Of a DNA stretch of 64,000 nucleotides, positions 1-64,000 are shown piece after piece; the first letter of the stretch is position 1, and every line of letters begins with the position of its first letter. A program made the position numbers and the translations under genes. The notes under the pieces were generated by a model. That model made no database searches and had not been told where the DNA came from. It saw nothing but the letters and a program-made list of their open reading frames with translations. The stretch covers positions 8,549 through 72,548 of the forward strand of contig CAJWQJ010000007.1 in assembly GCA_913045315.1 (NCBI GenBank), in the 5' to 3' direction. The DNA comes from an uncultured Chloroflexota bacterium (lineage in GTDB: Bacteria; Chloroflexota; Dehalococcoidia; Lucifugimonadales; UBA1127).

Positions 1-180
1 CCCATATTATTTTTGCCAATTGTTATTCCTGTGATTATTGCTGCAGTTTCCTCAAGTACAGAAATCATTAATGGAGGTTCTTTAAGTGAAATCCATATAT
101 GGCTTGAATTGTTAGTTGTTTTTGATGCTTTATTTATATTAATTGGCGCATGGACCTTTCGATTTGTGACAGAAGAGTAA
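1..180 (+). CDS. ccmB: heme exporter permease CcmB, C-terminal fragment (gene starts upstream of window)
   Basis: Frame 1 is open from the window edge to TAA at 178..180. The translation PILFLPIVIPVIIAAVSS...GAWTFRFVTEE is hydrophobic and resembles a CcmB C-terminus. ccmC follows immediately. Confidence 0.5.
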   Translation, partial: PILFLPIVIPVIIAAVSSSTEIINGGSLSEIHIWLELLVVFDALFILIGAWTFRFVTEE

Positions 181-192
181 TATAATTAGATT

Positions 193-876
193 ATGCTAAG
201 AAATTTTATATCATTAACTATATTGATTTTATCCACGCTCATAATGACTGTAACCATGTATCTAATCTTTATATGGGTTCCAACAGATGATGTGCTTGGA
301 ATCAGTCAAAGAATTTTCTACATACACGTTCCAATGGGAATTTTAGGATTAATGGCGTTCCCAATAGTATTCATATGTAGTACCACCTATCTAATAACCA
401 AAAAAGACACCATGGACTCAATTGCTTACTCTGCAGCAGAAATAGGTGCACTATTCCTTACTATAGCTTTAATAACTGGTATGCTCTGGTCAAAACCTTC
501 ATGGGGAGTATGGTGGACTTGGTCTCCTCAACCAACACTTACACTAGTCTCATGGTTAGTCTATATAGCATATTTGATGCTAAGAGCTTATTCTCCAAGA
601 GGTAGTCAAGGAGCCAAATACGCAGCAGTATTAGGAATAATCGGATCTGTAAATTCTATTTTCGTATATCTAGCAGCAAAAATATGGCGAGACGTTCACC
701 CTGAAGCGGTTGTAGGACCATTAGCTGAAAATGATTCACTTGATTCATCAATGCGAATTGGATTGCTAATAGCTCTTCTGGCATTTTCTTTGCTATTTAC
801 ATATCTTATTACTCTACGTTTTTCTACACGAAAAACAGAACAAAAGATAGAAAGGTTACAATATGAAATCAACTAG
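193..876 (+). CDS. ccmC: heme exporter protein CcmC (cytochrome c maturation system I)
   Basis: 227-aa polytopic membrane ORF. It has the Trp-rich WWD-type motif WGVWWTWSPQPT, flanked by His-containing loops (YIHVPMG, DVHPEA). Sits between ccmB and ccmD. Confidence 0.8.
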   Translation: MLRNFISLTILILSTLIMTVTMYLIFIWVPTDDVLGISQRIFYIHVPMGILGLMAFPIVFICSTTYLITKKDTMDSIAYSAAEIGALFLTIALITGMLWSKPSWGVWWTWSPQPTLTLVSWLVYIAYLMLRAYSPRGSQGAKYAAVLGIIGSVNSIFVYLAAKIWRDVHPEAVVGPLAENDSLDSSMRIGLLIALLAFSLLFTYLITLRFSTRKTEQKIERLQYEIN

Positions 877-1114
877 AAAATTTAAAAGTATCTACATATA
901 CATACTTTTAATTGGAATCTCTTTATTTAATTTAGCAGCTTCCCATTCTGAGACAGTAGAATCTAATCAATATTTGGAGTACCTTTTTGTAGCATACACT
1001 GTTACGTGGTTAGGATTTTTTATATATTTATTTTTTATCTCTAAAAAACAGAAGGAACTTAAAAATGAGTTAGAATTTTTAAGTAAAGAGTTAGAAAAAC
1101 AAAAAGAAAAGTAA
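863..1114 (+). CDS. ccmD: CcmD-family small membrane protein
   Basis: 83 aa. Its start overlaps the ccmC end by 14 nt. The TM segment YLFVAYTVTWLGFFIYLFFI is followed by a charged tail (KKQKELKNELE), as in CcmD-family proteins. There is an extra N-terminal hydrophobic segment. Confidence 0.5.
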   Translation: MKSTRKFKSIYIYILLIGISLFNLAASHSETVESNQYLEYLFVAYTVTWLGFFIYLFFISKKQKELKNELEFLSKELEKQKEK

Positions 1115-1143
1115 ACCATTTAATTTTAGGTATTTCGAATGTA

Positions 1144-2514
1144 ATGAAATCAATATACAGATCCATACCAAGCATTGATAAGGTTTTAAACCATCCTAAG
1201 CTTCTGTCCATGAAAAAGGAACATCCAAGAAATCTTCAGCTTTATTTTGCTAGAAAAACAATCCAGTCTTATAGACAAGCCCACTCTGAACTTACTTCCA
1301 TACCAACTATTGAGAATATTGTTGATGAGATTCTCAACAATATAGATAAATTGAAAACATCCTCACTTAAAAGCGTTATTAATGCTACAGGTGTTATCCT
1401 ACATACTAACTTAGGTAGAGCACCGCTAAGTGACACAGCTAGCCACATCATGTGTCAAATAAATTCTAATTATTCAAACCTAGAATATGATCTTAATACA
1501 GGAAAACGACTTACAAGATTATCGCATGTGGAGGAACTTTTTCAATTCTTAACTGGAGCCGAATCTGTACTAATAGTCAACAATAATGCTTCAGCAATTT
1601 TTTTAGTTGCTTCAGTGCTAAGCAAACAAAAAGAAATTCTAATCTCAAAAGGGGAATCAGTAGAAATAGGTGGCGGATTTCGTATATCAGATATAATCAA
1701 CGAATCAGGAGCTAAACTAATAGAAGTAGGAACAACTAACAAAACATACATTGAAGATTACCAAAAAGCTATCACCAGTGAATGTAATGTTTTACTAAAA
1801 GTTCATACTTCAAATTTCAAAATTATTGGATTCACTGAATCAACAGAAATAGAAGAAATGGCGAGATTATCTCGAGAAAATAATCTGTACATGATCCATG
1901 ATTTAGGAAGTGGATGTTTGGTAGATTCAAGCAAATACGGACTTAATCATGAACCCACAGTGCAAGAAAGTATACAAGCAGGAATGGATCTCGTGTTATT
2001 TTCCACCGATAAACTATTAGGCGGGCCTCAAGCAGGAGTTATATTGGGCAAGAAGGAACTTATTGATCAAATAAAAATACATCCATTGGCAAGAGCATTA
2101 AGATCAGACAAAGCAAGTATTGCAGGACTAAGCGCTACCCTTATGCATTATGTAAACCAAGAATTTGAAAAGGAAATTCCTATTTGGAGAATGATTAGCA
2201 GAACTACAGAAGATGTATTAACAACTGCACAAAAATGGAATTCAATGTTCTCAGGAAGCGAAATAATTGCTGGGGAATCAACAATCGGAGGAGGAAGTCT
2301 ACCCGGTGAAACAATACCAAGCTGGCTAATAGGGTTTAAAGAGGATATCCACTTCTCATCTTATGAAATGGCAAAAATATTACGTAATGAAATTCCAATT
2401 CCAATCATTGGGAAAGTTCAACAAGACAAATTTCTGCTTGACCCAAGAACTGTTCTTATGGAAGAAGAAAAATACCTTGAAAATGCAATCATCAAGACTT
2501 TATCAAAAAATTGA
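1144..2514 (+). CDS. selA: L-seryl-tRNA(Sec) selenium transferase (selenocysteine synthase)
   Basis: 456 aa. Contains NATGVILHTNLGRAPL and the PLP-lysine block LFSTDKLLGGPQAG, both typical of SelA. Length matches the family. Confidence 0.85.
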   Translation: MKSIYRSIPSIDKVLNHPKLLSMKKEHPRNLQLYFARKTIQSYRQAHSELTSIPTIENIVDEILNNIDKLKTSSLKSVINATGVILHTNLGRAPLSDTASHIMCQINSNYSNLEYDLNTGKRLTRLSHVEELFQFLTGAESVLIVNNNASAIFLVASVLSKQKEILISKGESVEIGGGFRISDIINESGAKLIEVGTTNKTYIEDYQKAITSECNVLLKVHTSNFKIIGFTESTEIEEMARLSRENNLYMIHDLGSGCLVDSSKYGLNHEPTVQESIQAGMDLVLFSTDKLLGGPQAGVILGKKELIDQIKIHPLARALRSDKASIAGLSATLMHYVNQEFEKEIPIWRMISRTTEDVLTTAQKWNSMFSGSEIIAGESTIGGGSLPGETIPSWLIGFKEDIHFSSYEMAKILRNEIPIPIIGKVQQDKFLLDPRTVLMEEEKYLENAIIKTLSKN

Positions 2515-2585
2515 TAATTGTTTCGATTCAATGCATTATTTATTAAGAGCTATTTATTTAAAGTAAATAAGGAGCAAGTATACTA

Positions 2586-3344
2586 ATGACAGATTTCCTT
2601 CTCTTAGACAGTCCAGGACACGGTCCTTGGTTTTGGGATGGAGTAAAGGGTGCAATTGAAGATAACTTAAGAAATAAATCTGAAGTTAGACATTTAAATT
2701 ATCACCCTGGGAAAGTATTTGCTCCAGAAAATCTCAGTAACCTGGATAACAAATATACCTCCTTGGCTGAATATGCAATGAAGACTGTAGATCAAATCAG
2801 GAATGAGAAGCTATCTAACATAATTATCGTTTCTCATTCCTTTTCCGGAATTCTAGCTCTTGAACTTTGCAACATACTAGGTAAAGAAATAAAAGGCTTA
2901 GTATTTATAGGCTCAATAATCCCAGACATGTTTCGCACATCTATGGAAATGATACCTATCCAATTGAGACTTTTACTTATGACTTCTTCATTACTAACTG
3001 GAACTATTTCGTTCGATAAGATTGCAATGCATAGAGAATTCATCCTGAAAATTTTATGTAGTGACGTGCCATATCCCGAAGCTGCCAAGGCAATAGGAAG
3101 GTTAAATCCACTAAATGCTAAAACATTAGGAATGCTAGCAAATCCTGAATCATTTATAAAACTACATAATTCAAAATATGTGATATTAGATAAGAGTCGT
3201 TTAATTCCTAAAAGTCTTCAAAATAATATGGCAAAATATATAAATGCATCTACAATTAATCTTCCATATGGACAAGAAGCCCCATTTTTCCATCCAGAAA
3301 TTATAGCAAATATACTCCTTCAAAAGACACAAGAACCAAGTTAA
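2586..3344 (+). CDS. alpha/beta-fold hydrolase (esterase-like)
   Basis: 252 aa with AAGGAG SD upstream. Has an N-terminal LLLDSPGHGPWFW oxyanion-type block and a nucleophile elbow VSHSFSG. The specific substrate cannot be inferred. Confidence 0.55.
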   Translation: MTDFLLLDSPGHGPWFWDGVKGAIEDNLRNKSEVRHLNYHPGKVFAPENLSNLDNKYTSLAEYAMKTVDQIRNEKLSNIIIVSHSFSGILALELCNILGKEIKGLVFIGSIIPDMFRTSMEMIPIQLRLLLMTSSLLTGTISFDKIAMHREFILKILCSDVPYPEAAKAIGRLNPLNAKTLGMLANPESFIKLHNSKYVILDKSRLIPKSLQNNMAKYINASTINLPYGQEAPFFHPEIIANILLQKTQEPS

Positions 3345-3371
3345 GCTTCTTAGAATGACAAAGGAAACTAT

Positions 3372-3746
3372 ATGAATTTTCAATTAGATGAACAATGGTT
3401 AAGAGGAAATGTAGATCAGTGTTACACATTAATTCAATCCACTGCCCAGGACATTAATAATTACGTATTTTCCTATAACGGAAAATTTGACGAAGAAATT
3501 GGTGGGTTCTACCAAATGGATTGTATAGTAGACTATATTTCAGATGGAATCATAATTGAAGCAGGTCTTATAGAACTTTGGGAAGATGATGATGGTGAAA
3601 AAACTCTTATGAAAATTTATGAGCTTCGTCCTGATGTTCCAGACGATTCCTTTATTGATGAATATTCTCACACAAGAGCTTCAGCAATGGATTCAATCTG
3701 CCAGATAATAAAAAAGAGATTCATCTCTCTAGAAATGAATGTCTGA
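3372..3746 (+). CDS. hypothetical acidic protein (124 aa)
   Basis: Clean ORF in a tight gene array, ending in TGATGA. I recognise no family motif. Confidence 0.4.
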   Translation: MNFQLDEQWLRGNVDQCYTLIQSTAQDINNYVFSYNGKFDEEIGGFYQMDCIVDYISDGIIIEAGLIELWEDDDGEKTLMKIYELRPDVPDDSFIDEYSHTRASAMDSICQIIKKRFISLEMNV

Positions 3747-3759
3747 TGAAGGGTATGGA

Positions 3760-4449
3760 CTACTTATCTTGCTTTTTTCTTAAAGCATCAAGTATAAAAG
3801 GGTTATTATTTCTTTCTTCACCAATAGATGTCTGAAGCATATGGCCTGGTAAAACTATAGTGTCATCAGGCAATTTAAGCAGTTTATTAGTAATTCCTTC
3901 CATAATTTGCTCATAACTACCTCCTGGAAGGTCTGTACGTCCAATAGATCCTCGAAATAAGGTATCTCCACTAAAAAGCAAACCATTTACAAAATAACTT
4001 ACACTTCCTGGCGTATGTCCAGGAGTATGAATTACGTGTAAATCTAATCCGGCAACACTAACTTTACCATTATCCTCAACATAACCATCAGGATGAGGTA
4101 TGTCACTAAGATTATCACCTAAATAATCTCTCATTGATTGATAGGATCTTTCTAAAACAGGAATTTCAGAATTATGTATAAGAAATGGAATGTCATGTAT
4201 TTGCTTTATACCTGAAATAGCCATCACATGATCTCCATGTCCATGAGAGTTAGCAATGACCTTAACATTAACTCCCATATCTTTTGCTACTTCAAGAATT
4301 CGTTCAGGTTCATCCCCAGGATCAATAATAATTGCTTCTTTTGTTTGCTGTGATGAAATAATGTAACAATTTTCTTGAAACGTTCCTACAACTACTCCCC
4401 GTATCTCCATTTCATTTATAACAGCCATAGCTATCCTCTTAACTGGCAT
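3760..4449 (-). CDS. MBL-fold metallo-hydrolase (hydroxyacylglutathione hydrolase-like)
   Basis: Has the HxHxDH motif SHGHGDHV and downstream HTPGHTPGS and D/H ligands. The true start is probably an internal Met (MAVINEMEIRG). Confidence 0.75.
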   Translation of the reverse strand: MPVKRIAMAVINEMEIRGVVVGTFQENCYIISSQQTKEAIIIDPGDEPERILEVAKDMGVNVKVIANSHGHGDHVMAISGIKQIHDIPFLIHNSEIPVLERSYQSMRDYLGDNLSDIPHPDGYVEDNGKVSVAGLDLHVIHTPGHTPGSVSYFVNGLLFSGDTLFRGSIGRTDLPGGSYEQIMEGITNKLLKLPDDTIVLPGHMLQTSIGEERNNNPFILDALRKKQDK

Positions 4450-4508
4450 TAATCAAGCTAGTAACAATAAAAATACATTGAGTATTTATCTGTATGGAAA
4501 AGGTAAAT

Positions 4509-5294
4509 TTACTCAACTTCTAAAAGTTTGTATTTTACTTCTCCTCCAGGAGTATCAACAGTAAATTCTTCTCCTGCATAAAAACCAAGAACCGCTCTTC
4601 CAACTGGAGAAGAAATTGAGAGCTTGCCATCTGCAAGAGAAGCCTCACGTGAATCAACTAACAACCAAGAATCTGTACGTCCGTTAGATAAATCTCTCAA
4701 TTTCACCGTGCCACCCTGATGTGCACTTCCACCTGTAATTTCAGCACTAATTATTTGAGCAGTAGATAATGTATCTTGAAGTTCTCTTCGCTCTGCATCT
4801 AACTTACCTAAATGCTCTCTAGCTGCTTCCAAAGGGGCATTTTCTCTAACATCTTTATCAGCTGCAGCTTTTTTAACTTCTTCAGCTGCAAGCAAAAGTT
4901 CACCTTGAAGGTACTCAAGACGAACCTCTAAAGCAGAATAACCATCCTGAGTTAGTTTCGGTCTAGATATTTCATGAATAACAGTAGAGTTTCTAATTTT
5001 TTTGTTCGGTCGGCGAATTTTTACATGGATTGCCATATTTACATCAACAATACCATTTTTCTTTGCATAGTTAAGGAAATGTCTCAAAGTTTTTAGTCTT
5101 GAGCTGTCGGGTTCACTTGAACCTTCTTTAGCAGAATAATCCTCTAATTCGCTTGGGCTCATATCCACAAGTGAACGATCGCCACCGATCCACCTGACAA
5201 ATTTTGCTAAATCATTTTGAGCTTCTTTCTTTCCTGACCTAAGCGACTGTATATAATTACTAACTGAATCAGCTATTGTAAAAGATTCAACCAC
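4509..5294 (-). CDS. GreA/GreB-family transcription factor with a long N-terminal extension
   Basis: The C-terminal ~150 aa looks like GreA. The coiled-coil tip carries acidic residues (DKDVRENAPLEAARE), and the C-terminal domain reads ISSPVGRAVLGFYAGEEFTVDTPGGEVKYKLLEVE. The N-terminal ~110 aa is extra. GTG start. Confidence 0.65.
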   Translation of the reverse strand: MVESFTIADSVSNYIQSLRSGKKEAQNDLAKFVRWIGGDRSLVDMSPSELEDYSAKEGSSEPDSSRLKTLRHFLNYAKKNGIVDVNMAIHVKIRRPNKKIRNSTVIHEISRPKLTQDGYSALEVRLEYLQGELLLAAEEVKKAAADKDVRENAPLEAAREHLGKLDAERRELQDTLSTAQIISAEITGGSAHQGGTVKLRDLSNGRTDSWLLVDSREASLADGKLSISSPVGRAVLGFYAGEEFTVDTPGGEVKYKLLEVE

Positions 5295-5475
5295 TCTATC
5301 CCCCCATCATTGAATATCCAAACAAATCTAACTGAACCTATACATTGTACATAAGAATTTTAAACAGATCAAAGTTTATTATACCATTATATCCAAACAT
5401 GCTAAAAGTTTGTTTGAATATCCTTTCCATTAACCTGCTATAATCATTAATACTATCAGGAGATGAATTTTAATT

Positions 5476-5718
5476 ATGGATACTAAGGCATACGTTCTAA
5501 TAGAAACAAATATAGGTCAAACAAAAGAAATAGTAAGGGAATTACAAAAAGTTAATAATGTTATAACCGTTGACCCTGTTACAGGCCCCTACGATATAAT
5601 TGCAATTATCCAGGCAAAAAATCTCGAGGATGCAGGTAAGATAGTAACTGATAAAATCCACTCTATACCTGGAATGATACGAACAATAACATGTTTATCT
5701 GTACCTATTACTGATTAG
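5476..5718 (+). CDS. stand-alone Lrp/AsnC-type ligand-binding (RAM) domain protein
   Basis: 80 aa. The pattern AYVLIET...V..V.GPYDIIAII matches the AsnC_trans_reg fold. No HTH is present. Confidence 0.6.
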   Translation: MDTKAYVLIETNIGQTKEIVRELQKVNNVITVDPVTGPYDIIAIIQAKNLEDAGKIVTDKIHSIPGMIRTITCLSVPITD

Positions 5719-5752
5719 TTCTCGTACTTAAATTCATTAAATTGGAAATACA

Positions 5753-6121
5753 ATGATTACTAAATCTTCCGACGAAAAATCTCAAAAATGCATCTTTTGC
5801 ATGATTAGGAAAGAAGAAATTCATTCTCAAATTCTATATAAGGATTCAGACGTATTTGCAATTTATGACATTAATCCCAGAGCACCTATACATATTCTTG
5901 TAATTCCCCTAAAACATGTTGTTTTTTCTAATCTCAAGGAAAAAATTTTGTTAGATATTCTTGGAAAATTATCTTTAAGCGCAAGAAAGATAGCTGAAAA
6001 GTTCGACATCAAGTCTGAAGGATATAGGCTTGTAATAAATCAGGGTAATAATGCAGGTCAAACTGTTGAACATCTTCATATGCATTTAATTGGCGGCAAA
6101 AAACTTGCACCTGAGGGATAA
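5753..6121 (+). CDS. HIT-family nucleotide hydrolase/transferase (HinT-like)
   Basis: Has the CIFC N-terminal motif and the histidine triad HLHMHLIGG. Confidence 0.8.
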   Translation: MITKSSDEKSQKCIFCMIRKEEIHSQILYKDSDVFAIYDINPRAPIHILVIPLKHVVFSNLKEKILLDILGKLSLSARKIAEKFDIKSEGYRLVINQGNNAGQTVEHLHMHLIGGKKLAPEG

Positions 6122-6205
6122 GTTTCGAAGAAATTTAATCTATTGGCACTTATGAGTTTTTACTTAAAAAATTTAAAATATGCTGCAAATAGAAACTATT
6201 ACACT

Positions 6206-8107
6206 CTAAACTTCCTTATATTCCCCTTCCACAGTACCATCTGTGTTATCATTCGAACCAGTTTCTCCATTAAAGCCATCATTACTGTTATCCCCAGTAT
6301 TATTCTGTCCATAAATTTGAGATCCGATTTCTTGCATGGACTGATTTAATTCCTCCATTTTTGATCGAATTTGATCAATAGACCCATCAGTAATACTATT
6401 TTTCAAATTATCAGACTTTATTTGAACATCATTTTTTAAATTTTCTGGAATAGATTCTTTATTCTCATCTAACATTTTTTCAGAAGCATTAACCATTTGT
6501 TCCGCATCATTTCTAATCTGTATTTCTTCTCTACGCAATTGATCATTTTCTGCATTTGCTTCAGCATCCTTAACCATTTGATCAATTTCTGCATCTGACA
6601 ATCCTGAATCTGGCTGGATTACAATTTTTTGCTCTTTTTGAGTAGCCTGATCTTTAGCTGAAACACTCAAAATACCATTAGCATCAATATCAAATGTTAC
6701 TTCAATCTGTGGCACTCCACGCGGTGAGGGCAATATTCCATCAAGAATAAATTTCCCAATAGATTTATTATCAGCTGCCATAGATCGTTCACCTTGCATA
6801 ACATGAATTTCTACACTCGTCTGACTATCTGCAGCAGTAGAAAAAACCTCTGACTTATCAACTGGAATTGTTGTATTTCGTTCAATAAGTGGATGAGAAA
6901 CACCCCCTAAAGTCTCAATCCCAAGAGTAAGAGGAGTCACATCTAACAAAAGAACATCTCTAACATCCCCTTTCAGTACACCGGCCTGCAATGCTGCACC
7001 TACAGCCACAGCTTCATCAGGATTTACTGAACGACTAGCCTCCTTGCCGAAAAGTTCTTGAACACAATTTATTACAGATGGCATTCTTGTCATTCCTCCA
7101 ACAAGAATGACATCATCTATAGCTCCAGCATTTACCTGAGCATCTTCAAGGGCTTGTTTGCATGGTCCATTAATACGATTAATTAAATTTGCAGTCATTT
7201 GATCCAGAGAGGATCTAGAAAGTGTTAGAACTAAATGTTTAGGACCTGCAGAATCGGCAGAAATAAATGGAAGATTTATTTCTGTTTGAGCTACAGATGA
7301 AAGTTCAACTTTCGCCTTTTCCGAAGCCTCAGTTAATCTTTGTAATGCCATTCTATCACTACTTAAATCAATTCCTGTATCTTTTTTGAATTCTTCAACA
7401 AGCCAAGAAACAATTTCTTGGTCAAAATCATCTCCACCAAGATGAGTGTCACCTGCGGTTGAAAGAACCTCAAATACACCATCTCCTAATCTCAAGATAG
7501 TGATATCAAAAGTTCCTCCTCCAAGATCAAAAACAGCAATCACACCTTCCTGTTTCTTGTCCATTCCATATGCTAAGGCAGCAGCAGTAGGTTCATTAAT
7601 AATTCTTAAAATATCTAATCCAGCGATTGTTCCAGCATCTTTTGTAGCTTGTCTTTGAGCATCATTAAAATAAGCAGGTACAGTAACTACTGCCTCAGTA
7701 ATTTTCTCTCCAAGCTTAGCTTCCGCATCCATTTTAAGTTTCTGAAGTACCATTGCAGAAATTTCTGCTGGTGGATAATCTTTATCCCCCATTTTCACTG
7801 CAACATCGCCATTTGATGATTCAGCAATACGGTATGGGAGTTTTGAAGCATCATCTTTGATCACAGCATCGGAATACTTTCTTCCAATAAGACGTTTAAC
7901 TGAGAATATGGTGTTTTCAGGATTAACTACTGCTTGACGTTTTGCAGCTAATCCAACGTATCTCTCAGAGGTTTTAGAATTAAAACCCACAATTGATGGA
8001 GTAAGCCTTGAACCTTCAGCATTTTCAAGGATTACAGCTTGTCCACCTTCCACATAGCTCATAACTGAATTTGTTGTCCCTAAATCTATACCTAAAACCT
8101 TCGCCAT
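6206..8107 (-). CDS. dnaK: molecular chaperone DnaK (Hsp70)
   Basis: Contains [17 protein letters not shown] and [10 protein letters not shown]. 633 aa. GAGGAAGG SD upstream. Confidence 0.97.
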
Positions 8108-8207
8108 TACTAAATTCGACCTTCCTCTTTAATATAATTTCTAAATTAAAAACTTTGTAAATCTACTTTTTCTGCAGTTAATATAAAACTGATAAATGTA
8201 TAACTCC

Positions 8208-8681
8208 CTAATTAATATCAAAATGTAGATCATCAAAAATTGCATCAATATATTGTAATAAATCTCCAACAGTTGAATTTGCAGCAACCTTCTTAACATT
8301 GGTACGAAGATGCAATAACTTACTAACAATATCAAGTGCAATTTCGACACCTGCAAGATTCAACCCTTTGTTTTCAACCAAATGCTTTATCATCCTTAAA
8401 CGTGCGATATCATTTACTGAGTACAATCTGAGCATTCCAGAACTTCTAGATGGATTTATTAAACCAAGTCTTTCATACTTTCTTAATGTCTGAGGATGCA
8501 TACTTAAAAGTCTAGAAGCAACACTTATAACATAGACTCCTTGAGGCTCATTAACAGTACCCCGCGAAAATGAATCAGAATCATCTGCATACACTACATT
8601 ATCTGTAACTCGAGCATAATAAGAACGATTCGCAGGATCAATAATAAACCGCACTCTATTGTATTTACTTTCTGGCATCAT
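8208..8681 (-). CDS. hspR: MerR-family heat-shock repressor HspR
   Basis: Has a MerR HTH (YVISVASRLLSMHPQTLRKYERLGLINPSR) and sits directly upstream of dnaK on the same strand. I place the start at the internal ATG pair (8676..8681), preceded by GGAG. The ORF-track start at 8711 lies inside the operator. Confidence 0.75.
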   Translation of the reverse strand: MMPESKYNRVRFIIDPANRSYYARVTDNVVYADDSDSFSRGTVNEPQGVYVISVASRLLSMHPQTLRKYERLGLINPSRSSGMLRLYSVNDIARLRMIKHLVENKGLNLAGVEIALDIVSKLLHLRTNVKKVAANSTVGDLLQYIDAIFDDLHFDIN

Positions 8682-8705
8682 GCTACTCCATATAAATGCA
8701 AACCA

Positions 8706-8742
8706 TATCATTACACTTGATACGATCTATGTCAAGTGTAAT
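8706..8742 (-). promoter_or_regulatory. HAIR-like operator (12-bp perfect inverted repeat) overlapping a sigma70-type promoter of hspR-dnaK
   Basis: CATTACACTTGA (8708..8719) and TCAAGTGTAATG (8731..8742) are exact reverse complements. The core CTTGA-N11-TCAAG has the same half-sites and spacing as the HspR-associated inverted repeat CTTGAGT-N7-ACTCAAG. On the minus strand, TTGACA (8729..8734), a 17-nt spacer and TGtAATGAT (-10 at 8706..8711) lie inside it. Confidence 0.5.
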
Positions 8743-8782
8743 GATATAAAAAGCTAATTATTGGACGATGGATAATCTCTTT

Positions 8783-9382
8783 TTAGCGCTGCAATTCTGG
8801 CCAATATCTTTCTTCAAGCCAGGGATCACCTCTCATATGATATCCTCGAGACTCCCAAAACCCTGGTTTATCTACAGCCATGAATTCAAACGATTTTACC
8901 CACTTAGCACTTTTCCAAGCATATCTCTTTGGAACCACCAATCTTAAAGGTCCTCCGTGATCAGAGGATAATGGAATTCCATCATGGGTATGTGCAAAAA
9001 GAACATCATCACCAAGAAGTATATCTAAATCTAGATTAGTAGAATATCCACCATATGAATAAATCATAACGTATTTAGCATTAGATAAAGGTTTCAACTC
9101 TGAAATTAGCGAATTAAATCGAATACCCTTCCACTGATTATCAAATCTGCTCCATTGCGTAACACAATGAAAATCAGATTCAATCGAAATCTGAGGGAAT
9201 TTCATAAGTTCATCCATAGACCAATGAACTTCTTTTTCAACTAATCCATATGCGGCTAATTTCCAATTTTGAAGATTAATTTCTGGAGCATTCCCAGAAG
9301 GATAAGACATCACTGGAAATTTATTCGTAACTATCTGATTAGCAGGTAGATTCTTAACATTTGATCGAGACAACTGATCCAT
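8783..9382 (-). CDS. sulfite-oxidase-family molybdopterin oxidoreductase (YuiH-like, cytoplasmic)
   Basis: 199 aa. Has the Mo-ligand cysteine block DFHCVTQWS. No signal or Tat motif. Its start overlaps the mrp stop (TAATG). Confidence 0.7.
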   Translation of the reverse strand: MDQLSRSNVKNLPANQIVTNKFPVMSYPSGNAPEINLQNWKLAAYGLVEKEVHWSMDELMKFPQISIESDFHCVTQWSRFDNQWKGIRFNSLISELKPLSNAKYVMIYSYGGYSTNLDLDILLGDDVLFAHTHDGIPLSSDHGGPLRLVVPKRYAWKSAKWVKSFEFMAVDKPGFWESRGYHMRGDPWLEERYWPELQR

Positions 9383-10191
9383 TAGGAGGAGCCTATGTTT
9401 TTTATCAAATTGTCAACTATAACATCATACTCTTGACGAACACCTTGACTAGTCAAAACGGTCGGTTTTGATTGGTCGCGATAGTCTGGAGACATAGTCA
9501 AGGAGCCCAAATATGGAACATTCATATCATTTGAAATTTCCTTGCCACCACCTTCACCAAATACATCACCAGTAAAATTCTCAACTACACCTAAAACAGG
9601 GATATTCATTTTCCTAATCATATTTATTGATCTTTTGGCATCAAGTCTGGCTAAACTTTGAGGAGCAGTAACTACAACAAATCCATCTACAGGCATATTC
9701 TGCATGATACTCAAAGCTGCATCAGAAGTTCCAGGAGGTAAATCTGTTATCAGAAAATCAAGTTCTCCCCAATCAGTACCTTCAAGGAATTGAGTTATAC
9801 TATTATGAATCATAGGTCCACGAAAAATGATCGCATCCTCAGGATTTTCTTGAAAAAATCCCATTGATAATATTTTTACTCCCCACATTTCACCAGGAAG
9901 AAAAGTTTCCTCTGTATACCTCGGACCTTCAGTAGCCTGCATAGCTTCAACAACATTAGGGCAATCAACATCAGCATCAAATATACCCGTTTTACTACCA
10001 CGAGTTGCCAAACTTACCGCCAAGTTGACAGATACAGTTGTTTTACCAACACCACCTTTGCCACTATAAACAGCTATTTTGGTTTTTATCAGACCCATAT
10101 GGTCTTCAATCTTTTTTTTCTGCTGCCATTGACGGCGAATAGAATCAAGTCGAGCTTGTTCTTGTGGTGTAGGCTTTCTTGGGTTAGTCAT
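9382..10191 (-). CDS. mrp: Mrp/ApbC/NBP35-family Fe-S cluster carrier ATPase
   Basis: Deviant Walker A motif SGKGGVGKTT; 269 aa. Confidence 0.85.
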   Translation of the reverse strand: MTNPRKPTPQEQARLDSIRRQWQQKKKIEDHMGLIKTKIAVYSGKGGVGKTTVSVNLAVSLATRGSKTGIFDADVDCPNVVEAMQATEGPRYTEETFLPGEMWGVKILSMGFFQENPEDAIIFRGPMIHNSITQFLEGTDWGELDFLITDLPPGTSDAALSIMQNMPVDGFVVVTAPQSLARLDAKRSINMIRKMNIPVLGVVENFTGDVFGEGGGKEISNDMNVPYLGSLTMSPDYRDQSKPTVLTSQGVRQEYDVIVDNLIKNIGSS

Positions 10192-10200
10192 GTGTTTATC

Positions 10201-10515
10201 CTAATCATCTAGCCCAAGTAATATTTTACCCTCAGGGGTTAACATTTCAGGATTCCAAGGAGGATCAAAAACCATTTCAACCTGAACATCTACAACCCCA
10301 TCAATTTCTGCTACTCTCCATTCAGCATTCTGAGCAATATAAGGCCCCATTCCACAACCTGGTGCTGTTAACGTCATAGTTATCGAAACTTGGTTTTCAT
10401 TATCGATGTCCATTGCATAGATTAATCCCAGATCATATACATTAACTGGTATTTCAGGGTCATAGACATCTCTTAAAGCATCAATTACCTGTTCTTTAGT
10501 TACTTGTGAAGACAT
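10201..10515 (-). CDS. DUF59 (SufT/PaaD-like) Fe-S assembly protein
   Basis: 104 aa. Contains DPEIPVNVYDLGLIY and the conserved LTAPGCGMG cysteine block. Confidence 0.75.
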   Translation of the reverse strand: MSSQVTKEQVIDALRDVYDPEIPVNVYDLGLIYAMDIDNENQVSITMTLTAPGCGMGPYIAQNAEWRVAEIDGVVDVQVEMVFDPPWNPEMLTPEGKILLGLDD

Positions 10516-10578
10516 GAATTCCTCCCACCTTTTTTATACTTCAAAATATAAATTCTATAAATCTTTTTATGTTATAGG

Positions 10579-10608
10579 AAAAAAACTGTCAATCTTTATA
10601 AAAAGATT
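10579..10608 (-). terminator. putative intrinsic terminator after uvrB
   Basis: On the minus strand, AATCTTT-TTAT-AAAGATT forms a 7-bp stem, followed 5 nt later by T7. The stem is AT-only, so the call is weak. Confidence 0.3.
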
Positions 10609-10614
10609 TAAAGT

Positions 10615-12597
10615 TTAACTTTTGATTTTTTCCATATAAGAACGCATTTTAGCTATTTGATCTCTAAGTTGTGCTGCCCGCTCAAAATCCAACTTCTCTG
10701 CAGCATTTTTCATTTCCTTTTGCATACTTTTGGACACCTTAAGCAAAATATCTCGAGGCATTCCTACATAATCTTCAACTGATTCATCTTCTTTAACAAT
10801 AGTTGAAGAATATATTCCTGTATCTCTAATTTCTTTCTTTATCCCAACGGGAGTAATCCCATGATCAATATTATACTTCTCTTGGATTTCTCTTCTGCGA
10901 TTAGTTTCAAAAATAGCTTTATCCATAGACCTCGTTTTCTTATCTGCATACATTATTACTAAACCATCTTCATGCCTTGCAGCTCTACCTATAGTTTGTA
11001 TCAACGCAGAATCTGAACGTAAATATCCTTCTTTATCAGCATCAAGTATAGCAACTAAACTCACCTCTGGAAGATCCAATCCTTCACGGAGTAAATTTAT
11101 TCCTACGACAACATCAAAAACTCCTAACCTTAAATCACGCAATATGCCGTTTCTCTCTAAGGTGTCTATGTCCGAATGCAAATAATGCACACGAATGTTC
11201 GACTCAGCTAGATACTCAGATAATTCTTCTGCCATTCTTTTAGTCAAAGTAGTAATTAAACTTCTTTGACCAATAGAAATCCTCGATCTCAATTCGGTCA
11301 ATAGGTCATCAATTTGACCATAAGTAGGTCTAACAATTATTTCTGGATCTAATAGTCCAGTTGGTCTTATTATTTGTTCCACAAGCTGTTTACTCTTAGC
11401 TATTTCATATGGCCCAGGTGTTGCAGATACAAATACTATTTGATTATTTAAATTCTCAAATTCATTGAAATTTAATGGCCTATTATCCAATGCCGATGGA
11501 AGACGAAAACCATGTTGCACAAGTGTAGTCTTTCTAGACATATCTCCACGATACATCCCTCTAATTTGAGGTATAGTCATATGAGATTCGTCAATAAATA
11601 TTAAAACATCCTCTGACAAATAGTGCATCAAGGTCCATGGAGTTGTTCCTATACCTCTACCAGATAAATGCCGTGAATAATTTTCTATTCCAGAACAGTA
11701 TCCTACCTGTCGCATCATTTCTAAATCAAATGATGTTCTTTGTTCGAGTCGAGCAGCTTCTAAAATTTTTCCAGAACCTTTAAGTTCATTTAAACGTTCT
11801 TTCAATTCACTTTCTATACTTGAAATAGCAATTTCCATCTTTTCTTCAGAGGTTACAAAGTGTTTCGCAGGGTAAATTTCTAAGAAATTAAATTTTTCGA
11901 TTATTTCACCAGTAACATAGTCGACATGAGAAATATCATCAATCTCATCCCCAAACATTGATATTCTTATAACGCTATCATCGTAAGATGGAATTATATC
12001 AATTGTATCTCCTCTAACTCTAAAAGTTCCCCTATTCAAATCATAATCATTTCTGTCATATTGCATTGCAACTAAAGCATTTATTAGATTCCTTAGACTT
12101 CTTTTTTCTCCTTTTGTCACATTTGCAACAGCTCGATAATATTCCTCCGGTTCACCTAAACCATAAATGCACGAAACTGAAGCAACTATCAGAACATCAT
12201 TCCTGCTGAATAGAGACCTTGTGACTGAATGACGCATCCGATCAATTTCCTCATTAATTGATGAATCTTTCTCAATATAGGTGTCTGTTCTAGGAATATA
12301 TGCTTCTGGTTGATAATAATCATAATATGAAACGAAGTATTCAACTGCATTATTGGGAAAGAATTCTCGAAATTCTTCATATAACTGTGCGGCCAAGGTT
12401 TTATTGTGTGCTATAACTAGAGCAGGACGTTGTAATTTTTCGATCACTTTAGCCATTGTAAATGTCTTCCCGCTTCCGGTAACTCCAAGCAAAGTCTGAT
12501 AATCATGATTGGAATCAATACCTATACAAAGGTTGTCAATTGCTTTAGGTTGGTCACCTGTAATATCAAACTTAGAAACTACTTGAAAAATAGACAT
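10615..12597 (-). CDS. uvrB: excinuclease ABC subunit B
   Basis: Has Walker A GVTGSGKT, a DESH box and a C-terminal UVR motif ([11 protein letters not shown]). 660 aa. Confidence 0.97.
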
Positions 12598-12649
12598 GTC
12601 TTTCCATTATACAATATGAGTTACTCGCTAATAATTTTACCTAAGTACC

Positions 12650-13450
12650 TTAAAGAGTTCCAATTAAACCGTTTAATGGCAAAATAGCATTTTGAGCAGT
12701 TAAATTAGTATGCAATGGGGTAATAGAAACATATCGATTCCTGACTGCCCATACATCAGAACCCTTATCTTCTTTCCAGTCCAGGCGTTCTCTTCCAATC
12801 CAATACCATGCCCTTCTTCCGTCGTCACCATCTGTAACTGAATCACCATAAGCCCTTCTACCCATACTCGTAACAATTGCACCTTTAAGTCTACTCTTCA
12901 TCAAATTAGGAAGATTAATGTTTAGTAAAACTGGGCGTTTATTCATTTCTTCCAAAGAATCATTATTTTCAAAAGTATCAATATTTGACCATAGAGAAAT
13001 ATTGGAAACGATATCATGTAAAATAGATGCTGCAGCACGATATTTGACGTCACGAAGTGCTGCCACAGAAATTGCAATAGAAGGGATTCCACGAAGATGT
13101 CCTTGCATCGCAGAACCAACCGTCCCGGAAATAAGAATATCTTCACCAAAATTGGCCCCAGGATTAATTCCAGAAACTACTAAATCAACTTTCTGATCTA
13201 TTAATCTTTCCAAAGCAATTATTACACAATCTGCAGGTGTCCCTTGAACAGCATAGGCTGCAACATTTGGAATTTTTGACCTAGCTCTTTCAACCCGTAA
13301 AGGACGATTCAATGAAATAGCAGAACTATTCCCGCTTTGTTCTCGGTCAGGAGCTGATATAATGATATCCCCTAGAGATTTCATTGCACGTGCAGCATGC
13401 CATAAACCTGGAGATTCTAGTCCATCATCATTGGTTAACAAAATCCTCAT
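12650..13450 (-). CDS. surE: 5'/3'-nucleotidase SurE
   Basis: MRILLTNDDG N-terminus; GINPGAN block. Confidence 0.9.
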   Translation of the reverse strand: MRILLTNDDGLESPGLWHAARAMKSLGDIIISAPDREQSGNSSAISLNRPLRVERARSKIPNVAAYAVQGTPADCVIIALERLIDQKVDLVVSGINPGANFGEDILISGTVGSAMQGHLRGIPSIAISVAALRDVKYRAAASILHDIVSNISLWSNIDTFENNDSLEEMNKRPVLLNINLPNLMKSRLKGAIVTSMGRRAYGDSVTDGDDGRRAWYWIGRERLDWKEDKGSDVWAVRNRYVSITPLHTNLTAQNAILPLNGLIGTL

Positions 13451-13491
13451 GCTTCCCTCATTAACAATCAGTAAATCACAAATTTAAAAAA

Positions 13492-15267
13492 TTGACGAAT
13501 CTTAACTGTGATGGTATCAAAACAATGGCAATGCAGACACTGATTATAAAAAGAATAGCTAAAATTGCTTTTAAAAGTCCGATTCAGATTGTGACATTAT
13601 ATGCTTCACTAATATCTAATAACGCTCTTAACTTAATGATCCCTTGGTTATTAGGAGTTGTAATCGATAGTGTACTATCTTCTGGTAACACAAGGCAGAT
13701 ATTTTTCTATAGCTTTATTATTATTGCTATTAGCATATTAAGGGGTGGGTTTGCTTACGTTCAAACCTTTCTTGGTGAGTACATTGCCCAAAAAACTGCA
13801 TACCATCTTCGAAATTCTCTTTACGCAAAACTCCAGATTCTAAGTTTCGCATTTCACGACCAAAACAAAACTGGAGATCTCATGTCTAGATGCACTGCTG
13901 ATGTAGAGGCAATAAGAATGTTCGTGCAGACAGGATTTTTACGTGCTGGTCAGACAATCCTTATGCTAATTGGAACATATTGCATTCTGCTCATAACCAA
14001 TTGGCGTTTAGGATTGCTAACAATGATCGTATTACCAATAGTTGTTGCCAGATCAACAATAGTAAATCTCAGAATGAGAAAATTATGGACTTTTATTCAA
14101 GAATCCACTGGACTAATGACTGCAGTACTTCAAGAAAACTTATCCGGAATAAGAGTTGTTAAGGCGTTTGGAGCGGAAACATTTGAAAGAAAGAAATTTG
14201 AAAAGATCACAAATTTGGTAAGAACTTCTTCCATAGCTGCAAGTAGAATACAAAGCTCGAACACAGTATTTAATATATTTCTCTTTAGTGCTACCACTGG
14301 ATTAATTTTATGGTATGGGAGCCAAGAAATTTCACAACAAAGACTTTCTCAAGGGGAATTAGCGTCTTTCATTTTTTATTTAGGCCTAGTTCAGATGCCT
14401 ATCAGAATGTCTGGATGGATATTAAACTCGTTTTCAAGAGCCACATCTGCAGGACAAAGGGTTTTTTTAATCTTAGATACTCTCCCACCAGTCATGGATA
14501 GTCCTAATGCATCCAAAATTTCTAAAATCAAGGGGGATGTAAAACTTAATAATATTTCGTTTGGATATACAGAATCAAATAATGTACTGTCAAATATCTC
14601 TCTCGAAGCTAAACCAGGAGAAAAGATCGCTTTATTAGGTGGACCTGGAAGTGGTAAAACTTCTTTAGTTCATTTGCTACCAAGATTCTATGATGTAACC
14701 GAAGGTTCTATAGAAATAGACAGAGTAAATATTAAATCTGTAACTTTAGAATCACTACGTGAAAATATAGGGCTTGTAATGCAAGATGTTTTTATATTTT
14801 CTGCTTCTATCGCAGAAAATATAAGCTATGGCATTCCTAACGCGAGTATTCAGGAAATTAGAAATGCTTCAATTACTGCTCAACTTGATAAATTTATTAA
14901 TTCGCTGCCAAATGGTTATCAAACTGAAATTGGTGAAAGAGGTATAACATTATCAGGAGGACAAAGACAGCGATTGTCTATTGCTAGAACTCTCCTTTTA
15001 AACCCACCAATATTAATTCTTGATGATACAACTTCTAGTGTAGATGCTGCTACAGAAAACCTATTACAAAATGCTTTAGAAAAAGTAATGCAAAACCGTA
15101 CAGTTTTTATTATAACTAATAGGTTGAATTCTATTCTGGAAGCAGACAAAATATTTGTTCTGTCTAAAGGTTCGATAGTGCAAAAAGGAACACATAAAGA
15201 TTTGATATCTCAACAAGGAATTTATAGGGATATGTATCAAATACAATTTTTAGATCGAGAAATTTAA
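13492..15267 (+). CDS. ABC exporter, fused permease/ATPase (subunit 1 of a likely heterodimer)
   Basis: Six-TM N-terminal half. Has Walker A GGPGSGKTS, signature LSGGQRQR and Walker B ILILDD. The start may be the ATG at 13525. Confidence 0.85.
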   Translation: MTNLNCDGIKTMAMQTLIIKRIAKIAFKSPIQIVTLYASLISNNALNLMIPWLLGVVIDSVLSSGNTRQIFFYSFIIIAISILRGGFAYVQTFLGEYIAQKTAYHLRNSLYAKLQILSFAFHDQNKTGDLMSRCTADVEAIRMFVQTGFLRAGQTILMLIGTYCILLITNWRLGLLTMIVLPIVVARSTIVNLRMRKLWTFIQESTGLMTAVLQENLSGIRVVKAFGAETFERKKFEKITNLVRTSSIAASRIQSSNTVFNIFLFSATTGLILWYGSQEISQQRLSQGELASFIFYLGLVQMPIRMSGWILNSFSRATSAGQRVFLILDTLPPVMDSPNASKISKIKGDVKLNNISFGYTESNNVLSNISLEAKPGEKIALLGGPGSGKTSLVHLLPRFYDVTEGSIEIDRVNIKSVTLESLRENIGLVMQDVFIFSASIAENISYGIPNASIQEIRNASITAQLDKFINSLPNGYQTEIGERGITLSGGQRQRLSIARTLLLNPPILILDDTTSSVDAATENLLQNALEKVMQNRTVFIITNRLNSILEADKIFVLSKGSIVQKGTHKDLISQQGIYRDMYQIQFLDREI

Positions 15268-15270
15268 CAC

Positions 15271-17073
15271 ATGTATCATCACTCTCATAACCACGGGATG
15301 AATGACATGAACCCATTTGAAGATGGTTTAGCTAAACCTTACGACCATAAAGTTGTTATTCGACTTCTTGCATATAGTAAACCTTATTTAAAAGAATTGT
15401 TATTAAGTATAACAACCATATTCATTTATACTCTTGCAAACGTTGCCCAACCTTGGATTATTAAATCTTTCATAGATTCTATTGGAACATCCACAACCAT
15501 ACAAAATGAAGGAAAATTGATATATCTTTCGGTATTATTTGCAAGCGCAATAGTAATTGGTGGTACAACACATTATATACATATGATTAGCCTATCGATA
15601 TTAAGCCAAAAAGTTTTGTTCGATTTACGAAATCACATATTTAGTCATCTTCAAATACTTTCTGTTTCCTTTTATGACTGGACAGGAGTGGGTAGAATAA
15701 TGTCTCGAGCACAAAATGATGTATCTCAATTACAAGAATTTCTTGGAATCTCTGTAAACGGAATTGCTGATTTAGCAAGCTTGATTGGCATCGTTATTGC
15801 AATGATTTTTCTTGATATAAAAATGTCACTCGTTGTTTTATTTTTCATCCCTTTATTAACCATAATTGCAATAATTTGGCATAGGTTCTCATGGAGAACA
15901 TTTATTTCTGTCCGACAAGCTATTTCATATGTTAACGGTAGTCTTCAGGAAAATATTTCTGGAATACGGGTAATTCAATCACTCAATCGAGAACAACACA
16001 ATATGAAAAATTTTGAAGAATTAAATAGTTTTCATTTAAAAACAAATTTAAGTTCTGCAAAACTCTCAGCTGGACTAATGCCAATTGTCGAAATTTCGAC
16101 TTCAAGTGCAATAGCAATAATTCTTGTCATAGGTAGCAGTGCATTAGTAAATGGAACAATTGAACTTGGAATTGTTGTTGCCTTTGTACTATATATTCAA
16201 AAGTTTTTTGATCCAATCAGAAATCTTACTATGCAATATACCCAACTTCAAAGATCAATGGCATCTGGCACAAGAATATTTGAGCTATTAGATACACCTA
16301 CAGGAATTTTAAACAATCAAATTGATAAACCTATAAATGAATTATCAGGTCAAATTTCAATAAAAAATTTACATTTTCATTACACCGAGGGTATTGAAGT
16401 TCTAAAAGGAATTGATGTTGAAATCAAATCCAATGAAACAATTGCACTTGTTGGTTCTACTGGAGCCGGAAAAACAACTCTCATAAACCTTATTTCTCGT
16501 TTTTATGAACCTACTGAGGGAAAAATTCTTTTTGACAACAACGACATTAAATCAATCAATTTAGAAATTTTTAGAAGAGATATCGCAATAGTTCCTCAAG
16601 ATCCGTTCCTTTTCTCAGGCACAATCAAAGAAAATATTATCTATAATAGAGAATATTTAACTGGGATTGAAGTTGTTGCTACCTGTGAATTACTTGGACT
16701 CAATGGGTTTATAAATGATCTGGAACACAAATATGACACCCAAGTAGAGGAACGTGGAGGAAATCTCAGCTTAGGGCAAAGACAATTAATAAGTTTTGCA
16801 AGAGCAATAATTGGAAAACCAAAAATTATTATTCTTGATGAAGCTACAGCAAATATTGATAGTATAACGGAAAAATTATTGCAAAATGCCCTAGAAAAGA
16901 TTATCTCATCTCAAACAGCAATAATCATTGCACATCGCCTTAGCACTATACGAAAAGCTGATCAAATCATATTCTTAGAAGAAGGTGAAATACTTGAACG
17001 AGGCACACACGAGAGTTTGATTAGTGAAAAAGGGAAATATCACAACTTAGTAGAAACTTACTTTTCTTATTAA
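15271..17073 (+). CDS. ABC exporter, fused permease/ATPase (subunit 2)
   Basis: Has Walker A GSTGAGKTT, signature LSLGQRQL and Walker B IIILDEAT. Starts 3 nt after the preceding ABC gene. His-rich N-terminus (MYHHSHNHG). Confidence 0.85.
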   Translation: MYHHSHNHGMNDMNPFEDGLAKPYDHKVVIRLLAYSKPYLKELLLSITTIFIYTLANVAQPWIIKSFIDSIGTSTTIQNEGKLIYLSVLFASAIVIGGTTHYIHMISLSILSQKVLFDLRNHIFSHLQILSVSFYDWTGVGRIMSRAQNDVSQLQEFLGISVNGIADLASLIGIVIAMIFLDIKMSLVVLFFIPLLTIIAIIWHRFSWRTFISVRQAISYVNGSLQENISGIRVIQSLNREQHNMKNFEELNSFHLKTNLSSAKLSAGLMPIVEISTSSAIAIILVIGSSALVNGTIELGIVVAFVLYIQKFFDPIRNLTMQYTQLQRSMASGTRIFELLDTPTGILNNQIDKPINELSGQISIKNLHFHYTEGIEVLKGIDVEIKSNETIALVGSTGAGKTTLINLISRFYEPTEGKILFDNNDIKSINLEIFRRDIAIVPQDPFLFSGTIKENIIYNREYLTGIEVVATCELLGLNGFINDLEHKYDTQVEERGGNLSLGQRQLISFARAIIGKPKIIILDEATANIDSITEKLLQNALEKIISSQTAIIIAHRLSTIRKADQIIFLEEGEILERGTHESLISEKGKYHNLVETYFSY

Positions 17074-17092
17074 CTACTAAATTTCAGAATAA

Positions 17093-18139
17093 TTATTCTA
17101 AATTTTCCAATGGTAGCTGCGGAGACTTGCTAGACTGAGTTGTTCTTAAATCGTTCAATCCTAAATGTTTGTAAGCTAAACTTGTAGCTAATCGACCTCT
17201 TGAAGTTCGTTCAAGAAAGCCCACTTGCATCAAATAAGGCTCATAAACATCCATAACGGTATCAGCTTCTTCACTTATAGATGCTGCGATAGTATCAATT
17301 CCTACTGGTCCACCATTAAATTTCTCTATAATCGCTCTTAAAACCTTGTGGTCAACATTATCTAACCCAAGATTATCAACCTCTAATCTGAGAAGTGCTT
17401 CATTTGCTATTTCACCAGTAATCACTCCATCCGCTTTCACTTCAGCAAAATCCCTTACTCTTCTTAACAATCTATTGGCTACCCTAGGAGTTCCTCTTGA
17501 ACGCATAGCGATTTCATATAAACCTTCATCATGAAAATTTAAATTTAATAACTCTGCAGATCTAATTAAAATTTCCTTTAACGCATCATTATCATAAAAC
17601 TCTAATCGATGAACAGAACCGAATCTATCTCGAAGAGGAGCACTTACCATAGCAAATCTAGTTGTTGCACCTATAAGAGTAAAAGGTTTTAGATTGAGAC
17701 GTAAGCTTCTAGAAGTTGGACCTTTCCCAATAACAATATCAATTGCAAAGTCTTCAATCGCAGGATACAAAACTTCTTCAACCACACGACTTAATCGATG
17801 AATCTCATCTATAAACAGAATGCCATTTTCATCTAAACTAGTAAGTATTGCAGCTAAATCACCTGGTCGTTCAATAGCTGGACCTGAAGTAACTTTCACT
17901 GGCACATCCATTTCATGCCCAACTACCAAAGCTAAAGTGGTTTTACCCAATCCAGGTGGTCCATAAACTAATAAGTGTTCTAGTGGTTCAGACCTGAGCT
18001 TAGCAGCTTCCATTCCTATTTCTAAGGAATCTTTAACTTTAGGTTGACCAATATAATCAGACAAACTTTTGGGGCGAAGTGTTCGATCAAAAGGGCTGTC
18101 ATCATGTTGAACATTTTGATCTACAACTCGTTCATCCAT
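17093..18139 (-). CDS. ruvB: Holliday junction branch migration helicase RuvB
   Basis: Contains [20 protein letters not shown] and a C-terminal winged helix. 348 aa. Confidence 0.95.
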
Positions 18140-18274
18140 AACAGCACTCCCTTAATAAACATTTTTCATGGAATTTATAAGTTTGTATAATAAACCACGC
18201 ACAACACATAATAAATCACAACTACTTCATTTAGAACATTAACGAATAAAAACATAAATCCCTATATAAATTAA

Positions 18275-18303
18275 TTGACACCATAAAAACCTAGATTTAC
18301 ACT
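18275..18303 (+). promoter_or_regulatory. putative sigma70-type promoter of the mutase cluster
   Basis: TTGACA (18275..18280), a 17-nt spacer, then TACACT (18298..18303). Followed by GGGAGG SD and a GTG at 18347. Confidence 0.4.
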
Positions 18304-18346
18304 ACTGCCATTCGTGCTCCGTAACCTAAAACAGGGAGGTTTAGCT

Positions 18347-20005
18347 GTGTCAGATAATAAAAACGAATGGATAGAAAATACATTAAATCCAGCTACTGCA
18401 AGAGGTGCAAGAAAAGAACAATTCACAACTGAATCAGGAATTGATCAGGACTGGGTATACGGCCCAGAAGATTTAAAGGAAATAGGTTTTGATTACAACG
18501 AGGATGTTGGTTACCCCGGAGAATACCCTTACGTAAGAGGTGTTCAGCCAACTATGTATCGCGGTCGATTATGGAGCATGCGTCAGTATGCTGGATATGC
18601 TTCAGCAGAGGAATCCAATCGAAGATATAAGTTCCTTTTAGAACAAGGCCAAACAGGTCTATCTGTCGCTTTCGATCTACCTACTCAAATGGGATACGAT
18701 TCAGATCACCCTATGTCATTGGGAGAGGTAGGTAAAGTGGGAGTGCCTATATCATCTCTAAGAGACATGGAAATTCTTTTTGAAGGAATTCCTTTGGATA
18801 AAGTAAGCACATCAATGACAATAAACTCAACTGCATCGATACTAATGTGTCTTTATGCAGCTGTTGCTAAAAAACAAGGTGTTCCTCAGGATCAAATTGA
18901 TGGAACAATTCAAAATGATGTCCTAAAAGAATATATAGCAAGAGGTACCTACATCTATCCCCCTGCACCATCAATGAGATTAGTTACTGATGTTTTTGAG
19001 TATTGTTCTGCCAATATGCCAAAATTCAATACCATAAGTATCAGCGGATACCATATGAGAGAAGCTGGGGCAACTGCCATACAGGAACTTGCATTTACTT
19101 TTGCTGATGCAATTGAATATGTCAAAGCAGCCCTTGATCGAGGTCTTGAAATTGATAGCTTCGGACCTAGACTTTCGTTCTTCTTTGTAGCACACAACAA
19201 CCTTTTTGAGGAAGTAGCTAAATTTAGAGCTGCTAGAAGAATGTGGGCAAAAATTATGAAGGATCGATTTGGAGCAAAAAATCCACGTTCATGGACATTG
19301 AGATTCCATACTCAAACAGCTGGCGTAACACTTACTGCACAACAGCCAGATGTAAACGTAATAAGATGTACTGTGCAAGCACTTGCTGGCATTCTTGGTG
19401 GAACTCAGTCATTACATGTAAATTCAAAAGATGAAGCTCTTGCTTTACCTACAGAATCAGCAGTTGAACTTTCGCTAAGAACTCAGCAGGTCCTCGGAAA
19501 TGAAAGTGGTGTTGCAGATGTTATTGATCCTCTTGGAGGTTCATATTACATCGAACACTTAACCAAAACATTAGAAGATGAAGCATTTAAATACATAGAT
19601 CAAATTGACAAAATGGGTGGTGCTTTAGCAGCTCTTGACGCAGGTTTCCAAATCCGAGAAATCCACGATGCCGCGTACAAGCATCAAGGATTTGTTGAGT
19701 CTGGGGAACGAGTAGTAGTCGGAGTCAATCAGTTTATTAATGAACAGGCCCCAGATTCAGGAAACATTCTTCGAATTGATCCTGCTCAAACTAAAGCTCA
19801 GGTTGATAGATTACAAGACGTTAGAAAAACACGAGATCAAAATCGTGCTCAAAAAGCTTTAGAGAATCTTGAAAAAGTGGCTAAATCTGATGAAAATACT
19901 ATCCCTGCAATAATGGAATGCGTAGAAAGTTATTGTACTATTGGAGAGATCTGTGACACTTTCCGAACAAATTTTGGCGAGATGGAGCATAAAGCAGGAA
20001 TATAA
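18347..20005 (+). CDS. methylmalonyl-CoA mutase, catalytic (large) subunit without B12 domain
   Basis: Contains [35 protein letters not shown] and [14 protein letters not shown]. Tyr in TMY and Arg in ARGTYIYPP are, as I recall, the residues that separate MCM from isobutyryl-CoA mutase (which has Phe and Gln there). Start placed at the GTG at 18347, 7 nt after GGGAGG. The ORF track begins at 18314. Confidence 0.8.
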
Positions 20006-20055
20006 AATCTTTTCAGGTTTTTCTTAATTTAAGAGAGGGTCAATCAATTACTGTC

Positions 20056-21207
20056 ATGACCGAGACACTTTATACCGAAGAAGAACTTATACTTAAAAAA
20101 ACAATTAGGGATTTTGTTAATATCGAGCTTACTCCTGTTGTTGCAGAAAATGACCGAACGGGAAATTTTCCTTCGAAGCCTATAAAGGATTTATCCGGTC
20201 TTGGTATTTATGGAATTGGAATCGATGAAAGCTATGGTGGTGTAGGAGGAAATTCTCAACAGTCTTCAATAGTTGTTGAAGAAATAGCCAGAGTTTGTGC
20301 TGCATCAAGCGTAACTTATATAGCACACCACTCTTTAGCAATGTATGCAATTCACAAGTTTGGAACGAAAGAACAGAAGAAAAGATTTCTTCCTAGTATG
20401 GTAAATGCTACTACTTTGGGAGCTTTTTGCCTTACTGAACCAGCTACTGGAAGCGATGCAGCAGGTATCGAAACTACTGCTACATATATCAATAATGAAT
20501 ATCTACTTAACGGCACAAAAACATTTATTACAAACGGAAGTATTGCTGAAATATACATCGTTTTTGCAAAAACGCATCAAGAAAAAGGAACCAAAGGAAT
20601 CAATGCAATTATAGTTGATAAGTCCAAGAGTAAAGGCATTGACACTCAGTTTTTAGATGGAAAGATGGGACTTCGCTCATCAGACACATCTCAAATCTTT
20701 TTTACAGATGTAAAAGTCCCTCAAGAAAATTTACTCGGAAAAGACGGTGACGGATTTAAAATTGCAATGTCAGTATTAGATTCAAGTAGGATATCCGTAG
20801 CTGCTCAAGCTGTTGGGATAGCACAGGGAGCCCTAGAATCTGCACTAAGTTATTCTAAAATTCGTAAGACATTTGGGCAACCAATTTCTAATCTCCAGTC
20901 GATCCAATTCATGCTAGCAGACATGTCGACAAGAATAAATGCTGCTAGACTCATGACGCGACATGCCAGTCAGTTGAAAGACCAAGGATTTCAATATACA
21001 AAGGAAGCATCGGAAGCAAAACTTTTCGCTTCCGAATGTGCATCTTACTGTGCAGATAAGGCTGTGCAAATACATGGGGGCTATGGCTATTTCCAACCTT
21101 CCTACGCTGAAAGAGCCTACAGAGATGCAAAGGTTACTGAAATTTATGAGGGCACATCCGAGATCCAACGTCTCGTTATAGCTCGACAAATTCTAAAAGA
21201 TGCTTAA
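20056..21207 (+). CDS. acyl-CoA dehydrogenase
   Basis: 383 aa. Contains CLTEPATGSDA and the C-terminal YEGTSEIQRLVIAR. Confidence 0.9.
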   Translation: MTETLYTEEELILKKTIRDFVNIELTPVVAENDRTGNFPSKPIKDLSGLGIYGIGIDESYGGVGGNSQQSSIVVEEIARVCAASSVTYIAHHSLAMYAIHKFGTKEQKKRFLPSMVNATTLGAFCLTEPATGSDAAGIETTATYINNEYLLNGTKTFITNGSIAEIYIVFAKTHQEKGTKGINAIIVDKSKSKGIDTQFLDGKMGLRSSDTSQIFFTDVKVPQENLLGKDGDGFKIAMSVLDSSRISVAAQAVGIAQGALESALSYSKIRKTFGQPISNLQSIQFMLADMSTRINAARLMTRHASQLKDQGFQYTKEASEAKLFASECASYCADKAVQIHGGYGYFQPSYAERAYRDAKVTEIYEGTSEIQRLVIARQILKDA

Positions 21208-21255
21208 TATAGTCAATAAATGCTAGTACAATAATAATATCAAAGGGAGGAAACC

Positions 21256-21669
21256 ATGCCAAACGAAACATGCACTGTTCGACATATAAATCATACAGCA
21301 ATAGTTGTTAAAGATATCAACGATTCTATATCCTTTTACGAGGATCTTTTTGGAGTTTCATCAGGACCAGTTGAAGATATTGAAGATCAGGGAGTAAAAG
21401 CCTGCCTTATAAAAATAGGAGGAACACAGCTAGAAATAATACAACCTGTCCAAGCTGACACTGGTGTTGCAAAGTTTCTTGAAAACAGAGGTGAAGGTCT
21501 TCATCACATTGGTCTTGAAGTAGAAAACATTGAAAACGCTTTAGAAATATTAAAATCTAGAGAGGTACAATTAATTGACCAAAAGCCTCGCCATGGGCTC
21601 TCTGGAACTATTGCGTTTCTACATCCAAGAGCTACCAAAGGAGTTCTAATAGAATTGGTTCAACCATAG
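21256..21669 (+). CDS. methylmalonyl-CoA epimerase (VOC fold)
   Basis: 137 aa. Has INHTAIVV...LHHIGLEV metal-ligand blocks. GGGAGG SD. Located between the two mutase subunits. Confidence 0.8.
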   Translation: MPNETCTVRHINHTAIVVKDINDSISFYEDLFGVSSGPVEDIEDQGVKACLIKIGGTQLEIIQPVQADTGVAKFLENRGEGLHHIGLEVENIENALEILKSREVQLIDQKPRHGLSGTIAFLHPRATKGVLIELVQP

Positions 21670-21703
21670 ATTTTGAAAAAATCTTTACGTATAGGAGGGA
21701 ATA

Positions 21704-22105
21704 ATGCCAGTTGGCGACATAATAAAAGTATTAGTAGCAAAACCAGGATTAGACGGTCATGACAGAGGAGCTAAAGTAATTGCAAGAGCATTACGAGATG
21801 CCGGAATGGAGGTTGTTTATACAGGAATAAGACAATCACCAGCTATGATTGTAGAAGCTGCTGCTCAAGAAGACGTAGATGTTGTTGGACTCTCTATATT
21901 ATCTGGTGCACATAATGAGTTGGTTCCTCCCATAGTTGATTCTCTTAAGGATCAAGGTCTAAATGTCATGGTTGTGCTCGGTGGAATTATACCAGAAAGT
22001 GATAGACTGGAATTAAAAAACAACGGGGTAAGTGAAATTTTTGGCCCAGGATCCAACACTCAAGATATAGCAAATTTCATAAAAGAAGAAATATCCAAAA
22101 AATAA
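21704..22105 (+). CDS. methylmalonyl-CoA mutase, cobalamin-binding (small) subunit
   Basis: 133 aa. Has the DxHxxG motif (GLDGHDRGAKV) and a GGIIP block. Confidence 0.85.
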   Translation: MPVGDIIKVLVAKPGLDGHDRGAKVIARALRDAGMEVVYTGIRQSPAMIVEAAAQEDVDVVGLSILSGAHNELVPPIVDSLKDQGLNVMVVLGGIIPESDRLELKNNGVSEIFGPGSNTQDIANFIKEEISKK

Positions 22106-22108
22106 TTT

Positions 22109-22141
22109 TTTCTACTAATAAGCAACTCTGATTAGTAGAAA
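22109..22141 (+). terminator. hairpin after the mutase cluster
   Basis: TTTCTACTAAT (22109..22119) and ATTAGTAGAAA (22131..22141) are exact reverse complements with an 11-nt loop. The following T-tract is weak. Confidence 0.35.
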
Positions 22142-22161
22142 TTTAAGGTACCTTTATATCA

Positions 22162-22410
22162 GTGATTATAACAATCCGTGCATTTGCGATCTACCGAGAA
22201 ATACTTGGCAAAGACGAACTGAGTCTAAATATAGAGAACAATTCGACTGTTGAGGATGTGCTTGAACACTTGAAAAGACTGTATCCAAAAACATCCTCAT
22301 TAATAAATATTTCTATGTTTGCAGTTAATCAGCAATACCGAGAAATATCTCATATCTTAATTGATCATGACGAACTCGCATTAATTCCACCTGTAAGTGG
22401 AGGAAAATAA
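22162..22410 (+). CDS. moaD: MoaD/ThiS-family sulfur carrier (molybdopterin synthase small subunit), ends GG-K
   Basis: 82 aa, GTG start. The C-terminus reads DELALIPPVSGGK-stop. moaE follows immediately. Confidence 0.75.
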   Translation: MIITIRAFAIYREILGKDELSLNIENNSTVEDVLEHLKRLYPKTSSLINISMFAVNQQYREISHILIDHDELALIPPVSGGK

Positions 22411-22412
22411 GA

Positions 22413-22835
22413 ATGGCCCTTCAAAAAGTAATAATAACTCACGAAACACTTGAAACTGATAAATTAGTTAAATTATTAAGAAATCCCACAAATGGAGCCT
22501 TTGTAACTTTTGAAGGAGTTACTCGAAACAACTCAAATGGGAAAAATGTAAAGTATCTCGAATATGAAGCATATGAAGAAATGGCAAAAAATACTTTGCA
22601 TGAAATAATCAAAGAAATTTCACAAGAAACTAATGTAGATCAAATTTTGGTGGCTCACAGATTGGGTAAAGTAGAAATACAGGGCATAAGTCTAGTAATA
22701 GTTGTTGGAAGTGCTCATAGAGCTGAAGCTTTTTTAGCTTGCTCATCAATAGTCGATAGAATTAAGCAAAATGTCCCTATTTGGAAAAAAGAATTTTTTG
22801 AAGATGGTTCCTCTTGGGTAGGAATTGGTGGATAA
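22413..22835 (+). CDS. moaE: molybdopterin synthase catalytic subunit MoaE
   Basis: 140 aa. Contains GAFVTFEGVTRN...LEYEAYEEMA and a PIWKKE block. Confidence 0.8.
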   Translation: MALQKVIITHETLETDKLVKLLRNPTNGAFVTFEGVTRNNSNGKNVKYLEYEAYEEMAKNTLHEIIKEISQETNVDQILVAHRLGKVEIQGISLVIVVGSAHRAEAFLACSSIVDRIKQNVPIWKKEFFEDGSSWVGIGG

Positions 22836-22851
22836 TTCGATTGATAAATCC

Positions 22852-22875
22852 AAATTGTGACATATATCACAATTT
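22852..22875 (+). terminator. hairpin plus T-tract after moaE
   Basis: AAATTGTGA (22852..22860) and TCACAATTT (22867..22875) are exact complements with a 6-nt loop, running into a T-tract. Confidence 0.4.
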
Positions 22876-22948
22876 TAGCTTTGAATATAGTATTATTTAC
22901 TTATTGTCCAAGGCTTCAAAATGTTGATATATTAGAAATGTATCAAGT

Positions 22949-23042
22949 GGAGGGATCGCATAGTGGCCTAGTGCGGGCGCCTGCTAAGCGCTTAGGGGCT
23001 CAAAAGGCTCCTCCAGGGTTCGAATCCCTGTCCCTCCGCCAA
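22949..23042 (+). tRNA. tRNA-Ser (anticodon GCU), long variable arm, CCA encoded
   Basis: Acceptor GGAGGGA/TCCCTCC. Anticodon arm GGCGC-CUGCUAA-GCGCU. Variable-arm helix GGGGC/GCTCC. T arm CAGGG-TTCGAAT-CCCTG. Discriminator G followed by CCA. Confidence 0.9.
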
Positions 23043-23069
23043 TAATAAAGGTTAGAGAAAAAATATAAA

Positions 23070-24407
23070 TTGAAAAGTAAATTAGATATAAATCTTACCA
23101 GAGGATTAAAGCCAATAACTAATACTTTTTCACATGGAATGAAATTCCATCTATGGACAATTGGCTGCCAAATGAATATTGCTGATTCCGAAAGAATGGG
23201 CAGTGCATTAACGCAATTGGGTTTATCACCGACAAATTCTGCAGAAGAAGCTGATGTAATTGTTTTGAATTCATGCGTAGTAAGACAAAGTGCTGAAGAT
23301 AAAGTAACAGGACAACTTACCTCAATGAAACCACTAAAAAATTCTTCTGCACGTATAATAGCTTTAATGGGGTGTATGGTTGGCCCAGATACAAAATTGC
23401 TGAAGAAAAAATTCCCCTATGTAGATGTTTTTATGAGACCACAAGAATATGATCCTTTAATAGAGCTAGTAGGTGAACGAATAGGAATAGATCCCGCCGG
23501 CTGCATAGGACAATTACTTCCCGCAATAGACACAACTGCTTATATACCAATTATCCATGGATGTGACCTTTTTTGTTCATTCTGCATAATACCATACAGA
23601 AGAGGTCGTCAGGTCAGTAAGGAAATTGATGAAATTGCTCACGAAGCACAAATGCTTTCTCAACGTGGCGTCAAAGAAATTACTCTATTAGGGCAAACCG
23701 TTGACGCATACGGGCACGATCTTGAAAAACAAGTTGATCTATCTGACCTCTTATATAAACTGGATGGCATTGATGGATTAGAAAGAATACGATTCCTTAC
23801 TTCTCACCCTCAATTCATGAGCGAACGAATTATCGATGCAGTTGCGACATTGCCAAAAGTATGTGAGAACATTAATCTTCCCATTCAAGCTGGCGATGAC
23901 AATATACTTAAATCAATGCGGAGAACATACTCTATCGACGAATATCGAAACCTTATAGACAGAATCAGATCAAAAATAAATCATGTAAGCATTACAACAG
24001 ATATAATTGTAGGCTTTTGTGGAGAAACCAAAGAACAATTTCAAAACACTTTAAAAATAGTTGAGGAAATCCAATTTGATAAAGTTCATATAGCAGCATA
24101 CTCAACTCGTGAGGGGACCATAGCATTTAGAAAGCAAGTAGATGACGTTCCACTATCAGAAAAAAAACTACGAGTAAAAGAACTTGAAACTCTTCAACAG
24201 GAAATCTCCACAAGAATAAATTCAAAATATCTTGATTCTACTGAAAAGGTTTTAATCGATGGTCACGAAAGAGGAAAATGGAAAGGAAGAACAAGAACCG
24301 ATAAACTAGTATTTGTAGATTCAGATGAGTCCGATTTAAATGGCAAAACAAAAAATGTCAAAATAACAGATACAGGTCCTTGGTCACTTAAAGGAATCAT
24401 CATCTAG
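23070..24407 (+). CDS. miaB: tRNA-i6A37 methylthiotransferase MiaB
   Basis: N-terminal TIGCQMN, radical-SAM motif CDLFCSFC and a C-terminal TRAM domain. The start is uncertain: TTG at 23070 or ATG at 23139. Confidence 0.9.
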   Translation: MKSKLDINLTRGLKPITNTFSHGMKFHLWTIGCQMNIADSERMGSALTQLGLSPTNSAEEADVIVLNSCVVRQSAEDKVTGQLTSMKPLKNSSARIIALMGCMVGPDTKLLKKKFPYVDVFMRPQEYDPLIELVGERIGIDPAGCIGQLLPAIDTTAYIPIIHGCDLFCSFCIIPYRRGRQVSKEIDEIAHEAQMLSQRGVKEITLLGQTVDAYGHDLEKQVDLSDLLYKLDGIDGLERIRFLTSHPQFMSERIIDAVATLPKVCENINLPIQAGDDNILKSMRRTYSIDEYRNLIDRIRSKINHVSITTDIIVGFCGETKEQFQNTLKIVEEIQFDKVHIAAYSTREGTIAFRKQVDDVPLSEKKLRVKELETLQQEISTRINSKYLDSTEKVLIDGHERGKWKGRTRTDKLVFVDSDESDLNGKTKNVKITDTGPWSLKGIII

Positions 24408-24413
24408 AAACAA

Positions 24414-25634
24414 GTGAGAAATATGGAAAATACTGCAATAAAAAATAAATATACAGCAATTCCAATAACAGAATTAGAACAATCTGCATTTTGCCAAACA
24501 GAAAAACCTAAAACTGAAACTTTAGACGTTGAATTTGGTTCTGGTGTAAGATGGCAAAGCCTCCCAATTCAATACATGAAACTACCTCCTAAAGAAATTG
24601 AAACACAAATTCATAAAAAAAGAGCTATCCTCGGTCAAGAAGTGCTTATTCTAGGCCATCACTATCAAAGAGATGAAATAATCCAATTCGCCGATATTAC
24701 CGGAGATTCCTTCAAATTAGCTCAACATGCTGCAACAAATACTGAAGCCAAAACGGTCATTTTTTGCGGGGTACACTTTATGGCAGAAACAGCTGCTGCT
24801 TTGGCTCAACCTGACCAAAAAGTTATACTCCCAAACATGACTGCTGGATGCTCAATGTCTGACATGGCTAAACCTGAGGATGTTCTAGAATGTTGGAATA
24901 ATTTAAATGAAATTCTTGACATGAGTTCGATAACTCCACTTACCTACATGAATTCTGCTGCTTCTATCAAATCTCTTTGCGGAGAAAACAATGGATATGT
25001 ATGTACATCTTCAAACGCCGCAAAAGTTATGGAAAAAGCCTTTGAGCAAACTGATAAAATTCTTTTTTTACCAGACCAACATCTTGGTCGTAACACAGCA
25101 AAAACCCTTGGTATCCCTTTAGAAAAAATGATTGTCTGGAACCCTTATAAGGATCTAGGTGGTAACAGTCTGGAAAAAATTAAAGAATCTAAAGTAATCC
25201 TCTGGAAGGGGCATTGTTCAGTCCACACCAGATTCAACACAGATCAAATTTCAGAAGCTCGTGCTAAATATCCAGATATAAATATCCTAGTTCATCCAGA
25301 ATGCACTATGGAAGTAGTTGATTCAGCTGACTACGTAGGTTCAACTGAGTATATAAGAACGACCGTTGGAAATGCCTCCAAGGGATCAGTATGGGGCATA
25401 GGTACAGAAATAAGCATGGTAAACCGTTTAAGTAAGGCTAATCCTGACAAAACGGTATTTTGTTTAGACCCTATTGTCTGTCCATGCTCGACAATGTATC
25501 GAATTCATCCTGCTTACCTTCTGTGGGTAATCGACAATTTATTAGAAGGTAAAGTAGTAAATACTATCGACCTTGACCCATCCATAGCGAAAAATTCTAA
25601 AATAGCTTTGGATAGAATGCTTGCTATAAAGTAA
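24414..25634 (+). CDS. nadA: quinolinate synthase NadA (with N-terminal extension)
   Basis: Contains ILGHHYQRDEI, GVHFMAETA and VHPEC blocks. Followed by nadB and nadC. Confidence 0.85.
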   Translation: MRNMENTAIKNKYTAIPITELEQSAFCQTEKPKTETLDVEFGSGVRWQSLPIQYMKLPPKEIETQIHKKRAILGQEVLILGHHYQRDEIIQFADITGDSFKLAQHAATNTEAKTVIFCGVHFMAETAAALAQPDQKVILPNMTAGCSMSDMAKPEDVLECWNNLNEILDMSSITPLTYMNSAASIKSLCGENNGYVCTSSNAAKVMEKAFEQTDKILFLPDQHLGRNTAKTLGIPLEKMIVWNPYKDLGGNSLEKIKESKVILWKGHCSVHTRFNTDQISEARAKYPDINILVHPECTMEVVDSADYVGSTEYIRTTVGNASKGSVWGIGTEISMVNRLSKANPDKTVFCLDPIVCPCSTMYRIHPAYLLWVIDNLLEGKVVNTIDLDPSIAKNSKIALDRMLAIK

Positions 25635-25650
25635 TAAGTGTAGGAATAAT

Positions 25651-27192
25651 ATGAGTAGCCGCTACAATTATATAGTTATAGGTAGCGGAATTGCTGGGTT
25701 ACATGCATCGCTACTAGCAAAAGATTACGGTTCAGTTCTACTCCTTACAAAAGAATCTATTGAGGAATGCAATACCCTATATGCTCAAGGAGGTATCGCA
25801 GCAGCAATAGGCCCTGAAGATTCACCTGAACTTCATTTACAAGACACCCTTGATGCTGGTGCTGGAATTTGTAATGCTGAAGCTGCAACAATACTTACTT
25901 CTGACGGACCAAATGCAATAAGAGAATTGATACAATTAGGAATGATTTTCGATACTGTTCATGGAAGTATTACTCTTGGACAAGAAGCAGCCCATCGTGT
26001 TCCACGTGTACTGCATGCAGGAGGAGATGCAACAGGAGCTCATATCGAAACCACTTTAAGTAATTTATCCAAACAGTCCAGAATACAAATTCAAGAACAT
26101 ACTTTAGTAACAAAAATACTCATTAATGAAACAGGACGAGCATATGGTGTGGAAGTTTTCGATAAATCCTCACAACAACATAATACATTTTTTGGAGAAA
26201 ATCTCATTTTGGCTAGTGGCGGAGCAGGCCAATTATTTAAATATACTACTAATCCACAAGTTGCCACTGGTGAAGGTGTAGCACTTGCTTACACTGCAGG
26301 TGCAGCAGTAATGGATATGGAATTCTATCAATTTCACCCTACAGCATTGCATATCACTGGAGCACCACATTTTCTTATTTCGGAAGCAGTACGGGGTGAA
26401 GGTGGGGTTTTGCGAGATGCAAAAGGAATTCCATTCATGAAGAATTATCATGAACTCGCTGACCTTGCACCCAGAGATATCGTTGCTCGAGCAGTTTCTA
26501 TGGAAATGTCTAAATATAACTCCGAAAATGTATACTTAGACACAACTCATTTGTCATCGAAAAAAATTGTTACCCGTTTCCCAAATATTTACAAAACTTG
26601 TTTAGAATATGGTATCGATATAACAAAAGATTTAATCCCAGTTGCTTCTGCTGCACACTACATGATTGGAGGTGTTTTAACTAACACGCGAGGAGAAACT
26701 TCAATACCAGGATTATACGCATGTGGTGAAGTTACATGCAGTGGACTTCATGGAGCAAACAGACTTGCAAGTAATTCACTTCTCGAAACAGTAGTATTTG
26801 GACGTAGATTAATTCAAGCAACAATTGAAGAGAAATGGGAAGGCCCGGAAATTAATGATTTTATTACAATTCCAAATAGAAAAACCTCAGAAAACTCTGA
26901 AGAAATTCCAACACTGGAAAAAATACAAGCAATCATGTGGAACAATGTTGGAATATCAAGAAACCATAAGGGACTAATTGAAGCAGCTACAAAAATAAAT
27001 GAAATGGAAAAAAACGAAAAACTATGGGCAATCGAAAAAACAAAAACTTTACGTAATACCTTTCTTCTCGGAAAACTAATGGCTGAATCTGCATTGATGA
27101 GAACGGAAAGCCGTGGTGCTCATTACCGAACAGATTTTCCTGTTACTTCTTCTGATTGGAATAATCACATAGTATTGAAAGCAGATTTTTAA
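25651..27192 (+). CDS. nadB: L-aspartate oxidase
   Basis: FAD motif IGSGIAGL; also RESRGAHYR-like ESRGAHYRTDFP. 513 aa. Confidence 0.9.
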   Translation: MSSRYNYIVIGSGIAGLHASLLAKDYGSVLLLTKESIEECNTLYAQGGIAAAIGPEDSPELHLQDTLDAGAGICNAEAATILTSDGPNAIRELIQLGMIFDTVHGSITLGQEAAHRVPRVLHAGGDATGAHIETTLSNLSKQSRIQIQEHTLVTKILINETGRAYGVEVFDKSSQQHNTFFGENLILASGGAGQLFKYTTNPQVATGEGVALAYTAGAAVMDMEFYQFHPTALHITGAPHFLISEAVRGEGGVLRDAKGIPFMKNYHELADLAPRDIVARAVSMEMSKYNSENVYLDTTHLSSKKIVTRFPNIYKTCLEYGIDITKDLIPVASAAHYMIGGVLTNTRGETSIPGLYACGEVTCSGLHGANRLASNSLLETVVFGRRLIQATIEEKWEGPEINDFITIPNRKTSENSEEIPTLEKIQAIMWNNVGISRNHKGLIEAATKINEMEKNEKLWAIEKTKTLRNTFLLGKLMAESALMRTESRGAHYRTDFPVTSSDWNNHIVLKADF

Positions 27193-27201
27193 GGATACAT
27201 A

Positions 27202-28050
27202 ATGAATTTTCTACCTGATATTAAAACTTTAATACATGAAGCACTTAGAGAAGACTTGGGTTCGGGTGATATCACCACAAATATACTTGTAGATTCACAA
27301 ACACAAGCTGTAGGAGAATTAGTAGCAAAACAGGATGGTATTTTATGTGGTATCGGAATTAGCAAGGAAGTATTCCTTACTGTGGATCCAAGTTTAGATA
27401 TCAACATTAGTAAAAACGATGGGGATACCATTAAGTCTGGGGATTTATTAAGTGAAATCAAGGGATGTGCAAGTAGCATCCTCATAGCAGAAAGAGTTGC
27501 TTTGAACTTCCTGCAACACTTAAGTGGAATAGCAACAAATACATCACATTATGTATATGCTATCAATAACTTACCTGCAAAAATCATCGATACTCGAAAA
27601 ACCATACCCGGCTTAAGGGAATTAGCAAAATATGCTGTTCAAACAGGTGGAGGAAGCAATCATAGACATGGGCTTAGCGACGGTATATTAATTAAAGATA
27701 ACCACATTGAAAGTTTCAAAAAACAAGGCATGTCTATCAGTAAGGCAATATCTTTGGTTAAATCAAAGGCACCTCATACCCTTAAATTAGAGATTGAGGT
27801 AAAAAATATTGAGGAAGCAATAGAGGCTATAGAAGCAGGGGCAGAAATGATTCTGCTTGACAATATGAGCCCAGAAGATATGAAAGAAGTAGCTTCTATA
27901 AATCAAGGAAAAGCTCTACTAGAAGCTTCAGGTGGTATTACTCTAGAAACTGTATCTATGGTAGCAAAATCTGGTGTGGATCTTATCTCTGTAGGCGCAT
28001 TAACACATTCTAGCAAAGCATTAGATATCAGTTTAAATTTTAAAATCTAA
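27202..28050 (+). CDS. nadC: nicotinate-nucleotide pyrophosphorylase (carboxylating)
   Basis: Contains AERVALNFLQHLSGIAT, TRKT.PGLR and MLDNM blocks. Confidence 0.9.
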   Translation: MNFLPDIKTLIHEALREDLGSGDITTNILVDSQTQAVGELVAKQDGILCGIGISKEVFLTVDPSLDINISKNDGDTIKSGDLLSEIKGCASSILIAERVALNFLQHLSGIATNTSHYVYAINNLPAKIIDTRKTIPGLRELAKYAVQTGGGSNHRHGLSDGILIKDNHIESFKKQGMSISKAISLVKSKAPHTLKLEIEVKNIEEAIEAIEAGAEMILLDNMSPEDMKEVASINQGKALLEASGGITLETVSMVAKSGVDLISVGALTHSSKALDISLNFKI

Positions 28051-28069
28051 TTGATTAGCAGATACTTAA

Positions 28070-28513
28070 CTAGTTATCTGAATCAATCCAAAGCGTAAAC
28101 GGACCATCATTCTTGATATCAACAATCATTTCAGACCCAAAAATACCACTTACCAAAGAACAATTTGATTTACTAAACTCGTGGACAACATAATCGTAAA
28201 GGCCAATTGCATCTGAAGCATTTGAAGCAGCAATAAAACTAGGACGTCTACCTTTTTTAATCTCAGCATAAAGGGTAAATTGGCTAACAATTAACAATCC
28301 ACCATGTATTTCGTCAACAGACAATGCAAGTGGATTATCTTCTTTTGAAAAAAGTCGCAGGTTAAGCACTTTATTAATTATATAATTTGCAGTTTCAATA
28401 GTATCATTTCTTCCTATTCCTATAAAAACAGTTAATCCAATCCCAATAGAACCAATCAAACTATCATTTGACGAAACGGACGCATATTTAACTCGTTGAA
28501 TTAGTGCTCTCAT
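28070..28513 (-). CDS. dtd: D-aminoacyl-tRNA deacylase
   Basis: MRALIQRV N-terminus, SQFTLYA block and NDGPFT near the C-terminus. 147 aa. Confidence 0.85.
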   Translation of the reverse strand: MRALIQRVKYASVSSNDSLIGSIGIGLTVFIGIGRNDTIETANYIINKVLNLRLFSKEDNPLALSVDEIHGGLLIVSQFTLYAEIKKGRRPSFIAASNASDAIGLYDYVVHEFSKSNCSLVSGIFGSEMIVDIKNDGPFTLWIDSDN

Positions 28514-28519
28514 GGAATA

Positions 28520-28879
28520 CTAAGAGTTATTAGGGGTACCTGAAGCAGTATTCTTGTCTTTAGAACTAGTAGTTGATGCCCCTTCTATAGTAGAACCTGG
28601 GGAACCATCTTTACTAGAACCTGGGGGGGCATCTTTGGAGCCCTCAGAGGAGTTTTCGGATGATGGTTTATTTGAATCAGCCATAGCACTATTTTTTTTG
28701 CCATAATCATTAACGTACCAACCACTGCCTTTAAAAATTACACCTACAGGACTAATCATACGACGAGTCTCACCATTACAGTCCGTAATAGGACAATTCG
28801 TTAAGGCAGGGTCATGGAAACCTTGTTTGATTTCAAATTCATGACCACACAACAAACAACGATAACCATACGTTGGCAA
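28520..28879 (-). CDS. FmdB-family zinc-ribbon protein with low-complexity Ser/Gly/Pro tail
   Basis: PTYGYRCLLCGHEFE...CP..DCNG zinc ribbon. I place the start at the TTG at 28877..28879, 7 nt after GGAGGTG. The ORF track starts at 28903. Confidence 0.65.
   Translation of the reverse strand: MPTYGYRCLLCGHEFEIKQGFHDPALTNCPITDCNGETRRMISPVGVIFKGSGWYVNDYGKKNSAMADSNKPSSENSSEGSKDAPPGSSKDGSPGSTIEGASTTSSKDKNTASGTPNNS
28591..28638. repeat. imperfect 24-nt tandem duplication (x2) inside the FmdB-like tail
   Basis: tagaacctggggaaccatctttac followed by tagaacctgggggggcatctttgg, 19 of 24 identical. In frame; it encodes the SKDGSPGS / SKDAPPGS units. Contains a G7 run at 28623..28629. Confidence 0.7.
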
Positions 28880-28979
28880 AGAAAACACCTCCAATAAACT
28901 CAATTCTAAAAAAGCGTATCTTGTGAACTATTATAGTGTCAAGTTAAACCATATGATCCAATTAAATTCTTAGATAGAT

Positions 28980-29008
28980 ATATCTTATGGTATAGTTTGA
29001 TAAGATAT
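28980..29008 (+). promoter_or_regulatory. 9-bp inverted repeat bracketing an extended -10 (TGGTATAGT) upstream of the selenoprotein gene
   Basis: ATATCTTAT (28980..28988) and ATAAGATAT (29000..29008) are exact complements with an 11-nt spacer. The spacer region contains TGGTATAGT (28988..28996). The repeat is AT-rich and short, so chance is possible. Confidence 0.25.
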
Positions 29009-29034
29009 TAATTGGAACATGAAGGGAGTCAAAA

Positions 29035-29646
29035 ATGAAAAAAGAAAAAATAGTTCCAGTAACCGTATGGTATGACTACATTTGACCATGGTGTTATATC
29101 GGTCTGGATCGACTGATGCAATTAAACAATGAATACAATATCAAACTAGAAACCAAAGCATTTTTGCTTCGCCCAGATATACCGAAAGGTGGAATAGACA
29201 GGTCAAGCAACAAGGAATTCAGCAAAGAAATGACAGACCCAATAAGGACTGAAGCAGAATCTGCAGGGCTTACAATGTTCCGACAATCTCATACTCCATA
29301 TACAGTCCCTGCTCTTGAAGCTACTGAATTTGCAAAAAATTCAGGGCTTGAACTTCCATTCCATAAAGCAATTTATGAGCATTATTGGGCAAAAAGCGAG
29401 AACATTGAAAATGTTGAAGTGTTAACTCAAATTGGAAAAGATGTTGGACTTGATTCTTCTTTACTTTCCAAAACTCTAATTGATGGAACATATTCCCAAA
29501 CGATTTTAGAACAATATAATGAAGCGAGATCCTACGGAATATCTGGGATACCTGCCATAGCTATAGGTAAATACTTATTCACCGGAGCAAGACCTTATGA
29601 ATTTTTTCAAATGGTAATTGAAAAAGTTTTAGAAGAAAATGAATAA
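29035..29646 (+). CDS. DsbA/FrnE-family thiol:disulfide oxidoreductase, predicted selenoprotein (Sec at codon 17, UPWC motif)
   Basis: ATG at 29035 lies 6 nt after AAGGGAG (29022..29028). It reads MKKEKIVPVTVWYDYI-TGA(29083..29085)-PWCYIGLDRLMQLNNEY..., in frame with the track ORF 29116..29646. The TGA sits where the family's CPWCY(I/L)G motif has its first Cys. A hairpin follows, and selA is in the window. Confidence 0.7.
29093..29122 (+). promoter_or_regulatory. putative bacterial SECIS hairpin
   Basis: The core stem pairs AUCGGUC (29098..29104) with GACUGAU (29111..29117), 7 bp including one G-U. The apical loop is UGGAUC. A lower imperfect helix extends the structure to 29093/29122. The loop starts 19 nt after the UGA. 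Confidence 0.5.
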
Positions 29647-29663
29647 TTCACAAAGGATAATTA

Positions 29664-32147
29664 ATGACTACACCTAATAACCGAACTGTCAAATTGCGAT
29701 GGAACCCTAACTTCATTGATGCTAAATGGCAAAATCAATGGACCATCGATGGTTTGAACAAAGTCGACGATAATGATTCAAAACCTAAATGGTATGAACT
29801 CACCATGTATCCTTATCCTTCAGGTGATACACATATTGGACACTGGTATGCAATGGCACCCGCAGATGCCCACGCAAGATTTAGACGAATGCAAGGATAC
29901 AACGTTCTTCACCCAATGGGATTTGATGCCTTTGGTTTGCCAGCAGAAAACGCTGCCATAAAAAGAGGTGTCCATCCACGTTCATGGACCATGGCAAATA
30001 TCGAAAAGATGCGAAAACAATTGAAATCCATGGGAACTATTTACGATTGGGACAGGGAAATCATATGTGCACTACCAAATTATTATAAATGGAATCAATG
30101 GTTATTCCTTAAACTATATGAAGCTGGGCTTGCTTATAGAAGTGATGCTCCTGCAGTTTGGTGCCCATCTTGCCAAACTGTATTAGCTAATGAACAAGTA
30201 ATCGAAGGACAATGTGAACGATGTGGAACCCCTATTGTAAGAAGAAAATTAAATCAATGGTTTTTGGGTATAACTGAATATGCAGACGAACTATTAGAAT
30301 CATCTGAAAATTTAGATTGGCCTGATCGCATTATTACCATGCAAAAAAACTGGATAGGAAGGAACGAAGGAACCGAGGTTTCATTTGACATATCACACAT
30401 GGGAATTAATGAAAAAGACATTAAAGTTTTTACCACTCGGCCTGATACTCTCTATGGAGTAACATTTATGGTATTAGCTCCAGAACACCCATTATTACCA
30501 TTACTAACTACTAAAGAAAATAAAATAGCTGTTACAAGTTATGTAGAAAAAGCTATTAACAGATCAGATATTGAAAGATTGTCTACAGACCAAGAAAAAT
30601 CAGGAGTTGCACTTGGTTCATACTGTATAAATAGAATAAACAATGAAAAAATTCCTATTTTTACATCAGACTACGTAGTCTCTTGGTATGCAACTGGTGC
30701 AGTAATGGGTGTACCTGCTCACGATCAACGCGATTTCGAATTCGCAACCAAGTTCAATATCCCTATCAAACAGGTAATTTCTCCTGAGAAATCATTTAGT
30801 CAAACCAAAGAATTACCTGAGGCTTTCGTTGGTTCAGGATTTTTAATTAATTCTGAGCAATTCAATGGCGAAGAAAATACTAATGCACAACAATCCATAA
30901 CTTCATTTCTAAGCTCAGCTGGATGGGGAAAATCTACAAGAACATACCGAATAAGAGATTGGTTAATTTCTCGCCAAAGATATTGGGGAACACCAATTCC
31001 AATAATCCATTGCTCAAACTGTGGCCTTGTTCCTGTTGAAGAAGATAAGTTGCCTGTCTTATTACCAGAAAATGCTGAATTTAAACCTAGTGGTGAATCT
31101 CCATTGGCTCGCCACGAAGAATTCAGAAATACCGAATGCCCTAGTTGTTCAACTCCAGCATATAGGGAAACTGATACTATGGACACATTTTTCGATTCAT
31201 CATGGTACTTCTTACGATACACAAGTTCACAATTAGACACAGCTTCTTGGGATCCTGAAAAAGTAAAGAAATGGCTACCTGTTGATCAATATACTGGTGG
31301 GGCAGAACATGCAGTAATGCATCTTCTTTATGCAAGATTTTTTATTAAGGCTCTAAGAGATATCGGATTACTCTCAATAGACGAACCTTTTCTAAGATTA
31401 TTTAATCAAGGTCATATAATTGCTGATGGTACAAAAATGAGTAAATCACGAGGAAATGTTGTTAATCCAGACCCATACGTTGAAGAACTTGGCGCAGATG
31501 TAGTCCGAACATATCTTATGTTCGTTGGCCCATGGGAAGGTGGAGGGGAATGGAATGATTCAGGAATAAATGGTATTGCAAGATGGCTTAACAGAATATG
31601 GGAACTAGTAACACATGATCCTAAACCAAATATTGAAACCCAAAAACTTCCCAAAGTTGATGAATTAATTCAAAGAAGATTACATCAAACTATTCGAAAA
31701 GTTCATAACGACCTAGATTCTTTTAAATTCAACACTGCTATAGCTGCATTGATGGAATTCAGTAATGACCTGCAAGAAATTCGTAAAACAAAAAACTATG
31801 ATCCAAAAACTTGGATTAATACTTGTAAAACATTTTTAATAATGCTTTCACCAATAGCCCCTCATATAACCGAAGAACTTTGGGAAATCTTAGGTGAAAA
31901 AAATAGTATACATAAACAATTATTTCCTTCTTGGAATGATTCAATTGCAGAAGAAAATCAAATTCCATTGATTGTTCAAATCAATGGAAAGATGAGAGAC
32001 CGAATCATCGTACCATCAGGAATTGACGAAAAAGAGGCAGAAAAAACTGCATTGGAAAGCCCCAACGTACAGCGACATCTGGAAGGAAACTCAATAAATA
32101 AAATTGTTTACGTACAAAACAAAATCATTAATATAGTTGTGAGTTAG
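29664..32147 (+). CDS. leuS: leucine--tRNA ligase
   Basis: HIGH motif (GDTHIGHWY) and KMSKS (GTKMSKSRGN). 827 aa. Confidence 0.97.
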   Translation: MTTPNNRTVKLRWNPNFIDAKWQNQWTIDGLNKVDDNDSKPKWYELTMYPYPSGDTHIGHWYAMAPADAHARFRRMQGYNVLHPMGFDAFGLPAENAAIKRGVHPRSWTMANIEKMRKQLKSMGTIYDWDREIICALPNYYKWNQWLFLKLYEAGLAYRSDAPAVWCPSCQTVLANEQVIEGQCERCGTPIVRRKLNQWFLGITEYADELLESSENLDWPDRIITMQKNWIGRNEGTEVSFDISHMGINEKDIKVFTTRPDTLYGVTFMVLAPEHPLLPLLTTKENKIAVTSYVEKAINRSDIERLSTDQEKSGVALGSYCINRINNEKIPIFTSDYVVSWYATGAVMGVPAHDQRDFEFATKFNIPIKQVISPEKSFSQTKELPEAFVGSGFLINSEQFNGEENTNAQQSITSFLSSAGWGKSTRTYRIRDWLISRQRYWGTPIPIIHCSNCGLVPVEEDKLPVLLPENAEFKPSGESPLARHEEFRNTECPSCSTPAYRETDTMDTFFDSSWYFLRYTSSQLDTASWDPEKVKKWLPVDQYTGGAEHAVMHLLYARFFIKALRDIGLLSIDEPFLRLFNQGHIIADGTKMSKSRGNVVNPDPYVEELGADVVRTYLMFVGPWEGGGEWNDSGINGIARWLNRIWELVTHDPKPNIETQKLPKVDELIQRRLHQTIRKVHNDLDSFKFNTAIAALMEFSNDLQEIRKTKNYDPKTWINTCKTFLIMLSPIAPHITEELWEILGEKNSIHKQLFPSWNDSIAEENQIPLIVQINGKMRDRIIVPSGIDEKEAEKTALESPNVQRHLEGNSINKIVYVQNKIINIVVS

Positions 32148-32151
32148 TTTA

Positions 32152-33264
32152 ATGACTAAATTAGATGAAAAATCTCTAGAAATAATAAGCAAAATATCTT
32201 TGATTCCATCACTTCCATTCCAAGAACAACAAATTGCTAAATACATCACTGATCTTCTTCGTGAATGGAGAATCTCATATGAAGTTGATCAATTTGGAAA
32301 TATAATTGCTACACTTCCCGGGGAATCATTAACCGACGGAATTGGATTTGTGGCTCATATGGACCATCCTGGATTTGAAATAGTTCAAATGGAAAATTCT
32401 AATTTTATTGCTAAAGCTTTAGGAGGAGTACCAGAATGGACTTTTACAAAAAAAACTCCTGTCAAAATTGTTGGGAATGATAATGAAATAATCAAAGGAT
32501 ATCTGAACGGTCGTTTTGGATCGATTAACGATCGTATGGTTTATGTTCAAACTGATAATGATAAAAAGGTCAATATTTCTGCAGGAGTCATTTTTGATGT
32601 AGAAGGTTTTAATATTTCAAATAACACAATTAAAATGTTAGCAGCTGATGACTTAGCCGGATGTTCTGCAATTCTTGCTGCCCTTGAAAGTGCTCGACAC
32701 CTTAAGCGAAATCAAACAATATATGGAATATTTACTAGAGCAGAAGAAGTAGGTCTAGTTGGTGCTAGGGCGATTGCAAATAATAAAACAATACCAATGG
32801 ATACATTTATCGTTTCTGTAGAATCCAGTCGTGAATTAGCTAGCGCACATGCAGGAAGGGGACCCGTAATTCGTACTGGTGATGCACTATTCACATTTAA
32901 CTATGAAGCAGAACAAATCCTATCAATCGCACGCGAAAATCTGGAAAATAATTCAAGCGACTTTCAAGCTCAACGTCAATTAATGAGTGGAGGAGTATGT
33001 GAGGCAAGTGCTTTTATAGTAAATGGATATCGTTCTACTGGAATCGCTTTACCACTAAGAAATTACCATAATGCAGGAGAAGAGGAAAATACTTTAGCTG
33101 AAGAAATCAATCTTTCAGATTTCTTAAATGCTTCACGAATTATACTTGAAGCATCTCAATCAGTTAACAAAAGACATGAATCAAAAGCTTTGGAACGGTT
33201 ATCGCAAGTTCCAAAAAATGAACTAATCCGTCTCGAAAAATCCAACAATATTATATCACTATAA
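32152..33264 (+). CDS. M42/M28-like metallo-aminopeptidase family protein
   Basis: Contains GFVAHMDHPGF and AADDLAGCSAIL metal-ligand-type blocks. 370 aa. The family assignment is approximate. Confidence 0.5.
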   Translation: MTKLDEKSLEIISKISLIPSLPFQEQQIAKYITDLLREWRISYEVDQFGNIIATLPGESLTDGIGFVAHMDHPGFEIVQMENSNFIAKALGGVPEWTFTKKTPVKIVGNDNEIIKGYLNGRFGSINDRMVYVQTDNDKKVNISAGVIFDVEGFNISNNTIKMLAADDLAGCSAILAALESARHLKRNQTIYGIFTRAEEVGLVGARAIANNKTIPMDTFIVSVESSRELASAHAGRGPVIRTGDALFTFNYEAEQILSIARENLENNSSDFQAQRQLMSGGVCEASAFIVNGYRSTGIALPLRNYHNAGEEENTLAEEINLSDFLNASRIILEASQSVNKRHESKALERLSQVPKNELIRLEKSNNIISL

Positions 33265-33302
33265 GAGCATGTGTGATAAAATAAATGTTTACAAAAACTC
33301 CT

Positions 33303-33377
33303 CGCGGGGTGGAGCAGTGGCAGCTCGTTGGGCTCATAACCCAAAGGTCGGTGGTTCGAATCCACCCCCCGCTACCA
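33303..33377 (+). tRNA. initiator tRNA-fMet (anticodon CAU), CCA encoded
   Basis: CGCGGGG...CTCATAA..., with three consecutive G-C pairs closing the anticodon stem (GGG/CCC). Positions 1:72 are mismatched (C1 x U72). T arm GGTGG-TTCGAAT-CCACC. Confidence 0.9.
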
Positions 33378-33406
33378 GAACACAATTCATTTAATTATGA
33401 AAACCA

Positions 33407-34666
33407 TCATGAAGGTCTCACACCTAATGTAACAGATCTTTGAATTACTTCCCCTTCAGAAAAAATTTCGACTTCAATCACATCACCTGGAGAAGTTTTA
33501 TTATTAAGAAAAACTAATAAATCATCAGCATTTCTAATATCAATTTTGTTAATATTCAAAACGACATCACCTGCTACAAAACCTGCATCTTCAGCAGGGG
33601 TATTAGGATAAATAAATGATAGGACTGCACCAGATAAATTTTCCCTAGGCAATACTTCTTTCATCTTAAGTTCTATTTCGTTCGTGATATCGCCAACCCC
33701 AACCCCAAGATAAGAATATTCATAAACCCCAATCTCAATCAGGGAAGGAACTACACGTTTTGCGATATCAATTGGAATGGCGAAACCTATACCTACATTT
33801 GATCCACCAGAACTGTATATCATATAGTTTACACCTATTGCTTCGCCCTTGTTGTTTAGAAGGGGGCCACCCGAATTGCCTGGATTAATAGCAGCATCAG
33901 TTTGAATAACTTCTGTGATTGAATAGGGGCTATCTTTTGCTTGAAATGTTCTCCCTACAGCACTAACAATACCAGTTGTCATTGTATTACGTTGTGCGAA
34001 TGGATTACCAAGAGCAACAGTCATATGACCAGGAACAACTTCATTACTACTGCCAATAGTGATAGGCTCCAATTCAATTAAATCATCAGCATCAATGATT
34101 CTTATAACTGCAAGATCAGAATGAATATCAGATCCAACTATCTCAGCAGAAAATTCTTTACCATCCGACATAACAACGATAATTCTTGAAGCTCCTTCTA
34201 TAACATGATTATTGGTAACAATATGCCCAAATTGATCCCATGCAAAACCGGATCCTTGACCTAACTCCCGATCAAATTGTTGCAAACTCCAATAATCTAC
34301 CAGTTTTTCAGTAGTACGAATGCTTACTACCGAATTTTTAGTATCACTATAAATTTTAGATAATATAAGTTCTTGAGCTTCAAGAATCTTTTGAGCATCT
34401 TGAAAATCATTTTTTTGGGAATATGAACTCTCGTTATCTTCAGATAAAAGGTCTTTTTTTGAAATTTGAGCATTTTCTAAATTTGAAGATGACAAAACTT
34501 GATCATTTGAAGCAATAGGTTCAGATTCGTTCTCAGAATTATTCCCATTAATACATGCAATAAGTGATAAAATTGATATCGCTACAATTGAAAAATATAT
34601 TCTTTTGCTTTTTATATAGTTCATCAAATAAATCCTGGTAATATCAAAAGTATTGTAATCAATCAA
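33407..34666 (-). CDS. HtrA/DegP-family serine protease with PDZ domain, probable lipoprotein
   Basis: Trypsin-fold catalytic blocks (TNNHVI, DLAVI, GNSGGPLL) and a C-terminal PDZ domain. The likely start is the internal Met at 34624, giving the signal MNYIKSKRIYFSIVAISILSLIAC (lipobox LIAC). Confidence 0.8.
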   Translation of the reverse strand: MIDYNTFDITRIYLMNYIKSKRIYFSIVAISILSLIACINGNNSENESEPIASNDQVLSSSNLENAQISKKDLLSEDNESSYSQKNDFQDAQKILEAQELILSKIYSDTKNSVVSIRTTEKLVDYWSLQQFDRELGQGSGFAWDQFGHIVTNNHVIEGASRIIVVMSDGKEFSAEIVGSDIHSDLAVIRIIDADDLIELEPITIGSSNEVVPGHMTVALGNPFAQRNTMTTGIVSAVGRTFQAKDSPYSITEVIQTDAAINPGNSGGPLLNNKGEAIGVNYMIYSSGGSNVGIGFAIPIDIAKRVVPSLIEIGVYEYSYLGVGVGDITNEIELKMKEVLPRENLSGAVLSFIYPNTPAEDAGFVAGDVVLNINKIDIRNADDLLVFLNNKTSPGDVIEVEIFSEGEVIQRSVTLGVRPS

Positions 34667-34755
34667 AACGTTTTACATTATAAAACGTTTTGGGGTTAAA
34701 AAAGATAGTCTTAGCACTTTATTAAAGTCAAAAAGAGTCAACAAAATAATTACTT

Positions 34756-35664
34756 TTATGAAGATGGACCATCATTTTGATCTAGTCTTTGTCCGACATC
34801 CATCAAAAATTGTTGGACATCAGGTGCTAGTGGTAAAGAATCTTCAAAACTAGCTCCACTTTGAGGAACATCGCTACGATTATCATATTCCTGTTCTAAT
34901 TGATCCACTAAATTCTTTGCGGCAGAATTGCTTTCCATTTGAACATCTACTTCTTGATATTGTTTGACACCTAATGAATATTCGGGGAAATCTTCATTAA
35001 TATCATAAAGGGCATTCAAAGCTTCCAACAATCTAGCAGCTCCATTATAGTCCTCTTCTAACTGAAGATACTGAGGAAGGTGAGTCATTATAGAAATTGA
35101 TTCAATATCTCGGCTAGCTTGTTCTTCATTCATCAGGCCCATTATAGTTGTTGGTCCTTCGTAAGTACTCTGGCGTTGAGTTACTAAATTTGCTAACTTT
35201 TCACCTGAACTTCCAGAAGCTTGCCCCGTAAGCAATAAAGGTCTTGTATGGGGGACAGCATTCCACATTGCTCCAACCCTACAGTGTAGCTGCACGTCAA
35301 AAAATTCAAACAGCTTCAGTAACGAATCTATATAATCTTCAGCCATATGATGAGGTTCGAGAATGTTTATGAAGATTAAATCAGGAAATCCATCCCTTTG
35401 AGCATAAGATATCGATGTGTTTGGTATTGAAACTAGTCGTTCGCCATCCCTTAGATAAGTATTTGGGCGATATCGTGTAAAATCAAAAAAATCACCCGGA
35501 CGATTTAATTCACCCAATTCCCTAGATTCAAATATTTCTTCCATACGTGCCAAGGTCAGAGTTCCTGCAGAACCTGCATCTACCCAAGGATGTAAAATTG
35601 AAATAGCATGAGGTTTGACAAGGTTCGGTATCGGTTCGAAAATTTCAAAAGCTCCAATTTTCAT
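34756..35664 (-). CDS. PAC2-family (proteasome-assembly-chaperone-like) protein
   Basis: The N-terminus ...PHAISILHPWVDAGSAGTLTLARMEE is as I remember bacterial PAC2/DUF75 proteins. Acidic C-terminal tail. Assignment from memory only. Confidence 0.45.
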   Translation of the reverse strand: MKIGAFEIFEPIPNLVKPHAISILHPWVDAGSAGTLTLARMEEIFESRELGELNRPGDFFDFTRYRPNTYLRDGERLVSIPNTSISYAQRDGFPDLIFINILEPHHMAEDYIDSLLKLFEFFDVQLHCRVGAMWNAVPHTRPLLLTGQASGSSGEKLANLVTQRQSTYEGPTTIMGLMNEEQASRDIESISIMTHLPQYLQLEEDYNGAARLLEALNALYDINEDFPEYSLGVKQYQEVDVQMESNSAAKNLVDQLEQEYDNRSDVPQSGASFEDSLPLAPDVQQFLMDVGQRLDQNDGPSS

Positions 35665-35861
35665 ATAAACCTACCTATAAGATCTATTATAACTTTTTAA
35701 AACCATTAAATTAACTACCTTCTGATTATATCTTAATGCGGAAAAAATGTGTGCTTTTTTTGATAATTATATTTTACAAACATTAACTTATTCGTTTATT
35801 AAAGATGTTAATGCTGCCATATAAAGATTTATGATATAGAATAGTCATAGGAAGGTTAAGC

Positions 35862-37121
35862 ATGCTTGATGAATCAACTATTGAAACCATTCTCCATAGG
35901 GGTGTATCTGAAATAATCGAGGAAAAAGAATTTCTAAGATTATTAAATGGTGAAAAAAAATTACGACTTAAGATGGGATTTGACCCCTCTAGTCCTGATA
36001 TTCATCTGGGTCATGTTGTTGGATTAAAGAAACTGAGACAACTACAAGAACTTGGACATAAAGCGGTAGTTATTGTAGGAGACTGGACTGCACAAATAGG
36101 AGACCCTAGTGGACAATCAGTCACTCGACCTATGCTAACGCACGAACAAGTTTCAGAAAATGCCGCATCATACCTGAAGCAATTCTTTAAAGTTGTTGAT
36201 CGCGACAAAACCGAAGTCTTATGGCAAAGCGAATGGCTTGGAAAATTTACTCTATCTGAAGTCATTCAACTTACTTCAAAATTTACATTAGCGCAAATAA
36301 TACAAAGAGACGATTTTAAGAAGCGATGGGAAAGTGGAAGACCTATCGCGATAACAGAACTTCTTTATCCTCTTTTACAAGGTTATGATTCCGTGATCGT
36401 TAGGTCAGATATTGAATTTGGTGGAACAGATCAAAAATTTAATCTTTTAGTTGGACGCGAATTGCAAGTCATGATGAACCAAATTCCTCAACAATGTCTA
36501 ATGGTACCAATATTAGTTGGCACTGACGGTATCCAAAAAATGAGCAAGAGTTTAGGAAACTACATTGGTGTTGATGAACCTCCTAATGAACAATATGGGA
36601 AAATAATGTCGCTTCCTGATAATCTAATAACTGAATATTTCGAATTATTAACTGATATTTCTCGGAATGATCTAATTGAAATAAAAAATAATATATCCGA
36701 TCTTTCTAAAAATCCTATGGATATAAAAAAGAGGCTTGGATATGAAATCGTAAAGCAATTCTGGGGCGTTCATGATGCTCAAATTGCAGAAAAACAATTT
36801 GAAGATGTATTTCAAAAAAGAGGCATCCCCAATGAAATACCTACAATTATATTTAAAAAAAATCAATCCTCTCAGGAAAACTTGATTTACAACTTTATTC
36901 TTGGAAGCGGCAAGGAAATAACTATGGAATCTAATGAACCATTAAATTCCATAGTTACTGCACTCGGTCTCGTCGAAAGTAGAAGTGAAGCTAAAAGATT
37001 GCTATCACAAGACGCATTTGAACTTGATGGGCACAAAATATCAAACGATTTTCCCATTCAACATAATTCCGTACTTAAAATTGGCAAAAGAAGGTTTTTT
37101 CGTTTCATTGAAATTTCTTAA
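35862..37121 (+). CDS. tyrS: tyrosine--tRNA ligase
   Basis: HIGH-type DIHLGHVVG, KMSKS (QKMSKSLGN) and a C-terminal S4-like domain. Confidence 0.93.
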   Translation: MLDESTIETILHRGVSEIIEEKEFLRLLNGEKKLRLKMGFDPSSPDIHLGHVVGLKKLRQLQELGHKAVVIVGDWTAQIGDPSGQSVTRPMLTHEQVSENAASYLKQFFKVVDRDKTEVLWQSEWLGKFTLSEVIQLTSKFTLAQIIQRDDFKKRWESGRPIAITELLYPLLQGYDSVIVRSDIEFGGTDQKFNLLVGRELQVMMNQIPQQCLMVPILVGTDGIQKMSKSLGNYIGVDEPPNEQYGKIMSLPDNLITEYFELLTDISRNDLIEIKNNISDLSKNPMDIKKRLGYEIVKQFWGVHDAQIAEKQFEDVFQKRGIPNEIPTIIFKKNQSSQENLIYNFILGSGKEITMESNEPLNSIVTALGLVESRSEAKRLLSQDAFELDGHKISNDFPIQHNSVLKIGKRRFFRFIEIS

Positions 37122-37245
37122 TAGTGGCAACAGCAACATGCCATCAATTTTTCATACTGATAAAACTATTTCCTACTTTATAGTTCAAGCATTTTCGTAG
37201 TACAATAATACAGTTTTCTTAAAAGATTTTAGGAGGATCAGTCTA

Positions 37246-38328
37246 TTGAATCTAAGAGTACCCGGACCTACACCTGTTCCTGAAGATATTCGTGCAGCTG
37301 GTGCACAACAAATGATTAATCATCGTGGTCCAGAATTTGCCGAACTAATAAATAGTGTTCACAGTGGATTGCAACACATTTTTCAAACAAAACAAGAAGT
37401 CTCTATTCTTACTGCATCTGGCACAGGTGCTATGGAGGCGGCTGTTGTCAACTCTTTTTCTCCTGGTGACAAAGTTCTCTCAATCAGTATAGGTGTATTT
37501 GGAAACAGATTCGCCCAGATTGCTGAAATTTATGGTGCTGAAATAGTAAAACCCACCATTCCATACGGTTCAGCAGCTGATCCTGAATTAATAAAAAATG
37601 AATTAGAAAAAAACCCCTCTATTAAAGGTGTACTTGTTACTCATAACGAAACATCAACAGGTGTAACTAATGACATCAAGTCAATTGCAAAAGTGGTAAA
37701 AAGTTTTGATAAACTTCTTTTGGTTGATGCTATAAGTAGTTTAGGTTGCATCCCTTTGCCAACTGATGAATGGAACTGCGATGTGGTAATATCAGGTTCT
37801 CAAAAAGGATTCATGGTGCCTCCAGGATTAGCTTTTGGAGTCCAGAGTGATGCTGCTCTTTCAGCTTCAAAAACAGCGACTATGCCTCGATTTTATTTTG
37901 ATTTTGAAAGACATACTTCTTACTATCATAGAGGCCAAACACCTTGGACTCCTGCGGTTTCGATATTTTATGGACTTGATCTCGCTTTAAAGAAGATGTT
38001 AAACGAAGGCTTAGCTAATATTTTCACTCGTCATGAAAAAACTGCTACTAAAGTTAGAAGTGCGGTTAAAGAGATTGGTTTGAAATTATTTGCCGAAGAT
38101 GAGCAATCTGCTTCAAATACAGTAACTTCTGTTAGAATTCCTGAAAGTGTAGATGCCAAAAGACTCCTTGGTTTATTAAGAACAGAGCACAATATCGTAC
38201 TAGCCGGAGGGCAAGCCGATTTAGACGGAAAAATATTTAGAATTGGCCATCTTGGATACGTAGAAGAAAAAGAAATTGACGAAGTAATTGAAAAACTTAA
38301 AGTTGTACTCCCTGAAGTGGGATTTTAA
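37246..38328 (+). CDS. class V aminotransferase (serine-pyruvate/alanine-glyoxylate type; possibly the phosphoserine aminotransferase of this organism)
   Basis: TTG start 9 nt after AGGAGG. PLP-lysine block SGSQKGFMVPPGLAF. Adjacent to serA. Confidence 0.8.
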   Translation: MNLRVPGPTPVPEDIRAAGAQQMINHRGPEFAELINSVHSGLQHIFQTKQEVSILTASGTGAMEAAVVNSFSPGDKVLSISIGVFGNRFAQIAEIYGAEIVKPTIPYGSAADPELIKNELEKNPSIKGVLVTHNETSTGVTNDIKSIAKVVKSFDKLLLVDAISSLGCIPLPTDEWNCDVVISGSQKGFMVPPGLAFGVQSDAALSASKTATMPRFYFDFERHTSYYHRGQTPWTPAVSIFYGLDLALKKMLNEGLANIFTRHEKTATKVRSAVKEIGLKLFAEDEQSASNTVTSVRIPESVDAKRLLGLLRTEHNIVLAGGQADLDGKIFRIGHLGYVEEKEIDEVIEKLKVVLPEVGF

Positions 38329-38356
38329 TTAGATATTAATAAGTCTGGAGATACCT

Positions 38357-39940
38357 TTGAGAATACTTATTGCTGACCCTATTCATGAAATTGGAATTGA
38401 ATTTTTACAACAACAAAATGATATTGAAGTAATAGTGCCTTCTGAACGTTTGACCAATAATACTCTCCTCAATTTCATAAGTGACGTAGAAGGAGTAATT
38501 ATCCGAAGTGAATCACAAATAAATGAGGAGGTAATTCTTGCCGCAAAAAAATTAAGAGTTATCGGACGTGCAGGAGTAGGTATTGACAACATCAATATTA
38601 CATCAGCAACAAGTAATGGTATTGCAGTCGTCAATGCTCCAACTGGAAACATAATTGCTGCAGCTGAACATACCATAGCCATGATGTTGGCATCAGCTCG
38701 TCACATTCCCAAAGCAGATGCCTCATTAAAAGATCAACTTTGGAATCGTTCGCAATTTATGGGCATTCAAATACTTAACAAAACTTTGGGCATAATTGGA
38801 CTAGGCAGAGTGGGAACTGAGGTAGCCAGAATGGCTTTAGGGTTAAAAATGAAAGTGATTGGATGTGACCCATTTGTTACTGAAGAACGAGCAAACCGAA
38901 TAGGAGTTGAACTAGTTGAATTTGAACAATTGCTCCCTAAGTCAGACTTTTTAACAATTCATACACCCTTAACTGATCCCTCTCAGTATCTTATAGGTAA
39001 AGATGAAATAGAAAAGCTTAAACCCGGAGCAACTATTATTAACGTAGCAAGAGGTGGATTAGTGGACGAAAACGCATTAATGAGAGCTCTTGATGAAAAT
39101 AAACTAGCTTCGGCAGCTATAGATGTATTTAAGGAAGAACCCCCTGAAGATTACACTTTAGCTAAACATCCAAAAGTTATTGCAACTCCACACCTCGGAG
39201 CTTCAACAAACGAAGCTCAATCTGATGTTGCAATCGAGGTTGCAGAACAAGTACTTGCAGTTTTAAGAGGACAACCTGCATCAAACACTCTCAACGCACC
39301 TTTCTCTTCTCGGGAAGGCGATGAGGATATCGCACCGTATATGCAAGTTGCCGCAACAATAGGAAAAATCGCAATCCAACTAGCTTCAGGACAAATTCGA
39401 AGCATAGGAATTGAGTATACTGGAAATATTGCCAGCTACAACACTGATGGAATCAAGGCTGCCGCTTTGGTCGGACTATTACAACATGTAACTAATTCAC
39501 GTGTAAGTTTAGTAAACGCTTTGTTACTTGCCGACCAAAGAGGATTAGATATCGTTGAAACACATAATTCTTCAACTACTGAATATGTAAATTTACTTAC
39601 AATCCGAATAAATACAGATAATGGTAGTGTTGTGCTTGCCGGATCTAATGTTAGAGGAAACACTCACATACTGCGTGTTAATGATTATCACTTCGATACA
39701 ACTATTGATAGCCCACACCTTTTGTTCGTTGAAAACATCGATAGACCTGGTGTAATAGGTGGAATTGGAGCAATCGCAGGCAAAGCCGATATTAACATAA
39801 GCTTTATGGTACTAGGACGATTGGCACCGCGAGGTCATGCTATGATGATACTTGGTATAGATGAGTTTATTCCATCGACAGCAAGAGAAGAATTAGAAAA
39901 GTTCCCAGGAATTACTAACGTTCGAGCAGTTAGTCTGTAA
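38357..39940 (+). CDS. serA: D-3-phosphoglycerate dehydrogenase (long form with ASB and ACT domains)
   Basis: NAD motif GIIGLGRVG, catalytic HLGAST, and a C-terminal ACT-like domain. 527 aa. TTG start after GGAG. Confidence 0.9.
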   Translation: MRILIADPIHEIGIEFLQQQNDIEVIVPSERLTNNTLLNFISDVEGVIIRSESQINEEVILAAKKLRVIGRAGVGIDNINITSATSNGIAVVNAPTGNIIAAAEHTIAMMLASARHIPKADASLKDQLWNRSQFMGIQILNKTLGIIGLGRVGTEVARMALGLKMKVIGCDPFVTEERANRIGVELVEFEQLLPKSDFLTIHTPLTDPSQYLIGKDEIEKLKPGATIINVARGGLVDENALMRALDENKLASAAIDVFKEEPPEDYTLAKHPKVIATPHLGASTNEAQSDVAIEVAEQVLAVLRGQPASNTLNAPFSSREGDEDIAPYMQVAATIGKIAIQLASGQIRSIGIEYTGNIASYNTDGIKAAALVGLLQHVTNSRVSLVNALLLADQRGLDIVETHNSSTTEYVNLLTIRINTDNGSVVLAGSNVRGNTHILRVNDYHFDTTIDSPHLLFVENIDRPGVIGGIGAIAGKADINISFMVLGRLAPRGHAMMILGIDEFIPSTAREELEKFPGITNVRAVSL

Positions 39941-39972
39941 TAGAAATAAATTCAAAGACGAATTTATTTCTA
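39941..39972 (+). terminator. hairpin terminator after serA
   Basis: TAGAAATAAATTC (39941..39953) and GAATTTATTTCTA (39960..39972) are exact complements, giving a 13-bp stem with a 6-nt loop. The stem is AT-rich and the T-tract is weak. Confidence 0.45.
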
Positions 39973-40033
39973 TTAGTGCAAATGTCAAAATTCTCTATTA
40001 TCATAAGTTATCATCAGCTGGGAGATTCATTTT

Positions 40034-41395
40034 ATGAGCCCTAAAGCTACTTTGTATTTCTGTAAGAATTGTGGTTCCGAAAATTCTAGGTGGATGGGAT
40101 TTTGCCACGTTTGTGGAATGAATGAACCACTTGTAGAAGCACCAACTCATCCTGAAAATATTAATAGTAATGTTCATTTATCCCCTAAACCAATCTCTAG
40201 TGTTACTTCCAACGATGTCAAAAGAATTGAATTTGCCTCTCATGAAATAAATCGTGTATTTGGTGGAGGCATTGTCCCAGGTTCAATAATTCTGATGGCT
40301 GGAGAACCAGGTATAGGAAAATCTACAATTCTACTTCAATTGGCTAACGAATTAACTTTCAATACAAATTCCACCGATAATCCTATTCTCTATGTTTCAG
40401 GAGAAGAATCTATAAATCAGATTAAATTACGTTCTGATCGAATCGAAATCGATCAGAACAACATATTAGCTTTGGGAGAAACAAGCGTCGAACATGCAAT
40501 CCAAGTTATGAATTCTATTAAGCCCAAATTCGTGATCATAGATTCCATACAAACAATTTTTAGTGAATCCCTTTCATCGACTTCAGGAACAGTACAACAA
40601 CTAAGAGAATGTTGCAGATTGTTAACATTATGGGGTAAAGAAAACGACACTCCAATAATATTCTCAGGTCATGTAACTAAAGAAGGTGATATTGCTGGCC
40701 CAAAAGTATTAGAACATATGGTTGATGTAGTTTTGCATCTAGAAGGGGATACTCTTGGAATTTATAGACTTCTTAGAAGCTCAAAGAATAGATTCGGTTC
40801 AAGTGACGAAATTGCACTTTTTGAAATGCGTGCAAATGGATTAATTAATATTAATGACCCATCAAGTGCAATTCTTTCTTCACGCTCAGGTCCAAGTGCT
40901 GGATCTATAATAGCTCCAATTATTCAAGGTAGCAGACCAATGCTTGTTGAAGTTCAAGCATTGAGTTCTAATACAAATAGTCCAAATCCCAGACGATTAG
41001 CAAGTGGAATTGATCAAAGTAGACTTTTAATGATTTCTGCTGTTTTATCTAAAAGAACAAAGATTCCAATTCTTAATCAAGATATTATAGTGAATATCCC
41101 AGGGGGATTCAGGACAAGTGAACCCACAATTGATTTACCAGTAGCATTGGCAATAACGTCCTCTTTTACTGGAATAACTCCAGCAACCGACATATCAGCC
41201 ATTGGGGAAATCGGATTAAATGGCGAACTAAGACCAGTTCAGCAAATACAACGAAGATTACAGGAAGTTATCAGACTTGGAATCCCTAAAATTCTTGTTC
41301 CTACTAGAGGAGAAAAACTTCAAAGTGATGAAATCGATATAATTACTGTGAATACCTTATCTGAAGCAATAAATGCTATTGAAATTATGCCTTAA
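40034..41395 (+). CDS. radA: DNA repair protein RadA/Sms
   Basis: N-terminal zinc ribbon CKNCGSE...CHVCG, Walker A GEPGIGKST, KNRFG motif and a Lon-like C-terminal domain. Confidence 0.93.
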   Translation: MSPKATLYFCKNCGSENSRWMGFCHVCGMNEPLVEAPTHPENINSNVHLSPKPISSVTSNDVKRIEFASHEINRVFGGGIVPGSIILMAGEPGIGKSTILLQLANELTFNTNSTDNPILYVSGEESINQIKLRSDRIEIDQNNILALGETSVEHAIQVMNSIKPKFVIIDSIQTIFSESLSSTSGTVQQLRECCRLLTLWGKENDTPIIFSGHVTKEGDIAGPKVLEHMVDVVLHLEGDTLGIYRLLRSSKNRFGSSDEIALFEMRANGLININDPSSAILSSRSGPSAGSIIAPIIQGSRPMLVEVQALSSNTNSPNPRRLASGIDQSRLLMISAVLSKRTKIPILNQDIIVNIPGGFRTSEPTIDLPVALAITSSFTGITPATDISAIGEIGLNGELRPVQQIQRRLQEVIRLGIPKILVPTRGEKLQSDEIDIITVNTLSEAINAIEIMP

Positions 41396-42236
41396 TCGCA
41401 AAAAGAGGAGATGGATCAACAGAATGAATAAACTTTTAAAGAATAAAGAAACTGAACTCAAATCGATACTAAAGGATATGGAATCAGTGATAATCGCTTA
41501 CTCTGGAGGAGTAGACAGCGCACTGTTAGCATTTATGGCAAATAAATCACTTGGCAATAAAGCATTAGCAATCACAGCTTTATCACCTTCATTAGCATCT
41601 TACGAATGTGATGAAGCAGTCAATTTTGCTAAAGAATATTCAATACAACACATGATTATTCATACAAATGAAATGGATAATCCGTCATATGTAGAAAATT
41701 CTCTAAATCGCTGTTACTTCTGTAAAGATGAACTATACAAAAAGCTACACGTTGTAGCGAAAATGAAAAATTACAAATGGGTAGCTTCGGGAACAAATGT
41801 TGACGACTTAGGAGACTTTAGACCTGGAATTCAAGCTGGAAAAGAACACTTGATTCGCAATCCCCTGGTAGAAGCAAAGTTCACAAAAAAAGATATCCGT
41901 GAACTTTCAAAAATCTATCATCTTCCTACTTCAGAAAAGCCTGCCCAACCATGCCTTGCGTCGAGAATTCCATACGGAAATAGTGTAACTATAGATTCCC
42001 TGAAAAAAATCTCTAGATCTGAAAAGTATTTAAAAGAATTAGGCTTTCGTCAATTACGAGTCCGTCATTTAGATGATATTGCAAGAATAGAAATTAGTGA
42101 TCAAGATATCTCATTAATTGTCAGGGAAGATATAAGAAACAAAATAATCGATAAATTCAAAGAAATTGGCTATCAATATATCACATTAAACTTAGAAGGC
42201 TTCCGTTCTGGTTCGTTAAACGTAAAAACAAGTTAA
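41373..42236 (+). CDS. larE: PP-loop ATP-dependent sulfur transferase LarE (TIGR00268-type)
   Basis: PP-loop AYSGGVDSALLA and the conserved AQPCLASRIPYG cysteine block. The likely true start is ATG 41424 (MNKLLKNKE...). The track ORF overlaps the radA end. Confidence 0.7.
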   Translation: MLLKLCLNRKKRRWINRMNKLLKNKETELKSILKDMESVIIAYSGGVDSALLAFMANKSLGNKALAITALSPSLASYECDEAVNFAKEYSIQHMIIHTNEMDNPSYVENSLNRCYFCKDELYKKLHVVAKMKNYKWVASGTNVDDLGDFRPGIQAGKEHLIRNPLVEAKFTKKDIRELSKIYHLPTSEKPAQPCLASRIPYGNSVTIDSLKKISRSEKYLKELGFRQLRVRHLDDIARIEISDQDISLIVREDIRNKIIDKFKEIGYQYITLNLEGFRSGSLNVKTS

Positions 42237-42263
42237 AATTTAAATTTATAATAAGAAGGTAAA

Positions 42264-43445
42264 ATGCAAGTAGGTTACTTTTCTCTTATTGGCGGAGTAA
42301 GTGGGGATATGCTCCTTGGTGCATTAATTGACTTGGGGGTTGAAACAAGCTTAATTAATTCTGCAATAAAAAAACTTGATCTGGATTGTTCAATAAACTC
42401 AGAAATTGTACAAAAAGGAGGAGTTAAAGCTACAAAAGCAATTGTAAACCTAGGAAATCATGAAAATACTAAATTCACTTGGAATGACTTTAAATCTATT
42501 ATTAATTCAAGTTCCTTAAACAAAGGTATCCAAAAAAAGTGCATTGAGATCATCTCATTAATAAGTAAAGCCGAAAAAATGGCTCATAAAACCTTTGAAG
42601 AGGATACTCATTTGGAAGAGTTAGGATCAATTGACACTCTTATAGATATTGTTTGTACTATTGTTGGCATTCAAAGTTTAAACCTTGAAAAAATCTATTC
42701 GTCTCCATTACCTTTTCCCAGTGGATCAATAAAAACTCAACATGGGCAAATACCTGCATCATCTCCAGCAACAACAAATATAGCCCTTATACAAAATGCT
42801 ACTTTTAAAATGTCAACTAATACACATAATATTGAATTAGTTACACCTACTGGAGCAGCACTTATAACATCAATAGCTGAATTCAGTGAACCAACCTTTC
42901 AAATTAACAAATTTGGCTACGGGGCCGGCTCAAGAGAATTGGAAAACATACCCAACATTGTCCAACTACTTATAGGTCAACAAACACCAAGTAGCAATAA
43001 AATCTTACATCTTGAAACAAATATTGATGATACTAATCCACAAATAATTGGGTATATCCAGGAGAAACTTTTTCAACATGGTGCATTAGATGTTTGGGTA
43101 GTACCGATACAAATGAAAAAAGGACGTCCAGGAATAATTTTAAACGCTTTAATTAAATCCGAAGAAGAACAAAAAATATCAGAATTGATTTTACGAGAAA
43201 CATCAACCTTAGGTATTCGAAAACGATTTATAGACCGACTAGAAGCAAAAAGAGAAATACGAAATTTTCATACTCGTTTTGGAATTGTATCTGCAAAAAT
43301 TAAATGGATTGAAAATGAGATAATCTCAATTTCACCTGAATATGAAGAATGCAAAGAAATAGCAGAAAATAATAATATCCCTTTAATAAAAGTGCAGAAA
43401 TTAATTGAAGAAGATGCTTGGAATATAACTAACTCGTCCAAATAG
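42264..43445 (+). CDS. larC: LarC (DUF111) nickel-insertion protein
   Basis: N-terminus MQVGYFSLIGGVSGDMLLGALIDLG, typical of LarC. 393 aa. Follows larE. Confidence 0.8.
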   Translation: MQVGYFSLIGGVSGDMLLGALIDLGVETSLINSAIKKLDLDCSINSEIVQKGGVKATKAIVNLGNHENTKFTWNDFKSIINSSSLNKGIQKKCIEIISLISKAEKMAHKTFEEDTHLEELGSIDTLIDIVCTIVGIQSLNLEKIYSSPLPFPSGSIKTQHGQIPASSPATTNIALIQNATFKMSTNTHNIELVTPTGAALITSIAEFSEPTFQINKFGYGAGSRELENIPNIVQLLIGQQTPSSNKILHLETNIDDTNPQIIGYIQEKLFQHGALDVWVVPIQMKKGRPGIILNALIKSEEEQKISELILRETSTLGIRKRFIDRLEAKREIRNFHTRFGIVSAKIKWIENEIISISPEYEECKEIAENNNIPLIKVQKLIEEDAWNITNSSK

Positions 43446-43456
43446 ATTTCATTATC

Positions 43457-44737
43457 CTACCTTTTTATTGAGCTATGTATTGGTGCTTTAGCAAAAAGAA
43501 TGAAGACTGCACCCAAAAAACATCCTACTGCAAAAACAAAAAAAGCAATATCATAATTACCCGTTGAATCGTAAATCCAAGTTGCAAAAACAGGAGCAAA
43601 CCCCATTCCTACAAGATTCAATGGTGCAAAAGTTCCTCGAATTGCCCCTTGAAATTTTCTCCCATAGTAATTAGACCACATAACATTTTGCAATACCGGT
43701 GGACCACCAGCACCAATCCCATAAATAATTACATAGAGAAAAATTAAAACTATATTATCTGCAATTACTAATATAAAAAGGCCTAAACTAGCAATTAAAA
43801 AACACAAACCAGATAAATATCTGATTTCAAATCGATCAGCAAGAATGCCCCAAGGAATTTTTGCTGTCATAGCAACAAAACCAAAACTAGTAGCTGCAAC
43901 AGTTGCCATTCCAATCCCTAAATTTTTATCGGTCAAATATGGAACTTGATTAAGAAGCGTGGCACCAATAGACATTGTCATCAGATTGAATGAAAGAATT
44001 AATAACCACAGTGATGGGGTTTTAGAAGCCTCCTTTACGGTCCAGCTTATTTCTAAATCAGCAGCAGATGGTATATCACGATTATCATCAACTTTAGTTT
44101 CACCATCAGGAAGAAGATTCATATCTTCAGGTTGTCTTCTCATATATAAAAATGACAATGGAACAATGCTTATTAAAGTAATAAATCCTAATATTACCCA
44201 GGCGTTCTCCCAGCCATATTTTTCAATAAGAAAAGTATTTAAAGGAATGAAAAATACACCTCCACCTGAAACTCCCATCGCGTATATGGCAGTAGCTCTA
44301 CCGCGATACTTTACAAACCATTTAGAAACTATTGGTCCAGCAATTATTTGTCCCCCTAAAAGTGCCTGGCCAAATCCCCATACAATTCCAAATGCTAAGT
44401 AAAAATGCCATGCATCCTTAACTCCCCAAACAGCAAAACATCCAATTCCCGCTGCAATTCCTCCCATGGTGTATAGAATACGGGGTCCGTTTTTTCTTTC
44501 AACAAAAGGACCTAAAAGTGGTCCCGTGAACGCCATGACAACCGCTCTAACCGGTGAAAACCAAGCTAAGGAAGTACGTGACCACCCAAGACTAGTGGTC
44601 ATTGGTTTTAAAAATACGCCAAGACCATAGCCACCAATACCTGCAGAACAAAACGTTCCAAGGAAAGTAACAAGAACAATTAACCATCCATGAAAAAACA
44701 ATGATCGTGGACGAGTACGCGAAGAATAATCTGACAT
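43457..44737 (-). CDS. MFS transporter (oxalate/formate antiporter-like family)
   Basis: 426 aa with about 12 predicted TM segments. Substrate unknown. Confidence 0.75.
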   Translation of the reverse strand: MSDYSSRTRPRSLFFHGWLIVLVTFLGTFCSAGIGGYGLGVFLKPMTTSLGWSRTSLAWFSPVRAVVMAFTGPLLGPFVERKNGPRILYTMGGIAAGIGCFAVWGVKDAWHFYLAFGIVWGFGQALLGGQIIAGPIVSKWFVKYRGRATAIYAMGVSGGGVFFIPLNTFLIEKYGWENAWVILGFITLISIVPLSFLYMRRQPEDMNLLPDGETKVDDNRDIPSAADLEISWTVKEASKTPSLWLLILSFNLMTMSIGATLLNQVPYLTDKNLGIGMATVAATSFGFVAMTAKIPWGILADRFEIRYLSGLCFLIASLGLFILVIADNIVLIFLYVIIYGIGAGGPPVLQNVMWSNYYGRKFQGAIRGTFAPLNLVGMGFAPVFATWIYDSTGNYDIAFFVFAVGCFLGAVFILFAKAPIHSSIKR

Positions 44738-44779
44738 TGAATACCTTTAAAATATGGAGAACAGAAATAAAATTAAACT

Positions 44780-44829
44780 AAAAGAGAAAAATGCCCCCAT
44801 AGAAACAGTATCAATTTAGGGGCTTTTTT
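44780..44829 (-). terminator. GC-cored hairpin flanked by T/A tracts after the hydratase genes
   Basis: GCCCC (44793..44797) pairs with GGGGC (44819..44823), with additional bulged pairing. T-rich runs lie on both strands. Confidence 0.35.
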
Positions 44830-44864
44830 CTGTTTTGTTAAGCACAATTATTTAAGTTAGTTAT

Positions 44865-45377
44865 TTAACCTTTTGAAGGAAGAATAACTGTTGCTTGAGC
44901 TGGTGTAGTAACTCCATGTCGATCATTCTCAACCCAGAGATCAAGATCAACACAGTGGTCACCTTCATCACTCACATATTTGCGAGCAACTTTGCCACCC
45001 CAAGAACTAACGTCACCAAGTTGATTCATGCGTCGCATTTCCATGCGGAACTTGCGAACCCATCCTTCATCACCTGCAAAACTTGTAGCAATTCTGCCGA
45101 AGTTTGCCTGGTACCAACCTGTATTGATGAACATTTCCTCATGACCTGCTTCACGAGCGTACTGTGGATCATGGTGGACAGGATTGAAGTCCTGAGAACC
45201 GCTTACCTGCATGCAGATGCGTGTCCAGTTAAGCTTGTGACTGAACCCTGGAATAGTGTCACCCTCGTTTACATCTTCCCAGTATCGTTGAGGTGCTAAG
45301 ATAGAAACTCCATCTCCTTGATTTTCATCACCTCGACCTGTGTAAACATCTACATTGGCGGGATTTCCAAATGGCAT
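44865..45377 (-). CDS. MaoC-like (R)-hydratase hotdog subunit (catalytic)
   Basis: The FNPVHHDPQYA block corresponds to the MaoC hydratase motif. AAGGAGG SD upstream. Confidence 0.75.
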   Translation of the reverse strand: MPFGNPANVDVYTGRGDENQGDGVSILAPQRYWEDVNEGDTIPGFSHKLNWTRICMQVSGSQDFNPVHHDPQYAREAGHEEMFINTGWYQANFGRIATSFAGDEGWVRKFRMEMRRMNQLGDVSSWGGKVARKYVSDEGDHCVDLDLWVENDRHGVTTPAQATVILPSKG

Positions 45378-45444
45378 ATCGCCCTCCTTTTGTTCTTTCC
45401 TACCTTTTTTGATAATTACCTTTATAAAATAATAGACCTAGTGA

Positions 45445-45981
45445 TTAGTCACCACGATCGGCAGCTACTTCATCAGGCTTTCTGTGTGCCAAACCTATAT
45501 TTCTATGGATTGCCACAACTTCACCAGCAGAATTCCTGTAAACATTAGCCGTTACTCTCCAAAATGCCAATGGGTCCAATCTGATTGGTTTGATATATAC
45601 ATCTTCTATCTTCTGCGAAGTAGAAAGATGATCACCGACCAATACTGGCTTTAGGAATTCCCATTCGGTAGTCAGGTTGATCGCACTCTGCCCAAGTGTT
45701 GGAACTGGTGGAAGACCTTGACCAGTTTCAGCCTTTGGTGGCCAAATACCATTGCCACCACTAAGGTGAACACCGCACATTGGAACGGGAGTACCACCAA
45801 ACCTACTCTTCTTTCCATAATCTGGATCAAGGTAAAGTGGATTCTCATCACCTGTACTATGACAATACCTTCGAATTGGATCGTACTCAACAGGATATCG
45901 AGCTTTTACTGGCTCAGTTTCAGTACCTATGAGTTTACGAGCCGTCGCAAGTATTTCTTCGGCTTGCTCTTTTGCGCCCAT
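45445..45981 (-). CDS. MaoC N-terminal/FAS1-dehydratase-like hotdog subunit (partner of 44865..45377)
   Basis: Pattern YPVEYDPIRRYCHSTGDENPLYLDP. Start placed at ATG 45979..45981, 7 nt after GGAGGA. The ORF track starts at 46002. Confidence 0.6.
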   Translation of the reverse strand: MGAKEQAEEILATARKLIGTETEPVKARYPVEYDPIRRYCHSTGDENPLYLDPDYGKKSRFGGTPVPMCGVHLSGGNGIWPPKAETGQGLPPVPTLGQSAINLTTEWEFLKPVLVGDHLSTSQKIEDVYIKPIRLDPLAFWRVTANVYRNSAGEVVAIHRNIGLAHRKPDEVAADRGD

Positions 45982-46218
45982 AAAATTTCCTCCTCTATAC
46001 ATAGCCTTGTTAATCTATAGACTTCTCGCCAACAAGTGTTTGTTCTCCCTCAGCAAGAATTATCTGATTAATCACGGTTTTTATACCTCCTTATAGAGTT
46101 AAAGTCAATAGAATTTCATACATTAAAAGTATTTTCTATGAATTATGTAAAAGCCATAAGAACATACACTTTAGAATGAAATTAGTTTATTCTCTAAATT
46201 TACCAAAGGAGGTCTTAA

Positions 46219-47058
46219 ATGGAATTTATTAAAAGTACCTTGGACGAAGGAGTTCTAATCCTTACTATGGATGATCCTCCTTCAAGAAATTCCTTAGGTC
46301 CCGATATGAATTCAGAAATAAATGAGCAAATTGATATATTTGAAAATGATCCTGGAATGCGAGTTCTAGTGCTAACTGGAACAGATCCTGCATTCTGCTC
46401 AGGGGCAAACGTCAAAGGATTTGACCAATCTAATAAAACAGTTCAAGAAGAAGATTCAATTACTCCATGGCAATTAATGGACCCCACACAAGCAACAAGG
46501 CACAAGAATTCCGATGCCCAGATTTCAAGAATTAAATTTTTACCATGGCGATTATGGCAACTTCAAAAGCCTACAATTGCTGCCTTAAATGGATATGCAT
46601 TCGGGGTTGGCGCTGGACTCTCTTTGTGCTGCGACATACGAATTGCATCAGAAAATGCTGTGTTTTCCGAATCATTTGTAAGAATGGGACTTGTTCCAGG
46701 TGACGGAAGTTCATGGCAATTACCAAGGTTAGTAGGTTTAAGCAATACTTTCCTTATGCAATATACAGGAGATCGATACGACGCTAAACAATGTTTTGAA
46801 ATGGGATTAGTTAGTAAAATTGTCGATCATGACAAATTAATGGAAACAACCCTAGAACTGGCAAAAAAAATAGCTGCCGGACCAACTTTTTCACATGGGT
46901 TAATTAAATATCTTATACATAGTGGTTTAGAGACTTCTTTTCAGCAAGGTTTAGCAGAATCCAACGCGGCATTGAGTTTGGCAAGAAAAACTAATGATCA
47001 TAAGGAAGGAGCTCGAGCATTTGTTGAAAAACGACCTCCAAAATTTGTTGGGAATTGA
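46219..47058 (+). CDS. enoyl-CoA hydratase/isomerase (crotonase) family protein
   Basis: Contains FCSGANV, the oxyanion-hole GYAFGVGAGLSLCCD, and the C-terminal EGARAFVEKRPPKF. AAGGAGG SD upstream. Confidence 0.85.
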   Translation: MEFIKSTLDEGVLILTMDDPPSRNSLGPDMNSEINEQIDIFENDPGMRVLVLTGTDPAFCSGANVKGFDQSNKTVQEEDSITPWQLMDPTQATRHKNSDAQISRIKFLPWRLWQLQKPTIAALNGYAFGVGAGLSLCCDIRIASENAVFSESFVRMGLVPGDGSSWQLPRLVGLSNTFLMQYTGDRYDAKQCFEMGLVSKIVDHDKLMETTLELAKKIAAGPTFSHGLIKYLIHSGLETSFQQGLAESNAALSLARKTNDHKEGARAFVEKRPPKFVGN

Positions 47059-47076
47059 AAAATGGCTTCAATTTGA

Positions 47077-47105
47077 TTGACCAGATTAAAAAAAGTGTGT
47101 ACATT
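47077..47105 (+). promoter_or_regulatory. putative sigma70-type promoter of the SBP gene
   Basis: TTGACC (47077..47082), a 17-nt spacer, then TACATT (47100..47105). Confidence 0.3.
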
Positions 47106-47175
47106 GGCCATGTACTTAAATAAGTTCAAAAAAAGGTATACGTCTCCCATTTGAAAAACTCGAGGAGGTTACATA

Positions 47176-49077
47176 ATGCGAAAAGCCTATAAAAGTACGT
47201 TGCTCATAGGTATGAGTTTGCTCTTAGTATTAGTTATGATAGGTGCCTGCGGCGGGTCAGATAGTGACTCCTCGACAGACACTGGATCAACAGCAAGCTC
47301 AGAACCAGCCTCAGCAACAGATACTCAGGATAGTGCAGTAGCACTAACTGAAGATCAAAAAACAGTAATGGCCCTTCCTGGCTATCGTGAGGAATGGGGA
47401 GTTCCCCAGTATGGAGGCACTTTCCTCCATGGTGCTCCGTGGCCAATCCTTAATCGTGGAGAACCCTTCAGAGCAGTCCTCTACAATAAGCATACATCGC
47501 CAACCTACGATCAGCTCATTCGTGTTGATCCATGGGGTGATGTAGGAACAATTCAAGGAAATGTTGCCAAAGACTGGTCAATTTCTGATGATGGTCTTAC
47601 GTACACATTCAATCTTGAAAAAGGCATCAAATTCCATGATGGTTCCATCTTGGACTGTGAAGATGTGAAAGAAACTTATAACAGGTATGTCTACGGGTAT
47701 GAAGGATCAGGAACTTATGGTTATGCATCCTCCATGCTACAACACACCACTGACTATTCCTGTGCAGATGCAAATACATTCGTTATAACATTTGGCGAAA
47801 TACAGGGACACACACTTGCAAGTATTGCAAGTGGTACTATGCAAATTATGAATACCGAATGCATGAAACAACTTGAAGGTGTTGAATTTGGTATCAATGG
47901 TATGACCTTGCAGTACGAGATAGATAATAATCTTTCAATGGTCTGTGGAAGTGGTCCTTATCAGACAGAATCCTTTGAGCCTGGTGTTAAGGCTACAATT
48001 AAGAAAAATCCTAACTACTGGAAGCCTGGCCTTCCATTACTTGATGGCGTTCATGATATCCAGATTACCGACTCCACAACCCGTTTTGCTTCTTTGACAG
48101 CCGGCAAGATCCATCAGGCAGGTGAAGGAAGCAGCAGTTTGCTCCCAGCACAAGTATCACAAGTGCGCGATCGATTCTCCGACCGTGTAGCGATGAGCTG
48201 GACAGGTGCACCTGGACAGCAGGGATTCAGCTACAACCAATCCAAAGCACCATTTGATGATCCAAAAGTAAGAAAGGCCATGGACTTAGTCCTAGACCGT
48301 GATGCATGGATGAAGATTCAGGGTGCAGACGAAGATTTACTCTATGGTAACGCCAGAATTGCCGGTATTCAGGCATGGGGTAACCAGTGGAGTATGAGTA
48401 ATGATGAAATCTATGCACTTGAAGGATACCGTCAGCCAAAGGCTGATGACATTGCTGAAGCACAACGATTAATGAAAGAAGCAGGATACGAAAATGGATT
48501 TGAAGCTTCCTGTATGACGCGAACATCACAGAACTATATGGATGTGTGTCTATTTGGAATGCAGCAATGGAAGGATCACCTCGGCATAGACGTTAAGGGT
48601 AGATTCCTTGAAAGTGCAGCCAACACTGCTGCAGCTCGTGCCTGCGACTATGATATCTACGTAACCTGGTCCAGTGGAACGTCGGCTTTGCAAAATCCTG
48701 ACTGGACAATCTGGAGGGCATTTAACTCTGCATCAAACCATGCTGCAGTTAACACCCGACCATGTGACCGTGGATTCCCAGGTACCGATTATCAGCAATG
48801 GATAGATGACACAAGTAATCAGATGCTAGCGACTCTAGAGCCAGCAGCAAAACTATCATTAGCAAGACAGATTGAGTTATCTCTTTTGCAAGACTCAATC
48901 CCATATTCAGGAATTGGATGGACTATGTACAACTACGGTAATGCACCGCAAGTACGTGGTAACAACTGGTACAATTTCGGAACCTATATCTACCATGTTA
49001 TGCATGAGCGCATCTGGCTCGGCGACAATGAAAGATGGTGGGGAGATGGCTACTACGCTAATGACCCTATGAACTAA
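47176..49077 (+). CDS. ABC transporter substrate-binding lipoprotein (family 5, peptide/nickel type)
   Basis: Signal peptide plus lipobox (LVMIGACGG), then a Ser/Thr/Asp linker. 633 aa. The general SBP_bac_5 pattern is recognised from memory. GAGGAGG SD upstream. Confidence 0.75.
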   Translation: MRKAYKSTLLIGMSLLLVLVMIGACGGSDSDSSTDTGSTASSEPASATDTQDSAVALTEDQKTVMALPGYREEWGVPQYGGTFLHGAPWPILNRGEPFRAVLYNKHTSPTYDQLIRVDPWGDVGTIQGNVAKDWSISDDGLTYTFNLEKGIKFHDGSILDCEDVKETYNRYVYGYEGSGTYGYASSMLQHTTDYSCADANTFVITFGEIQGHTLASIASGTMQIMNTECMKQLEGVEFGINGMTLQYEIDNNLSMVCGSGPYQTESFEPGVKATIKKNPNYWKPGLPLLDGVHDIQITDSTTRFASLTAGKIHQAGEGSSSLLPAQVSQVRDRFSDRVAMSWTGAPGQQGFSYNQSKAPFDDPKVRKAMDLVLDRDAWMKIQGADEDLLYGNARIAGIQAWGNQWSMSNDEIYALEGYRQPKADDIAEAQRLMKEAGYENGFEASCMTRTSQNYMDVCLFGMQQWKDHLGIDVKGRFLESAANTAAARACDYDIYVTWSSGTSALQNPDWTIWRAFNSASNHAAVNTRPCDRGFPGTDYQQWIDDTSNQMLATLEPAAKLSLARQIELSLLQDSIPYSGIGWTMYNYGNAPQVRGNNWYNFGTYIYHVMHERIWLGDNERWWGDGYYANDPMN

Positions 49078-49102
49078 TTAGTTCTAGTAATAAAGACTCT
49101 CT

Positions 49103-49136
49103 AAAGAAAAGGGCTGCAGTCGCAGCCCTTTTCTTT
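49103..49136. terminator. bidirectional intrinsic terminator between convergent genes
   Basis: Perfect 15-bp stem AAAGAAAAGGGCTGC / GCAGCCCTTTTCTTT with a 4-nt loop (AGTC). A/T tracts are built into both arms. Confidence 0.75.
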
Positions 49137-49159
49137 AGTTGTTTTGTATACAAAGAACG

Positions 49160-50122
49160 TTAAGGCAAGAAAGAAAAACTATCATGATTAAAAGGAAACT
49201 TGTTCAAAGCATCGTGAACATTTGAAATATCGTTTTTCATCTGCTCAACAAGTTCGTTTGAAGAGGAAAAAGAGGCCATTTCGCGAAGCATCGGTCCAAA
49301 AATTAGACGAACATTAACATCATAAATATCTGAATCAAATCCAAGTATAAAAGTTTCTACAGTAATATTTTCTCCTTTAAAAGTAGGATTATTCCCGATA
49401 CTAGTAGCTGAGGGCATATACTGACCATCAATTTCAATCCAAGTAGCATAAACACCATCATGAGGAATAATAAGCGAATTATCATATAAAAGGTTGGCAG
49501 TGGGAAATCCAAGTTTCTTACCTCTTCCTTCACCATGAACAACCTTTGCGGAAAAAGAATGAGGACGTCCTAAAAGCTTTGCAGCTAGCTCCATATTACC
49601 TTCTTTTATAGAATTACGAACGTTTGTACTTCTAACAGAATTTCCTTCTAGTTCTAGAACATCAAGAACAGATACAAAAAAACCCATCTCTTTCCCAAGA
49701 GCAGTTAATACAGGAATAGTACCTTCTCTTTTATGCCCTAAGGCGAAATCTGGACCTACTAAAAATCCTCTTAAGTTGATAGTTATCTTTAGCATTTCAA
49801 CGAATGATCGAGCTCCCACTAAAGACAAGTCTTGATCAAAAGTTAGCGGAACGAGAAAGTTAATCCCTTCATTACTTATTAGACTAAGACGGTCATCTAA
49901 GGATGTAATTAACGGAACTTGACTCTCGGGCCTCAATATCGATTGGGGATGGTCACGAAAAGTCAATACTGCAGGACTCATATTTCTTTTTGTTGATTCA
50001 TTTTTCAGAAGATTCAACAAATATTTATGACCAAGATGAACGCCATCAAACATGCCCACAGTAACCAATGTGGGTTCATCAACCTTTGCTTCCAATAATT
50101 CTTGATTTGCCCTTAACTCCAA
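49160..50122 (-). CDS. ribF: bifunctional riboflavin kinase / FMN adenylyltransferase
   Basis: Contains GMFDGVHLGH and the C-terminal kinase block PTANL...GVYA. 320 aa. Confidence 0.9.
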   Translation of the reverse strand: MELRANQELLEAKVDEPTLVTVGMFDGVHLGHKYLLNLLKNESTKRNMSPAVLTFRDHPQSILRPESQVPLITSLDDRLSLISNEGINFLVPLTFDQDLSLVGARSFVEMLKITINLRGFLVGPDFALGHKREGTIPVLTALGKEMGFFVSVLDVLELEGNSVRSTNVRNSIKEGNMELAAKLLGRPHSFSAKVVHGEGRGKKLGFPTANLLYDNSLIIPHDGVYATWIEIDGQYMPSATSIGNNPTFKGENITVETFILGFDSDIYDVNVRLIFGPMLREMASFSSSNELVEQMKNDISNVHDALNKFPFNHDSFSFLP

Positions 50123-50165
50123 GAAATCACCTTACGCCATATTCAGGAGAAAACTTCAAGTAGCA

Positions 50166-51197
50166 TTATGATGTTGCCGAAGCAACATGGGTTCCTACAG
50201 CATTAGCAACTGCTCTTACACCGTGCATCATTTTGTCAAAATTCTCAAATGTAAGTGACTGCGGACCATCTGATAAAGCTCTATCAGGATTAGGATGAAC
50301 TTCTATAATTAATCCATGCGCACCTGCTGCAACTGACGATAACGCCATTGTTGGAACCAAATGCCATCTTCCAGTTCCATGACTTGGATCAGCAATAATT
50401 GGAAGATGACTTAATCTTTTAATCGAAGGTACAGCAGCCACATCAAGTATGTTTCTAGTGTAGGTTTCAAATGTCCTAATTCCTCTCTCGCACAAAATTA
50501 CATTAGGATTCCCACCTGCCATAATATACTCAGCAGAAAGCAGCCATTCTTCATAGGTAGTAGCAAAACCTCTCTTTAGAAGTATTGGCTGCTTAAGTTT
50601 TCCTACAGTATCAAGCAGCATGAAATTTTGGACATTTCTAGCTCCAATCTGGACAATATCAGAATATTCAGCAACTACATCAACATCCTCAGAGGTCATC
50701 ACTTCAGTACATACCGGGAGACCTGTCTCTTTACCTGCCTTAGAAAGTAATTTTAATCCTTCTACTCCAAGCCCTCTAAATGCATACGGAGAAGAACGAG
50801 GTTTAAACGCTCCTCCACGAAGTATTCTAGCGCCAGAATTCTTAACAGCTACTGCAGTTGACATTAACTGTTCTTCAGTCTCTATTGAACAGGGCCCAGC
50901 TATTACTACAACTTCATCTCCACCAATAGAAACGTCCCCAACTTTAATTATCGTATCATCTGGGTGCATATCTCTTCCTGCAAGTTTATAGGGTTTTGAA
51001 ATTGGAACGACTTCGTTAACTCCAGGCATCTGTTCTAATTCATTACGAAAATCTGGACTTGCAGGACCTATAACACCTATTATCGTTCGTTCCGTACCAG
51101 ATGATAAATGTGCACTAAGTCCAGGTTTTCCTTCAATATGGGCTGTTATTTGCTCTATTTGTTCTTGAGAGCATCCTTGTTCCATCACAACTATCAA
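50166..51197 (-). CDS. 3-deoxy-7-phosphoheptulonate (DAHP) synthase, type I-beta with N-terminal regulatory domain
   Basis: An N-terminal ferredoxin-like domain (~70 aa) is followed by a KDO8P/DAHPS I-beta TIM barrel with blocks IAGPCSIE, LRGGAFKPRSSPY and DPSHG. Confidence 0.85.
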   Translation of the reverse strand: MIVVMEQGCSQEQIEQITAHIEGKPGLSAHLSSGTERTIIGVIGPASPDFRNELEQMPGVNEVVPISKPYKLAGRDMHPDDTIIKVGDVSIGGDEVVVIAGPCSIETEEQLMSTAVAVKNSGARILRGGAFKPRSSPYAFRGLGVEGLKLLSKAGKETGLPVCTEVMTSEDVDVVAEYSDIVQIGARNVQNFMLLDTVGKLKQPILLKRGFATTYEEWLLSAEYIMAGGNPNVILCERGIRTFETYTRNILDVAAVPSIKRLSHLPIIADPSHGTGRWHLVPTMALSSVAAGAHGLIIEVHPNPDRALSDGPQSLTFENFDKMMHGVRAVANAVGTHVASATS

Positions 51198-51232
51198 GAG
51201 ATCTCCTCCATTTCCATTTTCAATACTAAATC

Positions 51233-51610
51233 TTATTTTTTTCCATCACGATCACGTAAGCCAACAGCTCCACGTAAATATACAAACTTAATTTCATTTT
51301 GTGCTTTTTGAGTATTTACCAACAACAAAACTCTAATGCACATGGGAAGTGAACCAGGCACTGCAATCTCATGTCCATTTATAAGTGCTGGACCAACCCA
51401 TCCCAAATTTACTCGTGCAGCAACAGCTGGAAATTCTGCGTCCAAATCAGGAGTAGTAGTAAACCAAACTCCAGCAATATCCTCTTGATTAAACCCGTTT
51501 TCTGAAACTAATTCATTAAGCATTTCTGTTGTTGCCTCAATTATTGCTTCCTTTGAATTAGTTGTAACCGTTGTAGCCCCTCTTATACCTCGACAAATCA
51601 TACTATTCAT
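51233..51610 (-). CDS. aroH: chorismate mutase, AroH class
   Basis: The N-terminal RGIRGATTV signature is typical of AroH-type mutases. 125 aa. Overlaps the trpA stop by 4 nt. Confidence 0.8.
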   Translation of the reverse strand: MNSMICRGIRGATTVTTNSKEAIIEATTEMLNELVSENGFNQEDIAGVWFTTTPDLDAEFPAVAARVNLGWVGPALINGHEIAVPGSLPMCIRVLLLVNTQKAQNEIKFVYLRGAVGLRDRDGKK

Positions 51611-52431
51611 GCCTCCATTGTATAGTCAGTTAGTATAGTAGAGAAAGAGGAAATAAGCTCCCCAGCAATAATTCCTTCTTGGCCTGCAGTAGCATTATCA
51701 ACTGCATTAAGTAAGGCGCTTCCAACTACCACTGCATCTGCATATTTAGAAACCTCTTGAACATGTCGAGGTTCAGATATGCCAAACCCTACAGCAACTG
51801 GAATCTTAGTATGCTGACGAATACGCTCAACCAAATCTTTCGCATCAGAAGAAACGTTTGTTCGTACCCCAGTTACGCCCAAAAGACTTACACAATAAAC
51901 AAATCCTCTTGCATATGAACAAGACTTTTTCAATCGTTCATTTGTACTCGTAGGGGAAACAAGTGGAATTAATGCTAGTTCATTAATTTCAGAAAAATAT
52001 AACATTACTTCTGCTTCTTCAGATGGTAAATCAGGAATAATAAAGCCATCAACACCATTTTGCACAGAATCACAACAAGCTTTCTCGATTCCATAAGCCA
52101 AAAAACAGTTATAATACCCCATCAGTACTAAAGGAATTTTTACCCCTTCCTTACGTAACCTACCAGTGATATAAAGGCAATCTGCAAGGCTAACATCATT
52201 TTGCAAAGCATGGAAGCTAGCTTTCTGAATAATTGGACCATCAGCAATAGGATCACTAAATGGAACTCCTAACTCTATTAGTGAAGCACCTGCTTGTTCC
52301 AAAGCATGAACAATCCTTACAGTAGCCTCCAAATTAGGAAACCCAACAGTTATATAAGGAATAACACGATTTATACTTTTATCAGAAGTAAGATGATCCT
52401 CTATGAGTTTTCTTCCCATGGCATACCCCAA
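51607..52431 (-). CDS. trpA: tryptophan synthase alpha chain
   Basis: Contains IELGVPFSDPIADGPIIQ and the C-terminal GFGIS block. The start is probably ATG 52417..52419. Confidence 0.9.
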   Translation of the reverse strand: MGYAMGRKLIEDHLTSDKSINRVIPYITVGFPNLEATVRIVHALEQAGASLIELGVPFSDPIADGPIIQKASFHALQNDVSLADCLYITGRLRKEGVKIPLVLMGYYNCFLAYGIEKACCDSVQNGVDGFIIPDLPSEEAEVMLYFSEINELALIPLVSPTSTNERLKKSCSYARGFVYCVSLLGVTGVRTNVSSDAKDLVERIRQHTKIPVAVGFGISEPRHVQEVSKYADAVVVGSALLNAVDNATAGQEGIIAGELISSFSTILTDYTMEA

Positions 52432-52597
52432 ATTTACTAAGCCAGCATGAACTAAAAGTCATTATCCGGCACAAGTTAAGAAGAATAACACTTTTTCCTA
52501 CGAGAATCGATACTTAGAGATATAAATACAATAAATTATGATCAAATAAGACAAAACCCATATCTGATATTGTTATTACAAGAAAAGAAATCGACTA

Positions 52598-52855
52598 CTA
52601 TTCTTTAACGCCTGCATTTTTAAGAAATTCTACAGCATCACCTACAGTTAAAATCTTTTCAGCATCCTCATCAGTAATTTCAACTTGGACATCTGTATCA
52701 GAGAATTCTTCCTCAAAAGCCATAATAAGTTCAACTAAATCTAGAGAATCCGCATTTAAATGTTCAGTAAAAGAAGCCTCCAAGGTAACTTGGTCTTCCT
52801 CAACTCCTAATTTATCTACAACAATATCTGTAACGCGTTCTACTATGCTGGACAT
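52598..52855 (-). CDS. acpP: acyl carrier protein
   Basis: [16 protein letters not shown] contains the phosphopantetheine-attachment serine. Start placed at the ATG at 52853..52855, 5 nt after AAGGGAG. Confidence 0.92.
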
Positions 52856-52872
52856 GTTATCTCCCTTCAAAA

Positions 52873-53433
52873 CTAGGTAAGTTTTTCTAAAATTTTATTA
52901 TCAACAAGAGCACCCAAAACACCATTTACAAACTTAGGCGAGTTATCACCACCAAAAAGTTTAGCAAGCTCAACAGCTTCATTAACAATTATTTGAAAAG
53001 AAGTCTCATTTTCAAAAACAATCTCATAAAAAGCTATACGTAAGACGTTGCGATCCACTACAGACACTTGGTTTAGAGGCCATGCAGTAGCATGCTGTTC
53101 AATAATGATATCTAAATCAGCTTTATTTGAATCAACATGCTCTATAAGCTCCTCAGCAAACAAAGCTGATGATCTATCAACCTGATTACTTTCAATTATC
53201 CAAGAAAAGACAACACTTTTATCATGTCCAGTAACGTCAATTTCAGATAATACTTGGAATGCTATCGCTCTAGACAACCGTCTTGACGGCAGGTCAAGAG
53301 CTTCATCTTCACTATCGTTCTCAGAATCATCATCACAAGGAAACAATGAATTCCTTTCAAACCAATCCTGAGGCTGAGACAGATCTTCAGATTCTTCTTC
53401 AGGAGCATGACATGACGTCTCACGAGACGTCAT
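52873..53433 (-). CDS. nusB: transcription antitermination factor NusB with acidic N-terminal extension
   Basis: The core from [17 protein letters not shown] to the C-terminus matches NusB. It is preceded by ~50 acidic residues with no internal ATG. Candidate starts are ATG 53431..53433 (1 nt after the fabD stop) or ATG 53458..53460. Confidence 0.75.
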
Positions 53434-53443
53434 GTCATGCTCC
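53402..53443. repeat. perfect 20-bp + 20-bp palindrome (2-nt centre) at the fabD/nusB junction
   Basis: GGAGCATGACATGACGTCTC (53402..53421), then ac, then GAGACGTCATGTCATGCTCC (53424..53443). I verified all 20 pairs base by base. It contains the fabD stop (53435..53437) and the nusB ATG (53431..53433). Confidence 0.95.
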
Positions 53444-54397
53444 GAGTGAGCGAACTCCATCTATATCATTAATTCCTATTATTTCTGCTTCTGGATGTGT
53501 ATTTCGAATCATCCCAGCAAGCACTTTTCCTGGTCCTATTTCATAGAACTGATTAACATTAGCTGTTTTGAGATAAGAAACAGATCTTCTCCACTGCACT
53601 GGAGAGCAAATTTGATTCAGCAATTCATCACGAATTTCATTTCCAGTATGTAAAGGATTTCCAGAACAATTAGCTATAACTGGGACTAGAGGGTCTTGAA
53701 AATTAACATCATTAAGCACTTTAACCATTCCTTGTTCGGCTGGTTTCATATAACTTGTGTGAAATGCACCGCTCACCTGCAAGTTTATTACTCTTTTAGC
53801 TCCTCGAGCTCCAGCAAGATCAACTGCTACAGCAAGATTTACTCTATCTCCTGCTATTACAATTTGGTCTTCAGTATTTAATGTGGATATATAGGTGCCT
53901 GTCTCACTGCAAATTTCTTCAAGACTAAGTTCATCCAAGCCAATAACAGCCGCCATCCCGGAAGGTTGTACCTCTGAAGCTTCTTGCATTAGCCTACCGC
54001 GTTCTCTAACCAACCTAACCGCATCGCTCGTAGACAAAACTCCAGTTGCAACCAACGATGAGTATTCCCCAAGACTATGCCCAGCTACATAATCAGGACT
54101 AGGCATATTATATTCACCTAACCACTCTTCAGCAGCTCTAAGGCACGCAAGGCTCATAGTTAAAATTGCAGGTTGAGTATTAAGAGTTCTTGTTAATTCT
54201 TCTTCAGGACCCTCAAACATTATCTTAGTTAATTTAATACCCAGAGCATCATCGGCTTCCTGAAAGACTTCGCGTGCTGCTTTGGAACCATCATAAATAT
54301 CCTTTCCCATTCCAACACGTTGAGCTCCTTGTCCTGGAAAAACAAATGCGATTTTCTTTAATTCATTTATCATACTTGGGTTTGTGACGTCACTCAT
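53435..54397 (-). CDS. fabD: malonyl CoA-ACP transacylase
   Basis: Contains AFVFPGQGAQ and the nucleophile elbow AGHSLGEYS. Start placed at ATG 54395..54397 (MSDVTNPS...). The track ORF starts at the TTG at 54433. Confidence 0.9.
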   Translation of the reverse strand: MSDVTNPSMINELKKIAFVFPGQGAQRVGMGKDIYDGSKAAREVFQEADDALGIKLTKIMFEGPEEELTRTLNTQPAILTMSLACLRAAEEWLGEYNMPSPDYVAGHSLGEYSSLVATGVLSTSDAVRLVRERGRLMQEASEVQPSGMAAVIGLDELSLEEICSETGTYISTLNTEDQIVIAGDRVNLAVAVDLAGARGAKRVINLQVSGAFHTSYMKPAEQGMVKVLNDVNFQDPLVPVIANCSGNPLHTGNEIRDELLNQICSPVQWRRSVSYLKTANVNQFYEIGPGKVLAGMIRNTHPEAEIIGINDIDGVRSLGA

Positions 54398-54482
54398 CTC
54401 GCCTTTTCTCCCTTCTATTTTTGTGACAGCCAAGCATCTAAAGATATATCAGCTATATTAAACCAACCAACGTCACACAGTA

Positions 54483-54680
54483 TTAGTTACTGTCTCCATT
54501 GGCACCACGATTAATTACGTACCTATCCTTGTACCAACCACAAGAAGGACACACACGATGACTTAAGACAGGAGAATTGCAACGAGAGCACTTGTTAACA
54601 GAAGAGGCTTTCGATTTGTAGTGTGAAGCTCGTGAGCGTTGTTTAGATTTAGAAAGCTGTTTTTTGGGTAATGCTGGCAT
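54483..54680 (-). CDS. rpmF: 50S ribosomal protein L32 (zinc-ribbon form)
   Basis: MPALPKKQLSKSKQRSRASH N-terminus with CxxC...CxxC (CSRCNS...CPSCG). Confidence 0.9.
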   Translation of the reverse strand: MPALPKKQLSKSKQRSRASHYKSKASSVNKCSRCNSPVLSHRVCPSCGWYKDRYVINRGANGDSN

Positions 54681-54682
54681 AA

Positions 54683-55210
54683 TCAGACCTTTATTGAATC
54701 CACTCCAAATGAATTTACAAAGTGAGCAGAATTCTTCCAGTGAACATCAATCAATTTATCCACACACGAACACTTATGATAATTTCTATTAATCCCACAA
54801 GATTGACAAAGCCCCATGCAATTTTGGAAACATAAAGGCTTCATTGAAGCATTAGTTATAACACTTTGTCGAAACGCATCAGTTATGTCGAGTACTTTGT
54901 CAGAATCGAAACTAAAAGATTCATCCATTCCAAGCGTTTCGTCTTTTTTAAGATGTGAAGGGTAAAATTGTGCCTCAATTTTTACATCAATTTTTTTTAA
55001 GGAATATTCAAGGCAGCGTACACATTCTATCTGAGCCATCAAAATTGCATCGCCACGAAGCCATATTCCTATATCAGTCTTAGTTAGAAGTATGTGACCC
55101 TTGATATCTGAGGCATCCAAACCATCGACATCAAAAGAGTCTTCATTAATTTCGTATGTTCTTTTGGAGCCTGTAGGCTCCTGAATCAGTTGAGAGATAT
55201 TGTACTGCAT
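54683..55210 (-). CDS. yceD: YceD/DUF177 family protein
   Basis: Sits in the canonical position just upstream of rpmF. Has the C-terminal Cys cluster CQNCMGLCQSCG. Confidence 0.75.
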   Translation of the reverse strand: MQYNISQLIQEPTGSKRTYEINEDSFDVDGLDASDIKGHILLTKTDIGIWLRGDAILMAQIECVRCLEYSLKKIDVKIEAQFYPSHLKKDETLGMDESFSFDSDKVLDITDAFRQSVITNASMKPLCFQNCMGLCQSCGINRNYHKCSCVDKLIDVHWKNSAHFVNSFGVDSIKV

Positions 55211-55305
55211 GAAAATTCTCCACAGAGTAGATGTGAATTTTAATCCAATGTCACATTTTGGTCAAGTGAAGATATCGAATGTTGCAAGAAGAAAAAGTCA
55301 TTATT

Positions 55306-55836
55306 TTAATGTTCTCTTTTTATAGATCCAAATTTTTTCTCGTAAGCATTTACTATATTTAAAAATAAATCTCTATATTCTTTCGAATGAATATTTGGGG
55401 TAGTCATAATAATAGCGTTTTCTTTATTATCTTGATAATAGTCCTTTCTAAAACCAACATGTTCAAATCCATATTTTTGATATAAGAACTGTGCTATTTG
55501 ATTGCTTTCGCGCACTTCTAGTGATACCACGGCCATATTTCTAGACATTGCATCCTCGATAGTTCTAATTAGTAGAAGTTCGCCAACTCCAGTTCTTCTT
55601 AAATTATTCTTCGACGCGATGCTCACGATATGTGATTCATCAAATAAATACCAGATGCCTACGTAGCCAATTACGTCAGATTCTTTGTTAGCAACTACAA
55701 AATAAGAAGATAGTTTGCTTTCCAACTCATCAATAAATCGTGTTGGAGGCCAAGTTTCAGGAAAGGCTTCACGTTCAATCTCTGAAACAGCAATTAAATC
55801 TTTTTTGTGCATATTTTTAATTATATAAAACGACAT
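55306..55836 (-). CDS. rimI: GNAT N-acetyltransferase, RimI-like
   Basis: The acetyl-CoA block RRTGVGELLL and overall length (176 aa) resemble ribosomal-protein-alanine acetyltransferase. Confidence 0.65.
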   Translation of the reverse strand: MSFYIIKNMHKKDLIAVSEIEREAFPETWPPTRFIDELESKLSSYFVVANKESDVIGYVGIWYLFDESHIVSIASKNNLRRTGVGELLLIRTIEDAMSRNMAVVSLEVRESNQIAQFLYQKYGFEHVGFRKDYYQDNKENAIIMTTPNIHSKEYRDLFLNIVNAYEKKFGSIKREH

Positions 55837-55903
55837 ATTATTAATAATATTTTTTTAAAAGAAAATTTATTTCAGTGGAATCATATTTTTGAGATAATCA
55901 AGA

Positions 55904-55946
55904 GAAGTTTTTCAAAATTGAAAAACTTCAACTAACTTTGTATAAA
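55904..55946 (+). promoter_or_regulatory. 26-bp palindrome overlapping the -35 of a sigma70-type promoter upstream of the sigma factor gene
   Basis: GAAGTTTTTC-AAAATT-GAAAAACTTC spans 55904..55929. TTGAAA (55918..55923), a 17-nt spacer and TATAAA (55941..55946) follow. Confidence 0.35.
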
Positions 55947-55966
55947 ATAACGCGTTATATAATTAT

Positions 55967-56554
55967 GTGGAATCCCTAATGAATAATAAGAATAAGCAAA
56001 TGGAGCAAATAACACCTAACATTCAGGAGGTTGTAATACAAGCCCAAGATGGAAAACTTGGAGCTTTTACTCAATTATATGAATTCTTTTTTCTTGAAAT
56101 TTATCGTTATACATTTGCAAAAATCGGAAATATTCAGGATGCAGAAGATTTAACTCAAGAAATATTTTTAAAAGTTATCAAATCTATTAATAAATATAGA
56201 GAAAAAGGAACTCCTTTTTCAAGTTGGTTATTCAGAATTGCAAGAAATACAATAATAGATCATTTAAGAAAACAGCAAAAAAATATGAACAATGTGCCTA
56301 TTGAAAATATCTCAGAATTAAAATCGGATAATAATCTTGAGAAGTCTGCAATACTTGCACTCAATATAAAAGAAATGAAAGAACAAATGGATAATTTGTC
56401 AGAATTACAAAAGGAAGTATTAATCCTTCGTTTTTTTGGACAATTATCCCTTGAAGAAACTAGCAAGGTCATTTCACGTAATGTTAATGCCACAAAGAAT
56501 ATTCAGCATTCTGCTTTGGCTTCTTTAAGAAAAAAAATAAGTAAGTTTAATTAG
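55967..56554 (+). CDS. ECF-type (group 4) sigma-70 family sigma factor
   Basis: Region 2 (DAEDLTQEIFLKV...FSSWLFRIARNTIIDHLRK) and region 4 (LSELQKEVLILRFFGQLSLEETSKVI). The start is GTG 55967 or ATG 55979. Confidence 0.85.
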   Translation: MESLMNNKNKQMEQITPNIQEVVIQAQDGKLGAFTQLYEFFFLEIYRYTFAKIGNIQDAEDLTQEIFLKVIKSINKYREKGTPFSSWLFRIARNTIIDHLRKQQKNMNNVPIENISELKSDNNLEKSAILALNIKEMKEQMDNLSELQKEVLILRFFGQLSLEETSKVISRNVNATKNIQHSALASLRKKISKFN

Positions 56555-56568
56555 CAATTTTAAAAATT

Positions 56569-57492
56569 ATGAGTAACAATCAATTATCATCATCAGAACA
56601 AGAAGCACTTAATAACTGTATTGATCTGATCCGGAATGGATCAGATCTTGAAGATAGTTTAGCGTTATATCCAGATATAAAAGAAAAAATTAAACCTTTC
56701 CTTCTAAATGCAATTGATTTTCAGAATTCTTCCAACTCCATAATTCCAAAAAATGAATTTCAGCAATCCCTAAGGAAAACTCTTTCTAATGAATTTATAC
56801 TCAACACCTCTAAGTCGAAATTTTCCTTTAAATTTTCTTGGGGTTTACAAAAAACCACAGCAGTCATTGCTATAGCATTTATATCAATAATATCTAGTGG
56901 ATTACTTGTTACAAGTGCATCAGCATCAAGTTTGCCAGGCGAAACACTTTATCCGGCAAAGAAATTAAAAGAAGGAATTATGCTTCGAATAATTCCTTCT
57001 GATGCCCAAAAAGTAAAATTCCATACCAATCTTATACAGCAAAGAACTCAAGAAATGGAATTAATTATTTCCAAAAAAAAACCTGCTTCCGATTTAAATA
57101 GAGCTACTCAAAATATGAATAGTCATATAGAAAAAACTTTTACTATTATATTAGCAAACAAAGTTAAAGCTGGATTAATATCCAAAAATCAGGCCATAGC
57201 ATACAACAATTCATACAAGTCTCGTACTGAAAGAAATCAGTGCATTTCAATGCGTTTAAATCAGGATCACGCTTATTCTAAGACCATGAATCCAAAGAAG
57301 ATCAACATAGAAAATAGTCACGTTTATCTGAAAAATATTTTGCTATCAGAAATAGAGCGACAAAAAAATATGCCTGGCAAATACAATAACTACCTTTCAA
57401 AAACCGATCAGGCCTATGTAGATGAAACTTTCCATTGTTCAATGATAAAATTGCTAACAACAATCTCAATCTTGGATCAATTAGTGAAATAG
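56569..57492 (+). CDS. putative anti-sigma factor / DUF5667-like membrane protein
   Basis: Starts 15 nt after the sigma gene. Has an N-terminal cytoplasmic helix region and a single TM segment (TAVIAIAFISIISSGLLV). The external LPGETLYPAKKLKE block resembles DUF5667. Confidence 0.5.
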   Translation: MSNNQLSSSEQEALNNCIDLIRNGSDLEDSLALYPDIKEKIKPFLLNAIDFQNSSNSIIPKNEFQQSLRKTLSNEFILNTSKSKFSFKFSWGLQKTTAVIAIAFISIISSGLLVTSASASSLPGETLYPAKKLKEGIMLRIIPSDAQKVKFHTNLIQQRTQEMELIISKKKPASDLNRATQNMNSHIEKTFTIILANKVKAGLISKNQAIAYNNSYKSRTERNQCISMRLNQDHAYSKTMNPKKINIENSHVYLKNILLSEIERQKNMPGKYNNYLSKTDQAYVDETFHCSMIKLLTTISILDQLVK

Positions 57493-57554
57493 TGATAACC
57501 TAGAACCTGAAATATATCCTTTTTAAAATCTCAAGTTCAAACTAGGTTGTTTAT

Positions 57555-58073
57555 ATGTCAGGCTCATGTTTAAGCCGTCAAACAATTATAAAATTGATGG
57601 ATGAAACACCCCCTATTATCGATGAATTTATAGATTTTAATTCGCAAATACAACCTAATGGATTTGACTTGACACTACATGATGTATCAAATTTCAAAAG
57701 TCACTCTGTAATCGGCACTAACAACAATTCAAGAGTTCTAGCAGAAACTTCTCAATTAAAATTTGAAGACTCAGGTAAACTATTTCTTCCACAAGGATCA
57801 TACAAAATCACGTTAAATGAAAAAATTAATCTTCCCCTAGGGATAATGAGTCTTTGCCAAACTAGATCAAGCTTACTAAGATCAGGCATTGCAATTAATA
57901 GCGGTATAGGTGATGCCGGCTACAGTGGGAAATATCAAGCGTTAATGACAATATATAACCCCTATGGTTTTTCAGTAGAAAAAAACTCAAGAATATTGCA
58001 AATAGTTTTTTTTCATCTTGATAATGAAACTTCTGAAGCCTATGAAGGCATTTACTCTGAAAAGTCAAAATAA
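57555..58073 (+). CDS. dCTP deaminase/dUTPase-superfamily protein (archaeal-type dUTPase-like)
   Basis: Contains IQPNGFDLTL and GIGDAGYSGKYQALM blocks, typical of the trimeric dUTPase/Dcd fold. 172 aa. Confidence 0.6.
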   Translation: MSGSCLSRQTIIKLMDETPPIIDEFIDFNSQIQPNGFDLTLHDVSNFKSHSVIGTNNNSRVLAETSQLKFEDSGKLFLPQGSYKITLNEKINLPLGIMSLCQTRSSLLRSGIAINSGIGDAGYSGKYQALMTIYNPYGFSVEKNSRILQIVFFHLDNETSEAYEGIYSEKSK

Positions 58074-58157
58074 TATAAAAAGCCATCTCTGGAATTCTGT
58101 TTTTCTTCCCTTTAGTAGGTGTCACAACTTATTCCTCGTGCTATACTTCTTTGATGA

Positions 58158-58232
58158 TCCTCGGTAGCTCAGTGGTAGAGCGGGCGGCTGTTAACCGCTA
58201 GGTCGTAGGTTCGAATCCTACCCGAGGAGCCA
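58158..58232 (+). tRNA. tRNA-Asn (anticodon GUU), CCA encoded
   Basis: Acceptor TCCTCGG/CCGAGGA. D arm GCTC-AGTGGTA-GAGC. Anticodon arm GGCGG-CTGTTAA-CCGCT. T arm GTAGG-TTCGAAT-CCTAC. Discriminator G followed by CCA. Confidence 0.92.
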
Positions 58233-58298
58233 ACCTCTATAAATAATTATTTATTAATGTGAATTCTAACTAATACTTAAGAGATATCTTTTAAACTA

Positions 58299-58658
58299 AT
58301 GGGAATATCAGAAATATCTGGCGTCAATATTTGGACAAATAATCTGAATGTAATGAAAGAGTTTTACGGAAATATCCTAGAACTTTCTGTACACTCCGAT
58401 CATGGGAATTTTGTAGCATTTGATATCGGAACTGGTAGATTAAATATAGGACTACATGATAAAATTTCGGGAAATTCTAAGGATTCATACAGAATTATGA
58501 TTAATCTAGGTGTAGAAAATATTCATTCAATTACTGATCGATTGATCAAAAATAATGTTAAAATTATAAGACAACCTGAAAAGGAGTCTTGGGGAGGTTG
58601 GATTGCAACATTTTGCGATCCTGACGGAAATATTTTACAGTTACTTCAAATCCTATAA
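58299..58658 (+). CDS. VOC/glyoxalase-family protein
   Basis: 119 aa with the paired beta-alpha-beta-beta-beta pattern. C-terminal DPDGNILQL block. Confidence 0.7.
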   Translation: MGISEISGVNIWTNNLNVMKEFYGNILELSVHSDHGNFVAFDIGTGRLNIGLHDKISGNSKDSYRIMINLGVENIHSITDRLIKNNVKIIRQPEKESWGGWIATFCDPDGNILQLLQIL

Positions 58659-58742
58659 GCTCCATGAATATAGAGATTAAATCATACCAAAAAAATTACT
58701 AAAACAACTAAAACGATCGATAATCAAATACCAGGTAATGTA

Positions 58743-59594
58743 ATGAAAGTTGGATCTTCAGAATTATATTTACTAAAAGATGGATCATTTAAACTTGATG
58801 GCGGGACACTATTCGGACAAGTTCCAAAAGAACTTTGGGGAGGGGTAGTTAAATCCGATACTAGAAATCGAGTTACCCTTGGATTAAATGTATTACTAAT
58901 AAAGAACGGTAACAAAAACATACTCATTGATGCTGGAGCTGGTAACAAATACAGTGATGTCATGTTGGATCGTTATGGTCTCAAGGGAAATAAAACCCAA
59001 CGTGCACTAAAAAAAATAGGTATTACAAGTAATGACATTGATATAGTCATCTTAACGCATCTTCATTTTGATCACGCAGGTGGCTTAACAAAATCTAATC
59101 GAAGTGGAATTCTTGTTCCTACTTTTCCTAATGCAAGACATATAATTCAAGAATCTGCTTGGCAGCATGCAGTAAATCCAAATGAACGCAGCTCAGCATC
59201 ATTTTTAAGAGAAGATTTTCAAATTCTAGCTGATCTTGGTTTAGTAGATTTGATCAAGGGTGATCACGAGGTCTATAGGGGAATAAATATTCTTAAGACA
59301 GATGGCCATTCTCGAGGACATCAAATAGTTGAGATAGGTAATCGAACAAGAAAAGTCGTATTCCTTGGAGACTTAATCCCTACTCCACACCATCTTACAT
59401 TGCCTTGGATTAGCTCCTTAGATCAAGACCCGGAGATAACACTGAGATACAAACGGTATTTTATTGAACAAGCAGAGAAGGAAGGATGGTTAATGCTTTT
59501 TTCCCACGGTTATAAAGAACGAGCCGGTACACTCATAAGACAGGGAGGCAAGCCACTTCTAAAAGCTGAGTCATTAGGAGATGACGAGTTATAG
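58743..59594 (+). CDS. MBL-fold metallo-hydrolase
   Basis: HxHxDH motif LTHLHFDHAGG with downstream His ligands (GHSRGH). 283 aa. Confidence 0.75.
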   Translation: MKVGSSELYLLKDGSFKLDGGTLFGQVPKELWGGVVKSDTRNRVTLGLNVLLIKNGNKNILIDAGAGNKYSDVMLDRYGLKGNKTQRALKKIGITSNDIDIVILTHLHFDHAGGLTKSNRSGILVPTFPNARHIIQESAWQHAVNPNERSSASFLREDFQILADLGLVDLIKGDHEVYRGINILKTDGHSRGHQIVEIGNRTRKVVFLGDLIPTPHHLTLPWISSLDQDPEITLRYKRYFIEQAEKEGWLMLFSHGYKERAGTLIRQGGKPLLKAESLGDDEL

Positions 59595-59614
59595 ATATAA
59601 CTGTCAATGTATTC

Positions 59615-60091
59615 CTAATCTGCAGTTTCCCCACCACCTTTCTTTACTATTCTCAACATTTCTGACTCTAAAAGTGAAAAATCGGCCCGTGGCAGAAGAT
59701 GGAGTTCCAAATAAAATGCATGCTCCCACAATTCCATTGGCCATTTGCGAACGTAATCTAATCTAGGCACCAAATCTCTGGCATCTATCCAAACATCATC
59801 ATTCAAAATAACTTCAGTTTTAATTTCAACCCTGTATGCAAATGATTCGTCTGACCTATGACTTGTCCATATTGGACTTTCGTCTTTAAACATCTTTGAT
59901 GTAATCGTTGCTGAAGTAGGAAATGCACGTTTTTGTTTAATGTAATAAATAAGTCTATCGCCAGGTTCCATACGTTCAGTTTTTTTTCTTTGACTTCGAC
60001 CAAATCCTTGTAATTTATAGCCATTTTTTCTAGTTGCTTCAAAATTCTCAGGTAAGATCGTTAACATCCAATAATTCAAAATATTCTCCAA
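59615..60091 (-). CDS. EVE/PUA-like domain protein
   Basis: The pattern NYWMLT...PGDRLIYYI...PIW...AYRVEI resembles EVE (DUF55) domains. Assignment from memory only. Confidence 0.4.
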   Translation of the reverse strand: MENILNYWMLTILPENFEATRKNGYKLQGFGRSQRKKTERMEPGDRLIYYIKQKRAFPTSATITSKMFKDESPIWTSHRSDESFAYRVEIKTEVILNDDVWIDARDLVPRLDYVRKWPMELWEHAFYLELHLLPRADFSLLESEMLRIVKKGGGETAD

Positions 60092-60105
60092 AAGTAGATC
60101 ATAAA

Positions 60106-60603
60106 TTATTGTACTATACTTTGAATTAAATCCAGCATTTCAAGTACGGTTGTAGTAGCATCGTGTCCCTTATTTCCTTTCGTTCCTCCTGCTCGATCCA
60201 TTGCTTGACGAGGTGTAAGTGTAGTAAGGAGTCCAAAACCAATAGGAATATCATATTTTATTGAAACTTGGCGGATACCTGAAGATGCTTCTGAACAAAC
60301 ATAATCAAAATGCTGAGTTTCTCCTTTTATTACAGCACCTAAACATACAATACCGTCATATGATTTTGATGATGCAATTTTTTGAGCCATTAAAGGAAGC
60401 TCAAACGCACCTGGAACCCAAAAAACATCACAGTGATCTCTGTCTAAATATTTATCAATTACTTCAAAGGCTCCTTCCACAAGTTTTTCAGTAACAAATT
60501 CGTTAAATTTAGAAACTACTATTGCAATTTTAGGCAAATAATCATTTCCATCATTATTTTTTTCATTAATAAATCGCCAAGCATGACCTTCATATACAGT
60601 CAA
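60106..60603 (-). CDS. ribH: 6,7-dimethyl-8-ribityllumazine synthase
   Basis: Contains VPGAFELP, GAVIKGETQHFDYV and a GNKG block. Confidence 0.92.
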   Translation of the reverse strand: MTVYEGHAWRFINEKNNDGNDYLPKIAIVVSKFNEFVTEKLVEGAFEVIDKYLDRDHCDVFWVPGAFELPLMAQKIASSKSYDGIVCLGAVIKGETQHFDYVCSEASSGIRQVSIKYDIPIGFGLLTTLTPRQAMDRAGGTKGNKGHDATTTVLEMLDLIQSIVQ

Positions 60604-60634
60604 AACTCATTCTCCTAACAAAATAGATGCACCT

Positions 60635-61828
60635 TTATAATTTATGTCCCATTTTTTGCCGTTTGGTTTCTAGATACCCTTGATTTTCTTTGGTAGGATC
60701 TGAAATTATAGGCAACTGCTCAATTAATTCCAATCCATAAGCATCCAGACCAACAACCTTTTTTGGATTATTTGTCAGTAATCGCATTTTTTTTACTTTA
60801 AGATCTACTAGTATTTGAGCACCAATTCCATACCAACGTAAATCAGGAGGAAATCCAAGCTTTATATTTGCATCCACTGTATCAAGCCCAGAATCTTGAA
60901 GAGCATATGCTTTAATCTTATTGTGAAGGCCTATACCTCTACCTTCCTGCCTCATATAGACAAAAACCCCTTTGCCTGCATCCCCAATAGCTTTCAATGC
61001 CATATTCATCTGATTGCCACAATCACATCGTCGACTTCCAAACACATCACCTGTTAAGCATTCACTATGTACTCTTACTAATGTCGGTTCTTCTGGATCA
61101 ATATCTCCCATTACCAAGGCAATATGTTCAGCAGGATCAACCATGCTTTTGTATGCAACTGCTCGAAACATCCCAAACTGAGTAGGCAGTTGAGCATTAG
61201 CTACTTCAGATATAAGTTTTTCATGTTGCCTTCTATATGCTATCAGATCAGCTATTGTTACCATCAACAATTTATGTTCATTAGCAAATAATTCAAGTTC
61301 ATTCATTCGAGCCATATTTCCGTCATCTGACATAATTTCACAAATGACCCCAGCCGGTTGAAGTCCAGCAAGTCTAGCTAAATCTACTGAGGCTTCAGTA
61401 TGACCAGCCCGAACCAAAACGCCACCTGGAGCATACCGCAATGGAAATATATGTCCTGGTCGAGCAAAATCATCTGGCTTAGCATTTTCATCCACCATCG
61501 CCAGAATTGTGGCTGCACGATCAAAAGCAGAAGTTCCTGTGGTAGCACCTTCCTTTATATCAACTGATATAGTAAAAGCAGTCTCGTGTCTCGCAGAATT
61601 CTCGGTTACCATCAATGGAAGTTCTAATTCATCAAGCCTATCACCTGTCATGGAAATACAAATAATCCCACCAGCTTTTCTAGCCATGAAATTAATTTGT
61701 TCAGGAGTTATTTTTTCTGCTGCAACTACTACATCGCCTTCATTTTCCCGATCCTCGTCGTCGACTACTATTACAGGTCGTCCTCGTCTTAATTCTTCAA
61801 TAGCATCTTCGATCTTCGCAATAGCCAT
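60635..61828 (-). CDS. ribBA: bifunctional DHBP synthase / GTP cyclohydrolase II
   Basis: N-terminal DDEDRENEGD and HTEASVDLA. The C-terminal half has VRVHSECLTGDVFGSRRCDCG. Confidence 0.93.
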   Translation of the reverse strand: MAIAKIEDAIEELRRGRPVIVVDDEDRENEGDVVVAAEKITPEQINFMARKAGGIICISMTGDRLDELELPLMVTENSARHETAFTISVDIKEGATTGTSAFDRAATILAMVDENAKPDDFARPGHIFPLRYAPGGVLVRAGHTEASVDLARLAGLQPAGVICEIMSDDGNMARMNELELFANEHKLLMVTIADLIAYRRQHEKLISEVANAQLPTQFGMFRAVAYKSMVDPAEHIALVMGDIDPEEPTLVRVHSECLTGDVFGSRRCDCGNQMNMALKAIGDAGKGVFVYMRQEGRGIGLHNKIKAYALQDSGLDTVDANIKLGFPPDLRWYGIGAQILVDLKVKKMRLLTNNPKKVVGLDAYGLELIEQLPIISDPTKENQGYLETKRQKMGHKL

Positions 61829-61866
61829 TTCTCACTCCCATTTTAGGGCATTATATTAAAATATTA

Positions 61867-62448
61867 TTAGATATCTACCTGTCGAAATCCTTCGATGTAT
61901 TTTGCTATTATGTCAACCTCGAGATTTAACAGATCCCCTTTTTTACGATTTTTTAAAACTGTATTTGAGAGAGTGTATGGTATCACGGCTACAGAAAAAA
62001 TGGCATCACTTTTCTTAACAACTGTTAAACTAATTCCGTCAATTGCAACATAACCCTTCTCAACAATATATTTCTTTACTGAAATAGGAAGTTCGATTGA
62101 AACTAACGATTGATTTTCGATAATTTCAATGCTATTAACCGAACAAACACAGTCAACATGTCCTTGAACTAAATGCCCGCCCATTCTTCCGCCTAAAGTC
62201 ATGGATCTTTCAAGATTTACCTCATCAAAATTTTTAAGTTCTCCAAGATTAGTCCTTGAAAGAGTTTCAGGAGTTACATCAACTGTAAATATGGAATTCT
62301 CTATATTCGTTACAGTTAAACATGCTCCATTTACAGCAATACTATCTCCGTTTGAAATATCAGTAGTGACTATATCACCTTTTATTTCAAAAGATTTACC
62401 CTCTATTTTTATGATTTTTCCTACTTCTTCTACAATGCCAGTAAACAA
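61867..62448 (-). CDS. ribE: riboflavin synthase (alpha chain)
   Basis: MFTGIVEE N-terminus with duplicated GDSIAVNGACLTV / GYVAIDGISLTV lumazine-binding repeats. Confidence 0.9.
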   Translation of the reverse strand: MFTGIVEEVGKIIKIEGKSFEIKGDIVTTDISNGDSIAVNGACLTVTNIENSIFTVDVTPETLSRTNLGELKNFDEVNLERSMTLGGRMGGHLVQGHVDCVCSVNSIEIIENQSLVSIELPISVKKYIVEKGYVAIDGISLTVVKKSDAIFSVAVIPYTLSNTVLKNRKKGDLLNLEVDIIAKYIEGFRQVDI

Positions 62449-62450
62449 AT

Positions 62451-63542
62451 CTATCCCTTCTTTGCAACATATCCAGTTATATGCATGTCTTCATCAAGCC
62501 AGTCTAATGTCATATTATGCAACTTCCAGGAATTCGCTAAATCAAGTGCTCCAATTCCACGAACTACGGAAGGCGCATTCTCTCCACCAATTATAGTTGG
62601 GGCAATAAAAGCTTCTATTTTATCAACTAGGCCAGCTTCAAAAAATGAAGAGATAATTGTTCCCCCTCCCTCTATAAGAATTGAATTTATTCCTATCTGA
62701 CCTAAATATCTAAGTGCCATTAATGTATCTACTCGTCCATCAGAACCAGGCATTTTTATAATAGAAACAGCCTGATTATTTATAGTTTCTTCCCAAATTT
62801 TATCTGAATCATTGGTAAATATAATGACATCATGACCTGGAGCAAATAAAGTTGCGTTAACTGGTGTTCTACCTTTACTATCAAAAACTATTTTCAATGG
62901 TTGATTTTCACGTAATTCACCTATTTCATTTCTAGCTGTAAGTTTAGGATCATCAATCAAAATCGTATTTACTCCAATTAAAATTGCATCGCTAATACTA
63001 CGAATATAATGAGAATAATGACGAGATTTTTCATTAGTTATCCATTTTGACTCATTAGTAGACGTTGCAATCTTCCCATCAAGGCTCATCGCAAATTTAG
63101 CAGTCACAAATGGAATACCACTAGAAATTCTATGTAAGTATCCTTCCATAATCTGCTTAGCTGCTTCCTCTTCGTCTCCAATCACCACTTCAACACCATT
63201 AGATTGCAAATGTAGTATGCTTGAACCATTCATAAGTTCATTAGGATCAATAACACTGATAAAAACTTTTGCTATACCCTCTTCAATGATCCGATCAGTA
63301 CAAGGCGGGGTCTTGCCATAATGGCAACATGGTTCCAAGGTAACATATAAAGTGCTTCCTTTCGTCAAAGATCCAGCTTGGTCAATAGCTACAATTTCAG
63401 CATGTCTTCCTCCAACATGCTCAGTAAATCCTTCACCAATAACAACACCATCTTTAACCAAAACTGCCCCGACAGGAGGATTTGAATCAGTCTTGCCTAA
63501 GCATGACTTTGATAATTCTAGTGCACGTTCCATATAGTACAT
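62451..63542 (-). CDS. ribD: bifunctional diaminohydroxyphosphoribosylaminopyrimidine deaminase / uracil reductase
   Basis: Deaminase zinc motifs HAEIVAI and PCCHYGKTPPC. C-terminal reductase domain. Confidence 0.92.
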   Translation of the reverse strand: MYYMERALELSKSCLGKTDSNPPVGAVLVKDGVVIGEGFTEHVGGRHAEIVAIDQAGSLTKGSTLYVTLEPCCHYGKTPPCTDRIIEEGIAKVFISVIDPNELMNGSSILHLQSNGVEVVIGDEEEAAKQIMEGYLHRISSGIPFVTAKFAMSLDGKIATSTNESKWITNEKSRHYSHYIRSISDAILIGVNTILIDDPKLTARNEIGELRENQPLKIVFDSKGRTPVNATLFAPGHDVIIFTNDSDKIWEETINNQAVSIIKMPGSDGRVDTLMALRYLGQIGINSILIEGGGTIISSFFEAGLVDKIEAFIAPTIIGGENAPSVVRGIGALDLANSWKLHNMTLDWLDEDMHITGYVAKKG

Positions 63543-63571
63543 AATTAAAGTAATAAGTTGAAATTTATCTC

Positions 63572-64000
63572 TTAAAATGCAAAATCAATTGAAGCAAAGT
63601 CATTTAATCCTGTAATTCTATACAGTTGAGGCCAATGTTTTCTAGATGGGACAGAACGTCCATAAATCCAAGATTCAACAGTCTTTGGTTTACAGCCCAA
63701 AGCATCAGAAAATAGCACAATACTCCCTTTGAATTTACTCGATTTTAGCCACGCTCTTAGGTCTGTATCACTACTTCTTTGAGAATTTGCAATCTTTTTA
63801 TTTTTGCCCTGATAATAATTTTCGTGGTAATGACTAGGAACTGGCCCTTGCTGTCCTTGATACTTACTTCCAAGACCTTTCGAGCCATAAGGTCTTTTTG
63901 ATGGACTAGAAAGCTGCATAAATGATATTTGAGACACCTTCATGCCTGAATAAAGGTAAATTGGAAGATTGGCCAAATTGCTAAGCTCCAAGGTTAGTCT
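63572..64000 (-). CDS. dcd: dCTP deaminase C-terminal part (5' end beyond window) fused in frame to a ~78-aa HTH-like extension
   Basis: The frame is open to the window edge. LPIYLYSGMKVSQISFMQLSSPSKRPYGSKGLGSKYQGQQGPVPS aligns with the E. coli Dcd C-terminus as I recall it ([45 protein letters not shown]). The ORF then continues for ~78 more residues (63575..63808). Confidence 0.7.
   Translation of the reverse strand, partial: RLTLELSNLANLPIYLYSGMKVSQISFMQLSSPSKRPYGSKGLGSKYQGQQGPVPSHYHENYYQGKNKKIANSQRSSDTDLRAWLKSSKFKGSIVLFSDALGCKPKTVESWIYGRSVPSRKHWPQLYRITGLNDFASIDFAF

Follow-up and report, generated by a model that had tools for sequence, protein, structure and literature searches.

A DsbA/FrnE-Like Oxidoreductase of a Marine Chloroflexota Bacterium with a Probable Selenocysteine in a UPWC Motif

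Introduction

Is a TGA codon that gene callers read as a stop in fact the codon for the catalytic residue of an oxidoreductase? This question is raised by a locus in a stretch of 64,000 nucleotides from an uncultured Chloroflexota bacterium, which is referred to here as the window and to which all coordinates apply. A preliminary description of the locus, made from the letters alone, proposed that it encodes a selenocysteine (Sec)-containing member of the DsbA/FrnE family with the redox motif UPWC. The present analysis supports that proposal, in that the TGA falls on the Cys column of the family and is kept in all 80 of the relatives retrieved. We consider it very probable that positions 29035..29646 encode a selenocysteine-containing FrnE/DsbA-like oxidoreductase (PF01323, COG2761), and that Sec is actually inserted at the UGA is something that we infer from the sequence comparisons described below.

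Selenoproteins of this type have been known for some time, and the suggestion in the preliminary description that they may have been listed in marine surveys agrees with the literature of 2005-2008. Zhang, Fomenko and Gladyshev reported the "DsbA-like protein" (COG2761, UxxC) in 2005 as a new selenoprotein family of the Sargasso Sea, represented by nine sequences, for which a SECIS element was predicted (PMC1088965). The following year DsbA-like selenoproteins were found in the complete genomes of Anaeromyxobacter, Desulfovibrio and Desulfotomaculum (PMC1794560), and a survey of the GOS sequences in 2008 listed 63 sequences of "DsbA 1" (PF01323, UxxC), which were enriched in marine samples (PMC2398784). 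A DsbA-like selenoprotein was counted in 41 organisms in 2016 (PMC5029168), and a "DsbA-like protein form 1" is listed in reviews of 2022 and 2026 (the latter being PMC13188914). Furthermore, BSepDB (2026) places Dehalococcoidia MAGs among the most selenoprotein-rich bacteria.

The Gene and Its Reading Frame

The mechanical list of open reading frames gives one entry at this locus, an ORF of 176 amino acids at 29116..29646 (+), as the preliminary description had stated. This ORF contains neither strand beta1 nor the redox motif of the family. The same frame can be followed upstream to an ATG at 29035-29037, and from this ATG to the TAA at 29644-29646 it forms a single frame that is interrupted by only one TGA, at 29083-29085. 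A Shine-Dalgarno sequence, AAGGGAG, is located at 29022..29028 (+), 6 nt upstream of the ATG. Each of these elements (start, Shine-Dalgarno sequence and lone TGA) had been claimed beforehand, and each can be read directly in the letters.

The full coding sequence, 29035..29646 (+), thus corresponds to a protein of 203 amino acids with U at residue 17. The conceptual product reads MKKEKIVPVTVWYDYI-U-PWCYIGLDRLMQL..., with the TGA between the two segments. The protein starts with MKKEKIVPVTVWYDYIU, which has no hydrophobic leader and no signal peptide, and it ends in ...FFQMVIEKVLEENE, which is without Cys. The TGA at 29083..29085 (+) would encode U17, the nucleophilic first position of UPWC as judged from the alignment with CPWC proteins. 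The resolving residue of the UxxC motif is Cys20, encoded by the TGT at 29092..29094 (+), a column that is invariant in an 81-sequence DNA alignment (T10, G11). Toward the other end of the protein, the CCT at 29551..29553 (+) encodes Pro173 in the sequence G-I-P, which is invariant across the homologs (alignments A1 and A2). We take this Pro to be the one in the cis-Pro loop of the thioredoxin fold, which lies opposite the active site.

Protein Family and Predicted Fold

Membership of the DsbA/FrnE family, which had been assigned from the translation, is borne out by both profile and structure searches. With U written as C, the window protein matches the PF01323 DSBA profile at 99.7 bits, as compared to a cut-off of 25.6; the match covers residues 9-194 of the protein and positions 2-189 of the 191 positions of the profile. 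Among solved structures, the best sequence match is FrnE from D. radiodurans (5cnw; E = 1.7e-13), and the alignment spans FrnE residues 11-215 of 260. In this alignment, VDIWSDIACPWCYIG of FrnE pairs with VTVWYDYIUPWCYIG of the window protein, so that CPWC is opposite UPWC.

Among about 5.8 billion proteins searched, 58 relatives were identified. The closest of them are about 126-187 amino acids long, cover about 60-88% of the query and start just past the motif (for example, MGLDRLT... or MGLERVD...). Remoter relatives are full length (198-248 amino acids) and have D(Y/F)ICPWCY(I/V)G. The TGA of the window occupies the column of the first Cys in the CPWC of these Cys homologs (alignment A1), and the same column agrees in FrnE. 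An alignment to PF01323 and FrnE homologs had been suggested as a check on the proposed Sec position, and its outcome is the one that was predicted.

The fold was modelled with AlphaFold on P0009, the closest full-length Cys homolog. The model is confident (pLDDT 93.4) and has strand beta1 at residues 13-20, Cys at residue 24 and helix alpha1 at residues 25-37, which places the Cys at the N-terminus of the helix. Its top fold match is FrnE (TM 0.78), after which come SCO1869, HCCA isomerases and kappa-class GSTs; the matches to true DsbAs are weaker (TM 0.5-0.6, with 12-18% identity). The N-terminus of the window protein has no signal peptide and therefore, judging from this feature, the protein is most likely located in the cytoplasm. 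There it probably acts as a reductase or isomerase, rather than as a periplasmic oxidase.

Conservation of the TGA in Related Genomes

When GTDB was scanned with the narrow alignment A2, using one genome for each species, 80 related loci were obtained, all from Dehalococcoidia or Chloroflexota MAGs. The tblastn matches at these loci extend through query residue 17, and TGA is present at the Sec column in 80 of the 80, each of which represents a different species. The codon lies in the context WYDY(I/V)-TGA-(P/A)WCY(I/V)GL, and the protein identity across the 80 species is 44-59%. Such a pattern is far beyond chance. One rare change directly after the Sec codon occurs at L013:4046-4048 and the following codons, where U-A-W-C replaces U-P-W-C (VWYDYV*AWCYVGL).

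The twelve closest genomes keep the upstream neighborhood nadB-nadC-dtd-fmdB and, therefore, their loci are positional orthologs of the window gene; one of them (L012) also has leuS downstream. The dtd-fmdB-DsbA-like arrangement is likewise kept in the 12. In the window, the FmdB-family zinc-ribbon gene (TIGR02605) is at 28520-28903 (-), divergent from the selenoprotein gene, and it has Cys in its CxxC motifs. The 2026 review (PMC13188914) includes a selenoprotein form of the FmdB family with a UxxU motif.

Ahead of the TGA, the sequence changes in the manner of a coding region. At the first, second and third codon positions, respectively, the entropy is 0.55, 0.37 and 1.17 for the nine codons before the TGA and 0.24, 0.00 and 0.79 downstream of it. 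The nine codons thus vary mainly at third positions, and residues 1-16 are conserved as protein, as one would predict from the proposal. An in-frame start with a Shine-Dalgarno-like motif in front of it is present upstream of the TGA in 79 of the 81 sequences; for example, three orthologs (L001, L006 and L095) have (C)AGGGGGT at the equivalent position.

These observations bear directly on one alternative, namely that the real product is the 176-amino-acid ORF (29116..29646), that the motif has been lost and that the upstream segment is the decaying remnant of what is now a partial pseudogene. Gene callers and NCBI treat the gene in this way, and an ATG does exist at 29116. However, the TGA and its flanks are kept in 80 of 80 species at 44-59% protein identity, the upstream codons vary chiefly at their third positions, and both the Shine-Dalgarno sequence and the ATG upstream of the TGA are conserved. 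The preliminary description had noted that homologs consistently beginning at the Met of 29116, with nothing conserved before it, would speak against a selenoprotein; the homologs display the opposite pattern. A decaying remnant would also be predicted to accumulate frameshifts and further stops, and none are seen. Moreover, a product of 176 amino acids would lack both strand beta1 and the beginning of helix alpha1. Finally, the starts that have been called in the relatives vary (MGLDRL..., MQTRAF..., MREEY...), as arbitrary first-start calls downstream of a stop would. Taken together, these results make a truncated product very improbable, and we return to the full-length selenoprotein as the preferred reading.

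A Cysteine-Containing Ortholog

One positional ortholog, L095, differs from the rest in having TGC (Cys) where its closest relatives read TGA. Its neighbors are dtd and the Zn-ribbon gene, which is the same synteny as in the Sec forms, and its product clusters at 90% identity with a protein of the Sec lineage (P0003). Judged by their codons, L095 and its TGA relatives are a classical Sec/Cys pair, one nucleotide apart. The natural one-nucleotide pair is formed by L095:1487-2122 and the corresponding genes of L001 and L006, and the Cys member is known from a single ENA contig of 2.6 kb. As to the codons that close relatives might have at this position, TGA (80/80) and the TGC of L095 are the ones found; sense codons other than Cys, or frameshifts in the upstream segment, which the preliminary description had named as signs of a pseudogene, were not seen among them.

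Since a one-base change converts the codon to Cys and since the close ortholog L095 reads TGC, one might ask if the TGA simply reflects an error of sequencing or assembly and should read TGC or TGT. However, the 176-amino-acid ORF, which implies the same stop, is found on 10 independent contigs from several sources (NCBI, JGI, ENA, Logan and Tara, the Tara label being COG2761), and the 80 genomes with the TGA were assembled independently, some of them as closed long-read chromosomes. The probability of an error is consequently negligible, and the TGA is best regarded as genuine.

The Genetic Code and the Selenocysteine Machinery

TGA is used as a stop codon elsewhere in the window. It ends six of the 52 long ORFs, selA included, and a systematic scan of the 64 kb for in-frame TGA codons, in which short intergenic candidates were included, identified the DsbA-like gene as the sole convincing case. 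Therefore, as had been argued beforehand from a few genes that end in TGA, the codon is recoded locally and the code has not been reassigned. One candidate in this part of the analysis was rejected. The ORF at 2586..3344 and the same-frame ORF at 3372..3746 were considered as a possible Sec fusion of the published "DsbA-like form 2" type. They are, however, separated by two stops (...QEPS*AS*NDK...), and for ORF 2586..3344 only a weak match to an alpha/beta-hydrolase domain (Abhydrolase_6) is recorded on the public contig.

The presence of selA in the same window, which the preliminary description had cited as supporting context, is confirmed. The gene for L-seryl-tRNA(Sec) selenium transferase is at 1144..2514 (+) and matches TIGR00474 at 530.4 bits (cut-off, 267.9); a PF03841 SelA domain is also recorded on the public contigs. 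Upstream of selA are cytochrome c maturation genes (ccmB and a ccmC-like gene), and downstream is a gene with a weak match to an alpha/beta-hydrolase domain. The gene stands alone in the window and in the adjacent sequence (L092:1-10000), with no adjoining selB, selC or selD; in this it differs from the selAB or selABC clusters that are common in other bacteria.

Within the window, selA is the only component of the Sec machinery that was found. Neither selB, selD nor a gene for tRNA-Sec was detected in the 64 kb or in the 10 kb past its left edge, beside selA. Ten large ORFs were inspected as candidates for selB or selD and none of them encodes either protein; they encode DnaK, UvrB, an ABC-transporter substrate-binding protein, two ABC exporter permease/ATPase proteins, methylmalonyl-CoA mutase, RuvB, DAHP synthase, an aminotransferase and RibD. 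An Rfam scan of the whole window at the gathering thresholds returned no SECIS or tRNA-Sec family, and no tRNA whatever was detected when the sequences flanking 60 related loci were scanned. ARAGORN predicts a 93-nt tRNA-Ser (GCU) at 22949-23041 (+); its anticodon is GCT and, hence, it is not tRNA-Sec. The Rfam gathering scan lists two other tRNAs only and does not include the one at 22949-23041.

A further alternative is that the TGA is translated, but as a standard amino acid, either because near-cognate decoding reads through it (Trp or Cys) or because TGA has been reassigned across the lineage. In its favor are the missing tRNA-Sec, selB and selD genes in the window and the 10 kb beyond, and the occurrence of the hairpin described in the next section in Cys forms too. 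Reassignment is ruled out by the six long ORFs that end in TGA and by the presence of just one convincing in-frame TGA in the 64 kb. With regard to read-through, the TGA is placed exactly on the catalytic Cys column, which is the classic signature of Sec rather than of a leaky stop, and both the family and the lineage are documented users of Sec. In addition, selA is present, and this gene is not known to have any role besides making Sec-tRNA(Sec). A standard amino acid at this position therefore appears improbable, and Sec remains the residue that we would assign to it.

The Hairpin Downstream of the TGA

The preliminary description had pointed to a stable hairpin 12 nt after the TGA. A SECIS-like hairpin is indeed present at 29097..29118 (+), where 29097-29104 pair with 29111-29118 and the loop is UGGAUC (29105-29110). 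The stem has 8 bp and starts 11-12 nt past the TGA, and there is a G within the small apical loop. The 11-nt spacing and the G in the small apical loop fit the minimal SECIS of E. coli fdhF and the bSECISearch consensus. The hairpin is thus compatible with a bacterial SECIS.

How unusual the structure appears depends on what it is compared with. When the hairpin region is folded as a plain 63-nt stretch, it is unremarkable relative to dinucleotide shuffles (z = -0.48). Relative to synonymous recodings of the same peptide the hairpin is more stable, -9.0 versus -3.7 +/- 2.2 kcal/mol (z = -2.4, p = 0.027), and for 65 distinct sequences treated in the same way the mean z is -1.74, with 51% having p <= 0.05. 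A covariance-model search of positions 29000-29250 against Rfam gave no relevant match at E <= 10.

The hairpin is present in nearly all of the 80 relatives, in one of two registers (i+j = 51 or i+j = 52). The register follows the peptide (...DRL versus ...ERV), so that the structure is shifted by one nucleotide between sublineages. RNAalifold, when applied to the ungapped 81-sequence alignment, returned no consensus structure and no pairs because the hairpin uses two registers. For the same reason, the pairs were counted by a script. There are a few compensatory changes. At pair 21-30, the U-A of the window is replaced by C-G in its relatives (synonymous GGU/CGA versus GGC/AGG), and the C-G of pair 18-34 is flipped to G-C in L061.

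The same stem-loop, however, occurs in Cys homologs. As a control, Cys homologs were scored with the expectation that the hairpin would be absent from Cys forms; several of them carry it, and the hairpin was rejected as a Sec-specific mark. Cys homologs that encode CPWCYIGLDRL form the same stem-loop, with z values from +0.42 to -2.53 (n = 7), and the hairpin is retained in the Cys ortholog L095. A common stem-loop, AUCGG(C/U)CUGGA(C/U)AGGCUGA, is found in four Cys homologs (L084, L089, L090 and L095) and in Sec forms, and in these four the Arg of the stem-loop is encoded by AGG despite genomes of 55-57% GC. Three of them (L084, L089 and L090) are just 33-37% identical to the window protein, and L095 is a near-identical ortholog. 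Therefore, the hairpin is supportive evidence only and does not discriminate between Sec and Cys forms. The claim of a hairpin after the TGA holds as to its presence and position, and it is weaker as evidence than had been implied.

In the Cys forms, the hairpin may be a fossil SECIS or it may be a structure that predates Sec. Because the stem-loop is common to Sec and Cys forms, we also raise, as a tentative idea that is less likely than not, that the hairpin may be a standing SECIS-competent structure, in which case a single TGC/TGA change in either direction would switch the protein between Cys and Sec, a toggle that could have been used repeatedly. If true, the Dehalococcoidia DsbA-like family would be a natural Sec/Cys toggle and not a one-off recoding event.

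Proposed Mechanism

From the arrangement of the locus, one can predict how the protein would be made and how it would function. Translation would begin at ATG 29035, and Sec-tRNA(Sec) would be inserted at UGA 29083-85 in place of termination. Synthesis of the Sec-tRNA(Sec) would fall to SelA, whose gene is in this window, and SelB would be expected to deliver the tRNA to the hairpin 11 nt downstream of the UGA. In the folded protein, whose thioredoxin fold has a helical insertion, helix alpha1 would carry U17-P-W-C20 at its N-terminus. Selenium confers a higher nucleophilicity and a lower pKa. Presumably, U17 attacks substrate disulfides or other oxidized thiols, and the mixed selenenylsulfide would then be resolved by C20, as in CxxC oxidoreductases.

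Annotation and Significance

That standard gene callers would truncate this gene had been predicted, and the databases bear this out. The exact 176-amino-acid ORF is deposited at NCBI as MBH52356.1, "hypothetical protein [Chloroflexi bacterium]"; the contig also exists in Tara Oceans assemblies and in the MAG GCA_002717925.1. The orthologs are named either "DsbA family protein, partial" or "hypothetical protein" and have arbitrary starts after the TGA. The window gene thus adds a mis-annotated member to a selenoprotein family that has been known for two decades, in a lineage recognized as rich in selenoproteins.

No new biological principle emerges from this locus, the family, its UxxC motif and its marine enrichment all having been described in 2005-2008. 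The practical value of the result lies in annotation, as there are truncated entries in at least 80 Dehalococcoidia/Chloroflexota species. Since the public entries are without the catalytic motif, counts of both selenium use and redox capacity come out too low for an abundant marine lineage. The TGA/TGC ortholog pair, together with the hairpin that its members share, could also serve as a natural system for studies on Sec/Cys exchange.

Comparison with Known Systems

The hairpin resembles fdhF-type SECIS elements of E. coli in being inside the coding region, with a stem 11 nt past the UGA, and in having a small apical loop with a G (UGGAUC in the window, GGAC or GAG in relatives). It differs from them in having no similarity to curated RNA families, in its shifting register and in being shared by Cys homologs.

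As for the protein, it resembles periplasmic DsbA of the E. coli type in that its thioredoxin fold has a helical insertion and a cis-Pro loop and in that helix alpha1 has a CxxC-type motif at its N-terminus. However, the window protein has no signal peptide, its strand beta1 begins at about residue 6, and its motif is UPWC rather than CPHC. The resemblance to D. radiodurans FrnE, a cytoplasmic disulfide oxidoreductase (PDB 5cnw, 5co3 and 5xwh), is closer. The two proteins have the CPWCYIG context in common, both are without a signal peptide and, based on the P0009 model and the alignment, both have a DsbA-like fold whose helix alpha1 carries a CPWC-type site at its N-terminus. Their identity is about 29-30%, and FrnE uses Cys where the window protein has Sec. 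FrnE is also longer, having 260 amino acids and a C-terminal tail with further cysteines (Cys239, mutated in PDB 5cp1) that participates in the redox cycle; this tail is absent from the window protein, which at 203 amino acids ends at about FrnE residue 215.

The known system that is most similar is the DsbA-like selenoprotein form 1, which has the same family assignment (PF01323/COG2761), a UxxC motif in which Sec takes the place of the first Cys, a stem-loop right after the UGA with a G in the apical loop and a marine metagenomic habitat. The published representative of this family is NIP15863.1, and the window protein is putatively placed with "DsbA 1" rather than "DsbA 2". Nothing essential separates it from form 1, and this copy comes from a low-GC (about 35%) marine member of the Chloroflexota.
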